A stretch of DNA of 64,000 nt from an uncultured delta proteobacterium (GCA_963840855.1 CAWJBB010000061.1:32001-96000); one strand, 5' to 3'; counted from the first letter of the stretch, positions 1-64,000 are shown. Made by a program: numbers and translations. Notes: generated by a model not told the origin, from the letters alone.

Positions 1-791
1 AGTGATAGTGGCGATTCCCTCCTCAGCATATATCCGAGCGGCGCGCCCTTTTTGATTCGCGGTGGATAGTGATGTGCGTAACAGGTAAAGCAAGCGGCCG
101 CTTGGCCGGCCACGAGGAATTCGGCGAGCTCGGAATGACCCTTGTGAAACTCAACATTGTTGGCGGCAATCTCTTGAGAAGGTCGATGGCTTTCTCATCG
201 TTCTTGAATTTATGCCGCGCCAGACCGAGTCAACAATTCCAGGTCCCGTCGTTCGCCAATCAACTTTGCCCTTCCATTTGGGATCGGCAAAGTCATCGAA
301 TTGCTTGGGCTCGTCCTCTTTCTTGACCAAGTTCGTATTCCAAGAAGCGGTAATGATCACCATGTCTGCGGCCAGCCAGATTGGGCCTCTTAAAATTTGC
401 TGGATAGGCCGCGGCTTCGGGCGGAAGCTATTCGACGCCAGCTTTTGTTCAATCACCTGCAGGACGTTTTCAAGCGCCATTTGAAAAATATCGGCGAAAA
501 CCCGACCGCCGCGTGCTTCGGTGATCGCTCTGGCGGCGAGCTTGTCCGCAGTGGCGTCGACGTGGTTGACCTTGAGTCCCGGAAAACGCTTCTCGAACAC
601 TGGCAGAATTCTCTCTGCGTTGATTTGCGCCAGGGTGCCGTAGAAATTAACCGTCCCTCCTTCCTTGAGCGCTGCCTTGTGAAGCTTCGTCCAGGTCTGG
701 GCGCCCGCCGTCGAGAATGCCGCAAAAAGCAAATAGCCCAAGCCGAAAGGACGAAATGTTTGCAAGAAAGCAGACCGGCCAGTTCTGGCAT
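1..791 (-). CDS. ABC transporter substrate-binding protein (iron/thiamine-type), frameshifted, 3' end outside the window
   Basis: Close paralog of 846..1862 (shared NHVDAT.DKL.ARAITEARGGR). Bases 1-160 in another frame read NVEFHKGHSELAEFLVAGQAAACFTCYAHHYP. Several indels. ATG at 791 has a GAGGAA Shine-Dalgarno (SD). Confidence 0.75.
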
Positions 792-845
792 AAGTTCCTC
801 ACTGTAATTATGCCGGCCTATGGAATCCAGTCGTTAAGCGTACGA

Positions 846-1862
846 TCATCTAAGCTTGAATACTTCCTTCCAAACTTTCTCGTACTTGGTGTATTGCTTC
901 AGGTCCTCCACGCCAACCGGATAGATGGCCTTCGGGCGGATGGGCTCGGTGGGTTCCACCTTCGGGTGGGCCGGCGTTCTACCGCCCTTCGCGTAGATAG
1001 CTTGCCCTTCTTCCGACGCCGCCCAACGAGTAAATAGCCACGCCGTGTTGGGATGGGGCGCATTCTTCATGACCGCCACTGCGATAATTCCAGCAGCGCC
1101 TTCAGATAGCATGTAATCCACGGGTGCCCCTTTTTTCTTGCGTGCCGGGTAATGATGCGAGTAGCAAGTGAAACACGCCGCCGCCTGGCCGGCGACTAGT
1201 AGCTCGGCGAGCTGTGAATGCCCTTTGTGGAATTCAACGTTGTTTGCTGCGATCCTCGCGAGTACAGCCCGGGCCTTCTCCAAGCTCTTATGCTTGTGCG
1301 TCAGGCCGATGAGAATTTCATAATCCCTCGGTTCCGCAATGAGGCGCCCTTTCCAGCGCGGCTCCCCGAAATCGTCCAAAAATTTCGGCTCCTCCTCTTT
1401 TTTGACCTTTTCCGTATTCCAGGCACCGATGAAGAAGATCAGGTTATTGGCAACCCAGTAGGGACCTCTTAAATTCGCCGGATACTGGGCAGCTTCCGGC
1501 GGAGCTTTCTCCAAAATCAGTCCCTGCTCGTGAATCTTGTTGATATCTTCCAGACCGAATTCAACCACGTCCGCAATGGTCCTTCCCCCTCGAGCTTCCG
1601 TAATAGCCCGCGCCGAGAGCTTGTCCGACGTGGCATCGACGTGATTAATTCTTATGCCGGGAAATCGCTTCTCGAACAGTGGGTAAATTATTTCCGCGTT
1701 GATCTGCGCGAGGGAACAGTAGCAATTGAGAACCTTCTCTTCCTTCAGCGCCTTCTTGTAAAGTTCATCGATGGTTTCAGTCTGCGCTTTCAGTGCGGAT
1801 GGAAAAACTAGAAATAATAGCGATACTAGCGTGCCGAGTGTTTTTTTTAAGGTTATCGACAT
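846..1862 (-). CDS. ABC transporter extracellular solute-binding protein (iron/thiamine-type)
   Basis: Signal peptide, WNT..VK, PRWKGRL and KNAPHPNTAWLFTRW..SEEGQ motifs. ATG at 1862 follows AAAGGAAAGG. Confidence 0.85.
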   Translation of the reverse strand: MSITLKKTLGTLVSLLFLVFPSALKAQTETIDELYKKALKEEKVLNCYCSLAQINAEIIYPLFEKRFPGIRINHVDATSDKLSARAITEARGGRTIADVVEFGLEDINKIHEQGLILEKAPPEAAQYPANLRGPYWVANNLIFFIGAWNTEKVKKEEEPKFLDDFGEPRWKGRLIAEPRDYEILIGLTHKHKSLEKARAVLARIAANNVEFHKGHSQLAELLVAGQAAACFTCYSHHYPARKKKGAPVDYMLSEGAAGIIAVAVMKNAPHPNTAWLFTRWAASEEGQAIYAKGGRTPAHPKVEPTEPIRPKAIYPVGVEDLKQYTKYEKVWKEVFKLR

Positions 1863-1906
1863 ACTTATTCCTTTCCTTTTTTCCTGCAAAATTTACCCTG
1901 CATACC

Positions 1907-2980
1907 CTACTTCTTACCTTTCAAGACGCCTTGCAACTTGCCTTTCAACTCCGGGCTCATGCCCAGAAACTCGACCACGAGTTTGTGGATCTCCTCGCCG
2001 ATCATCGGATCGATTTCCAGCTTGCCTTTGGTGGCGTCCGCCTGAAGCTCTTTATCGCTAAAAACCCTTTCAAAGGCCTTTTCCAACGCGGCAGCCCGGT
2101 CCGCCGGGGTGCCTGGCGGGACGACGTACACCTTGCCGAAATCGTTGGGCGTGCTCGTGCCGAATTTCAACAGCAGGCGGTGCTCGTTATTCTTGGTGAG
2201 TTGTGGAATGGTCGGAACGTTGGGCACGATCAGGTCCTTGATCGGCTTCTCCCCGAGTTGCGCGAGCAAGACCCATTCGCCGCTTTTCATTTTGTCAAAC
2301 GAAGTAATCTTTAGAGAGGTGTACGAATTGAACAATCCATCGACCTCGCCCGAGTCGATCGCCATGCGCACATCAGCGGTTCCTTTGTAGCCCAACACCA
2401 TTTTTACATTGGCGCCGAGTATATCCCGCGCCAATATCGGCGCATGCTCCACCGTCGATCCGGGTATACCGCCAACGACAACCTGTTTGCCGTTGGGACC
2501 GAGCAACTCTTCGAACTTGGTCACGCCGGGTTTTTTCGTGGCGATAAAAATATAGGTCTCGCTCACCGGCACGGCGAGATAACGAAACTTCGCCATATCG
2601 AACTGAATCGCCGGATTGCCGAACAATTGCTCCAAAATGATTGGACCGGAGATATTACCGACTACCGTCCCGTCTTTGGCCACGGTGTTGTAGACATGAT
2701 TGGCCGCGATGATACTGCCGGCCCCCGCCATATTGTCGACAACGATGGCTGGATTGCCGGGGATGTACTTTGAAAGATGGCGTCCGATCAACCTCGAGTA
2801 CTGGTCGTAGCCGCCCCCCGCTGAAAAGCCGACGATGATACGGAGCGTCTTGCCGCGGTAAAAGTCCGCGACTTTTTTCTCATCGTAGCCCGCGCCTGGC
2901 GCCTGGCCGGCGAAACTGACGCCTAGACTGGCCAGGAAAACCATAACAGTCAAACCTCTAAAAATCCGTCCGCTCCTCAT
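1907..2980 (-). CDS. Tripartite tricarboxylate transporter substrate-binding protein (TctC/Bug family)
   Basis: IIVGFSAGGGYD, NMAGAGS, GYKGTADVRMAIDSGEVDG and VPPGTP motifs, with a signal peptide. Confidence 0.9.
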   Translation of the reverse strand: MRSGRIFRGLTVMVFLASLGVSFAGQAPGAGYDEKKVADFYRGKTLRIIVGFSAGGGYDQYSRLIGRHLSKYIPGNPAIVVDNMAGAGSIIAANHVYNTVAKDGTVVGNISGPIILEQLFGNPAIQFDMAKFRYLAVPVSETYIFIATKKPGVTKFEELLGPNGKQVVVGGIPGSTVEHAPILARDILGANVKMVLGYKGTADVRMAIDSGEVDGLFNSYTSLKITSFDKMKSGEWVLLAQLGEKPIKDLIVPNVPTIPQLTKNNEHRLLLKFGTSTPNDFGKVYVVPPGTPADRAAALEKAFERVFSDKELQADATKGKLEIDPMIGEEIHKLVVEFLGMSPELKGKLQGVLKGKK

Positions 2981-3086
2981 GTATCCTCCAGTATTGAACC
3001 TAAATCAGCGCCCCCACTCGCTTGCCCATAGCCACGCCACCAGTTAGACGTACCGCTCTTTGCTCCGCTTCAGGAAAGGGATTTGA

Positions 3087-4058
3087 TTAGAGATTTTCCA
3101 GCCTTTTCAACGTCGCCCCGTAGTCCACGACCGCTTTGTCGATCGGATAGTCGGGCTCGTATCCCAGTTGTTCCTTTGCCCGTGAAAAATCACTGGAGAG
3201 GCGCGACTCAGGATAAGGCATCGGATTATTCGCCCTTTGCAGCTCGATGTTCGAGCCGGGAAACGCCTCGCGAATCGCATCAACAATATCATCGCCGCTC
3301 ACCATACCGGCGTTGCCGATGTGAAAGAGAGTGTCTTTGAACTTGTCTTTGAGCACCGCCAAAACGGTGCCTTTGGCAGCGTCCTTACCATAGAGGATTT
3401 CCGAAGGTCCGTAAGGCCAGCTGATCTTAGCCTTTTCGCCTTTCACCGCCGCGCGAATCATCTGCTGAATGGCAATCTCTCGAGTTGCCTTGAGGGCCGC
3501 CGGAGAGGGGCCGTATAGCCCCCCGGTATAGCGCAGGCAAATAAACTCGAAGCCGTACCGCTTGGCGTAGGCGCGCCCCATGAATTCGCAGCTCGCTTTG
3601 GTGGCGGCATAGACCGACGGAGGGTTCATCGGGATGCTTTCGTCTATTTTGGCAAGCCCCTCGCCAAGGGAACCCAAATAGACGGTGCCCGAACTCGGGA
3701 AGATAACGCGGGATACTTTTTCCAAGCGCGCGGCTTCGAAGACGTTTACCGTCCCCATGAAGTTCAAACGCACGCCGCTGTACGGGCGGCGCTGCACTTC
3801 TTCGCCAAGGAACGCGGCCAGGTGAATGATCCGGTCACAGTCATTGTCGCGCAGGGCCGAAATAATCGCGGGTAGATCCATCATGTCGCCGCGCACCAAG
3901 GCTACCTTGCTTGGGTCCACCCCCACGGCGCTCAGCAACCGTTCATTGAGCGCCACGTCGAATACGACCGGTCGCTCGCCCCGCTCCAGCAACATGCCAA
4001 CGGCGTAAGCGCCAACCAAACCGGTTCCACCCGTAACCAATATGCCCTTTTGTGCCAT
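3087..4058 (-). CDS. NAD-dependent epimerase/dehydratase (extended SDR)
   Basis: LVTGGTGLVG, IHLAA and YAATK (YxxxK) motifs. Confidence 0.9.
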   Translation of the reverse strand: MAQKGILVTGGTGLVGAYAVGMLLERGERPVVFDVALNERLLSAVGVDPSKVALVRGDMMDLPAIISALRDNDCDRIIHLAAFLGEEVQRRPYSGVRLNFMGTVNVFEAARLEKVSRVIFPSSGTVYLGSLGEGLAKIDESIPMNPPSVYAATKASCEFMGRAYAKRYGFEFICLRYTGGLYGPSPAALKATREIAIQQMIRAAVKGEKAKISWPYGPSEILYGKDAAKGTVLAVLKDKFKDTLFHIGNAGMVSGDDIVDAIREAFPGSNIELQRANNPMPYPESRLSSDFSRAKEQLGYEPDYPIDKAVVDYGATLKRLENL

Positions 4059-4279
4059 AAGCCGTCCGTCCTTGTTAGGACTGGCTATAACAATCAATGC
4101 CTTGAGTCAACGTGTTTGCGCGCCTCCAGTTTCGCACGTCGAGTCCTCTAGATTTGACGACTTGAATGTTTGGAACAAGCGCGATCAGCGCGAGCGCAGC
4201 CATTGTGGTCGCCTTGACCCGTCGCAACCGATATGCAAACTTGGCTGCGCTCGTCTAACAAACCGGAGGGAATTCTATC

Positions 4280-5269
4280 ATGCCGACAAAGTTGCTGCTC
4301 GTGATAACCCTAGTAGTCAGCATTCTTGCGCCTGCTTATCAGGCCACGGGCCAGGAAAGAATCAGGCTCGCTTGGGCCGGCTTTAGCCCAACCAATAGCC
4401 CGATCTGGGTGATCGAGGATCGAAAGCTCCTGCACAAGCTTGGGGTCACGCCAGAGATCATCGCCATTAACGCAAGCCCAACCGTGCTACAGGCCCTCCT
4501 GGCCAACGAGATCGATGCCGCCAGCATTTCTGTGACTACGCTTACCAGTTCACGCCTCGCGGGGGCAGATACCGTAATGATCGTCGGCGTGGTTCCTACA
4601 TTCGTCGACCACATTGTTTCGTTATCGAACATCACCGCAGTCGAACAACTCAAAGGCAAAACGGCCGGCGTCAATCGTCTCGGCAGCACCTCCGATCTGG
4701 GCTTGCGTCTGGCGTTGAGAAAGCTCGGGATCGACCCGGAGAAAGACGTGAAAATCATTCCCACCGGCGGCACCGCGGAAAGATTCGCGGCGCTTTCAAA
4801 GGGCGTAACTCAGTTCACCATCATCCCGGAACCCTTCTTGACCCAGGCGGAAAAACTCGGCTTCCGCAATCTCTACAACATTACTGATCTCAAGATTCCC
4901 TTTTGGTGGAATGGCATCTTGAGCCGCGAAGCGATCATTAAAACCAAACGGCCGTTAATGCAAAAACTCACTCGCGCAATGGTCGAAGCGATTCATATCA
5001 TCAAGACCGAAAAGGAATACGCTAAGGGGTTGTTCAAAAAGAACCTGGGAGTCTCCGACCCCGAAGGGCTGGAGCGAGCCTACAAAGATTACGCGAACGT
5101 CTTTCCGGAAGTGCCCTACCCGACCCCGGACGGTGTTAAGACTATGTTGGATGATTTGGCGATCAAAAATCCCAAAGCCGCCGCGGCTGACCCGAAGGCT
5201 TTCGTGGACCAGAGCTTAATCACTGAATTGGATAAATCCGGTTTCATCAAACAGCTCTATAAAAAATAG
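4280..5269 (+). CDS. ABC transporter substrate-binding protein (SsuA/THI5/NMT1 family)
   Basis: Signal peptide, LKGKTAGVNRLGSTSD, LGIDPEKDV and a C-terminal DPKAFVDQSLITELDKSGFI. GGAGG SD. Confidence 0.9.
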   Translation: MPTKLLLVITLVVSILAPAYQATGQERIRLAWAGFSPTNSPIWVIEDRKLLHKLGVTPEIIAINASPTVLQALLANEIDAASISVTTLTSSRLAGADTVMIVGVVPTFVDHIVSLSNITAVEQLKGKTAGVNRLGSTSDLGLRLALRKLGIDPEKDVKIIPTGGTAERFAALSKGVTQFTIIPEPFLTQAEKLGFRNLYNITDLKIPFWWNGILSREAIIKTKRPLMQKLTRAMVEAIHIIKTEKEYAKGLFKKNLGVSDPEGLERAYKDYANVFPEVPYPTPDGVKTMLDDLAIKNPKAAAADPKAFVDQSLITELDKSGFIKQLYKK

Positions 5270-5392
5270 CCAAGAGAAAAATCACTCCAATACTCCGACT
5301 CACCAGCAGCGTCGCCATCGGTTGAAATCCCTCGCCCGCGTGCGCTAAGTGAGACCTAGAGCTTCAAACACGAGTACCAGGAGGCAAAACTT

Positions 5393-6223
5393 ATGGTGGA
5401 AGTGCTTAAAGACGAACACGACATGATGCGGTCCGGACTCGGCCGCCTGAGGGGAAAGGTTGCGATAATCACTGGGGCGAATAGCGGCATCGGCCGGGCC
5501 ACCTCAAGGGTGTTCGCGCGCGAAGGCGCGAAGGTCGTTTGTTGCGATATTCAAGAGACCATTGCGCCGCGCATCGACCAACTGATCAAAGAGAAAGAAG
5601 GCGGCGAAGCGGTATTTGCGACCATCGACGTCACCAAGCAAGAAGACTGCGACCGCATGGTCAAAACCGCCCTCGACAGTTTTGGCCGGGTGGATATTCT
5701 CTACAACAATGCCGGCGCCGGTGTTCGCAAAAAAGTGCACGAGCACACCGATGAGGAGTGGAACTTCGTCTTGAACACGAATTTGAACGCCATGTTCCGC
5801 GGTTCCCGCGCCGTGCTGCCCCATTTTATCAAACAGGGCAGCGGCAATATCGTCACCACGGCGTCGACTTTCGGCCTGTTGGCGTCGCCGGAGTATCCCG
5901 GCTACTGCGCTACGAAGGCGGCCATCATCAACTTGACCCGCGAGATGGCGCTCGACTATGGCCCGCTGGGCATAAGAATAAACTGCGTCTGCCCGGGCGC
6001 CATCGAGACGCCCCGCTTCCGAGGGTTTCCGCCCAGGCCCACTCTTGGCGAAGGCATGACCGACGAACAGCGCAAGACTATGGGAGCAAGCAATAAGGCG
6101 CTGCTGCGGATGGGACGTCCGGAAGAGATCGCCTACGGCGTGCTTTTTCTCGTTTCAGACGAAGCATCGTTTGTTACGGGGCATGCATTGGTCGTGGACG
6201 GCGGCCAGACGATAGATGCGTAA
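5393..6223 (+). CDS. Short-chain dehydrogenase/reductase
   Basis: TGANSGIG, NNAG, YCATK and VDGG motifs. AGGAGG SD. Confidence 0.93.
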   Translation: MVEVLKDEHDMMRSGLGRLRGKVAIITGANSGIGRATSRVFAREGAKVVCCDIQETIAPRIDQLIKEKEGGEAVFATIDVTKQEDCDRMVKTALDSFGRVDILYNNAGAGVRKKVHEHTDEEWNFVLNTNLNAMFRGSRAVLPHFIKQGSGNIVTTASTFGLLASPEYPGYCATKAAIINLTREMALDYGPLGIRINCVCPGAIETPRFRGFPPRPTLGEGMTDEQRKTMGASNKALLRMGRPEEIAYGVLFLVSDEASFVTGHALVVDGGQTIDA

Positions 6224-6229
6224 AAAAGA

Positions 6230-6306
6230 TTGGTGTGATGGAGTATTGGAGTGGTGGAGTGATGGGCTGAAACCGTACCCAATACTCCAGTACTCCAACA
6301 TTCCAA
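6230..6306. repeat. 8-nt-period palindromic repeat (TGGAGTRN / NYACTCCA) between convergent genes
   Basis: tggagtat-tggagtgg-tggagtga followed by inverse units cccaatac-tccagtac-tccaacat. Related copies near 5283 and at 16210-16247. Confidence 0.75.
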
Positions 6307-6320
6307 CGGACTGTCCAGTC

Positions 6321-7175
6321 TTATTCGCCGCTGGCGGTGCGCGGAGCGCTTAGCGGCAGATACTCGCCGGCGAAAATAACGATGGCCCCCGCTACGTCGG
6401 TGGCGGTTCTTTCCAGATTGGCGCGCGAGCGGAGATGGGTTCCGAATTCGAGCTGTATCGCGTCGATACCCGTGCCGCGGTGGCTGCCGTAGGTCCGAGT
6501 TGTGTAACCGCCGCTGTAGCGCTGTTCGCGCTCGCCGTCGCCGTTCGAGGGAAATACCTTATAGCCGCTTCTTTCCAGTAACCCCAGAATGCTTTGAGCT
6601 CCTGACAACGCCGCTTTGCCGAAGCGCCGTTCCAGATCGGTGACACTTTTCAAATTGTCCGTGCCGCGAAAGATCGCCTGCGGCTCGGCGCTCTGTCCGT
6701 GGATGTCGAGCAAAAGCCCCTGGCCCCACAGCTTGCGCACATCATCGCAGTGTTGACCCAGCGCCCGGTGATAAGCTTCGTAATAGGGCCGCGCTTCCTC
6801 GGCTTCGTAGGCGCCATCACGGGGACGATTGGCGTCCACATATTTGCGATCAAAATTCGCGATGACAAGAAAAGGCTTCGCGCCGAGCCGCTCCTGCAAC
6901 TTCGCAGCGATCCGCTCGGCCAATTCGCCGGTGTTATGGTCACGTCCGGTAGCAAACTGCGCGACTCCAACTCCCCGGCGCACGGCAACCCCGGGTATAG
7001 CGTCGCGCCCGCCGTGGGGCGCCGATAGAATGATCGGCAACATTCCAGACTCGATAGTTACAAGATTATCGACCGCTCGACGCCCGGCGCCAAGCAATTG
7101 CGCAGATAATAGAATTGATACGACAAAAAAGGAATCAAGGGCAAGGAGGAATTTTGCCGGCGGCTTCATCACCAA
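6321..7175 (-). CDS. N-formylglutamate amidohydrolase family protein, probably exported
   Basis: ILSAPHGG, DANR, LLLDIHG, GGYTTR.YG and AIQLE motifs. Hydrophobic N-terminus, start uncertain. Confidence 0.85.
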   Translation of the reverse strand: MVMKPPAKFLLALDSFFVVSILLSAQLLGAGRRAVDNLVTIESGMLPIILSAPHGGRDAIPGVAVRRGVGVAQFATGRDHNTGELAERIAAKLQERLGAKPFLVIANFDRKYVDANRPRDGAYEAEEARPYYEAYHRALGQHCDDVRKLWGQGLLLDIHGQSAEPQAIFRGTDNLKSVTDLERRFGKAALSGAQSILGLLERSGYKVFPSNGDGEREQRYSGGYTTRTYGSHRGTGIDAIQLEFGTHLRSRANLERTATDVAGAIVIFAGEYLPLSAPRTASGE

Positions 7176-7257
7176 ATATGCAGTCTGGTATTATAAAGTG
7201 CCAAATAATTCTTTTGCGGGCCGCTCCAATAAATATTAGATCCAAGTATTTTCTTCG

Positions 7258-7302
7258 CAACGGTTTGAACTGCTTGAACGTTTGGAACGGCTTGAACGAT
7301 TC
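7258..7302. repeat. 9-nt tandem repeat (xxTTGAACx family)
   Basis: gtttgaact gcttgaacg tttggaacg gcttgaacg. Related arrays near 4160, 20860, 24982 and 35060. Confidence 0.7.
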
Positions 7303-7358
7303 GTAGGAGCGATGCAATCGTGCCAACGAAGTAAACTAACATGTTTCAGCAGCCCCAG

Positions 7359-8216
7359 TTACCGCGTGATAACTCCGTTTAACAATGCCGCGATTCCCGC
7401 ATAACCAGCTACCTGCGCCAGGGTCAGCGCGCTCGTGCCGTCATGGCCGACGTGATGTGGATCGGCACCATGTTCAAGAAGCAAACTAACGATACCGGAG
7501 AAACCTTTCACCGAGGCGATCATCAAAGCGTTGTATCCGCTGTGATCGGCGACGTGGGGCTCGGCGCCGATTTCCAAGAGCAGGCGAACGGCGTCGCGAT
7601 GGCCACGGACAGTGGCGAAGATAAGCGCCGTCCCGCCGTGATTGTCAGCTAGATTTGGATTGGCTCCGGCCCGGACTAGGATGTCGATGACGCTCTGATG
7701 ACCGTAGAACGCCGCTTCCATAATGGGAGTGCGGCCCAGCCAATTACACGCACCGAGATTCGCGCCGTGGCGAATGAGCAGATCCACGACTTCCGTCCGG
7801 CCCATGATCGCCGCGAATAGCAATGGAGTCTCGCCTTTGCCGGTTGCGAAATTGATATCAGCGCCGCGCTCTATCAGCAGCGACACGATTTCCATATAGC
7901 CTGCGTGCGCGGCCAGCGCCAGCACGCTTTCACCGTCGGGGGTGATGGCGTTGACGTTGGCGCCTGACGCGATCAATAGACGCGCAGTATCGAGCCTTGC
8001 CGCTTGTAAGCTGGTTATCAGGGGCGTGAAACCTCGCTCGAAGGTATTAACATCGGCGCCGAGCTTAAGCAGTCTACGAACTTTGTCCGTCTCACCGTTG
8101 TATCCGGCTACCATAATGGGTGGCGCGCCGCAGCCCGCCGGAAAGCATCCCAGTCTTCTTAACAAAGGCAGAACTTTTCCCTCAGAAATCAAGTGTTCCC
8201 TAAGATCCATGCTCAC
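7359..8216 (-). CDS. Ankyrin repeat protein
   Basis: About seven G.TPL..A...G...V.LL...GA.N units. Confidence 0.93.
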   Translation of the reverse strand: MSMDLREHLISEGKVLPLLRRLGCFPAGCGAPPIMVAGYNGETDKVRRLLKLGADVNTFERGFTPLITSLQAARLDTARLLIASGANVNAITPDGESVLALAAHAGYMEIVSLLIERGADINFATGKGETPLLFAAIMGRTEVVDLLIRHGANLGACNWLGRTPIMEAAFYGHQSVIDILVRAGANPNLADNHGGTALIFATVRGHRDAVRLLLEIGAEPHVADHSGYNALMIASVKGFSGIVSLLLEHGADPHHVGHDGTSALTLAQVAGYAGIAALLNGVITR

Positions 8217-8354
8217 AACTCTCCAATAATTCTAAAAATTAACTAAAGAGGCACCGCCTGCCAAAGTTGCCACGTTGTCCGCACAAACTCCCCAGGGCCG
8301 GATCGGATAGTCGCGGTCACGGCCCTAAAGCGATGCGATTCCAAAACTAAAGCG

Positions 8355-9083
8355 CTACTTTGGCTCGGCTATTTTACTCTTGAGCTTGCTTTGAAAATCG
8401 GCGGGAAAAGGTTCGGCTTTAAGCTCCCGGGCACGGGAGGCTTTGAGCCAAGCCTCAGAGTAACGTCCCTGATCGTATAGAGAAATGGCCCATTCACGCC
8501 AGCTCGGCGCATAGTCGGGATCGAGCTCCAGGCTTTCGGAAAATCGCTGGTTGGCGGCGCTGAATTGCTGCGCGCGCTCCAGCTCCCGCTCCCGGGGCAA
8601 GCTCACCGCATACGCTGAACGCACGGCGCCGATATCGGCCAAGAGTTGCACCAATTGCTTCGCATCATTGATCATGAGCTCCCGGGCGGTTTCCAATTGT
8701 TCAATGGCCTCCAAAAACTTGCCCCGCTCGCTCAAGACGGCGCCAAATCCCCAAAACACCCCCGGGTTATCGGGAGCAAGCAGCCAGCCTTCATTAAAGT
8801 ACCGCAGCGCCAGCGCAGATTTCCCGCTCCGGATCGATGCCCATCCTTGCGCCAAGGCCGCGATACTTGCGGCAGTACGGTTGCCGTGTTTGGCAACGGC
8901 GTTCTTGATGAAAACTTCGTCGGCTTTTTTCAGATCGTCCGGTCTTGTGATCGCTGGTTGGCCAAACATCGGAAGAGTGTCTGGATTGGTCTCTTGCGCA
9001 GCGGGCGCAGCCACGGGCAAGATGCAGAGTGCCCAAAAGGCCAAGAGTCTGACGGGACGTGAGCGTAGAAATTTAGTCTTCAT
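8355..9083 (-). CDS. Exported tetratricopeptide repeat protein
   Basis: Signal peptide from ATG 9083 (MKTKFLRS), LPMFG, and TPR-like units such as FNEGWLLAPDNPGVFWGFG and LELDPDYAPSWREWA. Confidence 0.8.
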   Translation of the reverse strand: MKTKFLRSRPVRLLAFWALCILPVAAPAAQETNPDTLPMFGQPAITRPDDLKKADEVFIKNAVAKHGNRTAASIAALAQGWASIRSGKSALALRYFNEGWLLAPDNPGVFWGFGAVLSERGKFLEAIEQLETARELMINDAKQLVQLLADIGAVRSAYAVSLPRERELERAQQFSAANQRFSESLELDPDYAPSWREWAISLYDQGRYSEAWLKASRARELKAEPFPADFQSKLKSKIAEPK

Positions 9084-9433
9084 CAACGTTCCATCGCGCG
9101 AACATATGAGTATCGAATCCCATAAGCCAAAACGTCGGCTGAAGCCGACAACCCAAGCTGTAATATCTCGCGCAAACGCGGGAATCCAGGATGTATCCCT
9201 TCCCCTGTTCAGCCGCGCTCGATGCCCGCCGCAGCCAGCCCTCGACTCCGATCGGGCGCGAATATGACGGACTTTTTTTCGCCCGAAGGCGAGAAGCATC
9301 TAGCCTCCTCTAGAAAAACATGAAAATCGTCTCACTATAGCACGCATACTCCCGTCATGCGCCGTGTTGCGCCTTGACTCGGAAAAGTTTTTCAGGTCTA
9401 TTTTGTCGGCAAGTTAACCTAAAGGAGACGCTA

Positions 9434-10204
9434 ATGATCGACGGACTCAAGGGCAAAGTGGTTATCGTGACCGGCGGCGGACATGGCATCGGGCGGGCGT
9501 ATTGCCACGGTTTTGCCGAAGCGGGCGCCAAAGTCGTCGTCGCGGATATAGACATGCCCGCGGCGGAGAAGGTCGCCGTGGAAGTCGTCAAACAGTATGA
9601 CGGCAAAGCGCTGGGGATTAGAGTCGATGTCGCCAACGAAGACTCGGCAATGGAGATGGCGAAGAAAACCCTATATCATTTCGGCACGATCGACATTCTG
9701 GTTAATAATGCCGCGATCTTCAGCACGATTCCCATGAACCGCGGCGGTATCGACACCATCGATCCGGCCGAATGGGACCGCATGATGTCGGTCAACTTGA
9801 AGGGATTGTTCTATTGCTGCCGCGCGGTTCTGCCGACGATGCGCCAGCACAAGTCGGGTAAGATCGTCAATATTTCTTCCGGCACGGCATTGAATGGCAG
9901 CGCTGGCCGCATTCACTACGTCACTTCCAAGGCCGGTGTGATCGGCTTCACCCGCTGTCTCGCCCGGGAAGTGGGCGACGATAACATCAATGTCAACGCT
10001 ATCGCGCCGGGCTCGACCTTGTCCGAAGAGAACCCGAGTGAAGAAGTGCTCAAGATGCGGGGCGCACGCCTGGCCGACCGCGCTTTGAAGCGAGTACAAC
10101 TACCGAAAGACCTGGTCGGCACAATGCTTTTCTTATCGTCCCCGCTCAGCGATTTTATGACCGGGCAGACGGTTGCCGTCGATGGCGGCGTCGCGTTCTT
10201 ATAG
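9434..10204 (+). CDS. Short-chain dehydrogenase/reductase
   Basis: TGGGHGIG, NNAA, YVTSK and VDGG motifs. AAGGAG SD before ATG 9434. Confidence 0.93.
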   Translation: MIDGLKGKVVIVTGGGHGIGRAYCHGFAEAGAKVVVADIDMPAAEKVAVEVVKQYDGKALGIRVDVANEDSAMEMAKKTLYHFGTIDILVNNAAIFSTIPMNRGGIDTIDPAEWDRMMSVNLKGLFYCCRAVLPTMRQHKSGKIVNISSGTALNGSAGRIHYVTSKAGVIGFTRCLAREVGDDNINVNAIAPGSTLSEENPSEEVLKMRGARLADRALKRVQLPKDLVGTMLFLSSPLSDFMTGQTVAVDGGVAFL

Positions 10205-10222
10205 GGGAAAGGAACGTTCCCC

Positions 10223-11044
10223 ATGGCCGACTACCAGCGCCGGTCAATTTACGTCGGCGATATCAAGTCCCACTTTCTCGAAGCCGGCAGCGGCCCCGAT
10301 CTCGTGCTGCTGCACGGCGGCGAATACGGAGCTTCGGCGGAGATCACCTGGCGCCACAACATTGACGCATTGGCGAAGCGATTCCATGTCATCGCTCCGG
10401 ACATGCTCGGCTGGGGCGGCACGGATAAGATTTATAACTTCTCCGACCCTGCAGGGTACCGCATTAGGCATATCAAACGGCTGCTGGAAATCCTCGGTGT
10501 CGCCAAGGCCTTTTTTGTCGGCAACTCCGCCGGCGGCGGCACCATCCTGCGCGCCTCCGTGCTCGATCCTATTCCCTTCCAAATACAAAAGATGGTCACC
10601 ATTTGCGGCAACGCCAGCGTCTTCAAAACCGTCTCGCAAGGAGACCTGGAAAACTACACGCCGTCGCTGGAGAACATGGCGAAAATCGTAAAACTGCTTT
10701 TTCACGACCCCAGGTGGATCACACCGGGCAACATCCAGGAGCGCTACGACGCTTCCGTCATTGCCGGTGCATGGGAAGCCCTTTCCGCCGCGCGGCTTAG
10801 AAGCCCGGCACACCAGGCACGTTCGACGACCGAAGAATTCGTCAAGAAGCTCTCGCAGCTCAAGATTCCGCTCTTGCTCATGTCCTGCGAGCACGATCCG
10901 CTGAACCAGAAGGATTGGGACGTGAACTTTCAAAAAATCGTCCCTGGCTCAAAGGTGCACCGCTTCATGCATTCCGCCCACGAACCGCAGATCGAAGAGA
11001 CCGAAGAGTTCAATCGGGTGCTCACGGAATTTCTGCTGGGCTAG
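10223..11044 (+). CDS. Alpha/beta fold hydrolase (resembles meta-cleavage product hydrolases)
   Basis: LLHGG, APDMLGWG, a GNSAGG nucleophile elbow and a C-terminal SAHEPQIE His. Confidence 0.88.
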   Translation: MADYQRRSIYVGDIKSHFLEAGSGPDLVLLHGGEYGASAEITWRHNIDALAKRFHVIAPDMLGWGGTDKIYNFSDPAGYRIRHIKRLLEILGVAKAFFVGNSAGGGTILRASVLDPIPFQIQKMVTICGNASVFKTVSQGDLENYTPSLENMAKIVKLLFHDPRWITPGNIQERYDASVIAGAWEALSAARLRSPAHQARSTTEEFVKKLSQLKIPLLLMSCEHDPLNQKDWDVNFQKIVPGSKVHRFMHSAHEPQIEETEEFNRVLTEFLLG

Positions 11045-11098
11045 GTTCGTAAACGCCCAAAGGGACATTTCAATATCCAAGCCCCAATATAAAAATCC

Positions 11099-11183
11099 GT
11101 CATACCCGCGAACGCGGTATCCAGATCATAACGTAAAGAACTAACTCAAAACAAATCTAGATTTCCGCCTGCGCAGGAATGAT
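11099..11183. repeat. REP-like inverted pair (GTCATnCCCGCG..GCGG.ATCCAG type)
   Basis: gtcatacccgcgaacgcggtatccag ... ctagatttccgcctgcgcaggaatga. A related half copy lies near 9160-9190. Confidence 0.65.
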
Positions 11184-11291
11184 AAACCGGATACCGAAAG
11201 TGGCGTCACCACGGTCCAGGCGCTCATGAGCCTCCAGTAGTCAATGCTCTCGCACAACTTTTTCGGTCTTTGGAAATGCGAGACCCACGAT

Positions 11292-12541
11292 TTACTTTTT
11301 TAGTAATATCATCCCAGTATGTGGACCCAGCCGCTGTTTACGGTTCTTGACGGGATTTCCCAAGGTGTCCCAAAAACCGACTTCCACATCACAATAGGCC
11401 GTTTGAGTAGTTGGGTTAACGAGAATCCTTGCCTTAGAAAATTCGCGCACCCAAAGCTCTCCAACATTCCGCCTTGACCCAATGGCTTTCCAATGTCAAG
11501 ATCAAATTCTTTAAACCAGAAATGAGGCACACTGGACGTGCCTTCTTTGAACGACCAAAAGGTTTGAGCACCAGCAATCAACAAATAAGTGCAATAAGCG
11601 TACAAAGTTCTCGGCACATCTCCCGAAAGATTAGCCGGATTAGTACCTACCGACAAAACCTTTCCTGCTGACATTTTCTCGATCACGTCTAAGTACCCGG
11701 CAACCGAATCCTTGTCGGAAAAACCGTGCTCATTGGGAGCATCCAGAGCAAATCCTTCCAATTCCACACCTGCCGCGATCCGCTGTACATCAAGCACGAA
11801 TTTTGGATTAAAATGATGTCCCCACTTAAGAAGTACAATAGGTTCGACATTGGGAACTAATGGTTTTGTCAACTTAGGAACTACGTTGCGAAGAAACTTC
11901 AACTGCGCAGCTTGCCACGTCGTATCGCTCGTATAATTTAATTGCTTGGTAGCTCGACCGACCCATTCGTGGCCATGACTCACCGGAGTGGATAAAAACT
12001 CATCTAAAATTACGCCGTCCCAAGAAGCCGTGGCCAATAGTTTGTTTAACTTCTGCACGAAAAATGTTGCCCAATCTGCGAGACCCGGATCGGGCCAAAA
12101 CTTTCTATCCCATGAGAAACCCTCAATCGGTTTCCCATTGGCGCCTTTCAATAAATAATCAGGCCGATTCTTTAGAATCCATTGAGTGGTTTGTGAATCT
12201 ACACTTCCAGCGTCCATTCCCGAAGCAGTTAACGTAAGTGAACTGGCAAAGTATAGATAAACTTTTGCAGTTCGGTTTACTTGTTTAATCACTTTAACCA
12301 TACTATTGTTGCGTGGGCCTAAGAGCCATAAATCATAATGTGGCGCCAGTCTCTTGATTTCTTCAACCAACGCCGATGTAGAACTGAATCCCCCTCCACG
12401 TAGCTTTGCATATCGAGACTTGCCCATCGATACCCGGGGATATGTACTAAGCTTGGTAGCGACAATCGCGTGAAATGCCTTAGCCCCTGATCCCAATGAT
12501 GACGCATCGGGCAATGGAGGTAGCACAGTTGGAGAAATCAT
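11292..12541 (-). CDS. Putative TIM-barrel glycoside hydrolase-like protein (GHL15-like), AT-rich, one frameshift near 11470
   Basis: KQVNRTAKVYLY, RPDYLLKGANGKPI, WDGVILDE and FDLDIGKPLG. An alternative frame gives the tail LWVREFSKARILVNPT...LGPHTGMILLKK*. ATG 12541 follows AAAGGAAA. Confidence 0.6.
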
Positions 12542-12611
12542 TGTGGTTTCCTTTCTAAAGACAAGTCGTTCATGGTCCCTCAGATCATATTCACTACGTA
12601 AAAACACGCAA

Positions 12612-12840
12612 TGCAAGCGCCTGGCGATTTCTCGCTTCGGCAGCGCGTCGGATTCGGGCGTGCGTGATCTCCAACGCTTCGGATTAGATCCCCATGTGTT
12701 GCCCGCCGCGATCCAAACCCAACTCACCTGGATGGCCGAGCGCGATCCTCGCGCGAAAAACGCCAAGCCGGAACAGTTTATCGATGGAACGATCTTAAGA
12801 GAAATCGAAAAAAGCGAGTTTGTGACGCGGCTGCTAACAA
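12612..12840 (+). pseudogene. Internally deleted remnant of an SsuA/THI5-type substrate-binding protein
   Basis: KRLAISRFGSASDSGVR.LQRFGLDP (mid-protein) is joined directly to ERDPRAKNAKPEQFIDGTILREIEKSEFV (C-terminus). Both pieces align by eye with 4280..5269. Confidence 0.7.
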
Positions 12841-13166
12841 CAGAAATAGGCAGGATGGTTTTTTTGTGTTTCAAAAACCGAAGCTCGCGAGCGATTGGTT
12901 TGACCGGGAAATGAACATTCCTCTTGCAAACTGGAGAACGAGTGACCCGCGGGCGTCAGCCGCGCCCAGAAGTTCCAGCTTCCAGGCACCGGCTGCACAC
13001 GCGGCGTTAAGCGAGATGGAGGTCGCGATGCAGCTGTACCAGCACGAATCTGAAAGCTGGTTCACGCCGGTCTGACTCTCGCGTTGTCAAGTCGCGGTTC
13101 TCCCCAGCCAAGAATCCTTCATCAAGAGAATATAGCACTGTCTCGATTACTATCCGTAAAATAAAC

Positions 13167-13193
13167 GAGGCAGAGCCATAAAGACTCTGCCTC
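13167..13193 (-). terminator. Intrinsic terminator of the cupredoxin-like gene
   Basis: GAGGCAGAG/CTCTGCCTC stem followed by a T-rich tract on the minus strand. Confidence 0.7.
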
Positions 13194-13211
13194 TGACTGT
13201 TTTGAAATAGC

Positions 13212-13816
13212 TTATTTGCCCGGAAGAACTTTCACGAAACCGAACATCTCAACTTCAGTAGGGGGAGCGAAATGATTACTGACGCGCACAGATCACCAGA
13301 TAGGTACCGGGATTAGAAAACTGCACAACTTCAACGCCATCGCGCCGAGCGGGATTTAGCATTTAAGAACGCTCCCCGGTAAATTCTGTCGGCAGACTGA
13401 TTGAGAATTCCGCCGGCCGTAACCGCGAGCGAGATACCGCTCTGAGGACTACAGACGATAAGGATGCGACACGCGGCTGAGGACCAACAGGGAGTTTCTA
13501 TATCAAGGCTAATTTGCTGGGTATAGTACCATCATCGTAGACGGCTACGATGTGCCCACCGCTAATGATAAAATTGACCGAGCCACCTGCCTTTATAGTG
13601 ACGACATCTGAGGATGCCAACTCGTGATTATTGCCCACGCCTCCTGTCGGATCAGCAAGTAGCCTATCGAGCGGTGGCTCGGTTTCCCACTGTCCAAAAC
13701 TTACCGTCGCTTTCCTAGCATGCCGGCGGACCGTCTATGGCCGTTGCCGAGGAAGCACTCAAAGCGAACGCACAGAAGGTCAAAATACCGATCATCGATA
13801 GTATTGAACGTTTCAT
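13212..13816 (-). pseudogene. Exported cupredoxin (type-1 copper)-like protein with multiple frameshifts, absent from the ORF track
   Basis: Hand translation gives MKRSILSMIGILTFCAFALSASSATA (signal), ATVSFGQW...VTIKAGGSVNFIISGGHIVAVYDDG, VEVVQFSNPGTYLVIC and EMFGFVKVLPGK*. AGGAG SD. May be intact if the indels are sequencing errors. Confidence 0.7.
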
Positions 13817-14125
13817 TGGGTTTCTACTCCTAAGTTGTCAAGCTCACGTTATTGTCTCAAACATACTCCATGGCACGAACATTCGCCCACGCGAAGGCCC
13901 ACGGAAATCCTTCGGGGGGTTATCACTTCCATATTGGCGGACCTCTTCCACCTAATATTATCTGACAAAGGCGAAGTCTTGCCAAATCTCCTGATGCGTG
14001 AAGGCCACTGCTTTGCCGTACTTTGGCAGCAAAGTGCGGACAATATCGACGACCGGCCCGCACATGCGGCTGGTGCAAAATTGCGGCGTGGCAAACACGA
14101 TAAGCTGCGGCTTCCCTTGCATAGG

Positions 14126-15547
14126 TTAGCCCAGCGCGACTTCAGGCCGTCTGCGTCCAAAGCCCGTCGCTTGCTCAAACGCATGGGCAATTTGCAGCAC
14201 GCCGAAATCGTCGCGGTAGCGGCCGACGATTTGAATGCCGACGGGCAAGCCATCGGACGTAAATCCGGCGGGCACCGAGATCGCGGGACAGAAGGTCGCG
14301 CTGATCCAATACGCCGATTTCATCCACGCGATATAGTTCTCCATCACCACCCCCTCGATTTCACGGGGCCAGTGCGTCTTAGCGTCGAACGGCGGCACCT
14401 GGTTCACCGCGCAGATTAGGAATTCATACTGCTCCTGGAAGCGGCGCACGCGTTCCATTAGCTCACCGCGCCGGGCCATCGCCTGGGCGATATCGGCCCC
14501 GGAATAGCGGCTGCCGGCTTCGATTTGCCACACCGCCTCCGGTTTCATTTCATGCCGATGGTTCTCGAGCAGTGGACCCAAGGTGTGCCAGTAGTTCCAC
14601 GCGCGCAGAACCAGGAAAACTTCGTCAGCGCCGCTCAAGTCGGGACAGGCCGCCTCGACGATACAGCCGAGGCCGGTGAATGATTTAAACTGCGCCTCCA
14701 GTACCGATCGAACCCGTCGATCGAGCGGCAAACCACCCAGGTCGGGACACCAGGCGACCCGCACGTTCTTGAAATCGCGCTCCAAGGGTTGGCTAAAAGT
14801 AGTTGGGTCGGAAGGATAGCAGGCCGGATCGCGCGGATGAGCACCCGCCATCGCGCTGAGCAGGAATGCAATGTCGGCGACTGACCGCGCCATCGGCCCT
14901 TTAACGCTAACGCCAAAAAATGGCAACGCCGTCGGCGCTGTGGGCACGAGCCCTACGGTCGGACGAAGCGCAACGATGTTGTTGAAGTTGGCCGGATTGC
15001 GCAGCGAACCGCCGTGATCACTGCCACTCGCCAGCGGCAATAGACCCGCGGCAAGCGCAGCCCCTGCGCCACCGCTCGAGCCCCCGGCGCTTTTAGTGAG
15101 GTCGTAGGGATTAAGCGTGGTTCCGTATACTTCATTGTAAGTGTGCGAACCCATGCCAAACTCGGAGACGTTGGTCTTGCCGATGGGGATTACACCCGCG
15201 CCGCGCAACCGTTCCACCAGCACTGAATCTCCACTCGGCATGAAGTCTTTGAAGATCGGCGAACCCCGGGTCATGGGAAAACCAACCGCGGAGTCTAGAT
15301 CCTTAAAAGCAAAGGGTAGGCCATGGAGCGGTCCAACCGTATCGCCTCCCGTCAATCGCCGATCGGCCTCGTCGGCTTGGGCGAGACATTTCTCGTCATC
15401 CAGCTTGGCGACGATTGCGTTGATCTTGGGATTGACCCGCTCGATCTGGCGCAGATAGGCGCTCATGACTTCGCGCGCGGAAAGCGCGCGCCCGCGAATG
15501 AATTCCGCCAGCTCTCTGGCGCTAGTAAAGCAAATCTCGTTAGCCAT
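14126..15547 (-). CDS. Amidase signature family enzyme
   Basis: GPLHGLPFAFKD, GGSSGG and GSDHGGSLRNPA, giving the Ser-cisSer-Lys triad. Confidence 0.95.
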   Translation of the reverse strand: MANEICFTSARELAEFIRGRALSAREVMSAYLRQIERVNPKINAIVAKLDDEKCLAQADEADRRLTGGDTVGPLHGLPFAFKDLDSAVGFPMTRGSPIFKDFMPSGDSVLVERLRGAGVIPIGKTNVSEFGMGSHTYNEVYGTTLNPYDLTKSAGGSSGGAGAALAAGLLPLASGSDHGGSLRNPANFNNIVALRPTVGLVPTAPTALPFFGVSVKGPMARSVADIAFLLSAMAGAHPRDPACYPSDPTTFSQPLERDFKNVRVAWCPDLGGLPLDRRVRSVLEAQFKSFTGLGCIVEAACPDLSGADEVFLVLRAWNYWHTLGPLLENHRHEMKPEAVWQIEAGSRYSGADIAQAMARRGELMERVRRFQEQYEFLICAVNQVPPFDAKTHWPREIEGVVMENYIAWMKSAYWISATFCPAISVPAGFTSDGLPVGIQIVGRYRDDFGVLQIAHAFEQATGFGRRRPEVALG

Positions 15548-15639
15548 GAGTTCGCTCGCGGCGCTATGCTGTGCCGGCCGGCCGAACTTGTCCTTCTATT
15601 AGCTGGTCATAACAGCAGGCGCTTCATCTTGGCGCCTTG

Positions 15640-16197
15640 CTATTTCTGTTTATCCAAGAAGGACAGCCGCTCGGCCATGGGCGTCTCGGGAAAAACATAA
15701 CCGCAGGCGCGGCAGGTGCGCAGAGTGGGATCAGCATTGAATTCGTTATAAACGGCGGAAACCTGCGACGGGATGTTGCCCTGGTTTACCACGCGCGCGA
15801 GCACAAGTTCGTCGCACTTCTCGCAGAACCACACGAACTCCTCTTTTTCTTCTTGCCGCCGCTTGCGCTCGATGACCAAGCCCCAAGTGTTCTCGGAGCG
15901 GCGCGGCGAATGCGGCAATCCGCCGGGGCAAACGAAGATTTCCCCTTCCTTGATCTGCACCGATTGCCGGCGCTCGCCTTCGGGTTTGAGAACCAGCTCC
16001 ATTTCGCCCTCGACTTGATAGAAAAATTCGTCGCCGGGATCGATATGAAAATCGAGCCGCGTATTCGGCCCGCGCAGGATCATTACCAAAAAGTCTTTGT
16101 GCGCGACAATCAGTTTGTTGGTCCGAACAGGCGGATTGAAATAAGAACGGTTTTCCTCAACCCACTTCTTCAGATGATAGGTGGACAGCAATTCCAT
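15640..16197 (-). CDS. nbaC: 3-hydroxyanthranilate 3,4-dioxygenase
   Basis: PPV.TNK, GPN.R.DFH...DEFFYQ, PHSP.R and VIER.R, plus rubredoxin-like CEKC/CRAC pairs. Confidence 0.9.
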   Translation of the reverse strand: MELLSTYHLKKWVEENRSYFNPPVRTNKLIVAHKDFLVMILRGPNTRLDFHIDPGDEFFYQVEGEMELVLKPEGERRQSVQIKEGEIFVCPGGLPHSPRRSENTWGLVIERKRRQEEKEEFVWFCEKCDELVLARVVNQGNIPSQVSAVYNEFNADPTLRTCRACGYVFPETPMAERLSFLDKQK

Positions 16198-16239
16198 AAT
16201 ATTTCTCGCTGGAGTGATGGAGTATACTCCAACACTCCA

Positions 16240-17022
16240 TTACTCCAATTTTCTCGGCTGCTCGCATTCCCGCGCGACGCCGTCGGTGAGGGCCCACCAT
16301 ATCGACAAACCTTTACGCAATGCTTTCAACACCCGCGCCTGCAATTCATTCGTGATGGCGAACTCTTCCACCAGTTCGTAGCCGATGTTGCTGTGCTCGG
16401 TATCGGCTTCGCCGTGCTCGGCGAAAAACTCGATGTCGTGCGGCTTCAAGCCGTAATGATCGCGGAAAGCTCGGAAAAACTTGCCGCCGGTCAATTGGTT
16501 GGAGAATTCGTTGCAGCAGTTCGTCGACGCGACTTGCTCGAGGATATGATTACTGCGCAGCGCAATATCGAGCCACCCCACCCGGGCCAATACCGTCGTC
16601 GGGAGAAAGTCTTCTTCAATCTCGCATCGTTCGAGTTCCTGCGCGGCAATCCCGATGCTTTCGCCAAAACGCAGAAACAGGGCGCGGTGGCCCAAGACCG
16701 GGCGCGGCGATCCTTCGAAATAGGTATAGCCGACTTCGGAATGAATGATATCGACAAACTTCTTGTGAATTTCGGGATCGTGGATGCCGGAAAGCTGGCA
16801 GCGCACGAGTTTGGCCGTGTTGATGGCTACGTTATAGCTGAAGATGCCCCAGGCTTCTCTGGCCCATATGCGCACGGCCTCTATCGAAAGCTTACCTTCA
16901 TAAAGATCGAGATAAAACGGATGGTAAAGGCGCGCGTGGCGGTTCTTCACTTCCTCCATCAAGGCCGCACAGAACTCTTTTGTCGGAAGTGTCTTGCCGC
17001 CTAGCACCGCTTCAACTGACAT
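16240..17022 (-). CDS. Heme-oxygenase-like diiron protein (PqqC/CADD/TenA superfamily)
   Basis: HPFY...EGKL, an E...H pair (SEVG...GH), CNEF and the H-x3-D-x2-H motif EHGEADTEH. Confidence 0.8.
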   Translation of the reverse strand: MSVEAVLGGKTLPTKEFCAALMEEVKNRHARLYHPFYLDLYEGKLSIEAVRIWAREAWGIFSYNVAINTAKLVRCQLSGIHDPEIHKKFVDIIHSEVGYTYFEGSPRPVLGHRALFLRFGESIGIAAQELERCEIEEDFLPTTVLARVGWLDIALRSNHILEQVASTNCCNEFSNQLTGGKFFRAFRDHYGLKPHDIEFFAEHGEADTEHSNIGYELVEEFAITNELQARVLKALRKGLSIWWALTDGVARECEQPRKLE

Positions 17023-17069
17023 GGATGACCTCGCCAGCTTCAGTCCAAAAATCTACAAAAAGTACATGC

Positions 17070-17137
17070 GAGATTCTTCGTGGCGCTCAGAATGACAGAT
17101 TCGGGGATTGTCATCCTGAACGAAGTGAAAGGATCTC
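17070..17137. repeat. REP-like palindrome (GTCATCCTGA.CGAAG.GAAGGATCTC type)
   Basis: gagattcttcgtggcgctcagaatgaca ... tgtcatcctgaacgaagtgaaaggatctc inverted pair. Confidence 0.7.
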
Positions 17138-17163
17138 GTCCCCTTTAACATCACTCCACGCCA

Positions 17164-17310
17164 TCAGCGTCGATACAGCTCGGCGATGTAAGCACCGTCC
17201 TCCAGCTCCTTTAGGAAACGCGGCTCGATGAATCGTTTCGGATCGGCGCCTCTGGCTTTGACATTGGTTTTTGCCAGGTCTTCCAAAGCAGCGATTTCTT
17301 CAACGTCACT
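17164..17310 (-). pseudogene. C-terminal remnant of an SsuA/THI5-type substrate-binding protein
   Basis: Reads LEDLAKTNVKARGADPKRFIEPRFLKELEDGAYIAELYRR*, matching the C-terminus of 4280..5269. Confidence 0.7.
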
Positions 17311-17313
17311 CCC

Positions 17314-17745
17314 TTATTGCTTTTCGCGCTCGTCGTACTTGAATTTGTTAGCATTGCAAGCTACTTCGACGCGGTTGCCGTCAGGATCGAGAAAACTGAT
17401 GGAGCGGTTGCCGGCGACAACCAGCGTCTCCGGTCCGCTGACAATCGGAATTTTCCGCCGTTTCAAGATCGGATACAGCTTGTCGATGACTTCGTTGGCA
17501 TCGACGTAGATACAAAAATGATGGAGTTTGGGCATCCCCTTCCCCGTTACGAGTTTCGCGCCCGCCGGCAGCGCCTGCAGAGCAACGTCATGGTGTTCCC
17601 GCCCGTAACTCAAGAACGTCATCTTCGTCTGCTTGTTCCGCGCCGAGACTTTTAACCCGAGCACTGAGCGGTAAAAATTCTCCGACTTCTTGAGATTCGC
17701 CACGTTCAGTACGATGTGGCCCAATACTCCGTTCGAGACGCTCAT
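17314..17745 (-). CDS. VOC/glyoxalase family protein
   Basis: LGHIVLNV, FY..VLGL, HHDVAL, LHHF and FLDPDGNRVE motifs. Confidence 0.9.
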   Translation of the reverse strand: MSVSNGVLGHIVLNVANLKKSENFYRSVLGLKVSARNKQTKMTFLSYGREHHDVALQALPAGAKLVTGKGMPKLHHFCIYVDANEVIDKLYPILKRRKIPIVSGPETLVVAGNRSISFLDPDGNRVEVACNANKFKYDEREKQ

Positions 17746-18167
17746 CGTAGCTTCATTTAATCGGTGGAATCTTTGCTGTCAAGCTAATGTCTTCGCGTCT
17801 CGGCCACAGTCATACCGAGCACATCGCCTCGAATCGCAGTATCAACGTCACCGTTCCGGAGTACTTGAAGACGATCAGGTTAGGAATATCGACTCCGTAG
17901 ACACGCAGACCGGCATGTCGCACCTCCAGTGCCTTTAGCCGCGCATGGTGCAGCGCAAATCGAGGCCCTACCTGTTTCACTTCCAGCTTGACAAAGCTTT
18001 CGGAAGTCAGGAGAATCACGCCGGTTTTGGTAAGTTCGCAACCGTACTTGGTAGACCGACATAGCTGCGAGTCGGGGGTCGAGAAATTCACTGGCACCGT
18101 CATGCGCGACTGTTCCCTCACCCAATTTGCAGCCCGGAGTTATTGAAACCAGGAGGGAGGTTTTCAC

Positions 18168-19721
18168 ATGAAGCGTTCAATAATCGTGGGCCTAATTTGC
18201 TTATGGGGCATGTCAGTTCTCCCGGCACGAGGCGCATCGGTGCAGCCCAAGAGGGGCGGAACCATCACCCTCGCCACGCAGAACGATCTGGTTACGATGA
18301 ATCCGATGGTGCGAACGGCGTCAACAGAGAGGCTCATGCGCATGTTGATGTTCGATTCTCTGCTCGGCAGCGATCTTCAGGGAAAAGTGCAACCTAATCT
18401 CGCTGAGTCATGGGAAACCTCCTCGGACGGAAAAATTTACACCTTTCGCCTGCGCAAGGCGGTCATGTTTCACAACGGTAAGGAATTGTCGTCGGAAGAC
18501 GTCAAGTTTTCCATGAACTACACCATGGAGCCCAAGAATGGCGCCTACGGCTTCTCGCAACTCAGTTTAGTGGAGCGCGTGGAGGCGCCGGAAAAGTATC
18601 TACTGCGGGTGTACCTTAAAAAGCCGAGCGCGGTATTATTGTCGTCGTTGGCGGGCATCCAATCCTTTCCCGTCATCCCTAACGGCTCTCTCGAGGCGGG
18701 GCCCATGAAACCCACACAGTTCCCACCCGGGACCGGCCCCTTCAGGTTCGTCGAGTGGTTACCTGCCCAACGAGTGGTTTTTCAGCGTTTTGAGAATCAT
18801 TGGGGCCATAAAGCGTACGTGGACAGATTGGTGATCCGACCGATTGCCGACACGACCGTGCGTTTTACGGCTTTGCAAGCCGGAGACGTAGATATCGTAG
18901 AACGCACTCCCTACGAGTGGATGAAGCAGGTGGTCGAAGGCAAAGTCAAAGGCATCGGATCAGTCAAGGCCGCCACCGCGGGCTACCGTCGATTGATTTT
19001 CAATTTAACGCAGCCGCCTTTGAATAACAAAAAATTACGAGAGGCGATTGCCTATGCCGTCGATAAGAAGGAGATGCTCGATGCTGCGTATATGGGGTTC
19101 GGCGAGCCCACCGATCAGAAATATCCCAAAGACAACATGTGGCACGTTAAGGGAGCGCGCACGTATGCCCAGGATTTGAATAAAGCCAGGTCGCTTTTGA
19201 AAGAGGCGGACTACAAAGGCGAGGTCCTCGAAGTGCTTGCCGACCGGGCGCCTTTTCAGAGCACGGAAGTAACCATACTCCAGAGTCAACTCAAAAAGAT
19301 CGGCGTCGCGGTCAAGCTGAATATGGTCGAGTGGAGCGCCTATCGAGAACTACAGCGCAAGGGTAATTTTCATCTAATGATGTATGGTGGCAGCATTGAT
19401 CCGGATCCGTCTCTAACCTATGGGCCGGATTTTGGATGCGAGCAGGACCTCAAAAGCCGCAGCTCCAACATGCCGGGTTACTGCAACAAGGAAATCGACG
19501 CCCTGCTGGCGAAGGCGGAGTTGGAATCGGACAACAAGAAACGGAAGGAGCTTTTCGATCGGATCATTATCAAGATCAGCGACGACTTGCCGGAGCTACC
19601 GATCGGCTATGTGCCTCGATTTTACACGTTCCGCGACTATGTGAAGGGCTTCACCGTCAACGATGAAGGGGAATTTCAGTTCTATGGCGGAGGGCTGAGT
19701 CACGCCTGGTTGGACAAATAG
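18168..19721 (+). CDS. ABC peptide/nickel-type substrate-binding protein (family 5)
   Basis: PNLAESWE...YTF.LR..V.FHNG, GTGPF and LQAGDVD motifs, with a signal peptide and GGAGG SD. Confidence 0.93.
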   Translation: MKRSIIVGLICLWGMSVLPARGASVQPKRGGTITLATQNDLVTMNPMVRTASTERLMRMLMFDSLLGSDLQGKVQPNLAESWETSSDGKIYTFRLRKAVMFHNGKELSSEDVKFSMNYTMEPKNGAYGFSQLSLVERVEAPEKYLLRVYLKKPSAVLLSSLAGIQSFPVIPNGSLEAGPMKPTQFPPGTGPFRFVEWLPAQRVVFQRFENHWGHKAYVDRLVIRPIADTTVRFTALQAGDVDIVERTPYEWMKQVVEGKVKGIGSVKAATAGYRRLIFNLTQPPLNNKKLREAIAYAVDKKEMLDAAYMGFGEPTDQKYPKDNMWHVKGARTYAQDLNKARSLLKEADYKGEVLEVLADRAPFQSTEVTILQSQLKKIGVAVKLNMVEWSAYRELQRKGNFHLMMYGGSIDPDPSLTYGPDFGCEQDLKSRSSNMPGYCNKEIDALLAKAELESDNKKRKELFDRIIIKISDDLPELPIGYVPRFYTFRDYVKGFTVNDEGEFQFYGGGLSHAWLDK

Positions 19722-19815
19722 GAAACACTGGAGCCCCAACACCCCGAACAAAACTCGTGTCAAAAGGCACCGAGACGCAACAAACGGAGAAGCGATATCA
19801 CGAAACATATATTCT

Positions 19816-19893
19816 TGGGCTGAAGCCATCAAAATCTTCCGTCCCAAAACCGTCATCATCCACCATCACGACAACTGGCAGGTGCCATTTTCA
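19816..19893 (+). pseudogene. Possible C-terminal fragment of an MBL-fold hydrolase
   Basis: Reads WAEAIKIFRPKTVIIHHHDNWQVPFS, resembling the PK.VIP.H.D motif. The match is short. Confidence 0.35.
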
Positions 19894-19993
19894 GTGGAGA
19901 TCGCGATCGAACCGCAAACGGGTCCAGCGGATGGAGGTCGGAATCAAGTGGTCCGATGGGAATATCAAAGTCATCAATCAGGGGCAATGTGCG

Positions 19994-20377
19994 ATGAAGA
20001 CAAAAGGCGAAATCGAAGCCGAGATCAGTCAAGCCATCGTCCAATTCGAGATCGATTACATGGGCCGCGGCCCGAAAGAAACGCGCACCCATATCGTCGA
20101 AGACTTGGTTGTCGTTCGCCTCAAAGGCGTTTTGACCCCGGCGGAAGAACAATTGACAAAGTCGATCGAGGGCAAAGATCTGGTCAAAAAAATGCGCGCA
20201 ACTCTGATCGACAAAGCGCGCCCGCTTTTGTACCAGGTCGTTGGCGATATCACTGGCACGAAAATTCTCGATCTGCATACCGACATCAGCACGGAATCCG
20301 GTGAACGGGTCTTTGTCTTTTCCCTCGATAACAACCTGCCGAAAGCCGTGCGCGCGCCAAGGGCTCTTGACATATGA
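19994..20377 (+). CDS. MpsC / DUF2294 family protein
   Basis: MKTKGEIEAEIS, YMGRGP, D.VVVRLKGVLTPAE..L and LHTDIST.SGERVFVF. The start is placed at ATG 19994 rather than 19757. Confidence 0.88.
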   Translation: MKTKGEIEAEISQAIVQFEIDYMGRGPKETRTHIVEDLVVVRLKGVLTPAEEQLTKSIEGKDLVKKMRATLIDKARPLLYQVVGDITGTKILDLHTDISTESGERVFVFSLDNNLPKAVRAPRALDI

Positions 20378-20406
20378 CAGCATCGTTCCTATAAGCTAAG
20401 CCCCAA

Positions 20407-20505
20407 AGTCTGACGATTTCCCGAAGGGTTGGTTGAAATCAATCTAACCAGTCGGGGAATGGGCCGACCTAGGAAACTCAGGTTTCCGGTCGGCCTTTTT
20501 ATTTG
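20407..20505 (+). promoter_or_regulatory. Candidate attenuator: structured leader followed by an intrinsic terminator
   Basis: Stem 20416-24/20452-60 encloses an inner hairpin. Terminator GGCCGACC..GGAAAC/GTTTCC-GGTCGGCC is followed by TTTTTATTT. An alternative pairing GTCGG(20451-55)/CCGAC(20464-68) is possible. Confidence 0.55.
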
Positions 20506-20551
20506 GCTCAAGCTGTCTTCAAAGGCGCTAGTTAACAAGGGAGGTGTGAAC

Positions 20552-20710
20552 ATGAACTCTACGATTTACGTGATCACCGGCGTGTTCCTCGTCATCTTGG
20601 GCGTCGTTGGTATCTACTACATTCGCCAAGCACCCGGATTAGCTCTCTTCGCTTCGATGGGTCTGCTTGCGGGAATCGCGATGATAGCCAAGGCCAACAA
20701 GAAATTCTGA
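20552..20710 (+). CDS. Small two-helix membrane protein (52 aa)
   Basis: Strong AAGGGAGG SD. Two hydrophobic segments and a basic tail. Confidence 0.7.
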   Translation: MNSTIYVITGVFLVILGVVGIYYIRQAPGLALFASMGLLAGIAMIAKANKKF

Positions 20711-20859
20711 GTTAGACGCGCACCGCATTGACCGCTGTCTCTTTTGCTTTTCGGGACTGCGTGCGATGTATCGAGCGCGGCAAAGATTTGGCAGAAGATC
20801 GTGATTCTGGATAGCCTTGCTATTCGCGGCGACACGCTTCTCGGAACACGGGTCGATCT

Positions 20860-20914
20860 GTTCCAATAGTTCCAATCGTTCCAGCCGTTCCAAACGTTTT
20901 GAACGCTTTGAACC
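20860..20914. repeat. 9-nt-period palindromic repeat (GTTCCA / TTGAAC)
   Basis: gttccaata gttccaatc gttccagcc gttccaaac gttttgaac gctttgaac, between convergent genes. Confidence 0.75.
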
Positions 20915-20929
20915 TAATTTATGCGCCCG

Positions 20930-22507
20930 TCAGCTCATCTGCTCCTTCACTTGATATTTCCCCTCCCCGTCTTGCGTAATCTTTCCCTCTTGATGCAGCT
21001 GGCCCACGGCCGTGGCGATGGCCCGATATTCCACTTGCGGGAATTGATCCAGTAGATCGGCGAAGAAGCAGTGGGAGTTTTTAAGAGCCGCGAGAATTTT
21101 CTCCGATAGCGTCTCGACAGTTTCAGATCGCTTTGCCTCGGCTCTTTCCTTCGCGGGCTCAGCGACTTCGCCCAGGTAGTTATTCAAATTCACTTTGCCT
21201 TGATTGAAATAAACGATCCGGTTGTAGCGGCTGCGCGGCACGTCGTCGGGAATCGTCGCGTCGATGCCCATCTTGGCCGTGGTCGGAATGCGCCCCGGAG
21301 TCGGTACCAGCGACGGGTCTAATGGTTTCGAGCGCGCGTTGGAAACGATCAATACGTCTTTGTCCGCCTGAACACGGGTGGCGATCGCCCACTCGACGTC
21401 CGTGGGATCGAAAACGTCTATATCATCATCGACGATGGTGACATGCTTGATATCCGCGATGGAAAGCAAAGCCATGATGGCGTTTTTGCCGTCACCCGGA
21501 ACCTTCTTGATCGCCGCAACGATATGCCAGTGACAGCAGCCGCCGGGAGTCACGTTGACCGCCGTCGCCTGCACGCCCGCTTCGTGCAACACGCGCCACG
21601 CGGCGGCCTCGTAAATCGGCGCTGACATCCAGATATTCTCCCACGGCATGTGCAGCGCGTAGTAGATTGGGTCTTTGCGGTGCATGATCGCTTTGATCCG
21701 CACATGCGGGTTTTTGTGAATGCCGCCCATGAGTCGGTTGAATTCACAAAACGGCCCTTCGGGGTAGACCCAGCCGTCGGGAAGAATTTCTCCTTCCAGG
21801 ACGATTTCCGCGTCGGCGATACAGGGAACCGGAATCGTTTCGCCGTCGGCTAATTGGAGCGGCTCACCGCGCAGGCCGCCGGCGAAGGTAAGCTCGTTAA
21901 CGCCCAGATTGGCCTTGAAGGTGGAAGCGACGCACTCGTAGGGATGGGTGCCGATGGAGATGGAAATCGGCAGCGGCTTTTTCTTTGCCATGGCCCGCTC
22001 GGTAAACCTGCGCAAGTTATTGGGCGTGACGATGTCGATGCCCGTCACGTTCTTTTCTTTGAGCATCAGCCGATACATGCCGGCGTTCATGCCGTGCTCG
22101 GGATCTTCGGCGATGACGACTCCGCCGGTGATCATAGGCCCGCCGTCCATGATGGAAAAGATCGGCACCGGCAGATCGAAGACGTTGACCTCGTTCTTCG
22201 TCAAAATCACGTCTTTGACCGGCGCGCGCTTGACGCGCTCGGGTTCGATCGGGTGATCCATCGCGTTGCGCAATTTCTCTTCGATCTTTTCGTAGGGAAC
22301 GCCCATGCCGATGGCCAAACGATTGCGCGATTGCAGCAGTCCGGAAACCACCGGCATCGAGTAGCTGCGGACCTTCTTGAAAAGCAGGGCCTTTTCGGCC
22401 TGCGCCACTAGGGCCGCGATATCGCGCGCGTCCGTAGGTTTGGCGATCTCAATCAGCTCGTCACTCTTCGTCAAATCGGCCAAGTAGCTTCTAAAACTCG
22501 CCGCCAT
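20930..22507 (-). CDS. UbiD family prFMN-dependent decarboxylase with a C-terminal extension
   Basis: DGGP.IT, NAGMYRL, EIVLEG, EGPF.EF, VDDDIDVFD..DVEWAIATR and KMGIDAT motifs. Confidence 0.92.
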   Translation of the reverse strand: MAASFRSYLADLTKSDELIEIAKPTDARDIAALVAQAEKALLFKKVRSYSMPVVSGLLQSRNRLAIGMGVPYEKIEEKLRNAMDHPIEPERVKRAPVKDVILTKNEVNVFDLPVPIFSIMDGGPMITGGVVIAEDPEHGMNAGMYRLMLKEKNVTGIDIVTPNNLRRFTERAMAKKKPLPISISIGTHPYECVASTFKANLGVNELTFAGGLRGEPLQLADGETIPVPCIADAEIVLEGEILPDGWVYPEGPFCEFNRLMGGIHKNPHVRIKAIMHRKDPIYYALHMPWENIWMSAPIYEAAAWRVLHEAGVQATAVNVTPGGCCHWHIVAAIKKVPGDGKNAIMALLSIADIKHVTIVDDDIDVFDPTDVEWAIATRVQADKDVLIVSNARSKPLDPSLVPTPGRIPTTAKMGIDATIPDDVPRSRYNRIVYFNQGKVNLNNYLGEVAEPAKERAEAKRSETVETLSEKILAALKNSHCFFADLLDQFPQVEYRAIATAVGQLHQEGKITQDGEGKYQVKEQMS

Positions 22508-22628
22508 GTATCGCTCCTCTCCTGTTGGCAGGCCTCAGCCAACCACGGATGAAAAAGTGTGTCAATCTAAGCTTCCCGCTTTCGCATTCAACTATGCGTA
22601 TGTTATAGAGAGCGCAGGGAGCGTCTTG

Positions 22629-23627
22629 ATGGGTTCATTCGGACTGACATTAGCCAACCGCGGCGTCATCATCGGCGCGGTGACGGTTCCCGAGCTCTTC
22701 GATATGGCGAAGCGGGGCGAAGACTCCAGCGCGTTCAGCGCCGTTTGGGTGGGCGACAGCTTGCTCGCCAAGCCTAGGCTTGAATCCATCGCTTTGCTTT
22801 CCGCGCTGGCGGCGCTCACCAAAAAGGTCAAGCTGGCGGTGGGCTGCATGGCGACCTTTCCGCACCGCCATCCGGCGCTGCTGGCGCAACAATGGGCCAG
22901 TCTCGACGTGATCTCCAACGGCCGCTCCTGGCTGGCGGTTTGCCTCGGTGGCCCCAATGAGCAAAGTCCCGCGCAAGCGCTTGAGCACAAAGTCATGGGT
23001 ATCAAAGACACCGAGCGCGTCGGCCGGCTTGAAGAAGGTATAACGATCCTGCGCAAGCTCTTTCATCAAGAAAAGGCCTCGCACAAAGGCCGCTTCTACG
23101 AATTCGACGGCGTCACCATTCAGCCCCGTCCGGTGCAAAACCCCATGCCGATTTGGATTGCCAGCAATCCCACGGGCTTGACTTGGAAGGACGGCGCCAG
23201 CGCACCGTCAGCCGCAGTTGAAAAAGGTCTAAGGCGCGTGGCGAAATTCGCCGACGGCTGGATGACCAACAAAGTAACGCCCGAGGATTTCAAATCGCAG
23301 TGGAGGCGCATTCAGGCGATGGCGAAAGAAGAAGGCCGCGATGCCGCGAAGATCGGCAGCGCCCTCTATCACAACATCACCATCAACGATAACCGCCAGG
23401 CCGCCCTGGATGAGAGCAAAGCGTTCCTGGACAAGTACTACACTTCGAACTTCAGCATGAAGTTCGTCGAGGGCTTTACCACGGCGGGGAGCCCCAAACA
23501 ATGCATTGACGAGTTGAGAGCTTACTTCGACGCCGGCATCGAGCATATCACGCTCAGAATGACGTCCTGGGACCAGACCGGCCAGTTGAATAGGTTTCTT
23601 AGCGAAGTAGTGCCGGCGTTTAAATAA
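22629..23627 (+). CDS. LLM class flavin-dependent oxidoreductase
   Basis: VWVGDSL, RHP.LLA.QWASLD.ISNGR, QPRPVQ.PMPIWIA and ADGW motifs. Confidence 0.92.
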   Translation: MGSFGLTLANRGVIIGAVTVPELFDMAKRGEDSSAFSAVWVGDSLLAKPRLESIALLSALAALTKKVKLAVGCMATFPHRHPALLAQQWASLDVISNGRSWLAVCLGGPNEQSPAQALEHKVMGIKDTERVGRLEEGITILRKLFHQEKASHKGRFYEFDGVTIQPRPVQNPMPIWIASNPTGLTWKDGASAPSAAVEKGLRRVAKFADGWMTNKVTPEDFKSQWRRIQAMAKEEGRDAAKIGSALYHNITINDNRQAALDESKAFLDKYYTSNFSMKFVEGFTTAGSPKQCIDELRAYFDAGIEHITLRMTSWDQTGQLNRFLSEVVPAFK

Positions 23628-23649
23628 GAATTTCAGGCGGTCCAAAAGA

Positions 23650-24423
23650 ATGTTTCAAGGCATCGATCACCTGGTCATCGCCGTCAACGATCTCGATCAA
23701 GCGGCCAACGACTACCGCCAGCTCGGCTTTACCGTGGTGCCCGGCGGCAAGCATCCCGTGGGCAGCCACAACGCGCTGGTCGCCTTCGAAGACGGCTCCT
23801 ATCTCGAAATCATCGCATTTTACCGCGAGGCCCTCGATCACCGCTGGTGGGACCCATTACAAAAGGGCGAACGGCTGGTGGACTATTGCATGCAGACCGA
23901 TGACCTCGCCGGCGACACGCGCAAACTGCGCGAGTGTGGCGTGGCGATCAACGATCCCGTGCCCTGGTCGCGCATCCGTCCGGACGGTCACGAGCTTGAA
24001 TGGCTCCTTTCCCTCGCCACGGGCTCGCACCGCGGCGTGGCGCCTTTTCTCATTCAAGACGTGACACCTCGAGAAGAACGCATCCCACGCCACCGGGAAC
24101 ATGAAAACGGCGCCGCGGGTATCGGTACACTGACCATCGCCGTTGGCGAAATATCGAAAATCGATCATTGGTACCAGACCATTCTGGGACGCCAGCCCCA
24201 ACCCGTGGTCGACGACGCGCTGGAAGCCCAGGGATTATGCTTTAAGGTCGGTCCGCACCAGATCGAATTCATGATGCCGGTCACGCCGGATAGCCCGCTG
24301 GTCAACTGGATGAAACAATACGGCCCGTCGCCCTACGCCGCCACCCTGCGCACCAAGCGCAACGAGCCTCTGCTATTCGATCAAAAGCTGCTGCACGGAG
24401 CGGATCTTTCCTTTGGCATCTAA
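23650..24423 (+). CDS. VOC family protein (glyoxalase-like)
   Basis: IDHLVIAV.DL, LGF.V.PGGKHP.GSHNALV.F.DGSYLEI and PFLIQ motifs. Confidence 0.88.
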   Translation: MFQGIDHLVIAVNDLDQAANDYRQLGFTVVPGGKHPVGSHNALVAFEDGSYLEIIAFYREALDHRWWDPLQKGERLVDYCMQTDDLAGDTRKLRECGVAINDPVPWSRIRPDGHELEWLLSLATGSHRGVAPFLIQDVTPREERIPRHREHENGAAGIGTLTIAVGEISKIDHWYQTILGRQPQPVVDDALEAQGLCFKVGPHQIEFMMPVTPDSPLVNWMKQYGPSPYAATLRTKRNEPLLFDQKLLHGADLSFGI

Positions 24424-24513
24424 CGGCATCGCGGTTTCCTTACTCGCATCCTCTTCAGCGTAAGCCGTCGTTAAGCGTAATCCATAACAAGCATTAGGAC
24501 CACACTAAAAACC

Positions 24514-24960
24514 ATGACGCCATCCGATGCGGCCAGTTTCAACGTCACTTCCTATCGGGTTATTTACGGCGACACGGACAAGATGGGCATCGTCTATTAC
24601 GCCAATTACTTGCGCTGGTTCGAGCGCGGGCGCTGCGAGTTCCTGCGCCAGTTGGGTGTGCCCTACGGAGATATCGAGGCGCGCGGCATTCATTTTCCCG
24701 TCGTCGAAGCCAGCTGCCGCTACGTCAAACCGGCGCATTACGACGATGTGGTGTTGATCGAAACCAGGCTCGATTCGCTGAGCCGGAGAACGCTGATTTT
24801 CAGCTACCGCATTTTGCGCGAGGGCGAAGACGTGGCGCTGGCCACCGGCTCAACCAAGCATGCTTGCGTCGACGGCGCGGGAAAGGTTTTAACAACCCCG
24901 ACCGATCTGGTGCGGATATTGGAACAGGCAGTGGCGCAAGAAACGTCGGGGAAAGTGTAG
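24514..24960 (+). CDS. Acyl-CoA thioesterase (YbgC/FadM family)
   Basis: RVIYGDTDKMGIVYYANYLRWFE.GR. Confidence 0.92.
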   Translation: MTPSDAASFNVTSYRVIYGDTDKMGIVYYANYLRWFERGRCEFLRQLGVPYGDIEARGIHFPVVEASCRYVKPAHYDDVVLIETRLDSLSRRTLIFSYRILREGEDVALATGSTKHACVDGAGKVLTTPTDLVRILEQAVAQETSGKV

Positions 24961-24981
24961 CGGCGAGCACACCGCGTGTGC

Positions 24982-25106
24982 GGTTCAAAAGTTCAACATT
25001 CAAGGGCTTCGTACGTTCGTTCAACGTTTAACGTCCCCCACGTCCCAACCTTGAACTTAGCGAAACCTTGAACCGCGCCAAAGGCGCCACGTCGAACTTT
25101 GAACCA
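24982..25106. repeat. GTTCAA/TTGAAC palindromic repeat region between convergent genes
   Basis: ggttcaaaagttcaac ... gtcgaactttgaacc terminal inverted match, with further internal units. Confidence 0.6.
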
Positions 25107-25158
25107 GTAGACGGATTAACCGTGCTCGGAGGAGCCTGGCCCGGGGACACCAGGTACC

Positions 25159-26328
25159 TCAATCGTGACCTTGATCATGACCGCCGCATTCGGCAATCGC
25201 CTGCTCGAGTTCGTCTTTTACTTCCGGATCACCTTCAAGGTCCAACCGCTCGCGCAACGCCCGCGCCGCATGGTCGCCGCCAATCCGTCCCAGCGCCCAA
25301 GCCGCATGGCCGCGCACCAACGGCTCATCGTCAAGCAGCGCCAGCACCAGCGCGGGCACGGCCTCTGGAGAACCGCTGTTACCCAGCGCCACCGCGACGT
25401 TGCGCAGGAAACCGCGGCGCTTGGCGCGCCGCACCGGACTGCCGCGAAAGCGGCGGCGAAATTCCTCCTCGCTCAGCGACAGGAGCTCGGTCAGCTCGGG
25501 AGCATGGAGCCCGTCCCTGGGCTCGAAGGCCGCCTCGGTACTGGGCCGCGCCTTGACATTGTATGGGCAGATCTCCTGGCAGATATCGCAGCCAAAGACG
25601 TGATTGCCGATAAGCGGCCGGAGATGGCGTGGCATCCAGCCCTTGATCTCGATGGTCAAGTAGGAAATACAGCGGCGCGCGTCTAAAATATACGGCCCGA
25701 CGAATGCCTGTGTCGGGCATGCTTTTATGCACAGATCGCAGCTACCGCAGCGGTCGCGTATGGGCTTGTCATAAGCGAGAGAAACGCTCAGAAACAGCTC
25801 GCCGAGAAAGAACCACGAGCCTTTTTTCGGTGATATCAGGTTTGTGTTTTTGCCGATCCAGCCGAGCCCCGCCACGCCGGCAAAGTTCCGCTCCAACACC
25901 GGCCCCGAGTCGACAAAAGCCCGGCCCTCCACTGGCCCATCGTAGAAGCCTATGATTTTCGCGAGCAGGGAATCGAGCCTGCGCGTCATCAGCTCGTGAT
26001 AATCATCACCCCAGGCATATCGCGAAATCCAACCCCTGGTTCCCTTCGCCTGCCCTGGACGGTCATAGGCGGTATGATAATTCAAACCCAGGGAAACCAC
26101 TGACACCGCCCACGGAACAAGCTCCTCAGGCCGGCGGCGCAAATCGGCCGTGCGCGCCATATAACCCATCTCGCCGGCAAATCCCCGGCGCAACCAATCG
26201 GCAAATGAGCTTTCATGGGCCGGCGGGCGGACGGGGGAAATGCCTACAAGCTCGAAACCCAGACGCTGCGCTTCCTCTTTGATCCTGAGTGACAACGCAG
26301 CTATGGTATGAGCGGGCATAGAATTCAT
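25159..26328 (-). CDS. queG: tRNA epoxyqueuosine(34) reductase
   Basis: ISRYAWGDDYH, FVDSGPVLER, two ferredoxin-type Cys clusters (CGSCDLCIKACPT and GCDICQEICP) and a HEAT-repeat tail. Start approximate. Confidence 0.95.
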   Translation of the reverse strand: MNSMPAHTIAALSLRIKEEAQRLGFELVGISPVRPPAHESSFADWLRRGFAGEMGYMARTADLRRRPEELVPWAVSVVSLGLNYHTAYDRPGQAKGTRGWISRYAWGDDYHELMTRRLDSLLAKIIGFYDGPVEGRAFVDSGPVLERNFAGVAGLGWIGKNTNLISPKKGSWFFLGELFLSVSLAYDKPIRDRCGSCDLCIKACPTQAFVGPYILDARRCISYLTIEIKGWMPRHLRPLIGNHVFGCDICQEICPYNVKARPSTEAAFEPRDGLHAPELTELLSLSEEEFRRRFRGSPVRRAKRRGFLRNVAVALGNSGSPEAVPALVLALLDDEPLVRGHAAWALGRIGGDHAARALRERLDLEGDPEVKDELEQAIAECGGHDQGHD

Positions 26329-26516
26329 CGTGGCAGTACGGCTGGCGCAGCGGCAAAAGCAAAAATGCGGCGCAGCGCGAAACGATTCTAACTGTAGTCT
26401 TAGACGAGGTACAACAAAAAGCCGCGGGCGGTGTGCCCGGAACAATATTTTCGATGTTGAGTCTAAAGTCGTAACCCAAGACCCTAGACTCAAGAGCCGG
26501 GACAATTCCCGTATGT

Positions 26517-26963
26517 TCAGTGCAAGAAGGTATCGCTGTCGGGGCCAGGCTCTTCCTCATCAAGCAAAGCACGCCGCCCGGCAAAGCCATCCTCTATACG
26601 GTGCCAATGGCTCACCGCCTGTTCGCCCAATTGCCAGCAGAGGAACACGACCTCCGGCCCGAGCATGCAAGGAAAATCGACGAGCCCTTGTTCGACTCCC
26701 TTGCAGATGCAGCCATAACCGTGAATTTCATCGACCCCAAGCGTTACCTGGTGCAATAGGCGGGCGATGTCCGCATCCTCGCGCAGGCGATCCATCAAAT
26801 TCGGCGCCTCAGGATCGAGTTGCTGGTTCCGGATCACGATTTCGCTCTTGCTCTTGAGGCGCCTGATGTTTTCTAGAATATTTTCCAGCAACGGGCGCAG
26901 CGCCGGCAGCAAGGCGTTGGCTTCCTCGACGGTAAAGAGTTTGGAGAACTGAGAGCGATCCAT
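26517..26963 (-). CDS. DUF2203 family protein
   Basis: FTVEEANALLP, GLVDFP, LCWQLGE and WH...GFAGRR motifs. Confidence 0.88.
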   Translation of the reverse strand: MDRSQFSKLFTVEEANALLPALRPLLENILENIRRLKSKSEIVIRNQQLDPEAPNLMDRLREDADIARLLHQVTLGVDEIHGYGCICKGVEQGLVDFPCMLGPEVVFLCWQLGEQAVSHWHRIEDGFAGRRALLDEEEPGPDSDTFLH

Positions 26964-27025
26964 TGGACTACAATTTTACTTGATGAATGCCGGCTTTTCC
27001 TCGGCTTCGCGCTACTCGATCATTG

Positions 27026-28345
27026 CTATAAACCCATGCCCTTTTTCAGCTCACGCAGCAGCGCGATGTTGTCCGAATGGCCGGTCATGCGCGCGGTGAT
27101 CGCGCCGCGGATAGGCCTTCCCAACAAATAAAAATCGCCGATGATGTCGAGTATCTTGTGACGCGCCAGCTCGTCAGTGAAACGCAGCTCGGTATTTACG
27201 ATCTTCTCGTCATCGATGAGAATTAAATTGCTCAGCCGGCCGCCGGCGGCGAGCCCCATCTTTTCCAGTTGGGCGACGTCTTTAAGAAAACCAAAGGTCC
27301 GGGCTGGTGCAATCTCCTCTTTGAAAGTCTCAGGTCCGCGATGGGCATAAAAATACTCCTGCCGTCCCACCGGCTTTGGGTAACGCAGTTCGTAGCGCAC
27401 TGAAAAAACGTCCGCGGGCTCGATGATAATCGACTCGCCGTCCTCATTGCCCGCCCGGTAACGCCGGTCCACGACGATCTCGCTGCATTCTTCGTCCTGC
27501 TCTTCAATGCCCGCCTCGTCGACAAGGCGGCAAAACTCGATGGCGGAACCGTCGAGGATCGGGATTTCGCTTTGGACTTTTACCAGCAGGTTGGTAATTC
27601 CGTAGCTATGCAAGGTGGCAAGAAGATGTTCGATCGTGGCCACGCTGATACCCTTGTTACGCAGTGAGGTCGCGTACCCGGTAGAGACCACATTGTCGAG
27701 ATGCGCCCGCACCGTGGCGTCCGCCGCGATACCGGTAAACAGGATGCCGCTGTTCGGCGGCAGCGGATGAAGCACCAGGCCGGTTTTGATTCCCGAATGA
27801 AGACCTTGGCCGGAGGTCACGACGCTATGCCCTAGCGTTTTTTGTTTGAGCTGGCCCGCGGTGAGCGCCCACGCAGCTGCTGACGCAGGTTTTTTGGCGA
27901 CTCTTTTTTTGTTTCCTCCGGGCGCGCTTTGGACCGTGCCGCCTGGAACGTCGCCCAAGGCGCGCCGCACGGTTAACAGCAAGCCTTCCAGCGAAAGCGG
28001 CTTTTCGAGAAAATCGAAGGCGCCGAACTTTGTCGCCGTCACCGCCGTGTGAATATTGCCGTGGCCGGAGATCATGACAACGTTCAATTCCGGCTCCTTG
28101 CTCTTGATTTCCTTTAGTAAACCGATGCCATCCGCCTGGGGCATCCAGATGTCGAGTAGAACGAGTCCGGGTTTTTCCTCCTCGATAATATCGAGCACAC
28201 GGGTAACATCGGCGGTGTCCACGACGCGGTAACCTTCGTCGCTCAAGACTTCCCGAACCGATTCCCGGACTCTATCTTCATCGTCCACAACCAGGATCGT
28301 CTGCTCCGCGAGAGTTTCAATCACTCTTCCCCCCTTGCCGGACAA
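27026..28345 (-). CDS. lpxC: Fusion of an NtrX-type receiver domain and UDP-3-O-acyl-N-acetylglucosamine deacetylase
   Basis: Receiver: ILVVDDE, LLDIWMP, MISGHGNI and FDFLEKP. LpxC: QKTL...GQGLHSG, TIEHLLA, EIPILDGSA, IAPARTFGF, RHKILD.IGD and GH..N. One open frame. Confidence 0.92.
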   Translation of the reverse strand: MSGKGGRVIETLAEQTILVVDDEDRVRESVREVLSDEGYRVVDTADVTRVLDIIEEEKPGLVLLDIWMPQADGIGLLKEIKSKEPELNVVMISGHGNIHTAVTATKFGAFDFLEKPLSLEGLLLTVRRALGDVPGGTVQSAPGGNKKRVAKKPASAAAWALTAGQLKQKTLGHSVVTSGQGLHSGIKTGLVLHPLPPNSGILFTGIAADATVRAHLDNVVSTGYATSLRNKGISVATIEHLLATLHSYGITNLLVKVQSEIPILDGSAIEFCRLVDEAGIEEQDEECSEIVVDRRYRAGNEDGESIIIEPADVFSVRYELRYPKPVGRQEYFYAHRGPETFKEEIAPARTFGFLKDVAQLEKMGLAAGGRLSNLILIDDEKIVNTELRFTDELARHKILDIIGDFYLLGRPIRGAITARMTGHSDNIALLRELKKGMGL

Positions 28346-28349
28346 TACT

Positions 28350-30596
28350 CTATCCGATTGCCGGTAAAGCCGCTAGTTGGTGGCGTACCGGCAGCTCGAT
28401 TATAAACCTGGTTCCCTTCGGCTCGTTGGGCCGAACGCGGATATAACCGTGATGATCTTCCACGATGGCGCTAACGATGGAAAGCCCCAGGCCCGTACCG
28501 TCCCGCTTGGTTGAGAAGTATGGCTCGAAGATGCGCGACCGCACCTCCGGCGGCAAGCCCCTGCCATTGTCCGCCACTTCGAGACAAACTTTGGTTAAAG
28601 CATGCTCATAGCTCGTGGTGATCTCCACGTCTCCCCTGCCATCCATCGCCGTCACGGCATTGTCCAGTAGATTGATCAAGGCCCGCTTGATCTGGTTTCG
28701 GTCCAACTCCAAGGCCGGGATAACGCCCGGGTGAAATTCAAAACGGATGGTGCGATGCCCCTCCTGGAAGAGAAACAACGCCTCCCGCACGACTTCGTTG
28801 AGATCATTCACGGCCAGCTCCGCCGCCGGAAGTCGCGCGAACTGGGCGAATTCGTTCACAAGACGCTTGAGTTCTTCGACTTGCCGAATGATGGTCGTCG
28901 TGCATTTATCGAGAATCGCGCCGTCGCCTTCGAGCATCTTCGCATAACGTTTCCTCAGCCGTTCCGCCGACAGCTGGATCGGCGTGAGCGGGTTTTTGAT
29001 CTCATGGGCGATGCGCCGCGCCACTTCGCGCCATGCTTCCATGCGCTGCGCTTTCTGAATCTCGGTAATATCTTCCACGAACACCATCACGCCCAGACTG
29101 CGGCCGTCGTCGTCGCGCAAGGTGGCCGCGTTGGCCACCACCGTCAGCACCCGGTCCGGCAGGGATATCGACAATTCCTTTTCGACGCTCTCGCCGTCTT
29201 TGACGTTTTCCATGATTTCGCGCATCGGCTTGAGCTGTTCGGCGGCGAAAATCCGTTCCTGCGAATGGCCCAGGGCATCGGCACCGTTTATGCCGAAAAT
29301 TCTTTCCGCGGCTTTGTTCCAAGCGGTGATCTGGCCGCCGGCATCGACGGCGATGACCGCGGCATTGACGTTGGCAAGCAGGGTCTCCATATAGCGGCCG
29401 CGCCGTTCGATTTCGAATGTCATCTGCTTTAAATCCCGCGTCATGCCATTGAAAGAGTCCACGAGGGTGCCGATCTCGTCGTCGCCGCTGGCTTCAATCT
29501 GGTAGTCCCAATTGCCCTGCGCCACTGCATGGGTTCCCTCGGCCAACTGCTGGATCGGCACAGTGATACCTTTGGCCAGATAGAGGCCGAACCATGTCGC
29601 CGCAAATATGATAACGAGGGTAATAAGAAGCAACGTGAGAATGTAGCTGTTCTTGATCGGCGTTTTGAGAAACATGGAATGCTTATACTGTTCATAAGAG
29701 CGGGAGATCTGCGAGGCGCGCTTGGCGATGCTTTTGGGAACATAATAGTCCACCACCACAGCGCCTCGGATACGCTTGCCGTCGCCGTATACCGGCGCGC
29801 CGCCGCGAATCACATCACCCTCGCCGAACTCTTGCGTGCGCGTCACTTCCAAGCCGCGCAGCGCGCCGTTCAAGAACTCGGAGTCCGCCTTGATAGTAAC
29901 TCCCGTCGGCACGTCGTTGTTAAACGCCACCACGAGCAGTCGACGGTCCGGAGTGAACAACTCCACCGTGCCAAGGTTATATTCCCGCTGCTTGCGCGTG
30001 ACGAACTGTTTCAGCTCGGCGATACGCTGCGCGTCAAATAGTCTTTCCTCGGTGATCAGCCGGCTCAGCTGTTTGGCATAAAAAAGCGCGTTGTTGGCCG
30101 AATTTTGATAATAGGTCTGGCCTATTTCCAGCGAACCCTGGAGCGCGCTTTCGACCTGGACGTCGAACCAGCGTTCAAACGAGCGGGTCACAAAGCCGCC
30201 GGCGATCACGAACAAGATCAAGGTCGGCACCAACGACAGGCCGACAAAGGCCAGCACCAGCCGCACGCGCAGCCGGGAGCCAAGTATGTGGCGTTTGCGC
30301 TCGAAAACCAACTTGACTAGGTTTCGGACCACCAGAAAAACCATGAGCATAAGCAAAATGATGTTGATATTGATTAACAGGAAAAAGACGATGTTGTTGC
30401 CGAGCGATTGCTCGGTAGAAGCGTCGGGGAGGTTGACCTCGAAGTACGCGAACGCCGCCACCGTGAGGGCAGTGACAACAATCACCCACGCCTCGCGCCT
30501 GCGCCGTTTGGCCTCTTCCAGTTTGAGACTTTCCGCTATCGGTTTGGCCGGGTGAACCGCTTCCATGGGACTCTTTCCGGGAACATTATCGGACAA
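28350..30596 (-). CDS. NtrY-like membrane sensor histidine kinase (TM-HAMP-PAS-HisKA-HATPase)
   Basis: AQR.EAWREVARRIAHEIKNPLTPIQLSAERL, NLLDNA, DNG.G, FEPYFST and GTGLGL. Confidence 0.93.
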   Translation of the reverse strand: MSDNVPGKSPMEAVHPAKPIAESLKLEEAKRRRREAWVIVVTALTVAAFAYFEVNLPDASTEQSLGNNIVFFLLININIILLMLMVFLVVRNLVKLVFERKRHILGSRLRVRLVLAFVGLSLVPTLILFVIAGGFVTRSFERWFDVQVESALQGSLEIGQTYYQNSANNALFYAKQLSRLITEERLFDAQRIAELKQFVTRKQREYNLGTVELFTPDRRLLVVAFNNDVPTGVTIKADSEFLNGALRGLEVTRTQEFGEGDVIRGGAPVYGDGKRIRGAVVVDYYVPKSIAKRASQISRSYEQYKHSMFLKTPIKNSYILTLLLITLVIIFAATWFGLYLAKGITVPIQQLAEGTHAVAQGNWDYQIEASGDDEIGTLVDSFNGMTRDLKQMTFEIERRGRYMETLLANVNAAVIAVDAGGQITAWNKAAERIFGINGADALGHSQERIFAAEQLKPMREIMENVKDGESVEKELSISLPDRVLTVVANAATLRDDDGRSLGVMVFVEDITEIQKAQRMEAWREVARRIAHEIKNPLTPIQLSAERLRKRYAKMLEGDGAILDKCTTTIIRQVEELKRLVNEFAQFARLPAAELAVNDLNEVVREALFLFQEGHRTIRFEFHPGVIPALELDRNQIKRALINLLDNAVTAMDGRGDVEITTSYEHALTKVCLEVADNGRGLPPEVRSRIFEPYFSTKRDGTGLGLSIVSAIVEDHHGYIRVRPNEPKGTRFIIELPVRHQLAALPAIG

Positions 30597-30607
30597 TTCG
30601 AGAAATT

Positions 30608-30820
30608 CTATCTGCGAAAGAAATAAACGACAAGGGAAATCAACACGCTGACGAGCAGACAGGTGGCCAGCGGAAAATAAAAAGTAAACCGCTCGCGCTC
30701 AATCGTAATATCGCCGGGCAGGTGGCCGAGCCAGGGGATCTTGCCGCCGAGCAAGAAAATCACCCCAAAGAGGACTAACACGATGCCAATAAAGATAAGA
30801 GTTTTACCCAGACCCTCCAT
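30608..30820 (-). CDS. DUF2905 family small membrane protein
   Basis: LG.LPGDI.I.R..FTFYFPLATCLLVS. Confidence 0.88.
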   Translation of the reverse strand: MEGLGKTLIFIGIVLVLFGVIFLLGGKIPWLGHLPGDITIERERFTFYFPLATCLLVSVLISLVVYFFRR

Positions 30821-30978
30821 GATCGGTCCCTCCGAGTAAACCTATTATGGTCAAGCTGTTGCCGGGCTTCCCGCCTCATCTCCAGGCTCGTGGATCGCAG
30901 GAGCGCAAACGCCAATTTTTTCAATCAGCATCGAGCATTTTCCATTTTGCATTCCGCTATCACCACCCACCCTACTCT

Positions 30979-32004
30979 TCAGAACAGACTCGGCTGGTTT
31001 TTCGCTCCGATCGGTTTCACTCCACTCTGACTCCGGTCAAAATGTTCGTAAGCCAAAGCCGTGGCGACGCGCCCGCGGGGCGTGCGCTGCACGAACCCGG
31101 CCTGGATCAAAAACGGCTCGTAGACATCCTCGATGGTATCTTTCTCTTCCCCTATGGCGGCGGCGAGGGTTTCCACTCCGACCGGCCCACCGGCAAATTT
31201 ATCGATGAGCGTCAACAGCAACATCGTGTCCATTTTGTCCAGTCCCCGCCGATCGACCTCTAACATTCGCAACGCCTCGTCCGTGAGCGACTTTGTAATC
31301 GTTCCATTACCTTTGACCTGGGCGTAGTCGCGCACCCGCCGCAACAGCCGGTTCGCTATCCTTGGCGTGCCGCGCGAGCGGGTCGCGATCTCTGCAATGC
31401 CGGCACTATCCGCATTCACGCCGAGTATGGTCGCGGAGCGTTTTAAGATGCGCGAAAGCGCGCCGGTGTCGTAATAGTCCAAGCGATGGATGTGGCCGAA
31501 GCGGTCGCGCAGGGGGGAAGTCAATAGCCCGGAACGCGTGGTCGCGCCGATCAGCGTAAAGCGCTTGAGCTCCAACTTGATGGAACGAGCAGCCGGTCCC
31601 TGACCGATCATGATATCGATCTGATAATCCTCCATCGCGGGGTAGAGCACTTCTTCCACCACATGGTTCAAGCGGTGAATCTCATCGATAAAAAGGACAT
31701 CGCCTTCTTCGAGGTTGGTAAGCAGCGCCGCCAAGTCGCCCGGCCGTTCGACCACGGGCCCGGAAGTCGCCCTAATATTCACGCCCCTCTCACGGGCGAT
31801 GATGTAGGCCAATGAAGTCTTACCCAGGCCGGGGGGACCGTGAAAAAGAATATGATCGAGCACATCGCCCCGGCCCTGGGCCGCGACAATGGCCACTTTC
31901 AAGTTTTCCTTAATTGACTCTTGACCGACGTACTCATCGAAGCCGCGCGGCCGCAGATTGGCTTCGTAGTTTACTTCGTCGTCGTCCCTATGCCCATCGA
32001 TCAT
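30979..32004 (-). CDS. ruvB: Holliday junction branch migration helicase RuvB
   Basis: [30 protein letters not shown] and [16 protein letters not shown]. Confidence 0.98.
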
Positions 32005-32111
32005 AGAAATTTACCCAACTCGCCGGCGCGCGCCCTCACCCTTCTCTCTCCCAGGGGGCGGGGCTGCCGTCAAACCAAAAGCGGCCCCGCGGACGGAAAT
32101 CCAAAATTACC

Positions 32112-32705
32112 TTACCGGCCCATGCGGCGCAGCGCTTCCTTTAAAATGTTTTCCAATGCGTCTTCGCCCCCTTCGAGGACAGCGCGAACGTTGTTCTCCG
32201 CTTCGCCCTTGCGATATCCGAGATTGACCAGCGCCGACACGGCATCTTGCATCAGGTGCGAATCGCGTTCCCTTGGTTTACTGGAGGCGCCCGCGGATGG
32301 TAGAGTCATGAACTTATCCTTCAGTTCGACAATCATGCGCTCGGCCAGTTTCCTACCGACTCCGGGAATGCCGAGCAGCCGCACCTGGTCTCCCTCTTTC
32401 AGCGCCCGCGCCAGATCCTCCGCTGCTATCCCCGACAAGATGTTGACCGCCAGCTTGGGCCCGATTCCCGACACGGCCGTCAGCAGCAAGAAAACCTGCT
32501 TCTCGGCGCTATCCTGAAAACCGAAAAGCTGCAAAGTATCCTCGCGCACATGGGTATAGACTTGCAAACTCACCCGGCCACCGATCTCCGGCAAGCTATA
32601 AAATACATTTAAAGGAATAGAGATCTGGTAGCCAACGCCGTTGACGTCGACAACGATCTCACCGGGGATTTTTTGCGCTAAAGTGCCGCTAATATGCGCG
32701 ATCAC
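32112..32705 (-). CDS. ruvA: Holliday junction branch migration protein RuvA
   Basis: VDVNGVGY, HVRED..LFGF, VSGIGPK and ALVNLGY. Confidence 0.97.
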   Translation of the reverse strand: MIAHISGTLAQKIPGEIVVDVNGVGYQISIPLNVFYSLPEIGGRVSLQVYTHVREDTLQLFGFQDSAEKQVFLLLTAVSGIGPKLAVNILSGIAAEDLARALKEGDQVRLLGIPGVGRKLAERMIVELKDKFMTLPSAGASSKPRERDSHLMQDAVSALVNLGYRKGEAENNVRAVLEGGEDALENILKEALRRMGR

Positions 32706-32750
32706 GATGAAATTAGAGATACGATGATGACGGCCGCTTTATTCCGGCGC

Positions 32751-33341
32751 CTATCGCTTTGATACAACTCTCGGGTGATCCCGCCAACTCGCCTTTACGG
32801 CGCGGCTCACGGCGCCAGCCATTCGAGTTTGGTAAGCTCTGCGGTGGATGTGGCAAATCGCGGCGGCTAGAGCATCCGCGGCGTCGCCGCGCAGGGAGCC
32901 GCGTAGATCGAGCAACGCGCTCACCATCTTTTGTATTTGCTCCTTGGTCGCATGCCCATAACCGACAACCGCGACTTTAATTTCCGTCGCCGAATACTCG
33001 GACACAGCGATTTGATTTTGCGCCGCCGCTAACATTGCCATGCCGCGCGCTTGGCCGAGCTTCAACGCGCTCTGCACGTTACGGGAAAAGAATACTTTCT
33101 CCAGGCTCATATCGGCTGGGCAATACTGCTTTATAACCTCCTCTAAGCCGCAATGAATCTGCCACAAACGCTCGGCTTGGCCGAGAGCCGTCGATGTTCC
33201 CACGATGCCGTGGGCGACATGGCGCAGCTGATTTCCTTCAAGCTCCACCAGCCCCCAACCGGTAACGATCGAACCGGGATCGACTCCGAGAATCGTTTCG
33301 CCCCGCGGCCGCGGCGCGCTCGTCTTCGCCACCGGGGTCAC
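32751..33341 (-). CDS. ruvC: Crossover junction endodeoxyribonuclease RuvC
   Basis: ILGVDPG, E.VFF..N.QSALKLGQARG and DAADALA.AICH. Confidence 0.97.
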   Translation of the reverse strand: MTPVAKTSAPRPRGETILGVDPGSIVTGWGLVELEGNQLRHVAHGIVGTSTALGQAERLWQIHCGLEEVIKQYCPADMSLEKVFFSRNVQSALKLGQARGMAMLAAAQNQIAVSEYSATEIKVAVVGYGHATKEQIQKMVSALLDLRGSLRGDAADALAAAICHIHRRAYQTRMAGAVSRAVKASWRDHPRVVSKR

Positions 33342-33345
33342 CGGA

Positions 33346-34092
33346 TCAGCTCACCTTTTCCATCAACTCGGCGGGGATATTGAAATTCGCCGACACATTC
33401 TGAACATCGTCGTGATCCTCCAACTCTTCGGTGAGCTTGAGAATCTGCTCGACATTCTTGGCATCGACGTCAACGGTGTTTTTCGGCGTCAGCGTCACTT
33501 GGGCGCTGGCGACGGCTATTTTCTCGTGATCCAAGCGGTCCTTAACCGCGTGAAAATCTTCCGGCTGCGTCACCACTTCGAAGAATTCGTCTTCATCGCG
33601 GACATCCTCAGCCCCCGCGTCAAGTACGATCCCCAACAACCTTTCTTCGTCAGTCTGAGACTTCTCAACTGTAATCAGCCCCTTCTTATCGAACATCCAT
33701 CCCACGCAGCCCGTCTCCCCCAAGTTGCCGCCGTGCTTGGTGAATAACCGGCGGATCTCCGACACGGTTCGATTCTTATTGTCAGTCAATACCTGGGCGA
33801 TGATCGCCGCCCCGCCCGGGCCGTAGCCCTCGTACTGGATCTCCTCGTAGGTAACCCCTTCGAGCTCGCCTGTGCCTTTTTTGATCGCCCGGTCGATATT
33901 ATCACCGGGCATACTTTGGGTCCGCGCCGTCATCACCGCCGTGCGCAAACGCGGGTTGGCGTTGATATCACCTCCGCCCATGCGCGCCGCCACCGTGATT
34001 TCCTTGATCAGTTTAGTGAAGAGCTTGCCCCGTTTGGCGTCCTTGGCGGCCTTCTTGTGCTTGATCGTGCTCCATTTGGAATGACCTGACAT
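33346..34092 (-). CDS. yebC: YebC/PmpR family protein
   Basis: [22 protein letters not shown] and LTDNKNRT. Upstream of ruvC, as is usual. Confidence 0.96.
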
Positions 34093-34290
34093 AAGCGGGC
34101 CTCTCCCGTGAAAATTTACTGTAAAGTAACACAATCGCCCCCGAGGGTAAACCGCTGTCGCGTTGATTGACGCACAGCAAAAAACAACGTAGCATCTATC
34201 ATCCCGCTTCGCGTTTCCGTCACCCCAATGCGACAAAAGACTCATGGCGCGGAGATTTTCGCCGGCGCGCATCGTCGCAAACTCAAATCG

Positions 34291-34968
34291 ATGAAGAACC
34301 GCTACGCTCATAGCTTTCGCAGTGCGGCCTTTGGGTTGGCTATGGCAGTGCTAACCGCCTGCGCCGTGCCACCGGGACGAGTTAGGCTGCCGCCAACTCC
34401 AGCGCCGGAAAACCGCGCGGCGCAATCCGGCATCGCGTCATGGTACGGGCCGGGATTTCACGGCCAGGCCACCGCTAGCGGCGACATCTACAACCAGGAC
34501 GATCTCACCGCAGCGCACCAGACGCTGCCGCTGGGCACGCGCGTCATGGTGACCAACTTGAACAACGGCAAGTCCATCGAGGTCTTGGTTAATGACCGCG
34601 GGCCTTTCGCCAAGGGACGAATCATCGATCTGTCCCATGCCGCCGCAAGGTCCATCGATATGGTCGGTCCTGGCACCGCGCCGGTGCGCATCGAAGTGAT
34701 CGAAGCGCCCTACAAGATCCAAGCGATTCGCGCGTCCCTGGATTATACCCTGCAAGTGGGCTCTTTCGCACAACTGGAAAACGCGCAGCAAATGCGCGAC
34801 CGCCTGCAACAATTTTATTCAGAAATTGCCATCGTGCCAATGCAGTCCAGCAATCGCACCTACTACCGTGTCCAGCTCGGCAACTATTCGAACCGCGCCG
34901 CAGCCGAGGAACAGGCGCGGCAACTGGCGCAAAGCGGCTACTCCGTCATTATTATGGAGAAACAATAG
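34291..34968 (+). CDS. rlpA: Septal ring lytic transglycosylase RlpA family lipoprotein with a SPOR domain
   Basis: Lipobox LTAC, GIASWYG, TAAH.TLP, VNDRGPF..GRIIDLS and a C-terminal LQVGSF...YRVQLG. Confidence 0.93.
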
Positions 34969-35113
34969 TCTGGTGTCTTGAGTCTCGGGTCCCGAGTTAA
35001 GGAGCGAGAAAAGAATTTACCTATTGCCTACCGCCTGTTGCCTGTTTTCGAATCCGAAAACTTTGACTTTGAACGTTGAACTTTGAACACGAATCCGCCA
35101 CCGGCGGATTCGC

Positions 35114-36037
35114 TCAGTTGCGGTCGAGCAAAAGATAATGGCTGTTTTCTTTCTTTACGCGGCGTTCGTCGATGAGCTTTTCGAGATGGGCCTGCACGGA
35201 AAACTCCGCCACTCGCTTGAGCGCCGCCGAGACATCGACGTAGATCATTTCCGTAATATCGCCGATGGTATTTCGCCCGCTGCGCAGAGCCCGTAAGACC
35301 TGCTGCTCGCGCATTCGTCGATGTTCGATGTACTCGCGGATTTTTTCTTCCGCTTTGGCGACCAGCGGCCCGTGGCCGGGCAAGATCAAGTCCACTGAGA
35401 ATCCGAGCAGACGCTCCAGCGACTTGAGATAATCCGTCATATTGCCGTCGGGCGGGCGAATCACCGCGGTGCCGTAGCCGAGGATATTGTCACCGCTAAA
35501 TAGCACCTTTTCGTCCCCTTCATAAAAGCAGCAGTGGCCGGACTCATGTCCCGGCGTGTGCAATACATGCAGTTCCCCGCCGCCGAAGCTGATACGGTCG
35601 TCGTCACCGTACTGGAAGTCCTCGCCGCCAAGATAACCCGCCCGTGAGCGGTGGATACCCAATTTAGCGCCACAGCGTTTTCGAAGCGCCAGCGCGCCGC
35701 CGCAATGATCGCTGTGGATATGCGTGAGCAAAATCTTGTCGATCTTTTTTACGCCCATCGCTTCGGCTTGCTCCAGAATACCGTCCATGTTCGAGTCGGC
35801 GCTGAGCGCGACATCGATCACCAGCGCGCTCTCCTTGCCGACGATATATTGATTCGTCCCCTGCAGCGTCATGATGCCGGGATTGTCGGCGGTGAATTTT
35901 CCGATATGGGCCGGTGTCGCCATAGGGCTCCTCTCAGCGGCGTGAACGCTCGATAGCAAAAATCGAGTCGATTCGAAAAACACCGCCATCGCTGCTTTCC
36001 CGAGCGCCGCCAGCGCTTCGCGTCGTCTCATTGGCAT
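35114..36037 (-). CDS. MBL-fold metallo-hydrolase with a C-terminal winged helix (LACTB2-like)
   Basis: NPG.MTL.GTN, THIHSDH, HTPGH, FSGD and PGHG. An alternative start at 35923 has a strong SD. Confidence 0.9.
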   Translation of the reverse strand: MPMRRREALAALGKAAMAVFFESTRFLLSSVHAAERSPMATPAHIGKFTADNPGIMTLQGTNQYIVGKESALVIDVALSADSNMDGILEQAEAMGVKKIDKILLTHIHSDHCGGALALRKRCGAKLGIHRSRAGYLGGEDFQYGDDDRISFGGGELHVLHTPGHESGHCCFYEGDEKVLFSGDNILGYGTAVIRPPDGNMTDYLKSLERLLGFSVDLILPGHGPLVAKAEEKIREYIEHRRMREQQVLRALRSGRNTIGDITEMIYVDVSAALKRVAEFSVQAHLEKLIDERRVKKENSHYLLLDRN

Positions 36038-36112
36038 ACGCCAATTCGGTCTCGAGTCTAGGGTCTAAAGTTCTCTGTCCAACTCGACACTCGGGACTCT
36101 AGACCATGGGGC

Positions 36113-38806
36113 TTAGTTTTGCAGCAACTGCCTGAGCACGTATTCCAAAATCCCGCCGTGGCGGTAATAATCCAGCTCCGCCGGCGTATCGATGCGGCAG
36201 ATAACCTTAAACGCCGTGGCCTTGCCGTCGTCGCTGGTCGCCATCACGGTCAGTTCCTGGCGCAGTTTGAGCCCGGCATTGATGCCGTTGACATCGAATG
36301 TTTCAAATCCCGTGAGCCCGTGGGTCTTGAGATTCTCTCCCGGCTTGAACTGCAATGGCACGATGCCCATGCCGATCAAATTGCTGCGATGAATACGCTC
36401 AAAGCTCTCCGCGATCGCCGCGCGCACACCCAGTAGTCGCGGCCCCTTAGCGGCCCAGTCGCGCGACGAGCCGGAGCCATACTCTTTGCCGGCAACGACG
36501 ATCAGCGGTATCCCCTCTTTCTGGTATTGCATCGCCGCGTCGTAGATCGACATCTGCTTTTTGTCCGGGAGGTGGACGGTGACGCCGCCCTCGGTGCCGG
36601 GCGCGAGGAAATTCTTCAGACGAATATTCGCAAAAGTCCCGCGCATCATAACCTCATGATTACCGCGCCGCGCACCGTACTGGTTAAAATCCTTGGGCAG
36701 AACGTCGTTATTAATGAGATAGCGCGCTGCAGGGCCGTTCTTTTCGATGGAGCCAGCCGGCGAAATATGGTCCGTAGTCACGGAGTCGCCGAGCAGAGCC
36801 AAGACCCGCGCGCCCTTAATCTCCCGCGGCTGACCGGGTGTTTTGGACATATTTTCAAAGTACGGCGCCTCGCGCACGTAGGTCGAATGTGGGTCCCACT
36901 TGAAAAGCTCGCCCTCGGGCACTGGAAGGCTCTTCCAGCGCGCGTCGCCTTCGGTGGCCTGGCTGTATTCCTTTTTGAACATCTCCGAGCGCACCGACTC
37001 GTTCATTACTTGCTGCACTTCCTGCGGCGTCGGCCAGATGTCTTTGAGATAAACCGGTTTGCCCTGGGGATCGCTACCGAGAGGGTCATTATACAAATCA
37101 ACGTCCATGGTGCCGGCCAAAGCATAGGCGACTACCAGCGGGGGCGACGCCAGATAGTTGGCGCGCACGCTGGGGTGGATGCGCCCCTCGAAATTCCGGT
37201 TGCCGGAGAGCACGGCGGCGGCCACCAGATCGCCCTGCTGGATGCCGTTGGCCACCGGTTCCGGCAATGGGCCGCTGTTGCCTATACAGGTCGTGCAACC
37301 ATAGCCGACCAGGTGAAAACCGATCTTTTCCAAATGCGCCAGGAGACCGCTATCCTTTAGATATTCCGTGACCACCCGGGAGCCCGGCGCCAAGCTGGTT
37401 TTAACCCAAGGCTTGCGCGTGAGGCCCTTTTCGCCGGCCTTCTTGGCCAACAGTCCCGCGCCAATCATAACCGACGGGTTCGAGGTATTCGTACAGCTCG
37501 TGATCGCGGAAATGACGACCGAGCCATGCTTGAGATCAAACTTGTCGCCGTTCGACTGTACCGCCACACTTTTCTGCGCATCACCGCTCTTCATCAATGA
37601 CGGTAAAGCCTCTTTGAAGGCTTTCTTGCTCTCCGTCAACGTAATCCGGTCCTGGGGCCGGCGCGGGCCGGAGATGCTCGGCACGACGCTGGCGAGGTCA
37701 AGTTCCAGCGTGTCGGTGAACATAGGATCAGGGGATTGGTCGGTGCGTAACATCCCCTGCTCTTTAGCGTAAGTTTCCACAAGTTTGATCAAGTGGGGAT
37801 CGCGTCCGGTCAGAGTAAGATATCGCAGCGTTTCATCATCGATCGGAAAATAGCCGATGGTGGCGCCATATTCCGGCGCCATGTTGCCGATGGTGGCGCG
37901 GTCGGCGAGGCTCAGACTCGAAAGGCCCGAGCCAAAGAACTCAACGAACTTCTCGACAACGCCCCTCTTGCGCAGCATCTGCACGACCGTGAGAACCAGA
38001 TCCGTCGCCGTCGCCCCTTCAGGCAGCCTGCCGTGGAGCTTGAAGCCGATGACTTCGGGAATCAGCATGATGATCGGCTGTCCCAACAGTGCAGCTTCCG
38101 CTTCGATGCCGCCGACGCCCCAGCCGACAACGCCGAGGCCATTGATCATGGGCGTATGCGAATCCGTGCCGACCACGGTATCGGGATACGCGAAGCTCAC
38201 ACCGTCTTTTTTCGCCCGAAAAACGACAGGCGCAAGATATTCGAGATTGACCTGATGGCAGATGCCTACGTCCGGCGGAATCAATCGGAAATTAGCGAAA
38301 GCCGTCTGTCCCCAGCGCAGAAAATTATAGCGCTCGACGTTGCGCTCAAACTCGATCTTGGCATTTTTGTGTACCGCGTCGGCGCTGCCGAAATAGTCCA
38401 CCTGCACCGAGTGATCGATAACCAAATCAACCGGCGCCAAAGGGTTGATTTTTTTCGGATCGCCGCCGAGCCGCTTCATAGCTTCGCGCATCGCCGCCAA
38501 GTCCACCACCGCGGGCACGCCGGTCAAGTCCTGCATCAACACCCGCGCCGGCATGAAGGCGATTTCTTTTTCCTGCTTCGCCGTCGGATTCCAGTTGGCC
38601 AAGGCCTCGATATCGGGTTTGTTGACATGACGGTTGTCTTCTTGTCTCAGCAAATTTTCAAGCAAGACCTTCAAGGACACGGGCAACCGTGAGATATTCG
38701 TGAAACCGGCCTTCTCCAATAAGTCGAGGCGAAAAATATCGTAGCTATGTCCGTCCACCGAAAGCGTCTTGCGCGTGTCGAAACTGTCCACGTACTTCTG
38801 TGCCAT
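36113..38806 (-). CDS. acnA: Aconitate hydratase A
   Basis: [49 protein letters not shown] and [10 protein letters not shown]. Confidence 0.98.
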
Positions 38807-38946
38807 GGGGAATCTCCTTATTATCGATGGGTAGTCTATTTTGTAGCTAGGGGACGGCGATAAAGCAACAGGAAGAGCGCGTGCAAGGACCGACGCTATT
38901 GTAACTTGCTTGACGTCGCTCCACGACCTCTGATAATCGAGCAGTC

Positions 38947-40050
38947 ATGTTGATACTGAGCAACGAAGAAATAGAATCCTTTCTCACCATCAATAGTTGC
39001 ATCGACGCTTTGGCGAAAGCCTACCGGAGCTGGCACGGCGGAATGGCCATCAACCGCCCGCGCACGGATTTGGTCCTGCCCTCGCCCAACGAATCCGGGG
39101 TCTATGCCTTCAAGTCGATGGAAGCCGGTCTCGCCGACCCGCCCATCGTCGCCATGCGCATCAACTCCGACATCATTCGCTGGCGCCAGGATGGCGGCCG
39201 GGTTCTCAAGACTAAGATACCCGCTGCTCCTGGGAACAAATATGTCGGCCTCGTCATGCTCTTCTCCACGGAAAACGGCGAGCCGCTGGCGATCTTTCCC
39301 GACGGCGTGGTCCAGCGCATGCGCGTGGCTTCGAGCAGCGCGCTGGCGGCGCGCTATCTTGCGCGCCGGGATGCAAGCACATTGGCGCTGTTCGGCTCCG
39401 GCTGGCAGGCGGGCAGCCACCTTCCGGCCATGTGTGCGGTGCGCCCGATCACACAAGTAAAAGTGTACAGTCCTACGAAAACTAATCGCGAAGCCTTCGC
39501 CAGCGCGATGGCGCAAAAAGTTTCCGCCGAGGTGATCCCGGTAGGAAGTGCCGAAGAAGCCGCCCGCGGCGCCGATATCATCGCCGCGACGACGAACTCA
39601 CTGTCGCGGGTCGTCAACCACGAGTGGGTGCGCCCGGGGATTCATCTGACCTGCGTGCGCGTGCCTGAGCTCGGCGACGAGACGATTCGAAAAGTCGACC
39701 GGCTGGTGATCCATGCGCACCAGCATGCGCCGCAAAATTTTATTGCCGGCTTCGGCGACGAAGGAATCCACGCCCATGACGCCATCGACATCATTCGCAA
39801 AGGCCCCGAAGGCGCCCGCGAATCCAAGGTCGAGCAGCCTTTCTGGCTCGCCGCACCTGAGTTGAGAGATCTCGTCACCGGCCATGCCGGCGGTCGCGCC
39901 AACGACCAAGAATCCACATGCTTCTTAAATAACATTGGCATTGGCCTTCAGTTCGCCGCCGTCGGCTCGGCGGTTTACTACGAAGCGAAAGCCAAAGGGA
40001 TCGGCCGGGAGATTCCTACGGATTGGTTTTTGGAAAGCGTGCACCCGTAG
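38947..40050 (+). CDS. Ornithine cyclodeaminase / mu-crystallin family protein
   Basis: GEPLAI.PDG....MRV, ALFGSGWQA, ADII..TTNS and G.GLQFAA. Confidence 0.88.
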   Translation: MLILSNEEIESFLTINSCIDALAKAYRSWHGGMAINRPRTDLVLPSPNESGVYAFKSMEAGLADPPIVAMRINSDIIRWRQDGGRVLKTKIPAAPGNKYVGLVMLFSTENGEPLAIFPDGVVQRMRVASSSALAARYLARRDASTLALFGSGWQAGSHLPAMCAVRPITQVKVYSPTKTNREAFASAMAQKVSAEVIPVGSAEEAARGADIIAATTNSLSRVVNHEWVRPGIHLTCVRVPELGDETIRKVDRLVIHAHQHAPQNFIAGFGDEGIHAHDAIDIIRKGPEGARESKVEQPFWLAAPELRDLVTGHAGGRANDQESTCFLNNIGIGLQFAAVGSAVYYEAKAKGIGREIPTDWFLESVHP

Positions 40051-40173
40051 CTAGGCAACAATGCGCACGGGACTCAAGCCTGAGCAATGTCGAAGGGAAC
40101 TACTTGAACCGGCTGCGCGCAGCATTCTTGGCGCTCTTTGTGGCTAATTTCCTTCTTCGTGACCCTTAAAAGC

Positions 40174-40210
40174 AACGAGGCCGGTGGAGATTCACTCCAC
40201 CGGCCTCGTT
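40174..40210 (-). terminator. Intrinsic terminator of the surface-protein gene
   Basis: Perfect 16-bp stem AACGAGGCCGGTGGAG/CTCCACCGGCCTCGTT followed by GCTTTT on the minus strand. Confidence 0.8.
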
Positions 40211-40248
40211 TAGATTCCTGGTAGCGGCGCTAGGTGCCTCTGCCGAGA

Positions 40249-42285
40249 CTACCATTTGCCGACGACGGCGATATCTCCCGGGACGCCGAAGTTCACCGCA
40301 CATACATCGATCCCGCAACCGTCCCATATTCCATTGCCGTTGTAGTCCAGGTACCACACGCTTGTGCTGGGGCGGAAGACACCAATTTTACTGGTACCCG
40401 ATCCGTTCCAGTCGCCCGTCACCGGCTGATCTCCAGCCCCGCCGAAGGACATGCAGCGCTCTTTGCTGCAACCGTTCCAGGATTTATTGCCGTTGTAATC
40501 CAGAAACCACTCGCCCGTGCTCGGCCGGAATAGTCCCAGCTGACTGACTCCAGCACCCTTCCAATCGCCGACCACTGGCAGGTCGCCGGTCATGTATACC
40601 GAGAGGTACGCGCATTGATCTTTTCGGCATCTAGTAAAACTCGCCATCGCTATTTTTGTCCAGGACCCAACTGCCAGTGCTTGGACGAAAAATCCCCACG
40701 CCATCATAACCCCCGGAAGTCCATTTCCCGACGACGGGCAGGTCTCCATTGACTCCGAATGGACCTAGACAAAGATCGACCGCGCACCCGTCCCAGGTTT
40801 CATTGGTGTTTTTGTCCATGAACCATTGCGCAGATTCAGCGCCAAATAATCCTAACTGGGTCACACCGGACGCGTCCCATTCACCGACAACCGGTACGGA
40901 ACCGGCAGCGCCAAAGGATTGAATACAGAGATCGATTTGACAGCTATCCCAGGCTGCCGTTGCCGTTTTGATCGAGGAACCACTCACCGGTGGACGGACG
41001 GTAAACGCCGATTCGGTCCGCAAAAGGCCACGGTGCTATTGAAAGTCGCCGTACAGGTCTATGTTCCCGGTGACCGTCACGGTGCTGGCGCATCCCGTGC
41101 CCGTCCAGCCGGCAAACGTCGAACCGCTGGCCGCCGTCGCCGTCAGCGCAACCTGTGTCCCGCTGGCAACACTTTCGCTGCAATCGCTGCCGCAATATGA
41201 TGCCGGTGGCCGTAACCGTGCCGCTCCCCGTCCCGGCCTTGGCCACCGTCAGTGTAAATGTGCTTGAGTTGAACGTCGCCGTACAGGTCAAGTTCCCGGT
41301 GACCGTCACGGTGCTGGCGCATCCCGTGCCCGTCCAGCCGGCAAACGTCGAACCGCTGGCCGCCGTCGCCGTCAGCGCAACCTGTGTCCCGCTGGCAACA
41401 CTTTCGCTGCAATCGCTGCCGCAATTGATGCCGGTGGCCGTAACCGTGCCGCTCCCCGTCCCGGCCTTGGCCACCGTCAGTGTAAATGTGCTTGAGTTGA
41501 ACGTCGCCGTACAGGTCAAGTTCCCGGTGACCGTCACGGTGCTGGCGCATCCCGTGCCCGTCCAGCCGGCAAACGTCGAACCGCTGGCCGCCGTCGCCGT
41601 CAGCGCAACCTGTGTCCCGCTGGCAACACTTTCGCTGCAATCGCTGCCGCAATTGATGCCGGTGGCCGTAACCGTGCCGCTCCCCGTCCCGGCCTTGGCC
41701 ACCGTCAGTGTAAATGTGCTTAAGTTGAACGTCGCCGTACAGGTCAAGTTCCCGGTGACCGTCACGGTGCTGGCGCATCCCGTGCCCGTCCAGCCGGCAA
41801 ACGTCGAACCGCTGGCCGCCGTCGCCGTCAGCGCAACCTGTGTCCCGCTGGCAACACTTTCGCTGCAATCGCTGCCGCAATATGATGCCGGTGGCCGTAA
41901 CCGTGCCGCTCCCCGTCCCGGCCTTGCTTACCGTCAACAGGTAGATAGACGGGGTGACCGACGCAGTTGTTGCGCACCCTTCATTGCTATATCCAGAAGA
42001 ACCTGTGGCATTAAATGCATTCACCCGATAACAGAAGGTCGTTGCGGCCGACAAATTACTATCGACGTGCGATCCCGCGTTTGCGGGCAGGCTGATAATC
42101 GGCACATAGGTCCCCGCAGTACCGGTCTTCCTCTCTACGCGAAAACCATCTTCGTTGTTCGAATTATCCGACCAACTCAGAGTCAGCTGCGCGGCGGAAA
42201 GTTCCGTGTGCGCAATGACCGCTGCAAAGACGGTGCAGAGAATAGCGAGAGTAACTAGCTTGAGAAATGATGCGATTCGATACAT
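40249..42285 (-). CDS. Secreted/surface protein: FN3-like domain, four InlB-B-like repeats and FG-GAP-like repeats, split by several indels
   Basis: Signal peptide from ATG 42285 (GGAGG SD) and LSWSDNSNNEDGFRVER. Repeated LTVAKAGTGSGTV...CGSDCSE...FAGWTG.GC...CTATF. About five GxFRPSTG.W.LD.NG...PVVGDW units, pieced together from ORFs 41143..42309, 40944..41765, 40631..41023 and 40249..40749. Confidence 0.85.
41045..41935. repeat. Four near-identical 228-nt (76-codon) tandem repeats
   Basis: Units start at 41045, 41275, 41503 and 41731 (gtcgccgtacaggtc). Confidence 0.95.
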
Positions 42286-42354
42286 TCTGCTGACCTCCGA
42301 GGAACGCAAGCGAGAACCGACACGCGCACGATCCTTGGAAGGTCAGTGCAACCT

Positions 42355-42436
42355 ACCGGCGGCCCTGCTACCTTATCTCTTTCGAGACTTAGGCCAGTGG
42401 CTTTGCGTCCCACCCTTTCGTGTGGTTTGCCCTTGA
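42355..42436 (-). ncRNA. Cyclic di-GMP-I (GEMM-I class) riboswitch
   Basis: The minus strand reads GGGCAAACCACACGAAAGGGTGGGACGCAAAGCCACTGGCCTAAGTCTCGAAAGAGATAAGGTAGCAGGGCCGCCG, matching the GEMM-I consensus. It lies 5' of the surface-protein gene. Confidence 0.9.
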
Positions 42437-42568
42437 CGGCTTAAAGTTTCCTGATTTTTCCTGTTCTGTTCTTTATGTAACCTTTTTGCCGCTTTCCGCT
42501 CATCTATTGACAAGCTGCTTATGGTAGGCCCGGAATAACGATTGTGCGGGTTCGGCGCTGTTTGAAAA

Positions 42569-42584
42569 AGCAACACCGGTGCCA
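42569..42584 (-). promoter_or_regulatory. Sigma-54 -24/-12 promoter
   Basis: Minus strand TGGCAC-CGGTG-TTGCT has exact consensus spacing and points toward the riboswitch. Confidence 0.75.
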
Positions 42585-42858
42585 GCACAATCGCGAATAA
42601 ATAATCTTCGCGCTGCAACTCCTGTCCATAATTGGGCAACCCGGTGCAAAGGCAGGCCGACAATCTTGTACAGCCCCGCGAAGGATTGCCGCGTGGAATA
42701 AATTCATCCATCAAAATGATTTCCAATTGGCGGCGATGTTCATTATCATGCGACTCATTCTCAGCGCCGAAGGGCAGGATTTGCGGCGATACCCGGCAAC
42801 CGGAGAGCAGAGCCACCCGCAAAGTCTGACCTCAGAAAGCGGCAAATTTCAAATTCTA

Positions 42859-44364
42859 ATGATAACAGTTCGCGCTTCGCCTATTTTCTTTTTGAGCTTA
42901 AGCGTCGCTTTCATAAACGCAGCCTATTGCGCCACCAACGTGAGAGAGCCCAGTCGGGCGGGAGTTCAGCGGCGCATCGACTTAGAGCCCTGCGGCTTTG
43001 CGACTTACGATACCAAGGTTCTGTGCGGCGCATATGATGTGTTCGAAGACCGGGCGGCACAAGCGGGGCGCAAGATCCCCCTATCCATCGTCGTGCTGCC
43101 GGCGCTCGATTCTAAACCGGCTCCCGACCCGGTTTTTTTTCTGAGCGGCGGTCCCGGACAAGGGGCGGCCAAAATCGCCAGCGCCGGCGAAGACAGCCTC
43201 ATGTCACATCTCCGGCGTCAACGTGATCTCGTCTTTATCGATCAACGTGGCACCGGCAATTCGCATCCTCTCAACTGCAATTTATTCTCCGAACATGCCG
43301 TCGCACAAAGCTACTTCGACGAGTTGTTTCCGCCCGAGAAGGTACGTTCCTGCCACGCGGCGCTGGCACCAAGTGCCGATCTCAAGCTTTACACTACTCC
43401 CATTGCCATGGCCGATCTCGACGAAGTGCGCGCAGCCCTGGGGTACGATAAAATCAACCTGTACGGCATTTCCTATGGGACTTTGGCAGCGCTTCAGTAT
43501 CTGCGCCAGTCTTCTAAACGGGTGCGGGCACTCGCCTTGGCGGGAGTCGCGACGCCAGCCGCCAAGCTACCGTTACACTTCGCCAAAGGCGCCCAAGCCG
43601 CTCTGGACAAATTGATCCGCGACTGCGCCGAGGAGGAAGGATGCCACGCGGCGTTTCCCAATCTACAAGCAGATATTGCCAAAGTGCTCGCCAAGCTGGA
43701 TAACGGTCCGGTAACATTCGTGATCCCCAATCCGAAGAGCGGGGAGGGACAAAGCGTAATAATGTCACGCGGGGTCTTCACCGAGCAACTCAAAAATATG
43801 CTCTACAACCTTCCTTCAGCGAGTCTCGTGCCGTTGCTTGTTCACCGCGCGGCCCGGGGAGACTGGACAACGTTCGGTAGGGTAGTTGCTGGAACTTCAA
43901 TAAACGCCTTTCACGCCCCCGCAATAGGAACGTATCTCGCCGTAACCTGCTCGGAGTCGGTCCCGTTTATCAATGACAACGAGATAGCGCGCGAAACCGG
44001 CGGCACCTTCATGGGTGACTACCGAATCAGAGTGCATCGCCAGGCCTGCCGTGAATGGCCACGGGGAGAAATACCCGCGGTATATTTCGAACCGGTGAAT
44101 TCCCCCGTGCCGGTCCTGATGCTATCCGGCGAGTTAGACGGCGCGACGCCCGCCCAACTGGGCGCCGATGCCTCCAGGTCGCTCTCTAACAGCCGCCAAA
44201 TTTTGCTGCGCAACAGTGCCCACGGCTACGCCTCGGATTGCGTCAAAGGCATTATCGCGCAGTTCATCGCCAAGGGCTCCGCTCAAGAGCTGGATGTCGC
44301 CTGCGCCGATAAATTGCGCCGTCCACCATTCGCACGAGAACTGCCGGCGCGCTATATCAGATAG
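42859..44364 (+). CDS. Exported alpha/beta hydrolase (TAP-like peptidase family)
   Basis: LSGGPG, DQRGTG, YGISYGT, V.CSE, LSGELDGATP and AHG motifs. Confidence 0.88.
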   Translation: MITVRASPIFFLSLSVAFINAAYCATNVREPSRAGVQRRIDLEPCGFATYDTKVLCGAYDVFEDRAAQAGRKIPLSIVVLPALDSKPAPDPVFFLSGGPGQGAAKIASAGEDSLMSHLRRQRDLVFIDQRGTGNSHPLNCNLFSEHAVAQSYFDELFPPEKVRSCHAALAPSADLKLYTTPIAMADLDEVRAALGYDKINLYGISYGTLAALQYLRQSSKRVRALALAGVATPAAKLPLHFAKGAQAALDKLIRDCAEEEGCHAAFPNLQADIAKVLAKLDNGPVTFVIPNPKSGEGQSVIMSRGVFTEQLKNMLYNLPSASLVPLLVHRAARGDWTTFGRVVAGTSINAFHAPAIGTYLAVTCSESVPFINDNEIARETGGTFMGDYRIRVHRQACREWPRGEIPAVYFEPVNSPVPVLMLSGELDGATPAQLGADASRSLSNSRQILLRNSAHGYASDCVKGIIAQFIAKGSAQELDVACADKLRRPPFARELPARYIR

Positions 44365-44591
44365 AAAGGCGACCTTGCTAAAGACGACTTCTAGCACCTA
44401 TGCCGCTAAGCGCAGCTGTGACTGGTTTCCCAAGTTGCGGAACGCGGAGCCATCGCCTAATCCCCGCGCGCCTCCTATCGGGTCGGGGACCAATCTAAGA
44501 TGTTCCTTGATTTTTCGGGTGAATTTATAATAAAAGAAAGTGGATTATTTGATTAGAAGGCTGTGGATAGATTGCGTTATGATTGCCCGAT

Positions 44592-44711
44592 GCGTCGCCA
44601 GACCTGAAGCGGATGCTGTACCCGCTCAATAGGGCCGCACCATCTGGACTTCGGGTTTCCGCCCCAGGCTTACAGGCCACTAACTAGAGGGGTACGAGCG
44701 GACAACGACGC
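44592..44711. ncRNA. Candidate structured RNA (120-nt interrupted hairpin)
   Basis: Nested pairs GCGTCG/CGACGC, GTACCC/GGGTAC, CTC/GAG, GGCC/GGCC and CTGG/CCAG in an intergenic gap. TATGAT lies just upstream. Confidence 0.35.
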
Positions 44712-44811
44712 GGATGTTTTGGATTGCTGACAACGCGGATGTTTCAAGATTCTAAACCATGATCACCTCGTGTTTTATTTTCGCGAACTCCGCAAATGAG
44801 GGACAGCAGCC

Positions 44812-46590
44812 ATGTACAACAATTACTTCGGTTTCTCTGAGTCGCCATTCAATATTACGCCGAGCTCACGCTTCTACTTTCGGACTCCATCTTGCGAAGA
44901 AGTCCTTGGTGTCGTGCACCACGGAATTGAAGCACGCAAGGGTGTCATCGCGGTCACAGGGCTACCAGGAACCGGAAAAACTCTTTTGTTAAAATTTTTG
45001 GTGCGCGACCTGGACCCCAAGGTTAAAGCAGTCATCGTTCGTAATCCTCATACCGATTTAAACGGGTTGCTGCGACTCTTACTGAACCGACTGGAGCTAT
45101 ACGCCGCCGCCGATGACAGCACGGCTATGTTTGATCGGCTGACCGATTATTTAGTCGAGCAGCGCCGAAATGGCCGCATTGTCTGCTTGCTCATCGACGA
45201 AGCCCAGGACCTAGACCAGAACACGCTGGACGAACTTAGACTTTTAGCTAACTTAGACTTCGAGGATGAGGCGCTTCTTCCTATTGTCCTCCTCGGCCAG
45301 CCGGAGTTAAATATTAATCTAGATCGTCCATCGGCCAGGCGGATTAAACAGCGCTTGGCCCTATCTCGACATATTTACCCCTTAAATCGCAATGAAGTAG
45401 GGCCCTACATCAACTCCCGTCTCAAGGTGGCTAAATACGCGGGGTCCGGTCTTTTTGATGATGAAGCAATCGAAAAGATATCCGACTATTCCAGGGGTAT
45501 TCCTCGGTTGATAAATTCCATCTGCGATAATTCGCTGATTCGGGCGTATAAAGCGAATCAGAGCGTGATTTCACCGGAAATCATCGATCGGGTCGCCCGC
45601 GAATTACATATCGCTGCTCCTCGGTTGCCACACAAGCAATCAGCGCCTGCTGGATTTAGCAATTTCAGGACTATCGCCGCCCCTTTTGCAGACGATGCCG
45701 GGTCCATCGCCAAGGATGCCGTACCTTTAGACATGGAGAACCCGGAGGCTGCGGCGGTCCAGGCGCAAAGTTCTGGTTCCGCGGCCTTACATCGGCCTAG
45801 GACCACAGAGAATCTCCAGGGATACTCAGGCGGTGATAAGAGTACGGCGCCGGATGGCAAAGGTCCGCCAAAGAGCGATTTATACTCGCGCGCAGGCACC
45901 GATGAGTTGACGCAATTCTACATATTGCCGCGCGAGCGGAGTGCGATCAGTCTGCGCCGTTTACGCTGGATCCCGGTCGCCGCTGCTATAGGTCTCTTAT
46001 TACTGGTCATTGGCAACATCGTCAGCTCTTCTCAGTTGGCGGCCATCTATTCGGGGGCATCGACCGCAAACCGGACGCCAGTTGCCGGGGTCCCAATTCC
46101 TCAACCGCAGCAAAAGCGGGCAGTCGATAGCGTCGAATCCAACGGCGCGGCAGTTGCTCCACAGGCAGCAGCCCCAATAACCTCGGGGCACGAGCAAACA
46201 CAGAAAGCCACCGATCGGCCAATGGCGGAGAGAAAGGCCGATCCAAGCAATGCGCCTACCGAGACTAACGTGAAAAGAATTGAACCGACTGACGCTTCAC
46301 AGTCAGAGCTACGGCCAAAGACCAATGCGCTGCCCGAGCAACCCGCAAGAATTCCGCCAGACAATGGGCACGAAAACAGGCGTCCTGCCGTAACTCTTGA
46401 AGTTGTTGGCATATCGATCGTGCGCGATAAACCCAATGACAAAGCTACGATTATCGGCGACCTGGAGCCCGGTAGCCGGGTTACGGTTCTCGCCGAGTAT
46501 CGAGACTATTTTCACGTGCGCTCCCTGGACAACCAATCGATTCGCGGCTACGTTCACCGTGAAGACGCGTTCTTCAGACGCAAAAAATAA
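44812..46590 (+). CDS. ExeA/GspA-like AAA ATPase with a TM helix and a C-terminal SH3b-like domain
   Basis: MY..YFG..E.PF.ITP, G.PGTGKT, LIDEAQ, LLGQPEL and SRGIPRLINSICD. TM segment near aa 385-405. C-terminal VRDKP...IIG.L.PG..V......GYVH. Confidence 0.85.
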   Translation: MYNNYFGFSESPFNITPSSRFYFRTPSCEEVLGVVHHGIEARKGVIAVTGLPGTGKTLLLKFLVRDLDPKVKAVIVRNPHTDLNGLLRLLLNRLELYAAADDSTAMFDRLTDYLVEQRRNGRIVCLLIDEAQDLDQNTLDELRLLANLDFEDEALLPIVLLGQPELNINLDRPSARRIKQRLALSRHIYPLNRNEVGPYINSRLKVAKYAGSGLFDDEAIEKISDYSRGIPRLINSICDNSLIRAYKANQSVISPEIIDRVARELHIAAPRLPHKQSAPAGFSNFRTIAAPFADDAGSIAKDAVPLDMENPEAAAVQAQSSGSAALHRPRTTENLQGYSGGDKSTAPDGKGPPKSDLYSRAGTDELTQFYILPRERSAISLRRLRWIPVAAAIGLLLLVIGNIVSSSQLAAIYSGASTANRTPVAGVPIPQPQQKRAVDSVESNGAAVAPQAAAPITSGHEQTQKATDRPMAERKADPSNAPTETNVKRIEPTDASQSELRPKTNALPEQPARIPPDNGHENRRPAVTLEVVGISIVRDKPNDKATIIGDLEPGSRVTVLAEYRDYFHVRSLDNQSIRGYVHREDAFFRRKK

Positions 46591-46846
46591 TCGACAACTT
46601 ATGCTCCGAATGACCGCTGGCTCGCCGGTCGCGGGAACGGCGAGGGCCGCTGTCCATGGCCCGGGATGCGAACTTCTCTGGGTCGAATAAGAGCCAAAAT
46701 GCTTTTGCCCGGCCGCCTTTCAACCAAGCCAACGGGTTGACCGATTAAAGGCAGTGAGCATTGCCGAGGTGTATCAGCAAAATAGCGCCGGCTGGCCGTT
46801 TACCGACGCCCGGCGGCAAAGTTTTAAACAAGCTTCGAGGGATTGG

Positions 46847-47284
46847 ATGCGAAAACTTTTCTTGCTCTTCGCTTGCGGAATCTTTTTTTACGCGTGCTCG
46901 GATTCCTTTGAACATGATCATAAACTGGCCGCCAAACGCGCGGAGGAATTCGCACGGATCGCTTTCGTGCGCCAGGATTTCGAAAAAGGCTACGCAATGC
47001 TTTCAGACAGCGGCAAACGCTACGTTCCCTTGGAGAAGTTCAAAGAAGCCGTAGTCAAATCGCACCCGAGAAGTTACCCAACCAAGATCGCCGCCACCGA
47101 GTATGAGCCGATGTCGGGGGAGAAAGCCATTTACATCTACCTGACGGGCGACAACGCGGCAGAACAATTCTTTTATACGTTGATCCTGGACGGCACCGCC
47201 ACCTCGGAATACAAAGTAACGCGCTTTAGCCGCGGCAGCGCTCCGTTCGGCTCCAGCAGCACTAGACAACCCGTGAGCAAGTAG
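46847..47284 (+). CDS. Hypothetical lipoprotein
   Basis: MRKLFLLFACGIFFYAC lipobox-like signal and protein-like composition. Confidence 0.7.
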   Translation: MRKLFLLFACGIFFYACSDSFEHDHKLAAKRAEEFARIAFVRQDFEKGYAMLSDSGKRYVPLEKFKEAVVKSHPRSYPTKIAATEYEPMSGEKAIYIYLTGDNAAEQFFYTLILDGTATSEYKVTRFSRGSAPFGSSSTRQPVSK

Positions 47285-47555
47285 CGGCGCAAATGAGGAT
47301 CGCCACTTCCGCGGCGGTGATTTTCCCCGGCACAAAGTTAGGGCTAATGCGGCGGCCTATGAGCTATCGGCTGCCTTGCATACTCACTTCCTTCGGGTTA
47401 TCTGACGATTGTTTAAATCAGATCAGTAACCGCCGGAATACGCCGGAGCCAGGAGATTTTTCGTTACGATTATCCAGAGACGACAACTCGGCCCGGCACG
47501 TTTTATCACCGGCCGGGAGCGCCGGCGCATCAATCCCAACCGCGGCCTGATCAAA

Positions 47556-48383
47556 GTGCTGGAGCGCTATGCGGATATTCTCGTTTCGCGATTTATCTAT
47601 CCGAACCTCACGCCGCTTTGGAATCCTTATAGCTGGCTGCTGAAGAAACGCTTTCAATTGGCTGAAGCCAAACTTGTCCCACCTGGCTGGCCGCGCGGCC
47701 TCGCGCCGCTTCGGGTGTTGCTTATCACGGACATCCACGCCGGCATTTTCTTGCACCCGGAAACTCTGCGCGCCATCATCGTCTCACTGATGCGCGAAGA
47801 ACCGCATCTGGTGGTGATAGGCGGCGATATCGTCACCGGTCATGTCCAGGAAGTTCGTGGAATTTTGAACGCGCTGGCGCCGTTGGCAAAAGCGCCCCTC
47901 GGCGCCTGGTATTGCCACGGCAACCACGACTATTTTGGCGGCGACCCCGAAGAGCTGCGTGCAAGCCTCGGAGCGGCAGGCATCACGACGCTCAGGAATG
48001 ATTCGGCGCGGCTGCAGCACGAAAACGGGACTCTTGTCCTGGGCGGCATCGACGATCTGGTTCTTGGCAGCCCCGATTGGGAAAAGATGACCACGCCCCG
48101 CGGCGTGCCTCATCTATTGATGGCACATAACCCCGATCACTTTTACGAGGCCCAAGCCTTTGGCGTGGCGTTGACACTCGCGGGCCACACCCACGGCGGC
48201 CAGATTCGCTTTCCCAGCGGATCGCCGATCATTCGTCACAGCCGTTACTGCCTCGATGAAGGAGTCTATGCGTTTCGCTCCTCACTGCTGGTGGTATCGC
48301 GGGGGCTGGGCAGCGTCCTTTTGCCGATTCGTTGGGGTGCCGACCCGGAGGCCATCTTGCTGGAAATCATACCACCTCGCTGA
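47556..48383 (+). CDS. Calcineurin-like metallophosphoesterase (YkuE-like)
   Basis: DIH, GGD, GNHD, HNPD, GHTHGGQ and SRGLG. The frame is open upstream to about 47460, near an AGGAG, so the start may be earlier. Confidence 0.9.
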   Translation: MLERYADILVSRFIYPNLTPLWNPYSWLLKKRFQLAEAKLVPPGWPRGLAPLRVLLITDIHAGIFLHPETLRAIIVSLMREEPHLVVIGGDIVTGHVQEVRGILNALAPLAKAPLGAWYCHGNHDYFGGDPEELRASLGAAGITTLRNDSARLQHENGTLVLGGIDDLVLGSPDWEKMTTPRGVPHLLMAHNPDHFYEAQAFGVALTLAGHTHGGQIRFPSGSPIIRHSRYCLDEGVYAFRSSLLVVSRGLGSVLLPIRWGADPEAILLEIIPPR

Positions 48384-48644
48384 GGCGACGGGCTTACTTT
48401 TTTGACTGTCGTTCCGCTCTCGACCGATTGACCAGTTCGAAAAGCACTGGCCTTGCCCCGTCGCGCACGACATTTGCGATCGCTCCCGTTTTTCTCGTCA
48501 CCGTTTCCTGGTCAAAGATGAAGATCTTCCAGACATCCGGTGGGTAGCTTTCGAGAAGCAAAGCGAATCCGCCATGGGCTTTGCCGGTAAGTCCCGCACA
48601 TGGTGACTACGCGCGCGCATGGGCCCCGCCGCCAGCCATGCGCG

Positions 48645-48787
48645 ACGTGACTTCCGCCAGACGATCCAATTGATCCAATTCCTCGGTGCACGGGCGCAAA
48701 ATGAACTTCGGCGCGTGTCGCCCATTCGAGCATCAACTCGCCGGAAGCTCCGGCGATTCGGCTTGGTAATCCAAGTGCTATGCGCAT
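48645..48787 (-). pseudogene. Internally deleted LLM-class oxidoreductase remnant
   Basis: The N-terminus MRIALGLPSRIAGASGELMLEWATRAE is joined directly to a C-terminal-like FILRPCTEELDQLDRLAEV in another frame. Confidence 0.6.
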
Positions 48788-48850
48788 AGCGTCTCTCTTA
48801 GTCGAATTGGATGGCGTTCTGATACTCGCGGTGTCGCCGCCGCGGCAAGC

Positions 48851-49810
48851 TTAAGCCGCTACCCTATCGCGCCACTGGGCGGCCAGGGCCTCCCTTTCAC
48901 CGGCAGCTAGATGATTCAGCGCCTGGGCAACGATATCGACGCCAACCATCTCGCTCCACGCCTGGATGAGCCGCTTGGTGACCGGTCCTGGTATAGCCGC
49001 GCCGGGTCTCACGCCGCCGATGCTTTGCACCGGAACGATTGTGGGGCTGGTGCTGGCAAGAAAGGCTTCTTCCGCGTTGTAGGCGTCATAGGGCGTGAAG
49101 TTGCCGTCCATAACTTCGATACCGAGCTTCGCCGCCAGAGAGAATATTGCGTCTTTGGTAATACCGTCCAAGACGTTTTTATTCGACGGCGTGCAAAGCT
49201 TGCCGCCCATCACCAAAAAGAAATTATGGGCGTTGGACTCGCTGATGTTGCCGTCGAGATCGAGCATCAGCGGAATGGCGTGGGGATCTACCTGCTTGGC
49301 TTCGAAGATCGCCATGTTGTGATTCATTTTGTTGGTGATCTTCGCCTTGGGCTCCAAACATTGCGGCGGTATTCTTCGCGTCGAAGGAATAACCAGATTC
49401 ACGCCCTCGACGTAGTAGCGGGCGAATTCCTGGAACCCGATAACGACGCAGTAGACGGTCACCGTGGCATTGCCCGTGGTGCGATTGCCCCGCGACGAGC
49501 GCAGGCCGCGGCTCACCACTTGCCACAGCGCCACATCATCGTCTGTTTCCAGGAGAGGTCTATTGCGCGCCAAGACCTCCAGCGTGATCTTTTCGATTTC
49601 CTCCGGCGCGAAACCGCAATCGATCCGCGTATAACGGAGTGAGCGAAATAGCCGCTCGGTATGTTCACGCAGGCGAAACGGCTTGTGCCCAAAGGTGCGA
49701 GTGACATCGTAAACACCGTCCCCGGCGTTAAAGCCGGTGTCAAGCACCGATACCTTGGCTTCACTTTCCGGCACGAATGAACCATTTAAAAAGACGATCA
49801 TCTCACCCAT
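48851..49810 (-). CDS. Class IV PLP-dependent aminotransferase (IlvE/D-amino acid type)
   Basis: SVLD.GF..GDGVYD, FRLREH.ERL, P.AKITN, LDGIT and AEEAFL.ST. GGAGGAG SD. Confidence 0.92.
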   Translation of the reverse strand: MGEMIVFLNGSFVPESEAKVSVLDTGFNAGDGVYDVTRTFGHKPFRLREHTERLFRSLRYTRIDCGFAPEEIEKITLEVLARNRPLLETDDDVALWQVVSRGLRSSRGNRTTGNATVTVYCVVIGFQEFARYYVEGVNLVIPSTRRIPPQCLEPKAKITNKMNHNMAIFEAKQVDPHAIPLMLDLDGNISESNAHNFFLVMGGKLCTPSNKNVLDGITKDAIFSLAAKLGIEVMDGNFTPYDAYNAEEAFLASTSPTIVPVQSIGGVRPGAAIPGPVTKRLIQAWSEMVGVDIVAQALNHLAAGEREALAAQWRDRVAA

Positions 49811-50034
49811 GTTTGCTCCTCCAGTAAGGCCCAATCGGACGACACGCTTCTGCGCTTATACAACACTTATCGAACGCGTGTTGAGGCTGTCAATAAACGA
49901 AGCCACTTCGCGGGCGGAGTTTTGTTCCCGCCCTTGACCAAAGGGGATGCTCGCCCCCTTTGAAACCCCATAAATCTCGTTCCCGCCTCAAGAGGCGGGG
50001 TTTATATAGAACAATCTACGGCCACAAAGGAAAA

Positions 50035-51465
50035 TCAAAGCCGGATGGTGGTACGTCGCTCTTCGGCGCGCCGGCCACCGACGACCGAAGTAGCGAGCCC
50101 CACGAGGCTCAAGGCCGCGGCCGCGAAAAATGTCGTATTCAGCGCGGCCACGAAGCCGGCCGGATTCGCCGTCGTAATCGCAGCCGTAGCGACGCTGGTG
50201 TAACGCTCGAAGGCCAGTGACATGGAAAGGCCGCCCAGCGCGACGCCTAAAACGTTGCCCAGACCAAACGTCACATGGTTGACCGAGGAGGCAAAGCCGC
50301 GATGTTCTGTCGGCATCATGCTGATCATGGCCGTTGAATTGGCCGGATTGAAAATGCCGTTGGTAATTGCCCCGGCGATGATCAGCAGCACCGGTAACAC
50401 CCAATGTGAGTCCGGCCGCAACAAGACACCCGCTCCGAGCGATAGGACCATGAACCCGACGCCAAGACTCGCGGGGAGCCGCGGTCCTAACCGGTCTGCG
50501 AGATAGCCGCTTAGTGGCGCCAATGCCACGGTGAGAATCGACGGCAGCATGAACAGGATACCGACCTGGGTCGGAGACAATCCCAAAATGTCTTGCAGGT
50601 AAAACGGCATCAGAAATCCGGTCAAGGTGTAACAGCTGGCGACGATCAGCAAGCTCACGACACTCATGCTGAAACGGCGTATTTTGAACAGATCGAGATT
50701 CACAAACGGGAATTTAGCTCTAGACTCATGGAGGAGAAAACCAACCAGACTGGCAAACAACAACAGCGCGAACCCCATTTGCAGGGACGGATCGATGACC
50801 TGCTGGGCGCGACGGTCGAGCATTACAACCAGGCTAGTCGTAATCGCGAAGAGCAGCGCCGCGCCGAGATAATCGATGGACACGGGGTGACGCTGAGACG
50901 AGGTCCCGCGCCTCTTTAGATTCGCCACCGCCAGGGCCATACCACAAAAGCCGATCGGCACGAGAAAGAAAAAACTCCAACGCCAACTTAAGTAATCAAT
51001 CGTGAAACCGCCGATACTCGGCCCAAGCACGAAACCGACATGGTGCGCCGTGGTCATATAGCCTTGGGCACGCCCGGCGAGGTCTTCGGGCACCGACTCC
51101 GCCGCCAGTGCCCGGCTTGAAGACTGTAACATCGACGCGCCGACACCCTGAACTACGCGCGCCCAGATAAGCTGGAGGACAGTCTGCGAAAGTCCGCAAA
51201 GCAAAGAACTAACGGAAAAGACCAGGAACCCCAGAGCGAACATCTTTTCCCGCCCCCAAAGATCGGAGATGCGGCCAAAAATCATCGACAGGCCGATGTT
51301 CGCAAGCTGATATGATAGCAGCGCCCAGGAAACTCCCAAAAGATCGGTTCCCAAGCTCTGCGCCACCGTGGGCATCGAAATGCTGACGATGCGGGTCGCC
51401 GTGCCGGAAAAAAAAGTCGCAAGAAGAGCCGTCGAAAGAAGCAAATAGTTGACGCGGGAAGCCAC
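50035..51465 (-). CDS. MFS transporter (DHA2, EmrB/QacA-like)
   Basis: FGRISDLWGRE, ARVVQGVG, GPSIGG..SWRWSFF and ID.LGA, with about 14 hydrophobic segments. Confidence 0.92.
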   Translation of the reverse strand: MASRVNYLLLSTALLATFFSGTATRIVSISMPTVAQSLGTDLLGVSWALLSYQLANIGLSMIFGRISDLWGREKMFALGFLVFSVSSLLCGLSQTVLQLIWARVVQGVGASMLQSSSRALAAESVPEDLAGRAQGYMTTAHHVGFVLGPSIGGFTIDYLSWRWSFFFLVPIGFCGMALAVANLKRRGTSSQRHPVSIDYLGAALLFAITTSLVVMLDRRAQQVIDPSLQMGFALLLFASLVGFLLHESRAKFPFVNLDLFKIRRFSMSVVSLLIVASCYTLTGFLMPFYLQDILGLSPTQVGILFMLPSILTVALAPLSGYLADRLGPRLPASLGVGFMVLSLGAGVLLRPDSHWVLPVLLIIAGAITNGIFNPANSTAMISMMPTEHRGFASSVNHVTFGLGNVLGVALGGLSMSLAFERYTSVATAAITTANPAGFVAALNTTFFAAAALSLVGLATSVVGGRRAEERRTTIRL

Positions 51466-51562
51466 TCAGCAGTCGTTCGCTTTCAAGAGGTTTCTCCATT
51501 CAATAGCGCCGATCGTCCGGCGCGGCAAATCATCACTAAAAAGATTGTCTGGAAAAACCGGC

Positions 51563-51591
51563 TTGACACATCGAACAACCAGGCGGTAAAT
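51563..51591 (+). promoter_or_regulatory. Possible sigma-70 promoter for the grdE/grdB-like pair
   Basis: TTGACA-N17-GTAAAT. Confidence 0.4.
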
Positions 51592-51628
51592 GGGAAGCGA
51601 TTATTCTTTTGCAGAAGAGGAGCAGCGA

Positions 51629-52915
51629 GTGGAACTAGAGATTCTCGATTACCGCATCGAACAGATTGCCTGGAGCGATCGAACCTGGCTCAACGGCACG
51701 TCTCTCACCGTCCATCTCCCTAGCCTGCAAGAACAAATCAAGCACCTCTGCCCCGCCATCAGGATCGATTACGAGATCGCTCGTCCTGGGGAATCCAAGC
51801 GCATCGTTCATGTTCTTGACACGGTGCTACCCATTGCGAAAGTAAATGGCGCGGGCGCGGCCTTCCCAGGATTTGACGGGCCGGCGGAGCTTGTCGGGAC
51901 GGGCCAAACAACGCGCATCGGCAATCTGCTCGTAACCATCACGGGGCGGTTTCCGCACCCAGAGTCGTTGACGCCTATAGAAACGCCACGTGAGGGAATT
52001 CTCGATATGACGGGCGTCGGCGCCGACTATTGTCACGGATCGGATCACTTTCATCTCATCTTGTCCCTGACGCCCGACCCCAACGTTTCCAACGTTGCCT
52101 TCGACCAAGCTCTGAGAAGTATCGCGCTCCGATGCGCGCGCTATCTGGCGCAGGTGGAAAAAACCGGTGGCGCGCCGGAACGGCGGACCATCGCATTGGC
52201 GCCAGTGGACAAAAAGCTGCCAAAAGTAGTCTTGATCTATCAGGTTCAAAGCCAGGTGATTGGGGCGCGGACTTTCTATTACGGCGAAGAGGTTTCGAAG
52301 ACGCTACCGACGTTCGTTCATCCGGCGGAATTCTTCGACGGCGCGGTGGTGAGTGGAAACTACAAAATAGAGCGCAAAATACCCACGTCGCTGCACTGCT
52401 CGAATCCGTATATTTTGGAACTGCTTGAGCGCCACGGGCAATCGCTTAACTTCCTCGGCGTCATTCTCTCGCGCGGCTACAACGACAGCTTTGAGCAGAA
52501 AAAAAAGATGGGACTATGGGTTGCGCGTTTGGCGCAGAATCTCGGCGCCGATGGCGCCGTCGCCTTCATGGAGGGCACCGGCAACGGCACCGTGGACTTC
52601 ATGCAGACGGTAAAAGCCTGCGAAGACCAGGGCATCAAAACCGTGGCCGTGCTGCATGAATCCAACGGTCCCAAGGGCTACGAGCGGCCCCTCGTGGATC
52701 ACCCCAAGGAGGCCGACAGCATGATCAGCCGCGGCAATGTTTCGGAAAAAATCTATATTCCCCCGCTCGCCGCCGTGATCGGTGGCACCGAAATTGATCT
52801 CCACTTTAAGGCGAAGCATGATGCGCGCCTGCCGTTTCTCTTCGATCCCACGATCTTTTACGGCTCTTACAGCAAAATGGGCGACAGCGGATTTCGGGCG
52901 GTGTACGAACAGTAA
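51629..52915 (+). CDS. Glycine/sarcosine/betaine reductase component B proprotein-like subunit (GrdE/GrdG/GrdI family)
   Basis: IARPGES.RI....D, EGILDMTG.GA.Y, LPKV..IYQ, PT..HP.E..DGAVVSGN, HG..LNFLGVI, LGADG and CE..GIKTV. GTG start after GAGGAG. Confidence 0.88.
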   Translation: MELEILDYRIEQIAWSDRTWLNGTSLTVHLPSLQEQIKHLCPAIRIDYEIARPGESKRIVHVLDTVLPIAKVNGAGAAFPGFDGPAELVGTGQTTRIGNLLVTITGRFPHPESLTPIETPREGILDMTGVGADYCHGSDHFHLILSLTPDPNVSNVAFDQALRSIALRCARYLAQVEKTGGAPERRTIALAPVDKKLPKVVLIYQVQSQVIGARTFYYGEEVSKTLPTFVHPAEFFDGAVVSGNYKIERKIPTSLHCSNPYILELLERHGQSLNFLGVILSRGYNDSFEQKKKMGLWVARLAQNLGADGAVAFMEGTGNGTVDFMQTVKACEDQGIKTVAVLHESNGPKGYERPLVDHPKEADSMISRGNVSEKIYIPPLAAVIGGTEIDLHFKAKHDARLPFLFDPTIFYGSYSKMGDSGFRAVYEQ

Positions 52916-52927
52916 GGAGATCGCGCC

Positions 52928-54232
52928 ATGGCCAAAGTGCTCCACTACATAAATCAATTCTTCGCGGGCATCGGCGGTGAAGACAAAGCCGGGCAGGAGG
53001 TCGTTTTCATTCCAGGCGCTGTTGGCGCAGGAAGCGTCGTTCACGCTGCTTTGAAGCAACAGCCTATCGAGTACGCGACCATAGTTTGCGGGGACAACTA
53101 CTTTCACGAGGAAGAAACCACAGCCCTCGCAGCGATTCATGACATCGTTGACAAATTCAATCCGGACGTCTTTCTCGCGGGCCCGGCATTCAACGCCGGC
53201 CGATATGGCCTTGCATGCGCCAAAGTATGCAGCTGGGTGCGCGACAACCGGCGTATACCGGCGATCACCGCCATGCACAAAGATAATCCTGGAACGAGAG
53301 AGATCGGCCGGCATGTCTTCGTGATTCAAACCGGCGGCTCCGCCGCGGCGATGCAAGAATGCTTGAAACGCTACGCACAGCTGATCGAAAAGTTGTTAAC
53401 GGGTGAACAGGCGGCGGCAGAAAACTTTCGGGCCGAGTATTGCTTGGCCATTCCGAGGCGCTTCACCGCGAGGTCTGGCCGTCCGGATTACGTTCGATCT
53501 GTGGATATGCTGCTGGCAAAACTCAACCACAAGCCCTACGAAAGCGAGATCCCTCGCTTCGAAACCGAGCAACATGCGATTCCTAATTTAACCGTTAGCT
53601 TGGCGGAGGCCACCCTCGCGCTGGTCACCGAAGGGGGCTTAGTGCCGAAGGGCAATCCCGACCGTTTGGAAAGCACGCGCGGCTCCAAATATTTGAAATA
53701 CTCGATCCTTGGACGCGACGATTTAAAGCGCGGCGATTTCGAAGCCATGCACACAGGGTACGACACCGCCACCGTCGACCAGGACCCCGACAGAATCGTT
53801 CCCCTGGACGCAATGCGCGGCTTAGAGAAGTCCCAAAGATTCAAGAAGCTCCACGATTACTATTTCGTCACCACTGGAACCGGCGCCATGCCGAGCAAAA
53901 TGGCAGATCTCGGCAAGGGCATCGCCGACGAGCTTGCCGGCGCCGGCGTGAACGCAGTAATTTTGACCGCCACCTGAGGAACCGGTACTCGTAGCGGCGC
54001 TACGATCGGAAGACAAATCGAATTGAAAGGCATTCCCGTCGTTCTCATCACCTGCCTCTCCAACGTCGCGTCGCAAGTGGGAATCGGAAGAATTCTCGGC
54101 GGCAACAAGTTTCACTATCCCGTCGGACAACCAGACTTGCCGCCTGAGGAAGAGCTTCGCTGGCGCGCCACCCTGCTTGAAGAAGCGCTTAAAGCGCTGG
54201 AAACACCGATCCAGGAACCGAAGATCTTCTGA
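52928..54232 (+). CDS. Glycine/sarcosine/betaine reductase selenoprotein B-like (GrdB/F/H family), 434 aa, with UGA350 read as selenocysteine
   Basis: NQFFAGIGGEDKA, CGDNYF, AGPAFNAGRYG.AC and GG.VP.GNPD. The in-frame TGA at 53975-77 (ILTAT-U-GTGTRSGAT) continues in frame into ORF 54023..54232 (GIPVV...HYPVGQP). Confidence 0.9.
53982..54009 (+). promoter_or_regulatory. Bacterial SECIS-like hairpin
   Basis: TCGTAGC-GGC-GCTACGA upper stem with a G-first loop 18 nt after the UGA, and a lower CCGG/TCGG stem. Confidence 0.8.
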
Positions 54233-54256
54233 GAGAACCCGAGATGGCGTAATGTT

Positions 54257-54386
54257 GGCAGGCTGGTCAAAAGGCCTCAGATGCGAGGCGCGCGATAGAT
54301 CGACGAGCGGAGGCGTACATTGCCAGTACGTCGCAGCGAGGAGATTGAGCGCAACGAAGCAGGTGAGGTCTTTTGGCCAGCCTGCC
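54257..54386. mobile_element. 130-nt MITE/REP-like element with long terminal inverted repeats
   Basis: GGCAGGCTGGTCAAAAGGCCTCA ... TGAGGTCTTTTGGCCAGCCTGCC, non-coding, between convergent genes. Confidence 0.6.
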
Positions 54387-54697
54387 TAACGCCAGTCGGA
54401 GTCCGCGGGGACGATATTCTTTCCAAAGCGGCGCTCCGGTGGAGCAGCTAACCACGGCTGGGTCTTTTCAAAGTAGAGCTTGAAATGGGGCGTCTGCCGG
54501 TGCGCCTCCAGTGCCGCCTCGTCGCGATAAATTTCGTAGAAATAGAAACGGTTGGAGTCGTCACGATCCCGAATCACGTCGAAACGCAAACATCCGGGCT
54601 CGTCTTTCTCCGAATGCTCCGCGTCGTAGCGCACCACTTCCAAAAACTCCGCGACATGCTCAGGCTTGACCTGGATCGTTACGTGAAGAATTACCAT
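54386..54697 (-). CDS. ABM-domain protein (putative quinol monooxygenase / LsrG-like)
   Basis: VKPEH..EF, EPGCLRFDV and YEIYRDEAALEAH.QTPHF. Confidence 0.9.
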   Translation of the reverse strand: MVILHVTIQVKPEHVAEFLEVVRYDAEHSEKDEPGCLRFDVIRDRDDSNRFYFYEIYRDEAALEAHRQTPHFKLYFEKTQPWLAAPPERRFGKNIVPADSDWR

Positions 54698-54796
54698 GGG
54701 ACACCTCCTCGCTGGGAAAATTATCCGTGAAACTTAGGCAGTACAATCCTTTGACCGCGAATTGCCGTCAAACTTCGCCGTCGATGTTGCATTTAA

Positions 54797-56035
54797 CTAC
54801 ATTGGCAGCGTGAACAACTGCTGGTCTGGCTTGATCAGGTGCTCGTGCCCCGTCTCCGTTACCGCGCAGGTGTATTCGACCTGCACCGATCCCCAGCCCA
54901 TGACCTGACTGGAAGCTTCCAGGTTGACGGTCATGCCGGGTTCCATCGGAACGTTAGACGTGTTTGGCAGAAATGGATCGTCCACCTCTTCCGCCGGGCC
55001 GAACAAGAATGGAAATTCTCGCGCCTCGAGACCGATAGTGTGGCCAACGAAAAAATTTGAATAGTCCGGCAGCCCCGCTGCGCGCACGCCGGCAACCATA
55101 GTTTCAAACAGCTCTTGCGGACGCGCGCCGGGTTTTAAGCTCTCGACCGACTTGAGCACGCCCGCCTGAACGGCGCTATAGCGTTTGCGATGCGCATCGG
55201 TGGGTTCTGCTCCGACGCTGCCGGACTTGCAAACGTCGGCGTGATAGCCATTGAGGGAGCAACCCATGTCGACGCGGAAGATATCGCCTTTCTGTAAAAC
55301 GTTTTCTTTGATCACGGGGGAGTTGCCGCCGCGACTGATGTTCATATGCATCCAGTAAACCTGCCCGCCGGCCCTTGCCACTTCGCCTTTGTAGATACCG
55401 GCCAGCTCGCTTTCTTTAACCCCCGGTTTCGCGGCCCGCAGCATCGCATTGATCGCTTGTTCGTTGAGCGCGGCCGACTCTCTCAACCGCTGAATTTCAG
55501 CAGGTGTCTTGATCATGCGCACGTAGCGGAAGAAGCTCGACGCCGGCAACAGCTTGGCATCGGGTAAATACGATCCGATCTTTTGATAAATCGTGAGCGG
55601 AATACCGAAATGATCCATGCCGATCCGGCTCCGTCCCATGCCCTTGTCCGTAATCAACTGCGCGAGAGCTCTTTCGGGGGTCGGGCCTTTCGGCTCGCCT
55701 TCTGCTAGTTCGAGGGTGCGTTTCTCCTCATTGCACAGTTTGTTTGGATCGGGAACAAGATGCTTGCGTGAGCGCCCGTAGGTGTAAACTTCTTTGAGCC
55801 AAACCTGGTCGAGCGCCGCATATGCGACATCGCCGCTGGGAATCAGCAATGCGGGCGATTGCGCCGGGTCGCGCGAATAGACCACATAAACCTGTGACCC
55901 GCCGTAGCGATAACCGTTTTGGCTCCACGAGGCATGGCCGCTCAAGTAGTAGATATTCTCCGGCGTGGCGGCGACGACACCGGCCAGGTCATGCTTATCC
56001 ATAAGCGCAAGCAAACGATCGCGATTGTAAAGCAT
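54797..56035 (-). CDS. Xaa-Pro peptidase family (M24) protein
   Basis: PENIYYLSG, RMIKTPAEI, D.G....GYHAD, GHTIGL and EPGMTVNLE. Confidence 0.9.
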   Translation of the reverse strand: MLYNRDRLLALMDKHDLAGVVAATPENIYYLSGHASWSQNGYRYGGSQVYVVYSRDPAQSPALLIPSGDVAYAALDQVWLKEVYTYGRSRKHLVPDPNKLCNEEKRTLELAEGEPKGPTPERALAQLITDKGMGRSRIGMDHFGIPLTIYQKIGSYLPDAKLLPASSFFRYVRMIKTPAEIQRLRESAALNEQAINAMLRAAKPGVKESELAGIYKGEVARAGGQVYWMHMNISRGGNSPVIKENVLQKGDIFRVDMGCSLNGYHADVCKSGSVGAEPTDAHRKRYSAVQAGVLKSVESLKPGARPQELFETMVAGVRAAGLPDYSNFFVGHTIGLEAREFPFLFGPAEEVDDPFLPNTSNVPMEPGMTVNLEASSQVMGWGSVQVEYTCAVTETGHEHLIKPDQQLFTLPM

Positions 56036-56174
56036 GAGAAAGTACCTCCCACCTAAATTCTAGTTTGATTCTAACCTGTTTATCACGGTGATGCGGGATC
56101 TTCAGACTCCGCTTTCGGATTGCCGAATGGGAATGCAGTCAAGTTTCCGCGACCCAGCAACTTTAAGTCCAACG

Positions 56175-58001
56175 CTAAGATCTTAGCAAACGGACAATCT
56201 GATCGATGCAGGCTTCTGGTTTGGCCTCTAACGTCCTGAGGTGAATTTCGGGCGCGTGCGGCGGCTCGTAGTCGCTGTCGATGCCCGTGAAGTTTTTCAG
56301 TTCGCCACGCCGCGCCTTGGCATACAGCCCTTTCACATCGCGGCGCTCACACTCCTCCAGCGGCGTATCCACGAAGACTTCGATGAACTCACCGGCATCA
56401 AACAGGCCGCGAGCCAATTCGCGCTCCGCTCGAAACGGTGAAATAAAGGCCACGATCACGATCAATCCCGCATCCACCAAGAGTTTCGCGACCTCGGACA
56501 CTCGGCGAATGTTCTCCACGCGGTCCGCCTCGGTGAATCCTAAATCCCGATTGAGCCCGTGGCGAACGTTATCGCCATCCAAGATATACGTGTGCCTGCC
56601 GTCTGCATGCAAACGCTTTTCCAAGAGATTCGCAATCGTCGACTTACCCGAACCCGAGAGCCCGGTAAACCACAGGCAACACGCCTGCTGATGCTTCATG
56701 TCGGCCCGGGCGGCTTTGCTTACCTCTAACGCTTGCCAGTGTACGTTCACGGATCGACGCAGCGCAAAATGGATTATGCCGGCGCCAACGGTTTCGTTGG
56801 TCAGCTTGTCGATGACAATGAACGCGCCCAGCCTCTTATTCTCGCGATAAGGCGCAAATGGCACGGCTCTATCGAAACTCACATTAACCGTAGCGATTTC
56901 GTTCAAGCCTAGCGTTTTGGCGGCGAGATGGGCGCCGGTGTTGACGTCTAGCCGGTGCTTGATGTGGGTGATGTTCACAGTCGCAGACTTGGTGTGGATC
57001 AGCGCAGCATAGGGGCGCCCAGGCAGCAAGGCGTGCTCGCTCATCCAGAACAGATCCGCCTCGAACTGATCAGCCGATTCAACCGGATGCGAGGCGGTTG
57101 CAATGACATCCCCCCGGCTCGCGTCGACTTCATCTTCAAGGACCAGTGTAACCGACCACCCGGCGGCCGCTTCGGCCGCGTGACCACTCCCGACTACGAT
57201 CTTCTTGACACGACTAACCACCCCCGAGGGGCTGATCCGCACACTGTCGCCGGGCCTGACCGAGCCGCTGCCGATACGCCCGGAAAATCCTCGAAAGTCT
57301 AGGTTAGGTCTGTTGACCCACTGCACCGGCATGGCAAAGGGATTTGCCGCCTCGCGGTCTTCGGCAGGGACGGTCTCGAGCCACTGCAAGAGACTCTGCC
57401 CCTCATACCAAGGCATCGCGGCATAACCCGGATCAACGATATTGTGACCTTCGAGCGCGGACAAAGGAATCGCCGCGATCGTCTCAAAGCCAAGATCCTG
57501 GGCAAAGCGACGATAGGCAAGCTCGATCTCGTCAAATACCGATTGCGACCAGCCCACAAGGTCCATCTTGTTGACGGTGAGTGCCACATGGCGGATGCCG
57601 AGCATCGAGACAATGCGGCTGTGGCGTTTGGTCTGGGTGAGCACTCCCTTACGAGCGTCGATCAGCAAGACAGCCGCCTGAGCAGTCGACGCGCCAGTCG
57701 CCATATTGCGGGTATACTGCTCATGGCCCGGGGTATCGGCCACGATGAAGCGTCGCATGGGAGTGGCGAAGAAGCGGTAGGCAACATCGATCGTAATGCC
57801 TTGCTCTCGTTCGGCCTGCAATCCGTCAACCAGCAGCGCAAAGTCCAGACGCTCGCCCTGGGTGCCGAATTTCTTGGAATCCGCCTTGAGCGCTTCCAGT
57901 TGATCCTCAAAGATCAGCTTAGTCTCGTAGAGCAAGCGGCCAATCAAAGTCGACTTGCCGTCATCGACGCTGCCGCAGGTTATGAATCGCAGGGTATCCA
58001 T
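56175..58001 (-). CDS. cysNC: Bifunctional sulfate adenylyltransferase subunit 1 / adenylyl-sulfate kinase (NodQ-like)
   Basis: [28 protein letters not shown] and [13 protein letters not shown]-terminal [22 protein letters not shown] and FISPF. Confidence 0.96.
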
Positions 58002-58900
58002 TAAAAATACCCTTCCTGCTTCTTGCGTTCCATGGAACCGGCGCCGTCGTGGTCGATGACGCGTCCCTGTCGCTCCGAGGTTGTCGCCCCCAAGGTTTCG
58101 GCCACGATTGCGTCGAGCGTCGTTGCGCTGCTTTCAATCGCGGCAGTCAACGGATAGCAACCAAGTGTGCGAAAACGCACCATACGCATTTCCGCTGTTT
58201 CGCCGGGCTCCAGCGGCAGCCGATCATCGTCGAGCATTATCCATTGTCCATATCGTTTAACCACCGGCCGCTTGGACGCGAAATATAGCGGAACGATCGG
58301 AATGTTCTCTTGGCGAATGTAGGCCCAGATATCGGCTTCCGTCCAGTTGGACAGCGGAAACACTCTTATCGTTTCGCCGGTATTGATTCGCGTGTTGTAA
58401 AGATTCCAAAGTTCGGGGCGCTGGGCCTTAGGATCCCAACGATGCCCGGGAGCGCGAAACGAAAAAATGCGCTCTTTGGCGCGGGATTTCTCCTCGTCGC
58501 GCCGGGCGCCGCCAAAAGCTACATCAAACCCGTAGAGATCGAGCGCTTGCTTGAGCGCCTCGGTTTTCATGACATCGGTGTGATACGCCGAACCATGGGT
58601 GATCGGCCCGATACCCTCGGCAGCGCCGCGCGGGTTGGTGTAGCTGATCAGCTCAAATCCAATTTCAGCCGCCATGCGGTCGCGGAACGCGATCATCTCC
58701 CGAAACTTCCATCCGGTATTGATGTGCATCAGAGGGAATGGGATCGGTCCGGGGTAGAACGCTTTTAGCGCCAGGCGCAACATCACCGACGAGTCTTTGC
58801 CGATCGAGTACAGCATCACCGGTTTGGCGGCGGTTGCCGCTACTTCACGAATTATCTCGATCGATTCAGACTCCAGCTCTGAAAAAATAGCGTGACCCAT
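58001..58900 (-). CDS. cysD: Sulfate adenylyltransferase subunit 2
   Basis: [36 protein letters not shown] and KKQEGYF. Confidence 0.97.
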
Positions 58901-59100
58901 TTCGTTAATTTATCCCCTTATTGAATGCTTTTTCCTGTTCGCGACCATCGAAACAAACAATTTGTTATTATTGCATATCAGACACGTGCGTGAAATTCCC
59001 TTGCGGTTGCTGAAATACTCGCAGGAGCGGAGGAGAGAAATGGGGGCTGGAGAATGGGCAGTTAGAGCAATCGGCACGTGATTCTTTTTCGGCAGCCCGT

Positions 59101-59959
59101 TCAATGCTGAACGGCGCGCTTCGCGGCTAAGATACGATGAGGCCGACGCGGCGACTTCGGCAACAAGAGACCCCATTTTTGGATGAGTGGGTTCGAGATC
59201 CGGTTTGAGGCCGAATTGTTCCAGCACTTCCGTGCATACCGGCCCGACGGACGCGACCACGATATTCTTGCACGCCAAACGTAATTTCTCATCGGCCTTG
59301 TCGTCGGCGGCGACTCGGAACAGGTGATCGACCTGCGCACCGTTGGTGAAAAGCGCGATATCCACTTCGCCACCTAGAATTTCTTGAATCCCCTGGCGCA
59401 AGGGCCCAATGTCTTCCGGCAACGCCCACCGATAAATGGGAATCGTCTGCAGGACAGCGCCGCGCTGCTCGAGCGCTGACACAAGCTCCGGATTGGGAAT
59501 GCCGTATTCCTGAACCGCGATCCGTTTGCCGCGAAGTTCGACGGCCCCATCGAGAGTGGCGAGCACTTCACGCCAAGTGTTGGGTTCCGGCACGGTGATT
59601 GCGGCTTGCAATCCCAACTCTTTGAGCGCCGCGATGGGCTTTGGCCCGCGCGCCACGAGTCGCGTTTGACCTAGGGCCGAAAGGATTCTCTCCTGGGGAA
59701 ATTGCGTCAGCAGCGCGCCATTCAGCGTGCGTGTGCCGACCCCGGTCATAAGCACGAGGAGGTCGACCTCGCCGGCTTCCAGCTGCCGGAAGAGATCGAG
59801 AGCCGCGCGGTTCTCGCCGAGAGGAATTTCGCGCATCGACGGCGCGAGAATGGGCTTCCCGCCGTAGCGCCGGATTAGTTCCGCCATCTCCTTGGCGCGG
59901 CGGCTTTCGAAGGAGACAACCCTAAGCCCCTGTAGGTCGGGCCGCGAAATCGCATTCAT
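59101..59959 (-). CDS. hemD: Uroporphyrinogen-III synthase
   Basis: FESRRA.EM, TGVG, ARGPKP, YRWALPED and SVGP..TE.L. A likely frameshift near 59140 would give the end RILAAKRAVQH*. Confidence 0.88.
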
Positions 59960-60719
59960 GGACCGCCTGATTGTAAGACACAGGCATGAACCATTGCAAC
60001 TTATCGGCTAACGAAACGACATCGCCGACTACGATCAAAGCCGGGGGCTGAACATGCGCGGACCTTTCGACGATGTTCGCGAGAGTCCCGATAACGAGTT
60101 CTTGCGCGATTGTCGTGCCGCGATGGATCACCGCCACTGGAGTTTCCGGCCGACGGCCGTGCGCGATGAGCTTAGGGACGATGATGGGGAGATTGGCAAG
60201 GCCCATCAAAATAACCAGGGTATCCACCGCCGTCGCAAGTTTCGACCAGTCCACCGAATCCTGCGACTTGCGCGCCTCATGGCCGGTGACGACCGCGAAG
60301 GACGAGGCTAATTTCCGATGCGTCAGCGGGATACCCGCGTAGGCGGGCACCGCCACCGCAGAACTGACACCAGGAATAATCTCGAAAGGAATGCCGGCAT
60401 CCGCCAGCGCTTCAGCCTCTTCTCCACCGCGACCGAAAACGAATGGATCGCCGCCTTTCAGCCGGACCACTTCATAACCAAGCCTGGCGTAGTCGATCAA
60501 CGCCCGGTTGATCGCCTCTTGAGGAACGCAATGACGCCCCGCTTGTTTGCCCGCGAAAATCCTTTGCGCCACCGGCGAACACTCTTCGAGAATCGCCGGA
60601 TTCACGAGCTGATCGTAGACGACCACTTGGGCCTGGCGCAGCAGTTCCAATCCGCGCACCGTGAGCAAACCCGGATCGCCCGGTCCAGCGCCGACGAGAT
60701 AAACTTTGCCTGTGTTCAT
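59922..60719 (-). CDS. cobA: Uroporphyrinogen-III C-methyltransferase
   Basis: VYLVGAGPGDPGLLT, VVRLKGGDPFVFGRGGEE and AGIPLTHR. Confidence 0.96.
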   Translation of the reverse strand: MNTGKVYLVGAGPGDPGLLTVRGLELLRQAQVVVYDQLVNPAILEECSPVAQRIFAGKQAGRHCVPQEAINRALIDYARLGYEVVRLKGGDPFVFGRGGEEAEALADAGIPFEIIPGVSSAVAVPAYAGIPLTHRKLASSFAVVTGHEARKSQDSVDWSKLATAVDTLVILMGLANLPIIVPKLIAHGRRPETPVAVIHRGTTIAQELVIGTLANIVERSAHVQPPALIVVGDVVSLADKLQWFMPVSYNQAVHECDFAARPTGA

Positions 60720-61345
60720 GAAACAGCTCCCAACGTTTTGAGAAGTAGCGCTTTCGCCTGCTCGGCTTGGTCCTCTTTAAGCAAGCGGCGGAATTCCCCG
60801 GTCAACGCTTCGTTCCACACACGCGCGCTCGCGACAATAGATTTTTCCCTGAGTTCCCGGCGGACCTCGCCGGCGATTTGCACGAGTCGCGCATAGTCCG
60901 CCGTGAAGTAGTTTTCCAGTTCCTCGCGAATCGCTCGCGTCGTCGCCGGACTCGCTCCCCCCGTCGAGATCGCCACCGAAAGCTCGCCGCGGCGAACTAC
61001 CGCCGGCAGAATGAAATCGCAATTTTCCGGATCATCGGCCGAGTTGATCCAAACAGCTCGCGAACGCGCCTCTGAAAAAACCGCCTGATTGGCGACGCCG
61101 TCATCGGTGGCGACGAACACAAGGTCAAACCCCTCGATGTCCCCGGCCTCATAGGCGCGTGCCATGTATCGCAAGGCGCGTTCTCTTGCCAACTTTTCAA
61201 GCCGGTCGGTGATTGCCGGACTGACGACGGTCACAGCGGCTCCGGCGGACAAAAGCCCTTCAACTCTCCGTTCGGCCACGGGGCCGCCGCCGATCACGAC
61301 GCAGCGCCGCCGACTTACGTCGAGGAAAATCGGATAGAAGCCCAT
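60716..61345 (-). CDS. Precorrin-2 dehydrogenase / sirohydrochlorin ferrochelatase (CysG-B/SirC/Met8-like)
   Basis: YPIFLD, VIGGG.VA.R, N.ADD...CDFILPA and ISTGG.SP. Confidence 0.93.
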   Translation of the reverse strand: MGFYPIFLDVSRRRCVVIGGGPVAERRVEGLLSAGAAVTVVSPAITDRLEKLARERALRYMARAYEAGDIEGFDLVFVATDDGVANQAVFSEARSRAVWINSADDPENCDFILPAVVRRGELSVAISTGGASPATTRAIREELENYFTADYARLVQIAGEVRRELREKSIVASARVWNEALTGEFRRLLKEDQAEQAKALLLKTLGAVS

Positions 61346-61418
61346 GGGTGCTTTTTCACTCGGTCATAGAAACGATGCGCAGCTCGTTTGCGGAGTCTGT
61401 CTTGCACTCCTCGGTCGC

Positions 61419-62165
61419 TCAGCTTTTCCCTTCCGAGCCGAGGTGCAGCCCGCACTCCTTGGTATCGGGATTCTCCCACCACCAACGGCCCGCGCGAAGA
61501 TCCTCGACCCGCTTGACCGCGCGGGTGCAAGGAGCGCAGCCGATACTGGAGTAGCCTTGATCGTGAAGCCGGTTGTAGGGCACGTCATTATTCCGGATAT
61601 AGTCCCACACCTGATCGTAACTCCAGTCCGCCAGCGGATTGACCTTGATAATATCGCCGTGTTCTCTGTCCAACTCGATTTTTCTTACCGCGCTCCGCGT
61701 TACGGCCTGCTCGCGGCGCAGTCCGGTCATCCACGCCCCGAGATCGTTCAGCGCGCGGTTGAGCGGCTCGACCTTGCGGATGCCGCAGCACAGTTTACGC
61801 AGTTCGACGGAGTTGTAAAACAGATTTAGCCCATGTCCCCGGACCATCTCCTGAACTTTGATGGCGTCGGGGAAATAGACTTCCACGCCCACCCGGTAAC
61901 GCGCCCGGATCGCATCCATGCAGTCGTAAGTTTCCTGGTTGAGGCGGCCGGTATCAAGGGTAAAGATCCGGAAATCCGATCCGCGCATTCGGTGCATCAA
62001 GTCGATAAGCACGGATTCTTCGGCCTGAAAAGAACAGGCCAGCGCGATGCGCGGCGAAAATTTGTCCAGCGCCCAGGCCAAAATCTCCTCAGTGGAGAGA
62101 TCCTCCAACCCCGCGGTGACTTCCGTGCGGATTAGTTCCTCGGTGTTCAGTAACGACAATTCCAT
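61419..62165 (-). CDS. cysH: APS/PAPS reductase, 4Fe-4S (APS-reductase) type
   Basis: LDTGRL..ET, CC..RKVEPL, SIGCAPCT, RAGRWWWE and ECGLH. Confidence 0.95.
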   Translation of the reverse strand: MELSLLNTEELIRTEVTAGLEDLSTEEILAWALDKFSPRIALACSFQAEESVLIDLMHRMRGSDFRIFTLDTGRLNQETYDCMDAIRARYRVGVEVYFPDAIKVQEMVRGHGLNLFYNSVELRKLCCGIRKVEPLNRALNDLGAWMTGLRREQAVTRSAVRKIELDREHGDIIKVNPLADWSYDQVWDYIRNNDVPYNRLHDQGYSSIGCAPCTRAVKRVEDLRAGRWWWENPDTKECGLHLGSEGKS

Positions 62166-62179
62166 TTCCATCCTTCCAG

Positions 62180-62755
62180 TCAATTTTTTGACAGACGGTC
62201 CAGCAATTCTTCGGCGGAGAACGAACAGGACGCTTTGATGCGAACGGCGAATTTCCTGCGCCCATCCGGCTCGCGTTCCAAACTGATTTCGGCGCCGCCG
62301 AAAAGTTTCTTGGCCACGGCTTCGATCTCCGGCCCAACGGCGGCAAATGATTCGTCGGCATTGGGCGACGTCAACCGGTCATGGATCGCTATCACCGCCT
62401 CGTTGCCAAGCAATTTGAATTTTCCACCCAGCTTGGGCTCCCGCGCCAACTTGCTGAAGTTCTCCAGCCCCGAACGCAGCACCGCACGGAGCCTTTCTTG
62501 ATTTGAGCCGCTAAGAGGGCTCTTGCGGCTGTAGAGCAGTCCGCGCCGGTAATCCGACTCGTCGATACTGACGTTGGCGTCATTGGCAACGAGGACGATC
62601 CCCGGCCCGGCATGCATGTGGCTGTAGTCGGCGACATCGTGGTACACCCCGTCGGTGGCCTGGATCCAGCCGTGAAAAATATCGATAAAATCCGTCAGCG
62701 GAACGGTATTGGGCTGTTCGACAAACCATTTCACGCTGAGCTTTTCAAGTTCCAT
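62180..62755 (-). CDS. Hypothetical protein within the sulfate assimilation operon
   Basis: Co-oriented and tightly packed between sulfite reductase and cysH. Contains FH.WIQ...DVADYSHMHAGPGIVLV. Confidence 0.75.
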   Translation of the reverse strand: MELEKLSVKWFVEQPNTVPLTDFIDIFHGWIQATDGVYHDVADYSHMHAGPGIVLVANDANVSIDESDYRRGLLYSRKSPLSGSNQERLRAVLRSGLENFSKLAREPKLGGKFKLLGNEAVIAIHDRLTSPNADESFAAVGPEIEAVAKKLFGGAEISLEREPDGRRKFAVRIKASCSFSAEELLDRLSKN

Positions 62756-62769
62756 CTTCACTTCCGTTC

Positions 62770-64000
62770 CTACGCGCTTGGCTGCGCGGCGGCAGCCACT
62801 GTCACCGCGCTCTGCACTGGTCCGCGTACTTTGCTATGGCAATCATGGGCAGCGTCGATGAAAAGCTGGGCTTCCTGAAGCAGCTGCACCGCGCGGTCGG
62901 CGTCGGCCGCTCGCGCCGGCGCCGATAAATTCCTTCGCCTTGAACAGATATTCGGCGAACTTGCCGCCGGCATACTTGTCCCAGAAAAGCTGCGTGTCGT
63001 AGAAGCGCTTGGTGAATTCTCCGATGATCTGATTTTCATCTTCGGAGATGGCCGGGTTCTGGTCCTTCACCAATCCCTGGGCGGCGCGCACCATCGAAGC
63101 GTAGGCGCCTTTCACCGCCTCCTGTGAGCGGCCGGCGTCTAAGAGCAACTGCGCTTCGAACAACTCGCGCTCGCTGGCGGCCAAGGTAAACTCAGCCTGG
63201 CTGACGACTTCGCCGGCGCACTCGCCGACGCCCATGTCCGCGAGCGTAAACTCGCGCGGATCGCCCCAGTCGCTGTAATAGGATCGATCCACCTCGTGGG
63301 CCGGAATTTTGGTGAGATCTTCCAGCAGATCCTTGATCGCCTTTTTGCCGAGGCGCGCGACGAATTCTTGGAACCGTTCGTCCTTTCGGCGTTGGCGCAC
63401 GTAAAACTCGGTGATGGACAAGACCGCTTCCGGAATCCGCTTCGACGGCACGGCGCCGATCGCCACGCCGTACTCGCCGGCGTTGTCATGAAACTTGCCG
63501 CCGAGAATGACTTGAAAATGCGGCACCTGAAATCCTTTCACGTTGCGGTTAATGCCGTAGAATCCGATGTCGGCGATGTGGTGCTGGCCGCAAGAGTTGA
63601 AACAGCCGCTGACTTTGATGCGCAGATTTTTGACGGCTTCATCGAGCTGCAAACTTTTTTCGCCCAGGCGAACGCGCAACTCGCGCGCGAGACCGCGCGA
63701 TGAAGCTATGCCCAGTTTACAGGTGTCCGTGCCGGGGCATGCGGTTACATCGACGATGGTCGCGGCGTCGGCCGCGCCCAGGCCAATGGCTTCAATCGCT
63801 TGGTAGAATTCCGGCAGATCGGCTTCACTCACCCAGCGGAAGAGAACATTTTGCTCCACCGTCGTGCGCAGCGTGTCTTTAACGAATCGCCGCGCTATAT
63901 CGGCGAGTGCGCGCAGCTGATCGGCGCTGGCATCGCCCAGCGGCAGCGTCACCGTGGCGGCGACATAGCCGGGTTGCCGTTGTTTGTAGACGTTCGTCGC
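62770..64000 (-). CDS. Siroheme nitrite/sulfite reductase with a C-terminal extension; 5' end outside the window, frameshift near 62910
   Basis: RTTVEQN, ACPGTDTCKLG and KVSGCFNSCGQHH..DIG siroheme/4Fe-4S motifs. The tail continues in ORF 62770..63039. Confidence 0.92.

Follow-up and report, generated by a model that had tools for sequence, protein, structure and literature searches.

LpxC commits the cell to lipid A synthesis, and is the control point of lipopolysaccharide synthesis as well as a long-standing antibiotic target. In E. coli its control is proteolytic, via FtsH and LapB (YciM), and needs both LapB and a C-terminal degron, while LpxC regulation outside the enterobacteria is largely open. 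The bifunctional LpxC-FabZ protein (NF009667) is the other known natural LpxC fusion. Response regulators with enzymatic outputs include CheB, PleD/WspR and RpfG, and the active site of CheB is kept blocked by its receiver until the latter is phosphorylated.

Several two-component systems have been connected with lpxC. The D. vulgaris regulator DVU2934 (kinase DVU2931) is reported to bind only upstream of lpxC (PMC3333781), and lpxC alone was strongly up-regulated in the D. alaskensis kinase mutant Dde_3000 (PMC4045070). The orthologous operon of S. fumaroxidans has lpxC immediately before it (PMC3333781, 2011). Loss of NtrYX in R. sphaeroides increased lpxC mRNA 8.8-fold and raised LPS, the effect of NtrX on lpxC being described as indirect (PMC7240162), and in Bordetella plrP, a DUF4390 gene, precedes the kinase gene plrS (PMC13001219). 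Section 10 of a 2025 JBC review presents LpxC regulation as proteolysis plus indirect transcriptional effects only (PMC12444477).

Here we analysed 64,000 nucleotides of DNA (the window) from an uncultured delta proteobacterium (GCA_963840855.1, CAWJBB010000061.1:32001-96000), in which a receiver domain (REC) and LpxC are encoded by one gene beside an NtrY-type kinase. Sequence comparison suggests that the LpxC of this uncultured soil bacterium is probably switched directly by phosphorylation.

The receiver-LpxC fusion gene and its kinase

A first-pass annotation of the window had placed a 439-aa ORF 4 nt after the kinase gene, which is correct for the longest ORF: this runs on the minus strand from TTG 28345 to a stop codon at 27026-27028 (27026..28345), and begins 4 nt after the kinase stop TAG at 28350-28352. 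However, GTG 28324 is more likely to be the true start, since it is preceded by AAGGGGGGAAGA and the close homologues of the protein are 431-432 aa long; the product would then have 432 aa and the gap to the kinase would be ~25 nt. This correction is small and leaves the fusion itself unaffected. The same annotation had described an intact receiver, a linker of ~35 aa and a full LpxC in the single ORF, and this was borne out by the Pfam matches to Response_reg and LpxC, by a TIGR00325 match above cut-off, and by the presence of every motif it had named, starting at residues 19 (VVDDE), 63 (LLDIW, with D65), 91 (MISGHG, S93) and 112 (FLEKP, K115) in the receiver, and at 238 (IEHLL, E239 and H240), 395 (RHKILD, H396, K397 and D400) and 421 (TGHSD, H423) in LpxC. 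The gene is thereby confirmed as a true REC-LpxC fusion adjoining an NtrY-type kinase.

The receiver occupies residues 14-130 (27956..28306, minus strand), with a match to PF00072 over residues 17-126 (103 bits), and has the acidic pair D21/D22, the phospho-acceptor D65 (codon 28151-28153), S93, F112 and K115. Among 74 short-form sequences D22, S93 and K115 never vary, while D21 and D65 are kept in at least 90%. In 37 diverse fusion representatives the acceptor Asp is found in 35, Lys115 in 36 and Ser/Thr93 in all; the acceptor is replaced by Asn or Ser in the other two, which counts against a phospho-switch. The description of the receiver as NtrX-type agrees with its top receiver-type NCBIfam match (NtrX, 131 bits) and with the presence of Brucella NtrX (5m7n) among its best solved relatives, NtrX/NtrC-like being the fitting term. 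The whole protein fails the NtrX model NF051870, matching only positions 3-119 of 452 (130.7 bits versus a cut-off of 600), and Pfam finds no AAA+ or HTH domain in it; it is a derivative of an NtrX-type regulator and not a member of NtrX.

Selection was compared between the parts of the gene in 10 pairs of sequences. Since dS was saturated in several of them, the values given are those of the three least saturated pairs (L003, L004 and L040), with L024 left out (dN above 2 at 83% amino-acid identity): dN/dS was 0.04-0.06 for REC, 0.05-0.14 for LpxC and 0.43-0.51 for the linker. Purifying selection is thus as strong on REC as on LpxC, and the receiver is not a relic.

The linker itself (residues 131-165; 27851..27955, minus strand) is Gly/Ala/Lys-rich and predicted to be disordered, with an AlphaFold2 pLDDT below 50 for residues 134-163. 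Its length and sequence vary among relatives and their alignment contains no conserved motif, only a basic character shared within close relatives; the linker is a tether that is free to vary and not an element under conservation. The absence of an in-frame Met at the LpxC boundary, pointed out before, extends to all of ATG, GTG and TTG across residues 131-165.

The LpxC domain covers residues 166-439 (27029..27850, minus strand). It matches PF03331 over residues 168-434 (276 bits, model positions 1-267 of 268) and reaches 236.1 bits with TIGR00325, whose cut-off is 187.25 (positions 1-271 of 297 in the model). We take Glu239 to be the catalytic glutamate, His240, His396 and Asp400 to be the zinc ligands, and His423 to be the catalytic histidine; in an alignment with P. 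aeruginosa LpxC (6moo, E 4e-51) all five fall on conserved positions. Together with the further residues Lys397 and Asp404 they are kept in 37/37 fusion representatives, and T350 in 36/37. In Foldseek comparisons the domain superposes on solved LpxCs with target-normalised TM scores of 0.85-0.95 and an rmsd of 1.4-2.3 Å over ~275 columns; its C-terminus coincides with that of Aquifex LpxC and lacks the tail found in the E. coli type.

The proposal that this is the main lpxC was supported by a search of the whole genome, in which the fusion is the single LpxC match and no second lpxC was found. As lpxA and lpxB are also present and nothing else in the genome matches LpxC, deacetylase activity is predicted for the fusion, which would be the housekeeping LpxC of the cell. 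The same genome has no LapB-type regulator above cut-off (best match 33 bits versus 363).

As for the arrangement of the two domains, an AlphaFold2 model of the window protein gave a pTM of 0.84 despite the disordered linker, roughly as high a value as two docked domains could reach, while a distant member of the family (P0192, 35% identical) gave 0.71; judged from pTM alone, the compact REC/LpxC arrangement is not robust in these models. A complex prediction between REC (13-133) and the LpxC domain (164-439), run without controls, gave no answer in either direction, scoring 0.01 where the mark is 0.32. The fold search returned no solved structure spanning both domains, the best query-normalised TM score (0.60) covering LpxC alone.

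A trivial origin of the fusion was also considered, namely an assembly or frameshift artefact, or the production of two proteins through an internal start. The in-frame starts closest to the linker are TTG122, GTG126 and TTG130, just ahead of it in helix 5 of the receiver, and beyond it GTG176, which falls within the LpxC fold; a GGAAGG stands 13 nt before GTG126. However, this hexamer codes for Leu-Glu-Gly here, where many relatives have Leu-Asp-Gly, which is not what a conserved ribosome site would show. Moreover, contigs from four studies (X1, 26900-30447; X2, 27729-27982; X4, 27728-28020; X15, 27781-28159) bridge the linker without insertions or deletions, the kind of check that had been suggested against an indel-made fusion; both domains are present in all of the 120 homologues listed (of 7809 scored matches), and the same REC-LpxC frame occurs in 60/80 species-level loci. 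The artefact reading is therefore already refuted, and we give a trivial origin of either kind practically no weight. Within X1 there is also a joint (28078 to 28969, with 912 other letters between), which is a different record with short sides and not a variant of the gene.

The kinase gene (28350..30596, minus strand) encodes 748 aa in its longest ORF, with an NtrY_N membrane region (PF19312, 37.3 bits versus a cut-off of 23.2) followed by matches to HAMP, PAS, HisKA (H-box HEIKNPL) and HATPase_c; its cytoplasmic part comprises about residues 345-748. It holds the only NtrY_N match in the genome, where no separate regulator reaches the NtrX cut-off (best match 415 bits versus 600). No terminator-like site was found between kinase and fusion. 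Just upstream of the kinase ORF lies a weak sigma-70-like consensus match (TTGTCG-17-TAGAAT, 9 of 12; 30605..30633, minus strand), one of 5 such matches versus 2.8 +/- 1.9 in shuffles. A sigma-54 promoter reported for Desulfovibrio lpxC prompted a search upstream of the kinase (30597-30978), which gave no match; across the window sigma-54 matches are no more frequent than by chance (23 versus 29 +/- 5 expected). The fusion is followed directly by a DUF2203 gene (26517..26963) and then by queG, for epoxyqueuosine reductase (25159..26505), and ruvB (30979..32004) lies upstream of the kinase, all on the minus strand. Contigs of the RNA run X15, whose library may contain DNA, cover 27530-28159 and parts of the kinase, other parts being uncovered.

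Distribution and descent of the fusion

In the sample of the window's class, the fusion is the only LpxC of 115 of the 119 LpxC-bearing genomes, judged by an LpxC match in a frame of at least 411 aa, and 117 of the 119 have a single LpxC match. The synteny with ntrY that had been put forward for checking extends to relatives, the kinase being directly upstream on the same strand in 67/80 related loci, and this adjacency suggests it as the phosphotransfer partner. In 5/80 loci the kinase is not beside the fusion, and 17 short-form genomes, collated by eye, have their NtrY_N match elsewhere; both observations count against a kinase-linked reading. Two genomes (G034 and G199) hold an orphan REC-LpxC plus a stand-alone lpxC adjoining the kinase. 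A DUF2203 match lies 3' of the fusion in most loci down to ~67% identity and is absent from the long-form loci examined; other genes are found downstream at L066 and L077.

The window gene descends from a regulator::LpxC fusion and, by domain content and phylogeny, is the shortened form of a wider family in which an NtrX/NtrC-type regulator is joined to the enzyme (REC-AAA+-HTH-LpxC). A second phylum, labelled Nitrospinota, also has a member of this family as its standard LpxC. The LpxC domains of the fusions form one clade (SH-aLRT 95), within which REC-AAA-HTH-LpxC, REC-HTH-LpxC and REC-LpxC proteins are interleaved, and the AAA+ module of the fusions is degenerate, with GAFTGA in 0/29 and the Walker B Glu in 0/29. 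This pattern points to repeated loss of the degenerate AAA+/HTH part with REC kept. The LpxC residues G189, Y248, K256, C272 and L376 are specific to the clade and are candidates for an interface with the receiver. Four apparently receiver-less LpxCs inside the clade may be gene-call fragments or true losses of REC. Since the long forms retain the HTH, they may still act on DNA.

The unfused relatives have the gene order lpxC-(DUF4390)-kinase-sigma-54 regulator. In ~30 genomes of the window's phylum lpxC lies upstream of the kinase-regulator module, an order verified in 3 loci. At L077, L082 and L084 a DUF4390 gene precedes the kinase; such a gene has no room upstream of the window kinase because the ruvB-kinase gap is only 380 nt. 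The window kinase and the kinases of the unfused lpxC-linked modules match at 514-538 bits, the runner-up reaching no more than 107-143 bits, and it is by this measure their orthologue. Gene order and orthology together indicate that the fusion derives from a two-component system already dedicated to lpxC. The earlier two-component reading of the locus was thus right about a real fusion, an NtrX-like receiver and a sole lpxC, but it had missed both the wider fusion family and the lpxC-dedicated system that came before.

The series from separate regulator to full fusion, to fusion with a degenerate ATPase, to REC-HTH-LpxC and finally to REC-LpxC lays out, more clearly than is usual, a route along which the control of one gene can evolve from the transcriptional to the post-translational level. 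We regard the following scenario as about evenly balanced: in the window's class and the phylum labelled Nitrospinota, a sigma-54 regulator with lpxC as its only target would have become fused to LpxC, its ATPase and DNA-binding parts would have decayed and been deleted several times independently, and the kinase would now toggle the enzyme within seconds of an envelope signal. If so, a transcription factor would have "captured" its only target, and the output of a two-component system would for the first time be an essential enzyme of envelope biosynthesis.

Proposed control of LpxC by the receiver

On balance we favour the view that kinase and fusion form a two-component system with an enzyme as its output, in which phosphorylation of REC would set the flux through LpxC into lipid A. 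The NtrY-type membrane kinase would sense an envelope or periplasmic signal and phosphorylate the receiver at Asp65. A flexible linker ties this domain to the cell's sole LpxC, and its phosphorylation would alter the deacetylation of UDP-3-O-acyl-GlcNAc and so set lipid A flux. Phosphotransfer from the adjacent kinase, the effect of phosphorylation on LpxC and the sign of that effect are all inferred. The preferred mode is CheB-like, the unphosphorylated receiver packing on the catalytic domain and limiting LpxC until phosphorylation releases it, although a disordered linker that differs in length and sequence between relatives gives allostery no evident rigid route. Control of LpxC stability or dimerisation would be variants of the same idea. 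Activation as the sign is a guess, made for continuity with the sigma-54 activators that switch lpxC on.

Three other readings accept the fusion as real. Phosphorylation could control the amount of LpxC rather than catalysis, with the receiver serving, in a manner that depends on its phosphorylation, as the degron or adaptor site of a protease (FtsH, Lon or ClpXP, for example) in place of the LapB/FtsH route of E. coli. Control of LpxC in the bacteria studied is mainly via protein level (PMC12444477, PMC3333781), LapB was not found above cut-off in this genome, and the disordered basic linker could serve as a protease entry site; against this the linker has no conserved degron motif, and we hold this reading to be unlikely. 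Information might also flow in reverse: the LpxC domain would signal to the receiver, and through it to the kinase/phosphatase, whether substrate or product is bound, and the fusion would act as a metabolic sensor or phosphate sink of the pathway instead of a regulated enzyme. This would suit the long forms, where the HTH sits on the same polypeptide and genes could be regulated by the state of the LpxC domain, and also the two genomes that combine an orphan REC-LpxC with a stand-alone lpxC beside the kinase. In the window's class, however, the fusion is the only LpxC and is without a DNA-binding part, which makes an enzymatic role obligatory, and no second regulator adjoins the kinase, leaving this reverse flow quite improbable.

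Finally, the receiver might only tether LpxC to the membrane kinase, and so localise it, or secure co-expression, without any phospho-switch. A flexible tether is what the linker resembles, and stoichiometry by itself can favour the joining of neighbouring operon genes. Yet orphan fusions occur far from any kinase gene and, as we argue, the conservation of the acceptor Asp, the Lys and the Ser/Thr together with a REC dN/dS of ~0.05 places the phosphorylation chemistry itself under selection, so that we give passive tethering a slim chance.

A receiver on the sole LpxC of entire lineages offers a simple system, one that two proteins suffice to reconstitute, for finding out whether signals from the envelope can control LpxC directly.

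Comparison with known systems

A literature search of article texts found no published description of a receiver-LpxC or NtrX-LpxC fusion, in agreement with the first-pass annotation, which knew of no description of the mechanism. The nearest counterparts, compared by published description, are the Desulfovibrio pairs DVU2931/DVU2934 and Dde_3000/Dde_3003 (PMC3333781, PMC4045070), two-component systems with lpxC as their only detected target. Control in Desulfovibrio is transcriptional, via a sigma-54 activator, with regulator and LpxC as separate proteins, whereas the window protein has lost the output domains of the regulator and carries the receiver on LpxC itself. The gene order of S. fumaroxidans, as described in the same source (PMC3333781), is that of the ~30 genomes of the window's phylum.

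The alphaproteobacterial NtrY/NtrX pair resembles the window locus in its kinase (NtrY_N, HAMP, PAS and HisKA) and in that the receiver is most NtrX-like. Bordetella PlrS/PlrR with PlrP has a DUF4390 gene before the kinase, as in the three loci named above, while the window has none. NtrX and PlrR are DNA-binding regulators with many targets that affect lpxC indirectly (PMC7240162); the window protein, in contrast, is without AAA+ and HTH. When compared with the FtsH/LapB route of E. coli, the window genome has no LapB above cut-off and its LpxC ends like the short Aquifex form. The LpxC-FabZ model NF009667 gives 206 bits with the LpxC part of the window protein, where its cut-off would require 465, and the partner of LpxC in that protein is a C-terminal metabolic enzyme, whereas here it is an N-terminal signalling domain. 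CheB-type regulators share with the window protein the order of receiver, flexible linker and catalytic domain, but their outputs are signalling enzymes, whereas the output here, a zinc amidase, is an essential enzyme of lipid A biosynthesis.

The kinase and the fusion gene

The kinase ORF (28350..30596, minus strand, 748 aa) encodes a sensor kinase of the NtrY type, carrying NtrY_N, HAMP, PAS, HisKA and HATPase_c domains. Judged from its sequence, membrane segments 3 and 4 are separated by roughly 180 residues, which would leave room for a periplasmic sensor. Directly after the kinase, on the same strand, lies the REC-LpxC fusion ORF (27026..28345, 439 aa from TTG), in which residues 17-126 form a receiver (PF00072, 103 bits) and residues 168-434 a complete LpxC (PF03331, 276 bits; TIGR00325, 236 bits, cut-off 187). 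The profile matches and the kinase's domain set bear out the first-pass annotation, which had described a receiver-LpxC fusion behind an NtrY-like kinase, and all of the motifs it named were found in the fusion protein. The LpxC part aligned over its full length with solved LpxCs (6moo, E 4e-51), and the best solved relatives of the receiver were that of the Fis-family regulator 4d6x and Brucella NtrX 5m7n. The linker (residues 131-165, predicted disordered) contains no in-frame start codon of any kind, agreeing with the earlier remark that the LpxC boundary has no in-frame Met. The 4-nt gap reported between kinase and fusion holds for the TTG-started ORF only; the true start is likely GTG 28324, preceded by a purine-rich ribosome site. 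Translation from there would give 432 aa, matching the closest homologues in length, and would set the fusion's start roughly 25 nt past the kinase stop. No terminator-like site was found between the two genes.

On the other side, the 380-nt gap between the kinase and ruvB is too small for a DUF4390 partner gene; the loci L077 (in a second phylum, labelled Nitrospinota), L082 and L084 differ in this respect. A DUF2203 gene (26517-26963, minus strand, no NCBIfam match) lies 3' of the fusion in close relatives, in most of the loci with identities of about 67% or more, and does not follow the fusion at the long-form (REC-AAA+-HTH-LpxC) loci examined. Elsewhere in the window, a 228-nt tandem repeat (41039-41926, 3.9 copies, 99% matches) falls within the long ORFs 41143..42309 (minus) and 41155..42258 (plus), and the ORF holding it probably encodes a repeat-domain protein. 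The sigma-54 promoter consensus (TGGCAC-N5-TTGCT) is matched perfectly at only one place in the window, 42569-42584 on the minus strand, upstream of the minus-strand ORF with the repeat.

Status as sole LpxC and distribution of the fusions

An indel-made fusion is excluded by contigs of four different studies, which span the linker with no insertions or deletions; one of these four sets is an RNA library, in itself no proof of transcription. Both domains were present in 120/120 of the homologues listed (71-97% identity, 428-448 aa). A search of the window's genome (7.1 Mb; completeness 94%, contamination 8%) for a second lpxC returned one LpxC match, the fusion gene itself, in keeping with the proposal that this is the main lpxC; the genome also encodes lpxB and, with two matches above cut-off, lpxA. 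The lpxA matches (C21:118108-118869 and C17:30771-31526) scored 347 and 315 bits, the first adjoining lpxB; since the assembly carries 8% contamination, the second could either be a paralogue or stem from another organism. Within the window's class, 119 of the 121 genomes sampled have an LpxC match and 117 exactly one, the two without being 94% and 99% complete. In 115 of the 119 (114/118 without the unpublished G282) an intact match sits in an open reading frame 411-1423 aa long, more than a plain LpxC would need, the four exceptions (G232, G286, G240, G302) having split or cut matches. The fusion is the housekeeping LpxC of the window's genome.

With the window protein as query we retrieved 80 species-level loci, classed by the domains in the stop-to-stop frame holding LpxC: 60 were REC-LpxC, 12 REC-AAA+-lid-HTH-LpxC and three, labelled Nitrospinota, REC-AAA+-lid-LpxC, with an interrupted or unclear frame in two (L076, L078) and a frame cut by the contig end in three. 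One of the 12, the MAG locus L066, has an in-frame stop codon within the receiver (4930-4932): either the receiver part was inactivated recently or the sequence is in error. Searching 1.84 billion representatives yielded the same architecture classes plus REC-HTH-LpxC (P0123, P0135). Synteny with ntrY was largely retained: the kinase is immediately upstream on the same strand at 67/80 loci and about 1 kb off at two, the flank is cut at six, and no flanking kinase was found at five (L047-L050, L053). Of 201 genomes sampled from the window's phylum, 27 gave a REC-LpxC match over the full length, 14 an LpxC match in a 690-837 aa frame and seven one in a 450-497 aa frame, the three examined being REC-LpxC with a longer linker; the remainder have ordinary LpxC (35-44% identity). 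In the phylum of L077, LpxC was found in 29/33 genomes, as an intact match in a 538-962 aa frame in 28 and as a single match in 27. Among the long-form genomes, the fusion was the sole LpxC in 5/5 checked. All named fusion members are uncultured MAGs annotated either 'NtrX' or 'LpxC'. One genome with a long fusion has in addition a second LpxC (G340:C31:90834-91406), split over three frames and interrupted by a TGA, apparently a copy in decay.

Unfused relatives and direction of change

A single NtrY_N kinase is present in 155 of the 201 genomes sampled from the phylum. Kinase and LpxC places, collated by eye for the approximately 117 genomes with both listed, put a stand-alone lpxC immediately upstream of the kinase (same strand, at most 3.7 kb) in 30 genomes (G180, G082, G007, G002, G048, G072, G043, G036, G033, G109, G169, G116, G194, G037, G173, G196, G075, G142, G078, G034, G149, G187, G157, G199, G191, G145, G140, G171, G165, G059) and the fusion immediately downstream in 13, the two being far apart or on different contigs in the others. 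Three unfused loci read whole have the order lpxC, DUF4390 (2/3), NtrY-type kinase, regulator, the regulator combining a receiver, a canonical sigma-54 AAA+ (PF00158, 234-253 bits, G(A/S)FTGA loop, intact Walker B Asp-Glu) and HTH_8. For their kinases, the window kinase was the top match in its genome (514-538 versus 107-143 bits), and for their receivers the fusion receiver ranked first narrowly (119/107/130 versus 96/106/117 bits). Since lpxC precedes the kinase in unfused modules and follows the regulator in fusions, the origin of the fusion needs a rearrangement, for which tandem module duplication is one speculative route. Two genomes, G034 (C11, C33) and G199 (C52, C232), have an orphan REC-LpxC as well as a stand-alone lpxC beside an NtrY_N kinase, and may be intermediates or have two LpxC forms under one kinase. 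In G053 (L089/L090), no regulator lies within 4.5 kb downstream of the NtrY-type kinase, and the REC-LpxC occupies a different contig that has no kinase beside it; the two probably act as partners in trans.

Experiments in Desulfovibrio fit descent from an lpxC-linked kinase/sigma-54 regulator module. D. vulgaris DVU2934 has lpxC as its single target and S. fumaroxidans has lpxC directly upstream of the orthologous operon (PMC3333781), and in a D. alaskensis kinase mutant (Dde_3000) only lpxC was strongly up-regulated, via the sigma-54 activator Dde_3003 (PMC4045070). From gene order, we infer that these proteins are orthologous to those described here.

In a quick tree of 107 LpxC domains (41/104 inner branches unsupported, gain and loss not separable by the tree), every fusion architecture falls on one side of one branch (SH-aLRT 95), dividing 50 rows, four of them apparently receiver-less, from 57 stand-alone LpxCs. 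Within the fusion side, short and long architectures alternate: the REC-HTH-LpxC protein P0135 is sister to the long P0143, and the short P0138 is nested among long forms. Because re-insertion of AAA+-HTH exactly between REC and LpxC is implausible, this suggests repeated deletion of the module. Among 29 long fusions, the AAA+ (Pfam score 39-65 bits) keeps the Walker A Lys in 27 and the GAFTGA loop and Walker B Glu in none, and looks like a decayed module. A vestigial receiver is excluded by conservation and dN/dS: 37 diverse fusion representatives retain the acceptor Asp in 35, the Lys in 36 and the Ser/Thr in all, with the LpxC catalytic set kept in 36-37. Compared with its orthologues at L003, L004 and L040, the window gene had dN/dS of 0.04-0.06 in the receiver, 0.05-0.14 in LpxC and 0.43-0.51 in the linker, and in each usable pair the receiver was the better conserved of the two domains.

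Proposed mechanism and comparison with known systems

These sequences are best read as encoding a two-component system whose output is LpxC. A tether so variable and disordered speaks against rigid allosteric coupling, and would favour CheB-like docking and release, phospho-dependent dimerisation or phospho-dependent stability. An AlphaFold2 model of the window protein (mean pLDDT 86) has a pTM of 0.84, about the maximum possible if the two domains are fixed relative to each other. The receiver might dock on the LpxC domain, a hypothesis tempered by the pTM of 0.71 for a distant member. Five positions of the LpxC part (27026-27850), namely 189, 248, 256, 272 and 376, are shared by 85% or more of 44 fusion-clade domains and by no more than 25% of 57 stand-alone ones. 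One of the five is Lys256, where the stand-alone enzymes carry Glu or Asp. All five are candidates for a role in domain contact or regulation.

A literature collection with few of the subscription journals yielded no account of LpxC fused to a receiver or to NtrX; domain-architecture databases surely list the architecture. A 2025 review of lipid A regulation treats NtrYX solely as an indirect transcriptional influence, and the words 'fusion', 'fused' and 'response regulator' are absent from it. The fusion is of real interest to the envelope-regulation field, and can be tested with two purified proteins. No LapB was found above cut-off in the window's genome, and the LpxC domain lacks a C-terminal extension of the E. 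coli or Pseudomonas type. The window protein belongs to both the LpxC and the receiver families; without AAA+ and HTH it is not an NtrX, and in its predicted working it resembles response regulators with enzymatic outputs.
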